From IMG/VR virus record IMGVR_UViG_2645727640_000030: a DNA stretch of 8,025 nucleotides. The stretch is one strand, 5' to 3'. The translations under genes and the position numbers were made by a program. A model generated the notes under the pieces. It was not told the origin of the DNA and searched no databases. It saw nothing but the letters and a program-made list of their open reading frames with translations. Below are positions 1 to 8,025 of this stretch, one piece after another. This DNA is from a virus. Its lineage: Duplodnaviria; Heunggongvirae; Uroviricota; Caudoviricetes. Position 1 is the stretch's first letter. The number at the start of each line of letters is the position of its first letter.

Positions 1-516
1 CACGGATTCGGTCGGGTTAAACTGCACGCCAGCCCCCCACGCCAGAGACGTGTTGCTGTGGCGACCGTCATCACTTCCGGTCAGCACATCGTGCGTTTTC
101 CCCTTGTTGTCAGTTACGCGGAGATAATCCCCGGAGAAAGTCGACACACGGCTGTAAGCCACACCCACCATCGCATACGCGCTGAACCATTCATTCACGC
201 GCACAGACGGCCCCGCCATCACGCTGAACCAGCGGTTACGCACGGAATCTTCATGCCAGCGGGTATCGCTGTAGTGCGTTTTTTGCTCATCCTCAGCATT
301 GGCATAACTGAAGGACGTAATCAGCCCCAGCGCGTCCGTAAACTCATAACGGTATTTCACGTTAATCCCGTTCAGATTATCGCTGCCGGGAGCGTTCGTA
401 CGGGCATGAAGATACCCCGCGCTCAGTGTGGACTGATGTTCAGACGCCCATGCAGGCGCACCGGATACGGACAGACAGATGGCTGCGGACAAAATGGCTG
501 CACAAACTTTACGCAT
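1..516 (-). CDS. lom: Outer membrane protein Lom (Ail/Lom/OmpX-family beta-barrel), 5' part only; the C-terminal end runs off the window start
   Basis: Hand translation of the minus strand from ATG at 516..514 gives MRKVCAAILSAAICLSVSGAPAWASEHQSTLS..., a signal peptide plus mature N-terminus matching lambda Lom as I recall it. GAGAGG Shine-Dalgarno sits 5 nt upstream. The frame stays open to position 1 (172 codons in window). The ORF track shows only the antisense ORF 58..591 because the true gene is open-ended. Position directly downstream of J is as in lambda. Confidence 0.88.
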   Translation of the reverse strand, partial: MRKVCAAILSAAICLSVSGAPAWASEHQSTLSAGYLHARTNAPGSDNLNGINVKYRYEFTDALGLITSFSYANAEDEQKTHYSDTRWHEDSVRNRWFSVMAGPSVRVNEWFSAYAMVGVAYSRVSTFSGDYLRVTDNKGKTHDVLTGSDDGRHSNTSLAWGAGVQFNPTESV

Positions 517-537
517 AATTACCTCTCGCTTTTCTGC

Positions 538-564
538 AATAAAAAAGGCGCCATTTCTGGCGCC
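538..564 (-). terminator. Rho-independent terminator candidate between J and lom
   Basis: On the minus strand: GGCGCCA (complement of 558..564) - GAAA loop - TGGCGCC (complement of 547..553), a perfect 7-bp GC-rich stem, followed immediately by TTTTTTATT (complement of 538..546). It lies 20 nt after the J stop and 21 nt before the lom start. There is no U-tract on the plus-strand side. Confidence 0.6.
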
Positions 565-583
565 CGTATATGGGTTATAAAAT

Positions 584-3500
584 TCAGCTGATACTGATGC
601 CTGCGGTGGCTTTCTTCATCACCACAACCAGCAAATCGCTGATACTTGCTGTGGGATACCAGTTATTTACCAGCCATGCTGACACCGAAAACTCCAGCGT
701 CATGTGACCGTGACCGGCAGGCATATCAATAACACCACTGTAAATCAGCGTATTATCCAGCGCGGTACGGTTATAAATTTCAGCACCGTTTTTCCGCACT
801 ATCAGACGGCATGAGGAGTAAATATCAGTATGCTCTCTCTCATGCTTAGCGCCACTGAATGCCACCGCCGGAATAACAATTTGCCGGTCAAACGGCTGAT
901 CGTCATAAACCCTGACGGTAATGGTCCCTGATGGCCACCGCTCCGGTGCACGGGAGTCCCGGGGGAAAGCTTTGCCCACTGTTTTAACGAGATCGCCTTC
1001 AATCTGGTTGGCGGACAGTTTTCCCAGAACCCGACAGTTTTCGTTAATCGTGACGTTGTTGAGCGTCCCGGAGTTCGCATTCACGTTACCGCTGATATCG
1101 GCATTTTTCGCCGTCAGCCGCCCGTCCGGTGTCAGGGAAAATGCCGGAGGATTACCGCCGCTGGTAATGGTGGGAGCCGTCAGGTATTTCAGGAACACTT
1201 CGTTCATGAATATCTGATCGCCCTGACCAACAAACATCGGCTTTGTGTTGCCATTCGCAGGATTAATCATCGCAATCCGGTCAGCAGCCAGAAGCACCTG
1301 ACTCTGCATACCTGCTGGCGTATTCTCAATACCGGCTCCGATACCCGCAATATAAAGGCGTCCGTCCTGCATCTGCTGCAGTTTCACGGCCCACATGCTG
1401 TTCAGGTTATTATTTGTATCAACCTGAACTTTCTGTATCTGCTGGATTGCCGCACTCTGGTCTTCCAGTTTTTTATTGACGGTCTGCGTGATTTCATTGC
1501 TGACATTCGTAATGGACGTCCTGATTTCAGCCAGGTCCGGCGCAAGCTGACCGTTATCAATCTGCGTCCACAGCTCCTGGGCCAGATGTGTTTTCCCGAT
1601 TTCTCCTTTGAAAAAATCCAGGTAACCTTCCGCATCATCGCTCGCCCGACCGACAGCCTCCACGAATGCCGATTTGCCAACGGTGTTCACACTGCGAACG
1701 TAAAAATAATAATCATGGCCCGGTTTGATATTGATACTGGCGGCTATCCAGTACAGCGCCGTACCAAGATAACGCGCGCTGGTTTCAACCTGCCTGATAT
1801 CAGCAATCCGTTTTTCCGAGAACCAGAACTCAAACTGTACCGTCGGATCATAAACCGCAAAATGCGGCGTGGCGGTTATCTGAAAATAGCCCGGCGTCAG
1901 CTCAATCCGCGACGGTGCTGCCGGTGCGGCAATCCGGAACGATACCGATGCCGGATCGCCCTGCTGTCCCCACGCATTTACCGCCCGGACTGTCAGCCTG
2001 TAATTTCCCAGCGCCAGTTGCGTGAAGCGGTATGTGGTTTCCGTCGTCCGGGCCGTGCTGACCAGCCGCTCACTGCCGTCGTCCGCTGCCACGGTCAGGC
2101 GAAGCAGGAAGCTCACGCCCTTCACCACCTTCGGCGTGTCCCAGCGCGCCAGCACCTGATATTCCCCGCTGTCTGCGGTGACTTCTGCGGTCAGGTGCTG
2201 CACCGCTGGCGGCGTGACACCATTCACCGTGCCGCTCTGGTCGCCGTCAAAGTGCGCCCCGTTATCCACGATGGCCTCTTTTTCCGGTACATGCTGCACG
2301 GCGGTGATGGCATACGTGCCGTCATCGTTCTCACGGATACTCACACAGCGGAACAGGCGCTGGCGCAACGTCGGCAACTTCAGCCCCCACACGCTGTATT
2401 CAGCAACACCGTCAGGAACACGGCTCACTTTTACCTTCACGCCGTCGGTGACGGACTGAACCTCCACGCTGACCGGATTGCCACTTCCGTCAACCAGGCT
2501 TATCAGCGTGGTACCGGAGGATGGCAGCGTGATTTCACGGTCGAGCGTCAGCGTCCGGGTCTGGCTGTTCACCGCCAGCACGCGCCCGCCGGTGCTGATA
2601 CCGGCATAGTCATCATCACAGATTTCAATGACATCGCCCGGTACATGGCGAAGCCCTTCGGCACCCACGCTGAAGTCCACGGTCTGCGTTTCCAGCAGTT
2701 CTGTTTTAATCAGCCACAGCCCGGCGCGGTGCGCCTGCCCCCGGCTGGTACAGCCAAAGGCATCCATCTTCGTGACGTTACGACCGTAACGGGCAATGGC
2801 CTGCGTATCTTCAACAAGCTCTGTCGCCGTCTCCCAGCCGTTATTCGGGTCAATCCAGTTCACCTCAACGGCATTATGGCGGTCCTTCAGGGCGCTGAAG
2901 CTGTAGCGGAACGGCGCGCCATCATCCGGCATCACCACATTACTGCGGTTATAGGTCCACACCTTATCCGACGGCCGGTCCTGCACGAACGTCAGCGTCT
3001 GCCCGTTCCATACCGGCATACAGCGCATCGCCGAGCAGAAATCACTGAGCACATCCCACGCCTTGCGCTGTGTGGTCAGCCACGCATTACAGGTGATGCG
3101 CGGCTCCGTGCCACCAAAACCGTCCGGCACCGACTGGTCGCAGTACTGGCCGATGACATACAGCGCCCATTTATCCACATCCGCCGCACCAAGACGTCTC
3201 CCCATGCCGTAGCGCGGGTGGGTCAGCATATCCCACAGACACCAGGCCGGGTTGTTGCTGTATGCCGGTTTTAACGTTCCGTCCCAGATACCGCTGTATG
3301 TGCGTTTTTCCGGGTCGTAATTCGACGGCACCTGCAGAATGCGTCCGCGCAGATGATAATTACGGCTCACCTGCTGGCTGCCGAACTGCTCCGAATCCAC
3401 CTGTACGCCGACCAGTGCCGTGTTCGGGTAGCCCTGTTTCACATCGATGATTTCGGTGTATGACGACCAGAGCGTTTTGTTCTGCAGCTGGTCTGTGGTG

Positions 3501-4063
3501 CTGTCCGGCGTCATCCTGCGCATCCGGATATTAAACGGGCGCGGCGGCAGGCTACCCACCACCACCGAGGCCAGATACTGCGAGGTGGTTTTGCCCTTAA
3601 TGGTGATGTCTTTTTCCGTCACCCAGCCACCGTTACGCTGTATCTGAACCAGCAGGCGGACTTCCGACGGATTCCTGTCCCCCTTTGAGGTGGTTTCCAC
3701 CAGTGCCTGCACACCGAAGGTAAAGCGCAGACGGTCGATGTTTGCCGACGTGATGGTCCGGGTGATCGGCGTGTCATATTTCACTTCCGTACCCAGCACC
3801 GTCTCGGAGCCGGAGGATTCAAACCCCTCCGGCGGTGTCTGCTCCTGCTCACCGGAACGGAACACCACCGTGACACCGGAGATATTGGTATTCCCCTCAC
3901 TGTCCAGCACCGGCGTACTGTTCAGCAGCACGCTTTTTAATCCATCCACCGGACCTTCAACCGGCCCTTCGCTGATGGCATCGATCACACTCAGCAACTG
4001 CGTGGACTTCAGGTTGTCCTTCGCTTCGCGCGGGGTATGCCCCTTACTGCTGCCTTTACCCAT
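584..4063 (-). CDS. J: Host specificity protein J / tail tip central fibre (1159 aa)
   Basis: Complete ORF in the track. N-terminus [34 protein letters not shown] matches lambda gpJ as I recall it. GGAG sits 8 nt upstream of the ATG. Size is in the range of lambda J (1132 aa). Position after I and before lom is as in lambda. Confidence 0.95.
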
Positions 4064-4085
4064 TCCTCACGCTCCATAAACGACA

Positions 4086-4105
4086 AAACCGCCCGGAGGC
4101 GGTTT
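4086..4105. other. Perfect 8-bp stem-loop in the 60-nt I-J intergenic spacer (possible attenuator or mRNA structure)
   Basis: AAACCGCC (4086..4093) - CGGA loop - GGCGGTTT (4098..4105). In the minus (transcribed) orientation the stem is followed by TTTTGTCGTTTAT, then the J Shine-Dalgarno GGAG and ATG. Confidence 0.4.
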
Positions 4106-4123
4106 CACATAAAACATTTTGCA

Positions 4124-4774
4124 TCAGCGACCAATCACCACAACCTGACCACCATCCCCTTCATCTGCCGTGCTGATCTCCTGAGAAACCACACGCGACC
4201 CCACGCGCATTTCACCGTACAGAACAGGCAGAACATTGCCCTGGGCAACCATGTTATCCAGTGAGGAGAAATAGGTGTTCTGCTTACCGTTATCCGTACT
4301 GGCTGCCGTACGGGGAGTCCTGGCTTTCGGTGCCAGCATCTGCGCCACACCGCCAAGGATCATACTGGCCCCCGCAGCATACATGCCCGATACAGCCGCA
4401 GCCCCCAGCCAGCCCACAGGGTTCCACCACGCCACCGCAATCAGCGCCGCACCAAGCACCACCTGAAACACACCGCCACTTTTAGCTCCCGCAAGACGCG
4501 GAACGATGTGGATCACGGCACCATTTGCCAGCGGCTCATTAAGACGGGCAGATAATTCGTTTTCGCCTGCATCACGCCCGGCAATGCGCACCTGATACCA
4601 GCCATCACTCAGTTTCTGACGAAACACCGGGAGCTGCATGGCCAGCGCCCGGATGGCTTCAGCCCCCGTTTTCACACGAAGGTCGATACGGCGACCAAAT
4701 CGTTGCAAATCCCCGTAAAGGCAGATGCGTGCCATGCCCGGTGACGCCAGAGGGAGTGTGTGCGTCGCTGCCAT
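4124..4774 (-). CDS. I: Tail tip assembly protein I (216 aa)
   Basis: Complete ORF. N-terminus MAATHTLPLASPGMARICLYGDLQRFGRRIDLRVKTGAEAIRAL and C-terminus ...VSQEISTADEGDGGQVVVIGR match lambda gpI as I recall it. Gly/Ala-rich hydrophobic central segment. The start lies 103 nt inside the K reading frame, as in lambda. AGAGG lies upstream of the ATG. Confidence 0.9.
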   Translation of the reverse strand: MAATHTLPLASPGMARICLYGDLQRFGRRIDLRVKTGAEAIRALAMQLPVFRQKLSDGWYQVRIAGRDAGENELSARLNEPLANGAVIHIVPRLAGAKSGGVFQVVLGAALIAVAWWNPVGWLGAAAVSGMYAAGASMILGGVAQMLAPKARTPRTAASTDNGKQNTYFSSLDNMVAQGNVLPVLYGEMRVGSRVVSQEISTADEGDGGQVVVIGR

Positions 4775-5415
4775 TTGTCGGTATACCTCTCTCGTTTGCT
4801 CAGTTGTTCAGGAATATGGTGCAGCAGCTCGCCGTCGCCACAGTAAATAGCGGCATGATTCGGCACCGATGAACCAAAACAGCACAGCAGCACATCGCCC
4901 GGCTGCGCCGCTGACAACGGCACCTGATACAGCCCCGTTGCCTCCAGATTATCCAGATAGAGATTCTGGCCGTTACGCCACCAGTCATCCTCACGATGAA
5001 AATCCGGCATCTCAATCCCCGCCAGATGGTAAGCGTCCCGGAACAGCGTGTAACAGTCCGTCACCCCGTGCTCAAAGCGCCGCCCGGTGAGATGCGGCAC
5101 ACAGCGGAACTTATGAATCGCCCCCCGGCAGACCAGCCACCACGGCAAATCACTCTGCACCTGCAGCCGCCGGTCGGCCTCACTCAGCCAGGGCAGACCA
5201 CCGGGGTGGCTGTGGACCAGCGCCACAATCTCACCCTGCATTTCTGCCTGCAGCCAGTCCTCCGGCGACATACGGAAATACGCCTCCGGCTCACCGGAGA
5301 TATTCACGCAGGGAAAATATCTTTCCCCCTCCGGCGTGCTCACCACGAAGCCGCACGACTCCGCTGGCGCACATCGCCGGGCGTGCGCCAGAATCGCTGA
5401 TTCTGTCTGTGTCAT
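4672..5415 (-). CDS. K: Tail tip assembly protein K, two-domain MPN/JAMM + NlpC/P60 protein (247 aa from first ATG; 199 aa if started at internal Met 5271)
   Basis: Complete ORF. JAMM signature H-x-H-x(7)-S-x(2)-D is present as HSHPGGLPWLSEAD (minus strand, 5214..5173). NlpC/P60-like Cys/His motifs present (GVTDCYTLF, NHAAIYCGDGELLHH). The ATG lies 5 nt after the L stop with no separate Shine-Dalgarno, suggesting translational coupling. Confidence 0.9.
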   Translation of the reverse strand: MTQTESAILAHARRCAPAESCGFVVSTPEGERYFPCVNISGEPEAYFRMSPEDWLQAEMQGEIVALVHSHPGGLPWLSEADRRLQVQSDLPWWLVCRGAIHKFRCVPHLTGRRFEHGVTDCYTLFRDAYHLAGIEMPDFHREDDWWRNGQNLYLDNLEATGLYQVPLSAAQPGDVLLCCFGSSVPNHAAIYCGDGELLHHIPEQLSKRERYTDKWQRRTHSLWRHRAWHASAFTGICNDLVAVSTFV

Positions 5416-5420
5416 GGGAT

Positions 5421-6119
5421 TTACTGCGAAAGTTTGTTAATGGAAAGGAAGCCGCCAAAGTTGCCGACGTTATTGCGGAACTTACAGCCACTCAGGCATT
5501 TGCTGCATTTATCCTTCGTGATATCGGACGTCGGCTGGTCATATTCATCCGCGACAGCCGGACCGTGATAACCGCACTCATCACCGCGATAGGTCCAGGT
5601 GCAGGTATTAGCCAGCATGATGCGGCCCGGAAAAACAGCGCCGTCCGTTTCCGTCGGCGTGGACAGTACAAAGGAGGCACTGACCGCGCTCAGTTCGCTG
5701 CACTGCTCAATGCGCCAGCGGCTGATTACCTCCTGCTCCGGATCGGCGTCACTGTTTCCGTTGACGAAGTTCACCGCATCCAGAAAACGGGCGTAAACCT
5801 TACGCCTGACCACCGTTCCGCCGACCAGACTCTGCAGGTCTTCCGCCATCCCGGTGACCATGCCGTGCAGATTAGAGACTTTCAGCGTTGGCCTTACACT
5901 GGCTCCTTTGCCGTTCATCTCAAATCCACTTCCCTGAATGGGATAGGCCTGATACTGCCGCCCCTGCCAGGTGACTGGTTCACCTTTTTCGTTCTGCTCA
6001 TTACAGAAGAAATAACGATCTCCGCCGACCTCTGTCAGATCAATTTCCCAGAGCACGATCAGCGCGGATTGCTCCGTTTTAGTGCACTCATTGAGTGTTT
6101 CCTGCTGTATATCCTGCAT
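5421..6119 (-). CDS. L: Tail tip protein L (232 aa) with C-terminal cysteine cluster
   Basis: Complete ORF, same length as lambda gpL. N-terminus MQDIQQETLNEC... Cys at residues 173, 182, 205, 208, 212 (CTWTYRGDEC...DKCSKCLSGC). The start ATG shares its A with the M stop (TGATG), as at the lambda M/L junction. Confidence 0.9.
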   Translation of the reverse strand: MQDIQQETLNECTKTEQSALIVLWEIDLTEVGGDRYFFCNEQNEKGEPVTWQGRQYQAYPIQGSGFEMNGKGASVRPTLKVSNLHGMVTGMAEDLQSLVGGTVVRRKVYARFLDAVNFVNGNSDADPEQEVISRWRIEQCSELSAVSASFVLSTPTETDGAVFPGRIMLANTCTWTYRGDECGYHGPAVADEYDQPTSDITKDKCSKCLSGCKFRNNVGNFGGFLSINKLSQ

Positions 6120-6475
6120 CAGTGAGTGACCTCTTCAAAGGTACAGTTAAAATCGGTATACATGGCATTATCCGAAATGCTCCACTCCCTGCAGACAACC
6201 CGGACAGTCCTGTTGTGTTTTGGCGGACGCCACAAAAAAGCACGAATCCCGGCATGACGGGATAAAAAACTGTCCAGCGCGGCACGGGAATATTCATCTG
6301 TGACACGAAATACCGGTTTAAACGTTTTCAGATCCGCATTCAGACCACCAGCCCGTCGCTGTTCATATCCGTCACCAAACTTTACCGTAATAACTGATGG
6401 CTTTCGTGTCGTCTCCATCCCCTCACGGGGGATCCAGTTAAAAACTTCAGGCTCAGGCACTGTACAATCCTCCAT
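6119..6475 (-). CDS. M: Minor tail protein M (phage minor tail protein family); start uncertain
   Basis: ORF in frame with stop at 6121..6119. Contains the motif region VKFGDGYEQRRAGGLNADLKT, resembling lambda gpM (RFGDGYSQRAPAGLNANLKT from memory). Candidate starts: TTG 6505 (track, 128 aa), ATG 6475 (118 aa, overlaps H by 23 nt), ATG 6418 (99 aa, GAGG 2 nt upstream, 34 nt after H stop). Lambda M is 109 aa. Confidence 0.75.
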   Translation of the reverse strand: MEDCTVPEPEVFNWIPREGMETTRKPSVITVKFGDGYEQRRAGGLNADLKTFKPVFRVTDEYSRAALDSFLSRHAGIRAFLWRPPKHNRTVRVVCREWSISDNAMYTDFNCTFEEVTH

Positions 6476-7928
6476 CCCGACGCGATGACTGCATAATTGA
6501 CACAACCCTGCTGTCGATCAGATCCACCAGTCCCCTGGCTGAGCGCGCATCTATCTCGCCATTGCTCCCTTGATTCTGAATGCTGATGTGATACACGGGA
6601 GAATAAACAACCCCCCCGCCACTATTCACATTGCCAATGGCTCTGACCCCAAGAGAGCCGTCCGCTGCCCGTGTCAGTGGCATGATAGCTTCAGGCCCGG
6701 CCTCGCCCATCAGCCCGGCACCTTTCGCAAAAGCAAAATACGTCGGTGTATCCACAATAGTGTTACTGTAAGCACTCAGATTTGCTGATGTGTAAACACC
6801 ACCTTTTGCGTTTGCCACCGCCCCCGAAATCCATCCGCCGACCGTACCAAGCCACCCTCCGGCACCGGAGAGTGACTTCAGTCCGTTAACAATGGCCGCA
6901 TTCATCAGAATTTTTGAAACTTCCTGGAGAATTGAACTCCCCCAGTTTCTCCAGTCCACAACATTTCCGGCCAGTGCATCGGAAATATTTGATACCAGTC
7001 CGTCCATAGTGGAAACGACAGCATCTGCCGCCTGCGAAGCATAATCGGTGGCACTGTCTGCCCAGTTGGTCAGCCCCTCCTGGAGTCCTGCATTCCAGTT
7101 ATTACGTAAAGCATCGGCCTTTGCATAATAATCCTGCTGATCGCTGAGACGCTCTTCCAGATATTTTTTATTCAGTTCTTTCTCCTGTTTCCACAGGGCT
7201 TCTTCAATTTCTCCGGCCTGATACTGTCTCAGCAGCTCGTTATTTTTCTGCTCAAACTCATGCCGGATACTCCACATTTCCTGGAGTCGTTCACGCATCC
7301 GTGAGCCTTCACCATATCCCAGTAACTGCGCGTCGTTAGACGCCCGGGTACTGGCATTACTGTCCGCCAGGCTGCTTTCATACGCAGCAAGCTGCTCACG
7401 AATCTTTTTCTGGTCGATGAGTGCTGCATTCTGCAAAAGCGTTTTTTTCTGCGCTTCTGACAGGGTTGATAATTCGCCCTGACTGACCTGATATTTCATC
7501 TTAGCCAGTTCAGTATTCTGCCCTGCCAGTGCTATTTGTTCTTTTTGCTGTTTAATCAGCCGTTTATAAATATCTTCTGTTTTTTCCGCTTCGGTCTTTT
7601 TATGCGCTTTGGGTTTATTTGCCTGGTTATTTCGCCAGGCATCCAGTGAGTTATTGATATAATTCTGTCTGGCTGTCTGATACGCCTCTCCCACAAAGCC
7701 GAGATCATCCGCAGCATAACCCAAGCGGGCACGCTCACGGGCTTCCCCCTTCAGGCGGGACAGAGCCAGTTCGCGCTCGCTGTTATTCAGTGCAGTCTGC
7801 TGTTTATCATCCAGGGTTGCCTGTGGTAGCCGTAACGGTACATTCACCAGCCCCTGTCGCTGCTGAAGTAATTCATTACCGAGCCCGAGAAGGCGATTAA
7901 ACTCGGTATGCTGCCCATTCATGATCAA
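6453..7928 (-). CDS. H: Tail tape measure protein (H-like), C-terminal ~490 aa; possibly 5'-truncated or interrupted
   Basis: ORF ends ...MQSSRRDGGLYSA, resembling the lambda gpH C-terminus (...RDGGLF...). Gly-rich segment (SLSGAGGWLGTVGGWISGAVANAKGG) and a W-containing block (NWNAGLQEGLTNWADSATDYASQAADAV) parallel the lambda H C-terminal region. Upstream part is K/E/Q-rich coiled-coil-like, as in tape measures. Sits directly upstream of M. The track start is TTG 7928; the first ATG is 7922. An in-frame TGA at 7973..7971 lies 15 codons upstream. Confidence 0.7.
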   Translation of the reverse strand: MIMNGQHTEFNRLLGLGNELLQQRQGLVNVPLRLPQATLDDKQQTALNNSERELALSRLKGEARERARLGYAADDLGFVGEAYQTARQNYINNSLDAWRNNQANKPKAHKKTEAEKTEDIYKRLIKQQKEQIALAGQNTELAKMKYQVSQGELSTLSEAQKKTLLQNAALIDQKKIREQLAAYESSLADSNASTRASNDAQLLGYGEGSRMRERLQEMWSIRHEFEQKNNELLRQYQAGEIEEALWKQEKELNKKYLEERLSDQQDYYAKADALRNNWNAGLQEGLTNWADSATDYASQAADAVVSTMDGLVSNISDALAGNVVDWRNWGSSILQEVSKILMNAAIVNGLKSLSGAGGWLGTVGGWISGAVANAKGGVYTSANLSAYSNTIVDTPTYFAFAKGAGLMGEAGPEAIMPLTRAADGSLGVRAIGNVNSGGGVVYSPVYHISIQNQGSNGEIDARSARGLVDLIDSRVVSIMQSSRRDGGLYSA

Positions 7929-8025
7929 CGTAAGCGTGCAGCAAGAACCGTATTGACGGGGATGTGTTATTCAGTCGGCAGTGCTACGCGCCAGGGGAGC
8001 AGTTCGCCGACCCGGTTTATCGGCC

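What the first reader, a model, noticed from the sequence alone, without database searches (positions are those of the whole stretch)
4672..5415. K carries an intact JAMM metalloprotease motif plus an NlpC/P60 peptidase domain; the full MPN domain needs the long start
The sequence shows H-x-H-x(7)-S-x(2)-D exactly (HSHPGGLPWLSEAD) and downstream Cys/His motifs typical of NlpC/P60 papain-like peptidases. The classical 199-aa K would begin at the internal Met at 5271 (MSPEDWLQAEMQGE...), removing the N-terminal part of the MPN fold, including the upstream acidic residue expected to complete the JAMM site. The ORF is open to an ATG 5 nt after the L stop, giving 247 aa. The enzymatic role of K in tail tip assembly is still poorly defined, so an intact catalytic motif is noteworthy.
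Basis: partly seen in the sequence, partly recalled or inferred. Interest (0 to 1): 0.4.

Follow-up and report, generated by a model that had tools for sequence, protein, structure and literature searches.

The report
Lambda-type tail-tip protein K, full length
This is the ordinary tail-tip assembly gene K of a lambda-like E. coli phage, a 247-residue protein with two conserved peptidase domains (JAMM/JAB plus NlpC/P60) described in 2004-2006; the shorter 199-residue textbook version of lambda K traces to one G missing from the 1982 lambda reference sequence.

Summary
Window 4672-5415 (minus strand) is a 247-codon ORF whose ATG lies 5 nt after the L stop. It contains HSHPGGLPWLSEAD (residues 68-81). 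Pfam places Prok-JAB at residues 3-98 (8e-14) and NlpC/P60 at 111-224 (6e-13).

The catalytic Glu (E19, in P-A-E-S-C-G) lies in the 48-residue N-terminal extension. The 199-aa form matches only positions 63-103 of the JAB profile and falls below Pfam's cut-off.

In 105 distant homologues, E19, H68, H70, S78, D81, C121, H187 and H199 are each kept in 96-102. Met49 is Met in only 14.

None of this is new. Lambda K's JAMM motif was listed in 2004. The JAB + NlpC/P60 architecture, with a ubiquitin-like gpI next door, was published in 2006. Most related phage records already annotate 247 aa.

One point adds to the finding. The classical 199-aa K exists because J02459/NC_001416 lacks one G (after position 14266; window 5281), which puts the N-terminus out of frame. 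Independently re-sequenced lambdas have that G, and no copy in 5,426 E. coli genomes or IMG/VR matches the minus-G reference version.

The substrate has not been shown experimentally. Cleavage of gpI's ubiquitin-like domain is the best inference.

The parts
4672..5415 (-). Gene K, full length (247 aa): tail-tip assembly protein with JAB/JAMM and NlpC/P60 peptidase domains
   Evidence: ORF listing and translation. Pfam domains. phrog_30 minor tail protein, E = 5.6e-163. 97.3% nt identity to lambda K. Annotated as a 744-nt CDS in mEp460, vB_EcoS-640R1 and the re-sequenced lambda PV340536.
5413..5415 (-). K start codon ATG, 5 nt downstream of the L stop (TAA 5421-5423). It has no Shine-Dalgarno sequence, so initiation is probably coupled to termination of L.
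   Evidence: Sequence. Best SD:anti-SD dG is +0.7 kcal/mol. The same tight L-K junction (-4 to +11 nt) occurs in all eight loci fetched for seven diverged homologues. Upstream context TAAATCCC-ATG is found in 60 of 82 related loci.
5122..5409 (-). JAB/MPN+ (JAMM) metallopeptidase domain, residues 3-98
   Evidence: Pfam PF14464, 8.3e-14, profile positions 3-103 of 114. Alignments to 2KKS and 2KCQ. Foldseek matches to 5LD9/5LDA, Rpn11 and CSN5.
5359..5361 (-). Codon of E19, the JAMM general-base Glu in the P-A-E-S-C-G motif. It lies inside the 48-residue N-terminal extension.
   Evidence: Aligned to the Glu of P-N-E-A-C-G in 2KKS. Glu in 100 of 105 distant homologues.
5173..5214 (-). H68-S-H70-x7-S78-x2-D81, the zinc-ligand part of the JAMM motif
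   Evidence: Regex match. Conservation in 105 distant homologues: H68 102, H70 101, S78 96 (plus 6 Thr), D81 102.
5269..5271 (-). Met49, the start of the classical 199-aa K. It is preceded by an SD-like GGAGG at 5283-5287.
   Evidence: Equals lambda 14276. SD:anti-SD dG is -9.5 kcal/mol, with 10 nt by the duplex scan (11 nt from the end of GGAGG) to the ATG. Met in only 14 of 105 distant homologues; Ile in 64.
5281..5281 (-). The G that is absent from the lambda reference J02459/NC_001416 (between reference positions 14266 and 14267). Its absence puts codons 1-45 out of frame with the rest of K in that record.
   Evidence: Alignment of window and lambda. Translation of the reference. The G is present in PV340536, LC730321, KT232076, OM418625-7, DE3 and others. 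No minus-G (>=99%) match among 7,256 places in 5,426 E. coli genomes. 0 versus at least 120 exact hits in IMG/VR.
4744..5085 (-). NlpC/P60 (C40) papain-like cysteine peptidase domain, residues 111-224, with C121 (5053-5055), H187 (4855-4857) and H199 (4819-4821)
   Evidence: Pfam PF00877, 5.8e-13, full profile 1-105. Alignment to RipC 8IDC. Foldseek matches to 4HPE, 9UBF and 8XUP. Conservation in 105 distant homologues: C121 100, H187 101, H199 102.
4124..4774 (-). Gene I, the predicted substrate. It encodes an N-terminal ubiquitin-like beta-grasp (residues 14-97) ending in invariant P92-x3-G96 and G101, then a Gly/Ala-rich hydrophobic linker, then the C-terminal plug domain. It overlaps the 3' end of K (4672-4774).
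   Evidence: Pfam Lambda_tail_I, residues 14-97. Alignment of 8 I proteins. SD before ATG 4774. Ubl assignment and predicted cleavage by K in Iyer et al. 2006. Only gpI 134/135-223 is seen in virions.
5421..6119 (-). Gene L (tail-tip hub protein), immediately upstream. K translation is probably coupled to it.
   Evidence: Pfam Phage_tail_L, 7e-100. Synteny H-M-L-K-I-J.

Best explanation
The feature is gene K of a lambdoid E. coli prophage or phage tail-tip cluster (H-M-L-K-I-J on the minus strand).

Shown:
- The gene encodes a 247-aa protein made of an N-terminal JAB/MPN+ zinc metallopeptidase domain (E19, H68, H70, S78, D81) and a C-terminal NlpC/P60 cysteine peptidase domain (C121, H187, H199).
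- Both catalytic sets are conserved across the family.
- The N-terminal 48 residues are part of the JAB fold and evolve as coding sequence.

Inferred with high confidence: translation starts at the ATG at 5415 by coupling to termination of L, 5 nt upstream. The 199-aa classical lambda K is an annotation consequence of one G missing from the 1982 reference sequence.

Inferred from published work on lambda and F-pyocin: K is a non-virion maturation factor required to build the tip complex.

Inferred mechanism (about 45% confidence): the JAB domain recognises the ubiquitin-like N-terminal domain of the neighbouring gene product I and cleaves after its conserved C-terminal glycine (P92-x3-G96). 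Other JAMM enzymes do this with Ubl substrates, for example Rpn11 and PfJAMM1-SAMP2. The cut would release the C-terminal portion of gpI, which becomes the plug inside the J/L tip.

The NlpC/P60 domain either makes a second cut in gpI or another tip protein, or has a separate amidase role. Its substrate is unknown.

The confidence of 0.85 applies to identity, architecture and the long start. The substrate step is rated separately at about 0.45.
For: Identity and architecture.

Catalytic conservation in 105 cluster representatives below 62% identity.

Long start:
- 82 of 82 related loci have an open 247-codon ORF.
- Codon-position pattern of variation is 3/3/15 in codons 1-48 and 24/19/70 in the rest.
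- Invariant residues I8, L9, A12, P17, E19, S20, C21, G22, G30, Y33, P35, N38, S40 and F47 across E. coli, Salmonella, Citrobacter and Edwardsiella.
- The 199-aa form drops below the Pfam JAB cut-off.
- The tight L-K junction is conserved in distant loci.

Reference artefact:
- 1-nt gap and the resulting frameshifted translation.
- Only J02459, NC_001416, OR474059 and OR974322 carry it.
- No minus-G (>=99%) match among 7,256 places in E. coli genomes; 0 versus at least 120 hits in IMG/VR.
- PV340536, a PaPa-type lambda that keeps the stf frameshift, differs from the reference at only 9 sites. Eight of them, including 14266insG, are shared with the independent LC730321.

Mechanism:
- Conserved K-I adjacency and the Ubl with a terminal Gly.
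- gpK was not found in virions by mass spectrometry.
- Only gpI 134/135-223 is modelled. The single gpI peptide at 9.87% coverage can only be the C-terminal 22-mer.
- In F-pyocin only PA0640 residues 127-200 are visible, and deleting PA0639 gives tip-less tubes.
- The closest fold matches include PfJAMM1 bound to the Ubl SAMP2, 5LDA.
Against: - No experiment shows peptidase activity for K or any cleavage of gpI. The missing N-terminal part of gpI in cryo-EM maps could simply be disordered.
- One mass-spectrometry peptide from a protein present at 3 copies per virion is weak evidence.
- Residues about 102-133 of gpI are also unseen, so the cut site is not defined.
- The long ATG has no Shine-Dalgarno sequence, whereas Met49 has a strong one (GGAGG, -9.5 kcal/mol). 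Some internal initiation in E. coli lambdoids cannot be excluded.
- The AF2 model is of only moderate confidence (pLDDT 74, pTM 0.52), and the relative position of the two domains is not reliable.
- A homologous NlpC/P60-only protein (RcGTA g14) degrades peptidoglycan. That points to a different role for the second domain.
Confidence: 0.85

Rival explanations
1. The real product is the short 199-aa protein initiated at Met49, or both isoforms are made, like the nested lambda genes C/Nu3. The upstream 48 codons would be translated little or not at all.
For: There is a strong SD-like GGAGG 10-11 nt upstream of Met49, and no SD before the long ATG. Gene callers frequently choose this start: 199-aa clusters P0060, P0061, P0063 and P0071 each have thousands of members. 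OM418625 annotates a 600-nt K with an RBS although the long ORF is open.
Against: Met49 is Met in only 14 of 105 distant homologues. Codons 1-48 are under protein-level purifying selection. E19 is conserved in 100 of 105. The short form lacks the first 62 positions of the JAB profile, that is helix 1 and the first two strands, which are modelled at pLDDT 83-92. The GGAGG is simply the codons for E-P-E-A, and those residues differ in most diverged homologues. A minor extra isoform in E. coli lambdoids is not excluded.
Confidence: 0.07
2. K, at least its NlpC/P60 domain, is a cell-wall (peptidoglycan) endopeptidase used during infection or lysis, as in RcGTA g14 and many phage tail lysins. On this view it is not a processing protease for tail proteins.
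For: NlpC/P60 enzymes are typically D,L-endopeptidases of peptidoglycan. The best NlpC/P60 fold matches are cell-wall hydrolases (4HPE, 9UBF, MepS). There is a weak match to TIGR02219 'phage cell wall peptidase'. RcGTA g14, in the same syntenic slot, degrades peptidoglycan and is needed for tail formation.
Against: gpK was not detected in lambda virions by mass spectrometry and is not seen in any lambda or F-pyocin map. Lambda virions are reported to contain no such enzyme. K has no signal peptide, so a cytoplasmic assembly factor would not reach the murein. The TIGR02219 score of 23.9 is far below its 81.9 cut-off. This rival does not explain the fused JAB domain or the conserved Ubl neighbour.
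Confidence: 0.15
3. K is a catalytically irrelevant chaperone or scaffold. The peptidase folds would serve only as binding modules, for example the MPN domain binding gpI's Ubl without cutting it.
For: Many MPN domains (MPN-minus) are non-catalytic binding modules. No activity has ever been reported for gpK. Recent structural papers call it an assembly or maturation factor of unknown function.
Against: All five JAMM residues and the Cys-His-His triad are retained in 96-102 of 105 representatives at roughly 35-60% identity. Pseudo-enzymes normally lose such residues.
Confidence: 0.1
4. The frameshift in the lambda reference is real, and lambda expresses full-length K by programmed -1 ribosomal frameshifting, as in G/GT.
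For: In NC_001416 the N-terminal 45 codons and the rest of K lie in two frames. A -1 slip near GAG-GCT-ATT would restore exactly the protein seen in this window. Lambda uses -1 frameshifting in G-T.
Against: There is no slippery X-XXY-YYZ heptamer at the site. All independent lambda re-sequencings and every other relative have the extra G and a single frame. In any case this does not apply to the window, where the ORF is continuous.
Confidence: 0.01

Closest known systems
Bacteriophage lambda tail-tip assembly protein K (gpK / TAPK; UniProt P03729, NP_040598; phrog_30)
   Same: Same gene: 97.3% nucleotide identity over 744 nt and the same position between L and I. It shares the JAMM motif listed for lambda K by Ambroggio et al. 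2004 and the JAB + NlpC/P60 architecture described by Iyer et al. 2006.
   Different: The reference lambda entry is 199 aa because one G is missing from J02459. The window, like nearly all relatives, encodes the uninterrupted 247-aa form. The surrounding phage is not lambda itself: J is 1159 aa rather than 1132, M is divergent, and the best match is vB_EcoS-640R1 at 97%.
Prokaryotic JAB/JAMM Ubl-processing peptidases (PfJAMM1-SAMP2, HvJAMM1 desampylase) and eukaryotic Rpn11/CSN5
   Same: E-x(n)-H-x-H-x7-S-x2-D motif and MPN fold. Like these enzymes, it is genomically paired with a beta-grasp Ubl that ends in a conserved Gly.
   Different: There are no E1/E2-like or sulfur-transfer genes nearby. 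The Ubl is the N-terminal domain of a structural tail protein rather than a free modifier. The JAB domain is fused to an NlpC/P60 domain. The NCBIfam desampylase score of 29.9 is far below its 130-bit cut-off.
RcGTA g14 / TIGR02219 phage NlpC/P60 cell-wall peptidase
   Same: An NlpC/P60 protein encoded between the L-like hub gene and the J-like gene, and required for tail formation.
   Different: g14 is 150 aa with no JAB domain. It degrades peptidoglycan and may sit inside the tail, whereas K is not found in virions. The TIGR02219 score is below its cut-off.
F-type pyocin PA0639 / PyoF8
   Same: It is the gpK counterpart in a lambda-like tail cluster. It is absent from particles, and its deletion gives tip-less tubes. 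The neighbouring PA0640 (gpI homologue) is visible only from residue 127.
   Different: It belongs to a tailocin rather than a phage. Its domain content was not examined here.

Membership tests
JAB/MPN+ (JAMM) metallopeptidases, Pfam PF14464 Prok-JAB | Profile match above the curated threshold, covering the whole domain | tested here: met
   51.9 bits against a cut-off of 25; residues 3-98 on profile positions 3-103 of 114. The 199-aa form scores only 22.9 bits on profile positions 63-103.
JAB/MPN+ (JAMM) metallopeptidases, Pfam PF14464 Prok-JAB | Complete E-x(n)-H-x-H-x7-S-x2-D motif at the catalytic positions | tested here: met
   E19, H68, H70, S78 and D81. They align with the corresponding motifs in 2KKS and 2KCQ and are conserved in 96-102 of 105 distant homologues.
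JAB/MPN+ (JAMM) metallopeptidases, Pfam PF14464 Prok-JAB | MPN fold | tested here: met
   The AF2 model (residues 1-40 at pLDDT 83-92) matches 5LD9/5LDA at TM 0.59-0.60 (normalised to the target) and rmsd 3.2-3.4 over about 110 columns. It also matches Rpn11, CSN5 and AMSH. Overall model confidence is moderate.
JAB/MPN+ (JAMM) metallopeptidases, Pfam PF14464 Prok-JAB | Zinc binding and (iso)peptidase activity | not testable with these tools
   This needs biochemistry. No report was found in the searched literature.
NlpC/P60 (MEROPS C40), Pfam PF00877 | Profile match above threshold over the full domain | tested here: met
   49.2 bits against a cut-off of 23; profile positions 1-105 of 105 on residues 111-224.
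NlpC/P60 (MEROPS C40), Pfam PF00877 | Catalytic Cys, His and a third polar residue (His) in the conserved order | tested here: met
   C121 (in D-C-Y), H187 (in N-H-A-A-I-Y) and H199 (in L-L-H-H). H187 and H199 align with the corresponding His residues of RipC 8IDC. Conserved in 100, 101 and 102 of 105 distant homologues.
NlpC/P60 (MEROPS C40), Pfam PF00877 | Peptidoglycan or other amidase activity | not testable with these tools
The substrate is unknown.
Lambda-type tail-tip assembly protein K (TAPK) | Position between L and I/J in an H-M-L-K-I-J tail-tip cluster, plus sequence similarity to lambda K | tested here: met
   Pfam identities of the neighbouring genes. 97.3% nt identity to lambda K. 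The same order is found in all eight loci fetched for seven diverged homologues; two short contigs hold only part of the cluster.
Lambda-type tail-tip assembly protein K (TAPK) | Required for tail-tip assembly but absent from the virion | not testable with these tools
   Known for lambda and F-pyocin from the literature only.
TIGR02219 phage_NlpC_fam (RcGTA g14-like cell-wall peptidase) | Score above the NCBIfam cut-off | tested here: not met
   23.9 bits against a cut-off of 81.9.
NF041370 desampylase (HvJAMM1-type) | Score above the NCBIfam cut-off | tested here: not met
   29.9 bits against a cut-off of 130. It is related at the superfamily level only.

The most novel reading that the evidence does not exclude
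K may be the missing protease for more than one tail maturation event. The JAB domain would remove gpI's ubiquitin-like domain. [quoted passage not shown] A weaker variant: E. coli lambdoids make two K isoforms (247 aa and a Met49-initiated 199 aa) with different activities.
Probability: 0.1. Interest if true: 0.6.

Novelty: already known. Interest (0 to 1): 0.2.

Why it matters
For this window it matters little. It is a correctly readable, ordinary lambdoid K gene whose domain content is in Pfam and NCBI annotation and was published 20 years ago.

Two practical points do follow.

First, anyone working from the canonical lambda record (NC_001416, NP_040598, UniProt P03729; 199 aa) is working with a K that lacks the first 48 residues, including the catalytic Glu of the JAMM site. 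That includes expression constructs, structure prediction and searches of mass-spectrometry databases. The 2023 virion mass-spectrometry search that did not find gpK presumably used that sequence. Re-sequenced lambdas show the true gene is 247 codons.

Second, the 2006 prediction that K's JAB domain cuts the ubiquitin-like domain off gpI now fits the cryo-EM observation that only the C-terminal ~90 residues of gpI (residues 134/135-223), and of its pyocin homologue (127-200), are seen in particles. Recent structural papers still list gpK's function as unknown. The experiment is simple and has not been reported in the literature I could search.

Tried and rejected
1. Programmed frameshift in lambda K. 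Rejected: there is no slippery site, and every other sequence carries the extra G.

2. Something else on either strand of 4400-5700. There are no Rfam families in the whole window, no promoter-like sites, and terminator-like sites at chance level. The 134-aa antisense ORF at 4996-5400 has no Pfam match.

3. Literature on the 14266 discrepancy, and ribosome profiling of lambda. Searches and look-ups found no statement about it. Casjens & Hendrix 2015 and Liu et al. 2013 are not held. From memory only, and not verified here: supplier documentation for commercial lambda cI857 Sam7 DNA lists '138 delG, 14266 insG' relative to J02459. That would match.

4. Is the reference gap a real allele? OR974322 (chicken cloacal swab, 48,496 bp) and OR474059 also carry it. 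OR974322 also keeps the reference G at position 138, and its L, K and I CDS coordinates are identical to the reference's. These facts suggest a reference-guided assembly, but I did not compare the whole records.

5. Co-folding K with gpI to test docking of the Ubl tail into the JAB site. Not done: the structure tool returns no coordinates or contacts, so the result could not be read.

6. Close IMG/VR relatives were too similar for residue-level conservation. The 50%-cluster representative search was used instead.
Full report
**What is in the window**

The 8-kb window carries the distal part of a lambda-type tail gene cluster on the minus strand:
- the 3' part of the tape-measure gene H;
- M (Phage_min_tail);
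- L (5421-6119; Phage_tail_L, 7e-100);
- the ORF in question (4672-5415);
- I (4124-4774; Lambda_tail_I);
- J (584-4063).

The closest phage records are E. coli lambdoids: vB_EcoS-640R1 at 97%, mEp460 and cdtI at 93-95%. The K ORF is 97.3% identical in nucleotides to lambda K.

**Checking the observation**

The ORF is 744 nt, or 247 codons. Its ATG is at 5413-5415 and the L stop TAA is at 5421-5423, so five bases lie between them. Met49 is at 5269-5271. HSHPGGLPWLSEAD occupies residues 68-81. The H-x-H-x7-S-x2-D pattern appears in 0.2% of shuffles of the same protein.

The profile evidence is much stronger than the motif alone:
- Pfam Prok-JAB scores 51.9 bits (cut-off 25) over residues 3-98.
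- NLPC_P60 scores 49.2 bits (cut-off 23) over residues 111-224.
- Two solved prokaryotic MPN proteins (2KKS, 2KCQ) align P-x-E-x-C-G with K's P17-A-E19-S-C-G, and 'HSHP' with H68-S-H70-P.
- An AlphaFold2 model built on 21 homologues has mean pLDDT 74, with residues 1-40 at 83-92.
- Foldseek matches that model to P. furiosus JAMM1 alone and bound to the ubiquitin-like SAMP2 (5LD9/5LDA; target-normalised TM 0.59-0.60), and to Rpn11, CSN5 and AMSH. For the second domain it matches the NlpC/P60 hydrolases 4HPE, 9UBF, 4FDY and MepS.

**Are the residues catalytic-grade conserved, and is the long start the real one?**

I searched 1.84 billion cluster representatives. There were 2,767 relatives at E <= 0.001. 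I aligned the 105 full-length ones that are below 62% identity to K.

| Residue | Kept in (of 105) |
|---|---|
| E19 | 100 |
| H68 | 102 |
| H70 | 101 |
| S78 | 96 (plus 6 Thr) |
| D81 | 102 |
| C121 | 100 |
| H187 | 101 |
| H199 | 102 |
| Met49 | 14 (Ile in 64) |

Most of these proteins begin 6-14 residues before the column of K residue I8. Full-length two-domain proteins of about 240 aa are therefore the family norm.

Further points support the long start:
- Among E. coli, Salmonella, Citrobacter and Edwardsiella homologues, the extension contains 14 invariant positions.
- In 83 related DNA sequences (73 unique), variable sites in codons 1-48 fall 3/3/15 by codon position, against 24/19/70 in the rest of the gene. 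This is the signature of translated sequence.
- All 82 related loci other than the lambda reference have an uninterrupted 247-codon ORF starting at the same ATG.
- In all eight loci fetched for seven diverged homologues (70% down to 34% identity), K starts between -4 and +11 nt of the L stop.
- Cutting the protein at Met49 leaves a Prok-JAB match of only 22.9 bits on profile positions 63-103. That is below the cut-off, which is why 199-aa database entries carry only the NlpC/P60 label.

One point argues the other way. The long ATG has no Shine-Dalgarno sequence (best dG +0.7 kcal/mol). Met49 is preceded by GGAGG (-9.5 kcal/mol; 10 nt by the duplex scan, 11 nt from the end of GGAGG). That GGAGG is simply the codons for E-P-E-A. 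The most likely initiation mechanism for the long form is termination-reinitiation coupling with L, which I infer but did not test. A minor internal isoform in E. coli lambdoids cannot be excluded.

**Why the classical K is 199 aa**

Aligning the window with NC_001416 shows that the reference lacks one base. The window reads GGAGGCGTATTTCC and lambda reads GGAGGC-TATTTCC, ten bases upstream of the annotated K ATG.

In the reference, the same 45 N-terminal codons (MTQTESAILAHARRCAPAESCGFVVSTPEGERYFPCVNISGEPEA) are present directly after L. They then run out of frame into a 76-codon dead end.

An 81-nt probe across the site finds the minus-G version in only four of 122 matching phage records: J02459, its RefSeq copy, OR474059 and OR974322. 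Many lambda derivatives have the G: KT232076, LC730321, PV340536, lambda imm21, imm434 and h434 imm21, DE3, HK629, HK630 and others. None of 7,256 matching places in 5,426 complete E. coli genomes matches the minus-G reference probe at >=99%. IMG/VR holds 0 exact copies of the minus-G 28-mer and at least 120 of the plus-G 29-mer.

PV340536 is a lambda prophage in MG1655 that still carries the PaPa stf frameshift, so it belongs to the same laboratory lineage as the reference. It differs from NC_001416 at only nine positions. Eight of these, including 138delG and 14266insG, are shared with the independently sequenced stf+ LC730321.

The simplest reading is a base-calling error in the 1982 sequence. 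A private mutation of the sequenced stock is a remote alternative. Either way, the short K is not a competing start choice on this window's sequence.

Annotation practice remains mixed:
- 744 nt in mEp460, 640R1 and PV340536;
- 600 nt with an annotated RBS in lambda imm21;
- 636 nt in KT232076.

**What is already known**

Ambroggio et al. 2004 listed lambda K among proteins with a JAMM motif of unknown function. Iyer, Burroughs and Aravind 2006 made three points:
- They described TAPK as JAB + NlpC/P60.
- They recognised the N-terminal domain of the neighbouring TAPI as a ThiS/MoaD-like ubiquitin fold with a conserved C-terminal glycine.
- They proposed that the JAB domain releases that Ubl by cutting at the glycine, with the NlpC/P60 domain possibly also processing it.

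**Mechanism**

No activity has been demonstrated for K. Recent structural papers still say its location or function is unknown. The circumstantial case for the 2006 model has nevertheless become stronger:
- gpK is not detected in lambda virions by mass spectrometry and is not resolved in any map.
- Only gpI residues 134/135-223 are modelled, as a trimeric plug under the C-terminus of gpH.
- The virion mass-spectrometry table lists a single gpI peptide at 9.87% coverage. By arithmetic this can only be the 22-residue C-terminal tryptic peptide 202-223, although the Ubl region contains several good tryptic peptides.
- In F-pyocin only residues 127-200 of the gpI homologue are seen, and the authors raise proteolysis as one explanation. 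Deletion of the K homologue gives tip-less tubes.
- My alignment of eight I proteins down to 27% identity shows invariant P92, G96 and G101 at the end of the Ubl, followed by a Gly/Ala-rich hydrophobic linker.

I therefore rate 'the JAB domain cuts gpI after the Ubl glycine' as the best single mechanism, at about 45%.

The role of the NlpC/P60 domain is open. A peptidoglycan-hydrolase role, as shown for RcGTA g14 in the same syntenic slot, is disfavoured for a cytoplasmic, non-virion protein but is not excluded. A purely non-catalytic chaperone role is disfavoured by the conservation of both active sites.

**Verdict**

- The long start is very probably right.
- The biology is already known at the level of prediction and unknown at the level of experiment.
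- Nothing in this window departs from the family norm.

Noticed in passing
window 4672-4774 (K/I overlap); I candidate starts at 4774, 4735 and about 4675: Related records (mEp460, 640R1, PV340536) start gene I at the GTG overlapping the K stop (182-190 aa). That cuts off the first two strands of the ubiquitin-like domain: Pfam Lambda_tail_I then matches only profile positions 26-83 of 83. Distant I homologues mostly begin at the equivalent of Met14 (M-x-x-I-x-L-Y-G-x-L-K-x-F-G), and ATG 4774 has a good SD. So I probably starts at 4774 (or 4735) and overlaps K by 103 (or 64) nt in another frame.
   Followed up: partly
L089 (NC_001416) positions 138, 14266, 20661, 22444, 25662, 31016, 34934, 45618: Two independent lambda re-sequencings (PV340536, PaPa-type; LC730321, stf+) share eight differences from the 1982 reference, including 138delG and 14266insG. 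These look like reference errors rather than strain variation. Only the K site was examined for its consequences.
   Followed up: partly
L086/L098 (OR974322.1) and OR474059.1: Two recent 'lambda' records carry the minus-G reference version of K. OR974322 comes from chicken cloacal swabs, also keeps the reference G at position 138, and its L, K and I CDS coordinates are identical to the reference's. This suggests a reference-guided assembly of control DNA rather than an independent isolate. The whole records were not compared.
   Followed up: no
proteins P0060, P0061, P0063, P0071 (199 aa): Large protein clusters (1,684-4,936 members each) hold the Met49-initiated 199-aa form and are labelled NlpC/P60 only. 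Automatic gene callers evidently often pick the internal start, probably because of the GGAGG upstream, even where the long ORF is presumably open. As a result the JAB domain is under-annotated in databases.
   Followed up: partly
proteins P0011, P0021, P0032, P0043 (L-K fusions) and P0015, P0030, P0076, P0117 (K-I fusions); phrog_28576, phrog_35166: Database proteins and two PHROG families join L to K, or K (or only its JAB domain) to I, in one polypeptide. Most have 1-2 members (P0021 has 11) and may be frameshift or assembly artefacts. Iyer et al. 2006 also mention a JAB-TAPI fusion in an E. coli prophage.
   Followed up: no
window about 5481-5606 (minus strand), C-terminal part of L: A cysteine cluster in L (C-T-W-T-Y-R-G-D-E-C-G ... 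C-S-K-C-L-S-G-C) corresponds to the iron-sulfur site described for lambda gpL.
   Followed up: no
window 6119-6505 (minus strand), gene M: The mechanical ORF for M starts at a TTG (128 aa), but the closest phage record annotates 342 nt (113 aa). This M also differs clearly from lambda M (109 aa), so the cluster is mosaic relative to lambda.
   Followed up: no

Follow-up and report, generated by a model that had tools for sequence, protein, structure and literature searches.

Inactivation of prophage genes by insertion sequences (IS) is a well-known route to defective E. coli prophages, and an IS insertion in a prophage structural gene is already known biology, a textbook case that is ordinary in E. 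coli prophages; since the route is well known, the case described here opens no new question. In phage lambda, assembly of the tail tube begins on a complex in which the G/GT chaperones are bound to full-length gpH, and the length of the tail is set by gpH. The tape measures of the related phages vB_EcoS-689R5 and Evi are 1075 and 1081 aa long and are preceded by two chaperone genes. These intact relatives of the gene discussed below are longer than the 853 aa given for lambda gpH in an earlier note on this DNA.

The second system that bears on this locus is the IS66 family, whose elements carry several ORFs and are flanked by 8-bp repeats (PMC3281130, Table 2). Four copies of an ISEc22-like element were used here as references, taken from Stx2a prophage 1447 (L002) and strains GPEC657 (L003), 219 (L004) and MLI106K4 (L005). 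They measure 2454–2455 bp, lie between 8-bp direct repeats and have GTAAGCGT at both ends. The reference element encodes TnpA (HTH_Tnp_1), TnpB (TnpB_IS66) and a 512-aa TnpC with a DDE_Tnp_IS66 domain (Pfam); in the L002 copy, TnpC carries DDE_Tnp_IS66, DDE_Tnp_IS66_C, LZ_Tnp_IS66 and zf-IS66. RefSeq labels the matching sequence ‘IS66-like element ISEc22 family transposase’, and the name ISEc22 is used here in the sense of that label for the matching transposase, not as an ISfinder assignment. In complete E. coli genomes, ISEc22-like copies occupy up to 12 places per genome.

The window, which is the whole stretch of 8025 bp that was analysed, corresponds to the entire contig JHRS01000262.1 of the draft assembly GCA_001265595.1 in reversed orientation, as shown by looking up the J product by its exact protein sequence. 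The contig itself thus ends at position 8025, which is no arbitrary cut. Close to this end lies a minus-strand ORF (7928..6453) of 491 codons when counted from TTG 7928, or 489 from the first ATG at 7922, with its stop codon at 6455..6453. The earlier note had described it as a tape-measure gene cut short, with an in-frame TGA upstream of a weak start. Its coordinates and translations are all correct (the ORF, ATG 7922, the TGA at 7973..7971 and both frames at the edge), and we likewise find no Shine-Dalgarno sequence ahead of TTG 7928 or ATG 7922, the 20 nt on their 5' side (GCTGCACGCTTACGTTGATCATG) being without a GGAG-like motif. Two minus-strand frames are concerned at the edge: that of the tape-measure fragment, which is open from the window edge as ADKPGRRTAPLARSTAD down to the TGA, and a third frame, PINRVGELLPWRVALPTE, which closes at TAA 7969..7967. 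By construction, every ORF has an in-frame stop upstream of its first start, so the upstream TGA alone is uninformative. The part of the observation that goes beyond chance is the length of the product, 489–491 residues against 1075–1081 in the closest relatives, and in this respect the reading of a shortened gene holds.

To place the two sides of the ORF start, window positions 8025..6400 (minus strand) were compared by megablast with 5426 complete E. coli genomes and 50,697 phage records. Query positions 97–1626, that is, from window position 7929 downwards, match a tape measure and the M homologue, with identities of up to 99.9%. The remaining positions, 1–96, match only IS66-family transposase regions on chromosomes, on plasmids and in Stx2a prophages, and no tape-measure homology was found upstream of 7929 in these genomes and phage records. 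Window 8025..7930 is identical, at 96/96 positions, to the right end of the IS in Stx2a prophage 1447 and in strain GPEC657. All four reference copies end exactly at the base that corresponds to window 7930, which puts the junction between IS and target between 7930 and 7929. The terminus 5'-GTAAGCG is present in the window, at both ends of the four reference copies and at the left IS ends of two metagenome contigs (L007 and L008) described below. The window holds only 96 nt of the ~2454-bp element, with the remainder beyond the contig end. The tnpA-tnpB-tnpC set (PF01527, PF05717, PF03050) is found complete in the reference copies and in L007, and the window shows the 3' end of tnpC only.

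The identity of these 96 nt also settles the status of the two edge frames, which the earlier note had treated as equally uninformative. The TnpC of Stx2a prophage 1447 ends in ...DWPINRVGELLPWRVALPTE, and the same C-terminus is found in the window, so that PINRVGELLPWRVALPTE is the real coding frame at the edge, matching TnpC at each of its 18 residues. The proposal that the short upstream ORF might be a G/G-T chaperone homologue, for which similarity to Phage_TAC_1 or Phage_tail_T would be expected, falls away, as the ORF is the TnpC C-terminus instead. The TGA that had drawn attention lies out of frame in the last codons of tnpC; that it shares a frame with the tape-measure fragment is a coincidence, and no protein is encoded in the ADKPG...TGA frame.

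On the other side of the junction, the best reference is the intact gene of strain WP5-S17-ESBL-10 (L001; 3228 nt, 1075 aa, WP_053897428.1). The window fragment and L001 positions 4001–5477 are identical at 1475/1477 nt, and the two differences cause one amino-acid change. The break lies within codon 584, at nt 1751/1752 of the intact gene, which reads ...CAG TCC CTG TTG ATC ATG AAT GGG...; of codon 584 the window retains only the last G, together with all that follows. At this point the intact gene has 1751 further nucleotides upstream that are missing from the window. It follows from the alignment that TTG 7928 is the internal Leu585 and ATG 7922 the internal Met587, for which a missing Shine-Dalgarno sequence is expected. 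In the intact protein, Pfam places TMP_3 at residues 83–272 and PF06120 (Phage_HK97_TLTM) at 395–686. In the fragment, PF09718 (Tape_meas_lam_C) is kept, TMP_3 is absent and the match to PF06120 does not start until position 193 of the 295-position profile, which places the start of the ORF in mid-domain; the full set of TMP_3, Phage_HK97_TLTM and Tape_meas_lam_C with a start codon of its own, as an intact tape measure has, is lacking. The gene stands in its normal place as regards its downstream side, where M-L-K-I-J follow as in intact loci, and its upstream side in the window is IS sequence. In L001, by comparison, the chaperone and T genes precede the tape measure, T ending 47 nt before the true start, and in intact relatives the end of T lies ~1.8 kb upstream of the breakpoint seen in the window. 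On these alignments, the 491-codon ORF is best described as a pseudogene fragment, opened by the gene finder at the first internal Leu/Met codon. The features of the contig are collected in Table 1.

Table 1. Features of the 8025-bp window, listed from its high-numbered end.
Feature	Position	Strand	Remark
Right end of ISEc22-like IS66-family IS, last 96 nt including IRR	7930..8025	-	96/96 match
tnpC, last 18 codons and TAA (7969..7967), PINRVGELLPWRVALPTE*	7967..8023	-	18/18 residues match the TnpC C-terminus
‘In-frame TGA’ of the earlier note	7971..7973	-	Out-of-frame triplet across tnpC codons ACT-GAA; no tape-measure codon
Outermost 8 nt of IS terminal inverted repeat, GTAAGCGT	7930..7937	+	Canonical terminus GTAAGCG at 7930..7936
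8-bp target-site duplication, right-hand copy, GTTGATCA	7922..7929	-	Intact gene has one copy
Tape-measure 3' fragment, HK97/lambda type	6453..7929	-	nt 1752-3228 of 3228, residues 585-1075; no own start codon
Tail tip gene M homologue, 118 aa, intact	6119..6475	-	PF05939
Minor tail protein L, 232 aa, intact	5421..6119	-	PF05100
Tail protein K, C40/JAB peptidase, 247 aa, intact	4672..5415	-	
Tail assembly protein I, 183 aa as called, intact	4124..4675	-	PF06805
Tail tip / host specificity protein J, 1159 aa, intact	584..4063	-	
lom (Ail/Lom outer-membrane protein gene), cut by contig end	1..516	-	PF06316

A simple insertion makes a specific prediction for the other side of the element, namely that tape-measure nt 1–1759, ending in GTTGATCA, should be followed by the left IS end. 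At the DNA level this corresponds to the tape measure up to nt 1759 (CCCTGTTGATCA) and then GTAAGCGTCGTCTC. The predicted product is a 603-aa fusion protein made of tape-measure residues 1–586 and 17 IS codons (SKRRLSTVWQILKFLRE), then a stop. Exact-sequence look-up of this fusion with seven N-terminal alleles returned one protein on record (P0136, MGnify/ENA), which carries the N-terminal allele of strains 219 and MLI106K4, and which was located on two ENA metagenome contigs. The longer of these, L007 (13,098 bp), encodes on one strand HNH, terminase, portal, protease, capsid and tail genes, the chaperone and T, the 5' part of the tape measure and then IRL-tnpA-tnpB-tnpC; the shorter, L008, has an identical junction and likewise the chaperone and T before the 5' half.

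The two junctions fit together. The intact L001 gene reads ...CAGTCCCTGTTGATCATGAATGG..., with GTTGATCA once; the right junction in the window reads ...GCACGCTTAC|GTTGATCATGAATGG, and the left junctions in L007 and L008 read ...CCCTGTTGATCA|GTAAGCGTCG (in a longer reading, ...CAGTCCCTGTTGATCA|GTAAGCGTCGTC...). The 8-bp duplication is thus present, with its right end in the window and its left end in L007/L008, i.e. in different samples, and the orientation of the IS is common to all three contigs, as is the duplicated GTTGATCA. Taken together, the 8-bp duplication, the common orientation and the exact IS termini point to a single transposition event. A second NCBI assembly has the right junction too, on contig JHTM01000182.1 (L009). 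Elsewhere, no complete E. coli genome gave a record covering at least 80% of the 196-nt right-junction query, GTDB representative genomes gave no exact 24-mer match to either junction, and JGI metagenome contigs gave none to the right junction. A further ten N-terminal alleles of the fusion returned no record by exact look-up, and the left junction was not found in the window's own assembly with 17 candidate fusions of different N-terminal alleles, again by exact look-up. A 595-aa hit (P0003) was considered as a fusion and rejected, as it is cut by a contig end and reads on normally up to that point (...LLIMNGQHTEFN); the homologue search with the fusion gave, as its top hits, tape measures that were complete, incomplete or carried internal deletions. 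L007 and strain 219 have the same 5' allele of the tape measure, and the 3' part in the window agrees better with the allele of L001 (1475/1477) than with that of L005 (1445/1477), so the two junctions may come from mosaic or different prophage backgrounds.

Very probably, then, an ISEc22-like IS has inserted in the tape-measure gene of an E. coli prophage and the contig stops inside the IS. Other explanations were weighed against it. One of the three explanations in the earlier note was a nonsense mutation or sequencing error that divides one long tape measure at 7973..7971. The TGA is indeed in frame with the fragment, but the DNA above 7929 has no tape-measure similarity and is the end of an IS at 96/96 positions. 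Changing the TGA to a sense codon, which the note had suggested as a test for one continuous tape measure, would merely extend the ORF into IS sequence, and the intact gene has 1751 more nucleotides at the breakpoint; we regard this explanation as having next to no chance of being right. Equally negligible is the chance of a genuinely short tape measure of ~490 aa that follows a separate gene such as the G-T chaperone. The normal order of M-L-K-I-J downstream would suit it, but the upstream ORF is TnpC, with the T gene of relatives ending ~1.8 kb farther upstream, and the fragment enters PF06120 at 193/295 without TMP_3. Furthermore, the relatives are 1075–1081 aa long with chaperone and T genes before them, no full-length tape measure of the fragment's family at ~490 aa was found among phage and prophage relatives, and the 489-aa product is on record on two contigs only, both of which begin inside the IS. 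An assembly chimera, in which the IS end has been wrongly joined to the middle of a tape measure, is hardly more credible. Contigs that end in a repeat are places where mis-joins occur; here, though, the join lies at the exact IS terminus and recurs in a second assembly, and the reciprocal junction, flanked by the expected 8-bp duplication, is present in two more assemblies from other assembly programs. The nonsense-mutation, short-tape-measure and chimera readings were all rejected on these grounds.

The one alternative with some weight, though still an unlikely one, is a deletion or rearrangement mediated by the IS. In that case the left IS end would adjoin unrelated DNA, the tape-measure 5' half and the upstream head and tail genes would have been lost or inverted by recombination between IS copies, and only a remnant with the tail-tip genes would be left. 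The left junction was not found in the window's assembly with the 17 fusion candidates, ISEc22-like copies at up to 12 places per genome are substrates for such recombination, and tape measures of the same family with internal deletions or fusions are numerous in the database. Against this stands the exact reciprocal junction, with matching duplication and orientation, in two independent assemblies, which argues that at least the founding event was a simple insertion; in addition, the fragment and the downstream genes are without decay. A recombination joint in the general sense had been the third option of the earlier note, and it came closest. The joint is real, and its mechanism appears to be transposition with an 8-bp duplication.

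Under the favoured reading of a simple insertion, an ISEc22-like IS66-family element of ~2454 bp would have transposed into a 3228-nt tape-measure gene of HK97/lambda type after nt 1759, in the gene's own orientation, duplicating the 8-bp target GTTGATCA. The contig, beginning 96 nt inside a multi-copy IS, would then contain the right junction only: the 3' end of tnpC, the IRR, one copy of the duplication and codons 585–1075. From the behaviour of short-read assemblers, we infer that the contig ends within the IS because the repeat is multi-copy and collapsed in assembly. In the window's strain, the 5' half would be retained across the IS. The insertion would divide the tape measure into a 603-aa N-terminal fusion and a C-terminal fragment without a start codon. 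Given what is known of gpH in lambda, a split tape measure should block tail assembly, so that the prophage would yield no infectious particles; the prophage is therefore probably unable to build tails. The earlier description of a decaying defective prophage is borne out in so far as the insertion should disable tail assembly, but decay is not visible: the insertion appears recent, since the fragment differs from an intact allele at 2/1477 nt and is free of additional stops, and the frames of M, L, K, I and J are open. As the IS points with the tail operon, transcripts could conceivably read through into the fragment and the tail genes behind it.

The downstream genes call for a few remarks. 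For I, the longest ORF (4124..4774, minus strand) comprises 216 codons when started at ATG 4774 and shares ~100 nt with the end of K; the caller chose GTG 4675, and RefSeq relatives range from 182 to 215 aa. A probable shadow ORF of 177 aa lies on the plus strand (58..591), antisense to lom and to the 3' end of J. The gene lom, at the other end of the contig, is another sequence that is repeated among lambdoid prophages; strains 219 and MLI106K4 have it complete, 600 nt long, after J. When L009 is compared with the window (6061..2036), its first ~1960 nt and the junction are identical; beyond ~1960 nt the two differ by 120 substitutions and 8 gaps, which concentrate in L, K and I and in the 5' half of J, and in L009 the genes L, I and J are called short or split. 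These differences could be real mosaic recombination or the collapsed consensus of two prophage copies.

Damage to tail modules is seen more widely in this family. Many members of the tape-measure family (among P0001, P0002, P0004, P0031, P0074 and P0078) have lost internal parts (811, 966 and 613 aa); others are in-frame fusions with the C-terminal part of J, from which the tape-measure 3' end and M, L, K and I are missing. Some of the deleted or fused members lie on long contigs or complete chromosomes, and deletion within tail modules looks common in E. coli prophages.

For annotation, the consequence is that the 489–491-aa ORF is properly a pseudogene fragment, to be marked ‘incomplete; missing N-terminus’ in the manner of RefSeq for strain 219, and its length is unsuited to any inference of tail length. 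The case also illustrates a general trap, in that a gene which looks truncated at the end of a draft contig, beside a short ORF, is often a mobile-element junction.

In near-identical prophages, the ISEc22-like IS is found at three sites of the tail module: after nt 1759 of the tape measure (window, from 7930), after nt 1840 (strain 219, L004 6090–8544) and between L and K (strain MLI106K4, L005 8477–10931). A fourth tail-module site lies in another tape measure, in GPEC strains. Although they are inserted at different sites, the copies of strain 219 and of MLI106K4 have tnpC frameshifted by one and the same extra C, which suggests that one copy relocated within the prophage with transposase provided in trans, or that there were repeated hits. 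It is a long shot that the ISEc22-like IS favours the tail module above chance, or that the C-terminal fragment has a putative function through tnpC read-through. A tail-module preference, if true, would amount to recurrent taming of prophages by local hopping or target preference.

The closest comparable case is E. coli strain 219 (NZ_CP020514.1), which agrees with the window in prophage type, tape-measure family, IS and orientation, and whose two gene halves appear in RefSeq as partial pseudogenes, ‘incomplete; missing C-terminus’ and ‘missing N-terminus’. The two insertions differ in site, that of strain 219 (duplication GGTGAATG) lying 81 nt downstream of the window's, and in the tnpC of the strain 219 copy, which is frameshifted by the extra C that the window lacks. 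In strain GPEC657, an ISEc22-like IS sits in a different lambda-type tape measure, at a site that differs from the window's. Compared with HK97/lambda-like tape measures in general, the fragment shares the C-terminal part of PF06120, PF09718 and the order M, L, K, I, J, and is without residues 1–584, including the whole of TMP_3, and without a start codon. With the ISEc22/ISEc8-type IS66 elements of E. coli (tnpA-tnpB-tnpC, ~2.45 kb), the window has the terminus, the TnpC end and the 8-bp duplication in common, and differs in holding the last 96 nt only.
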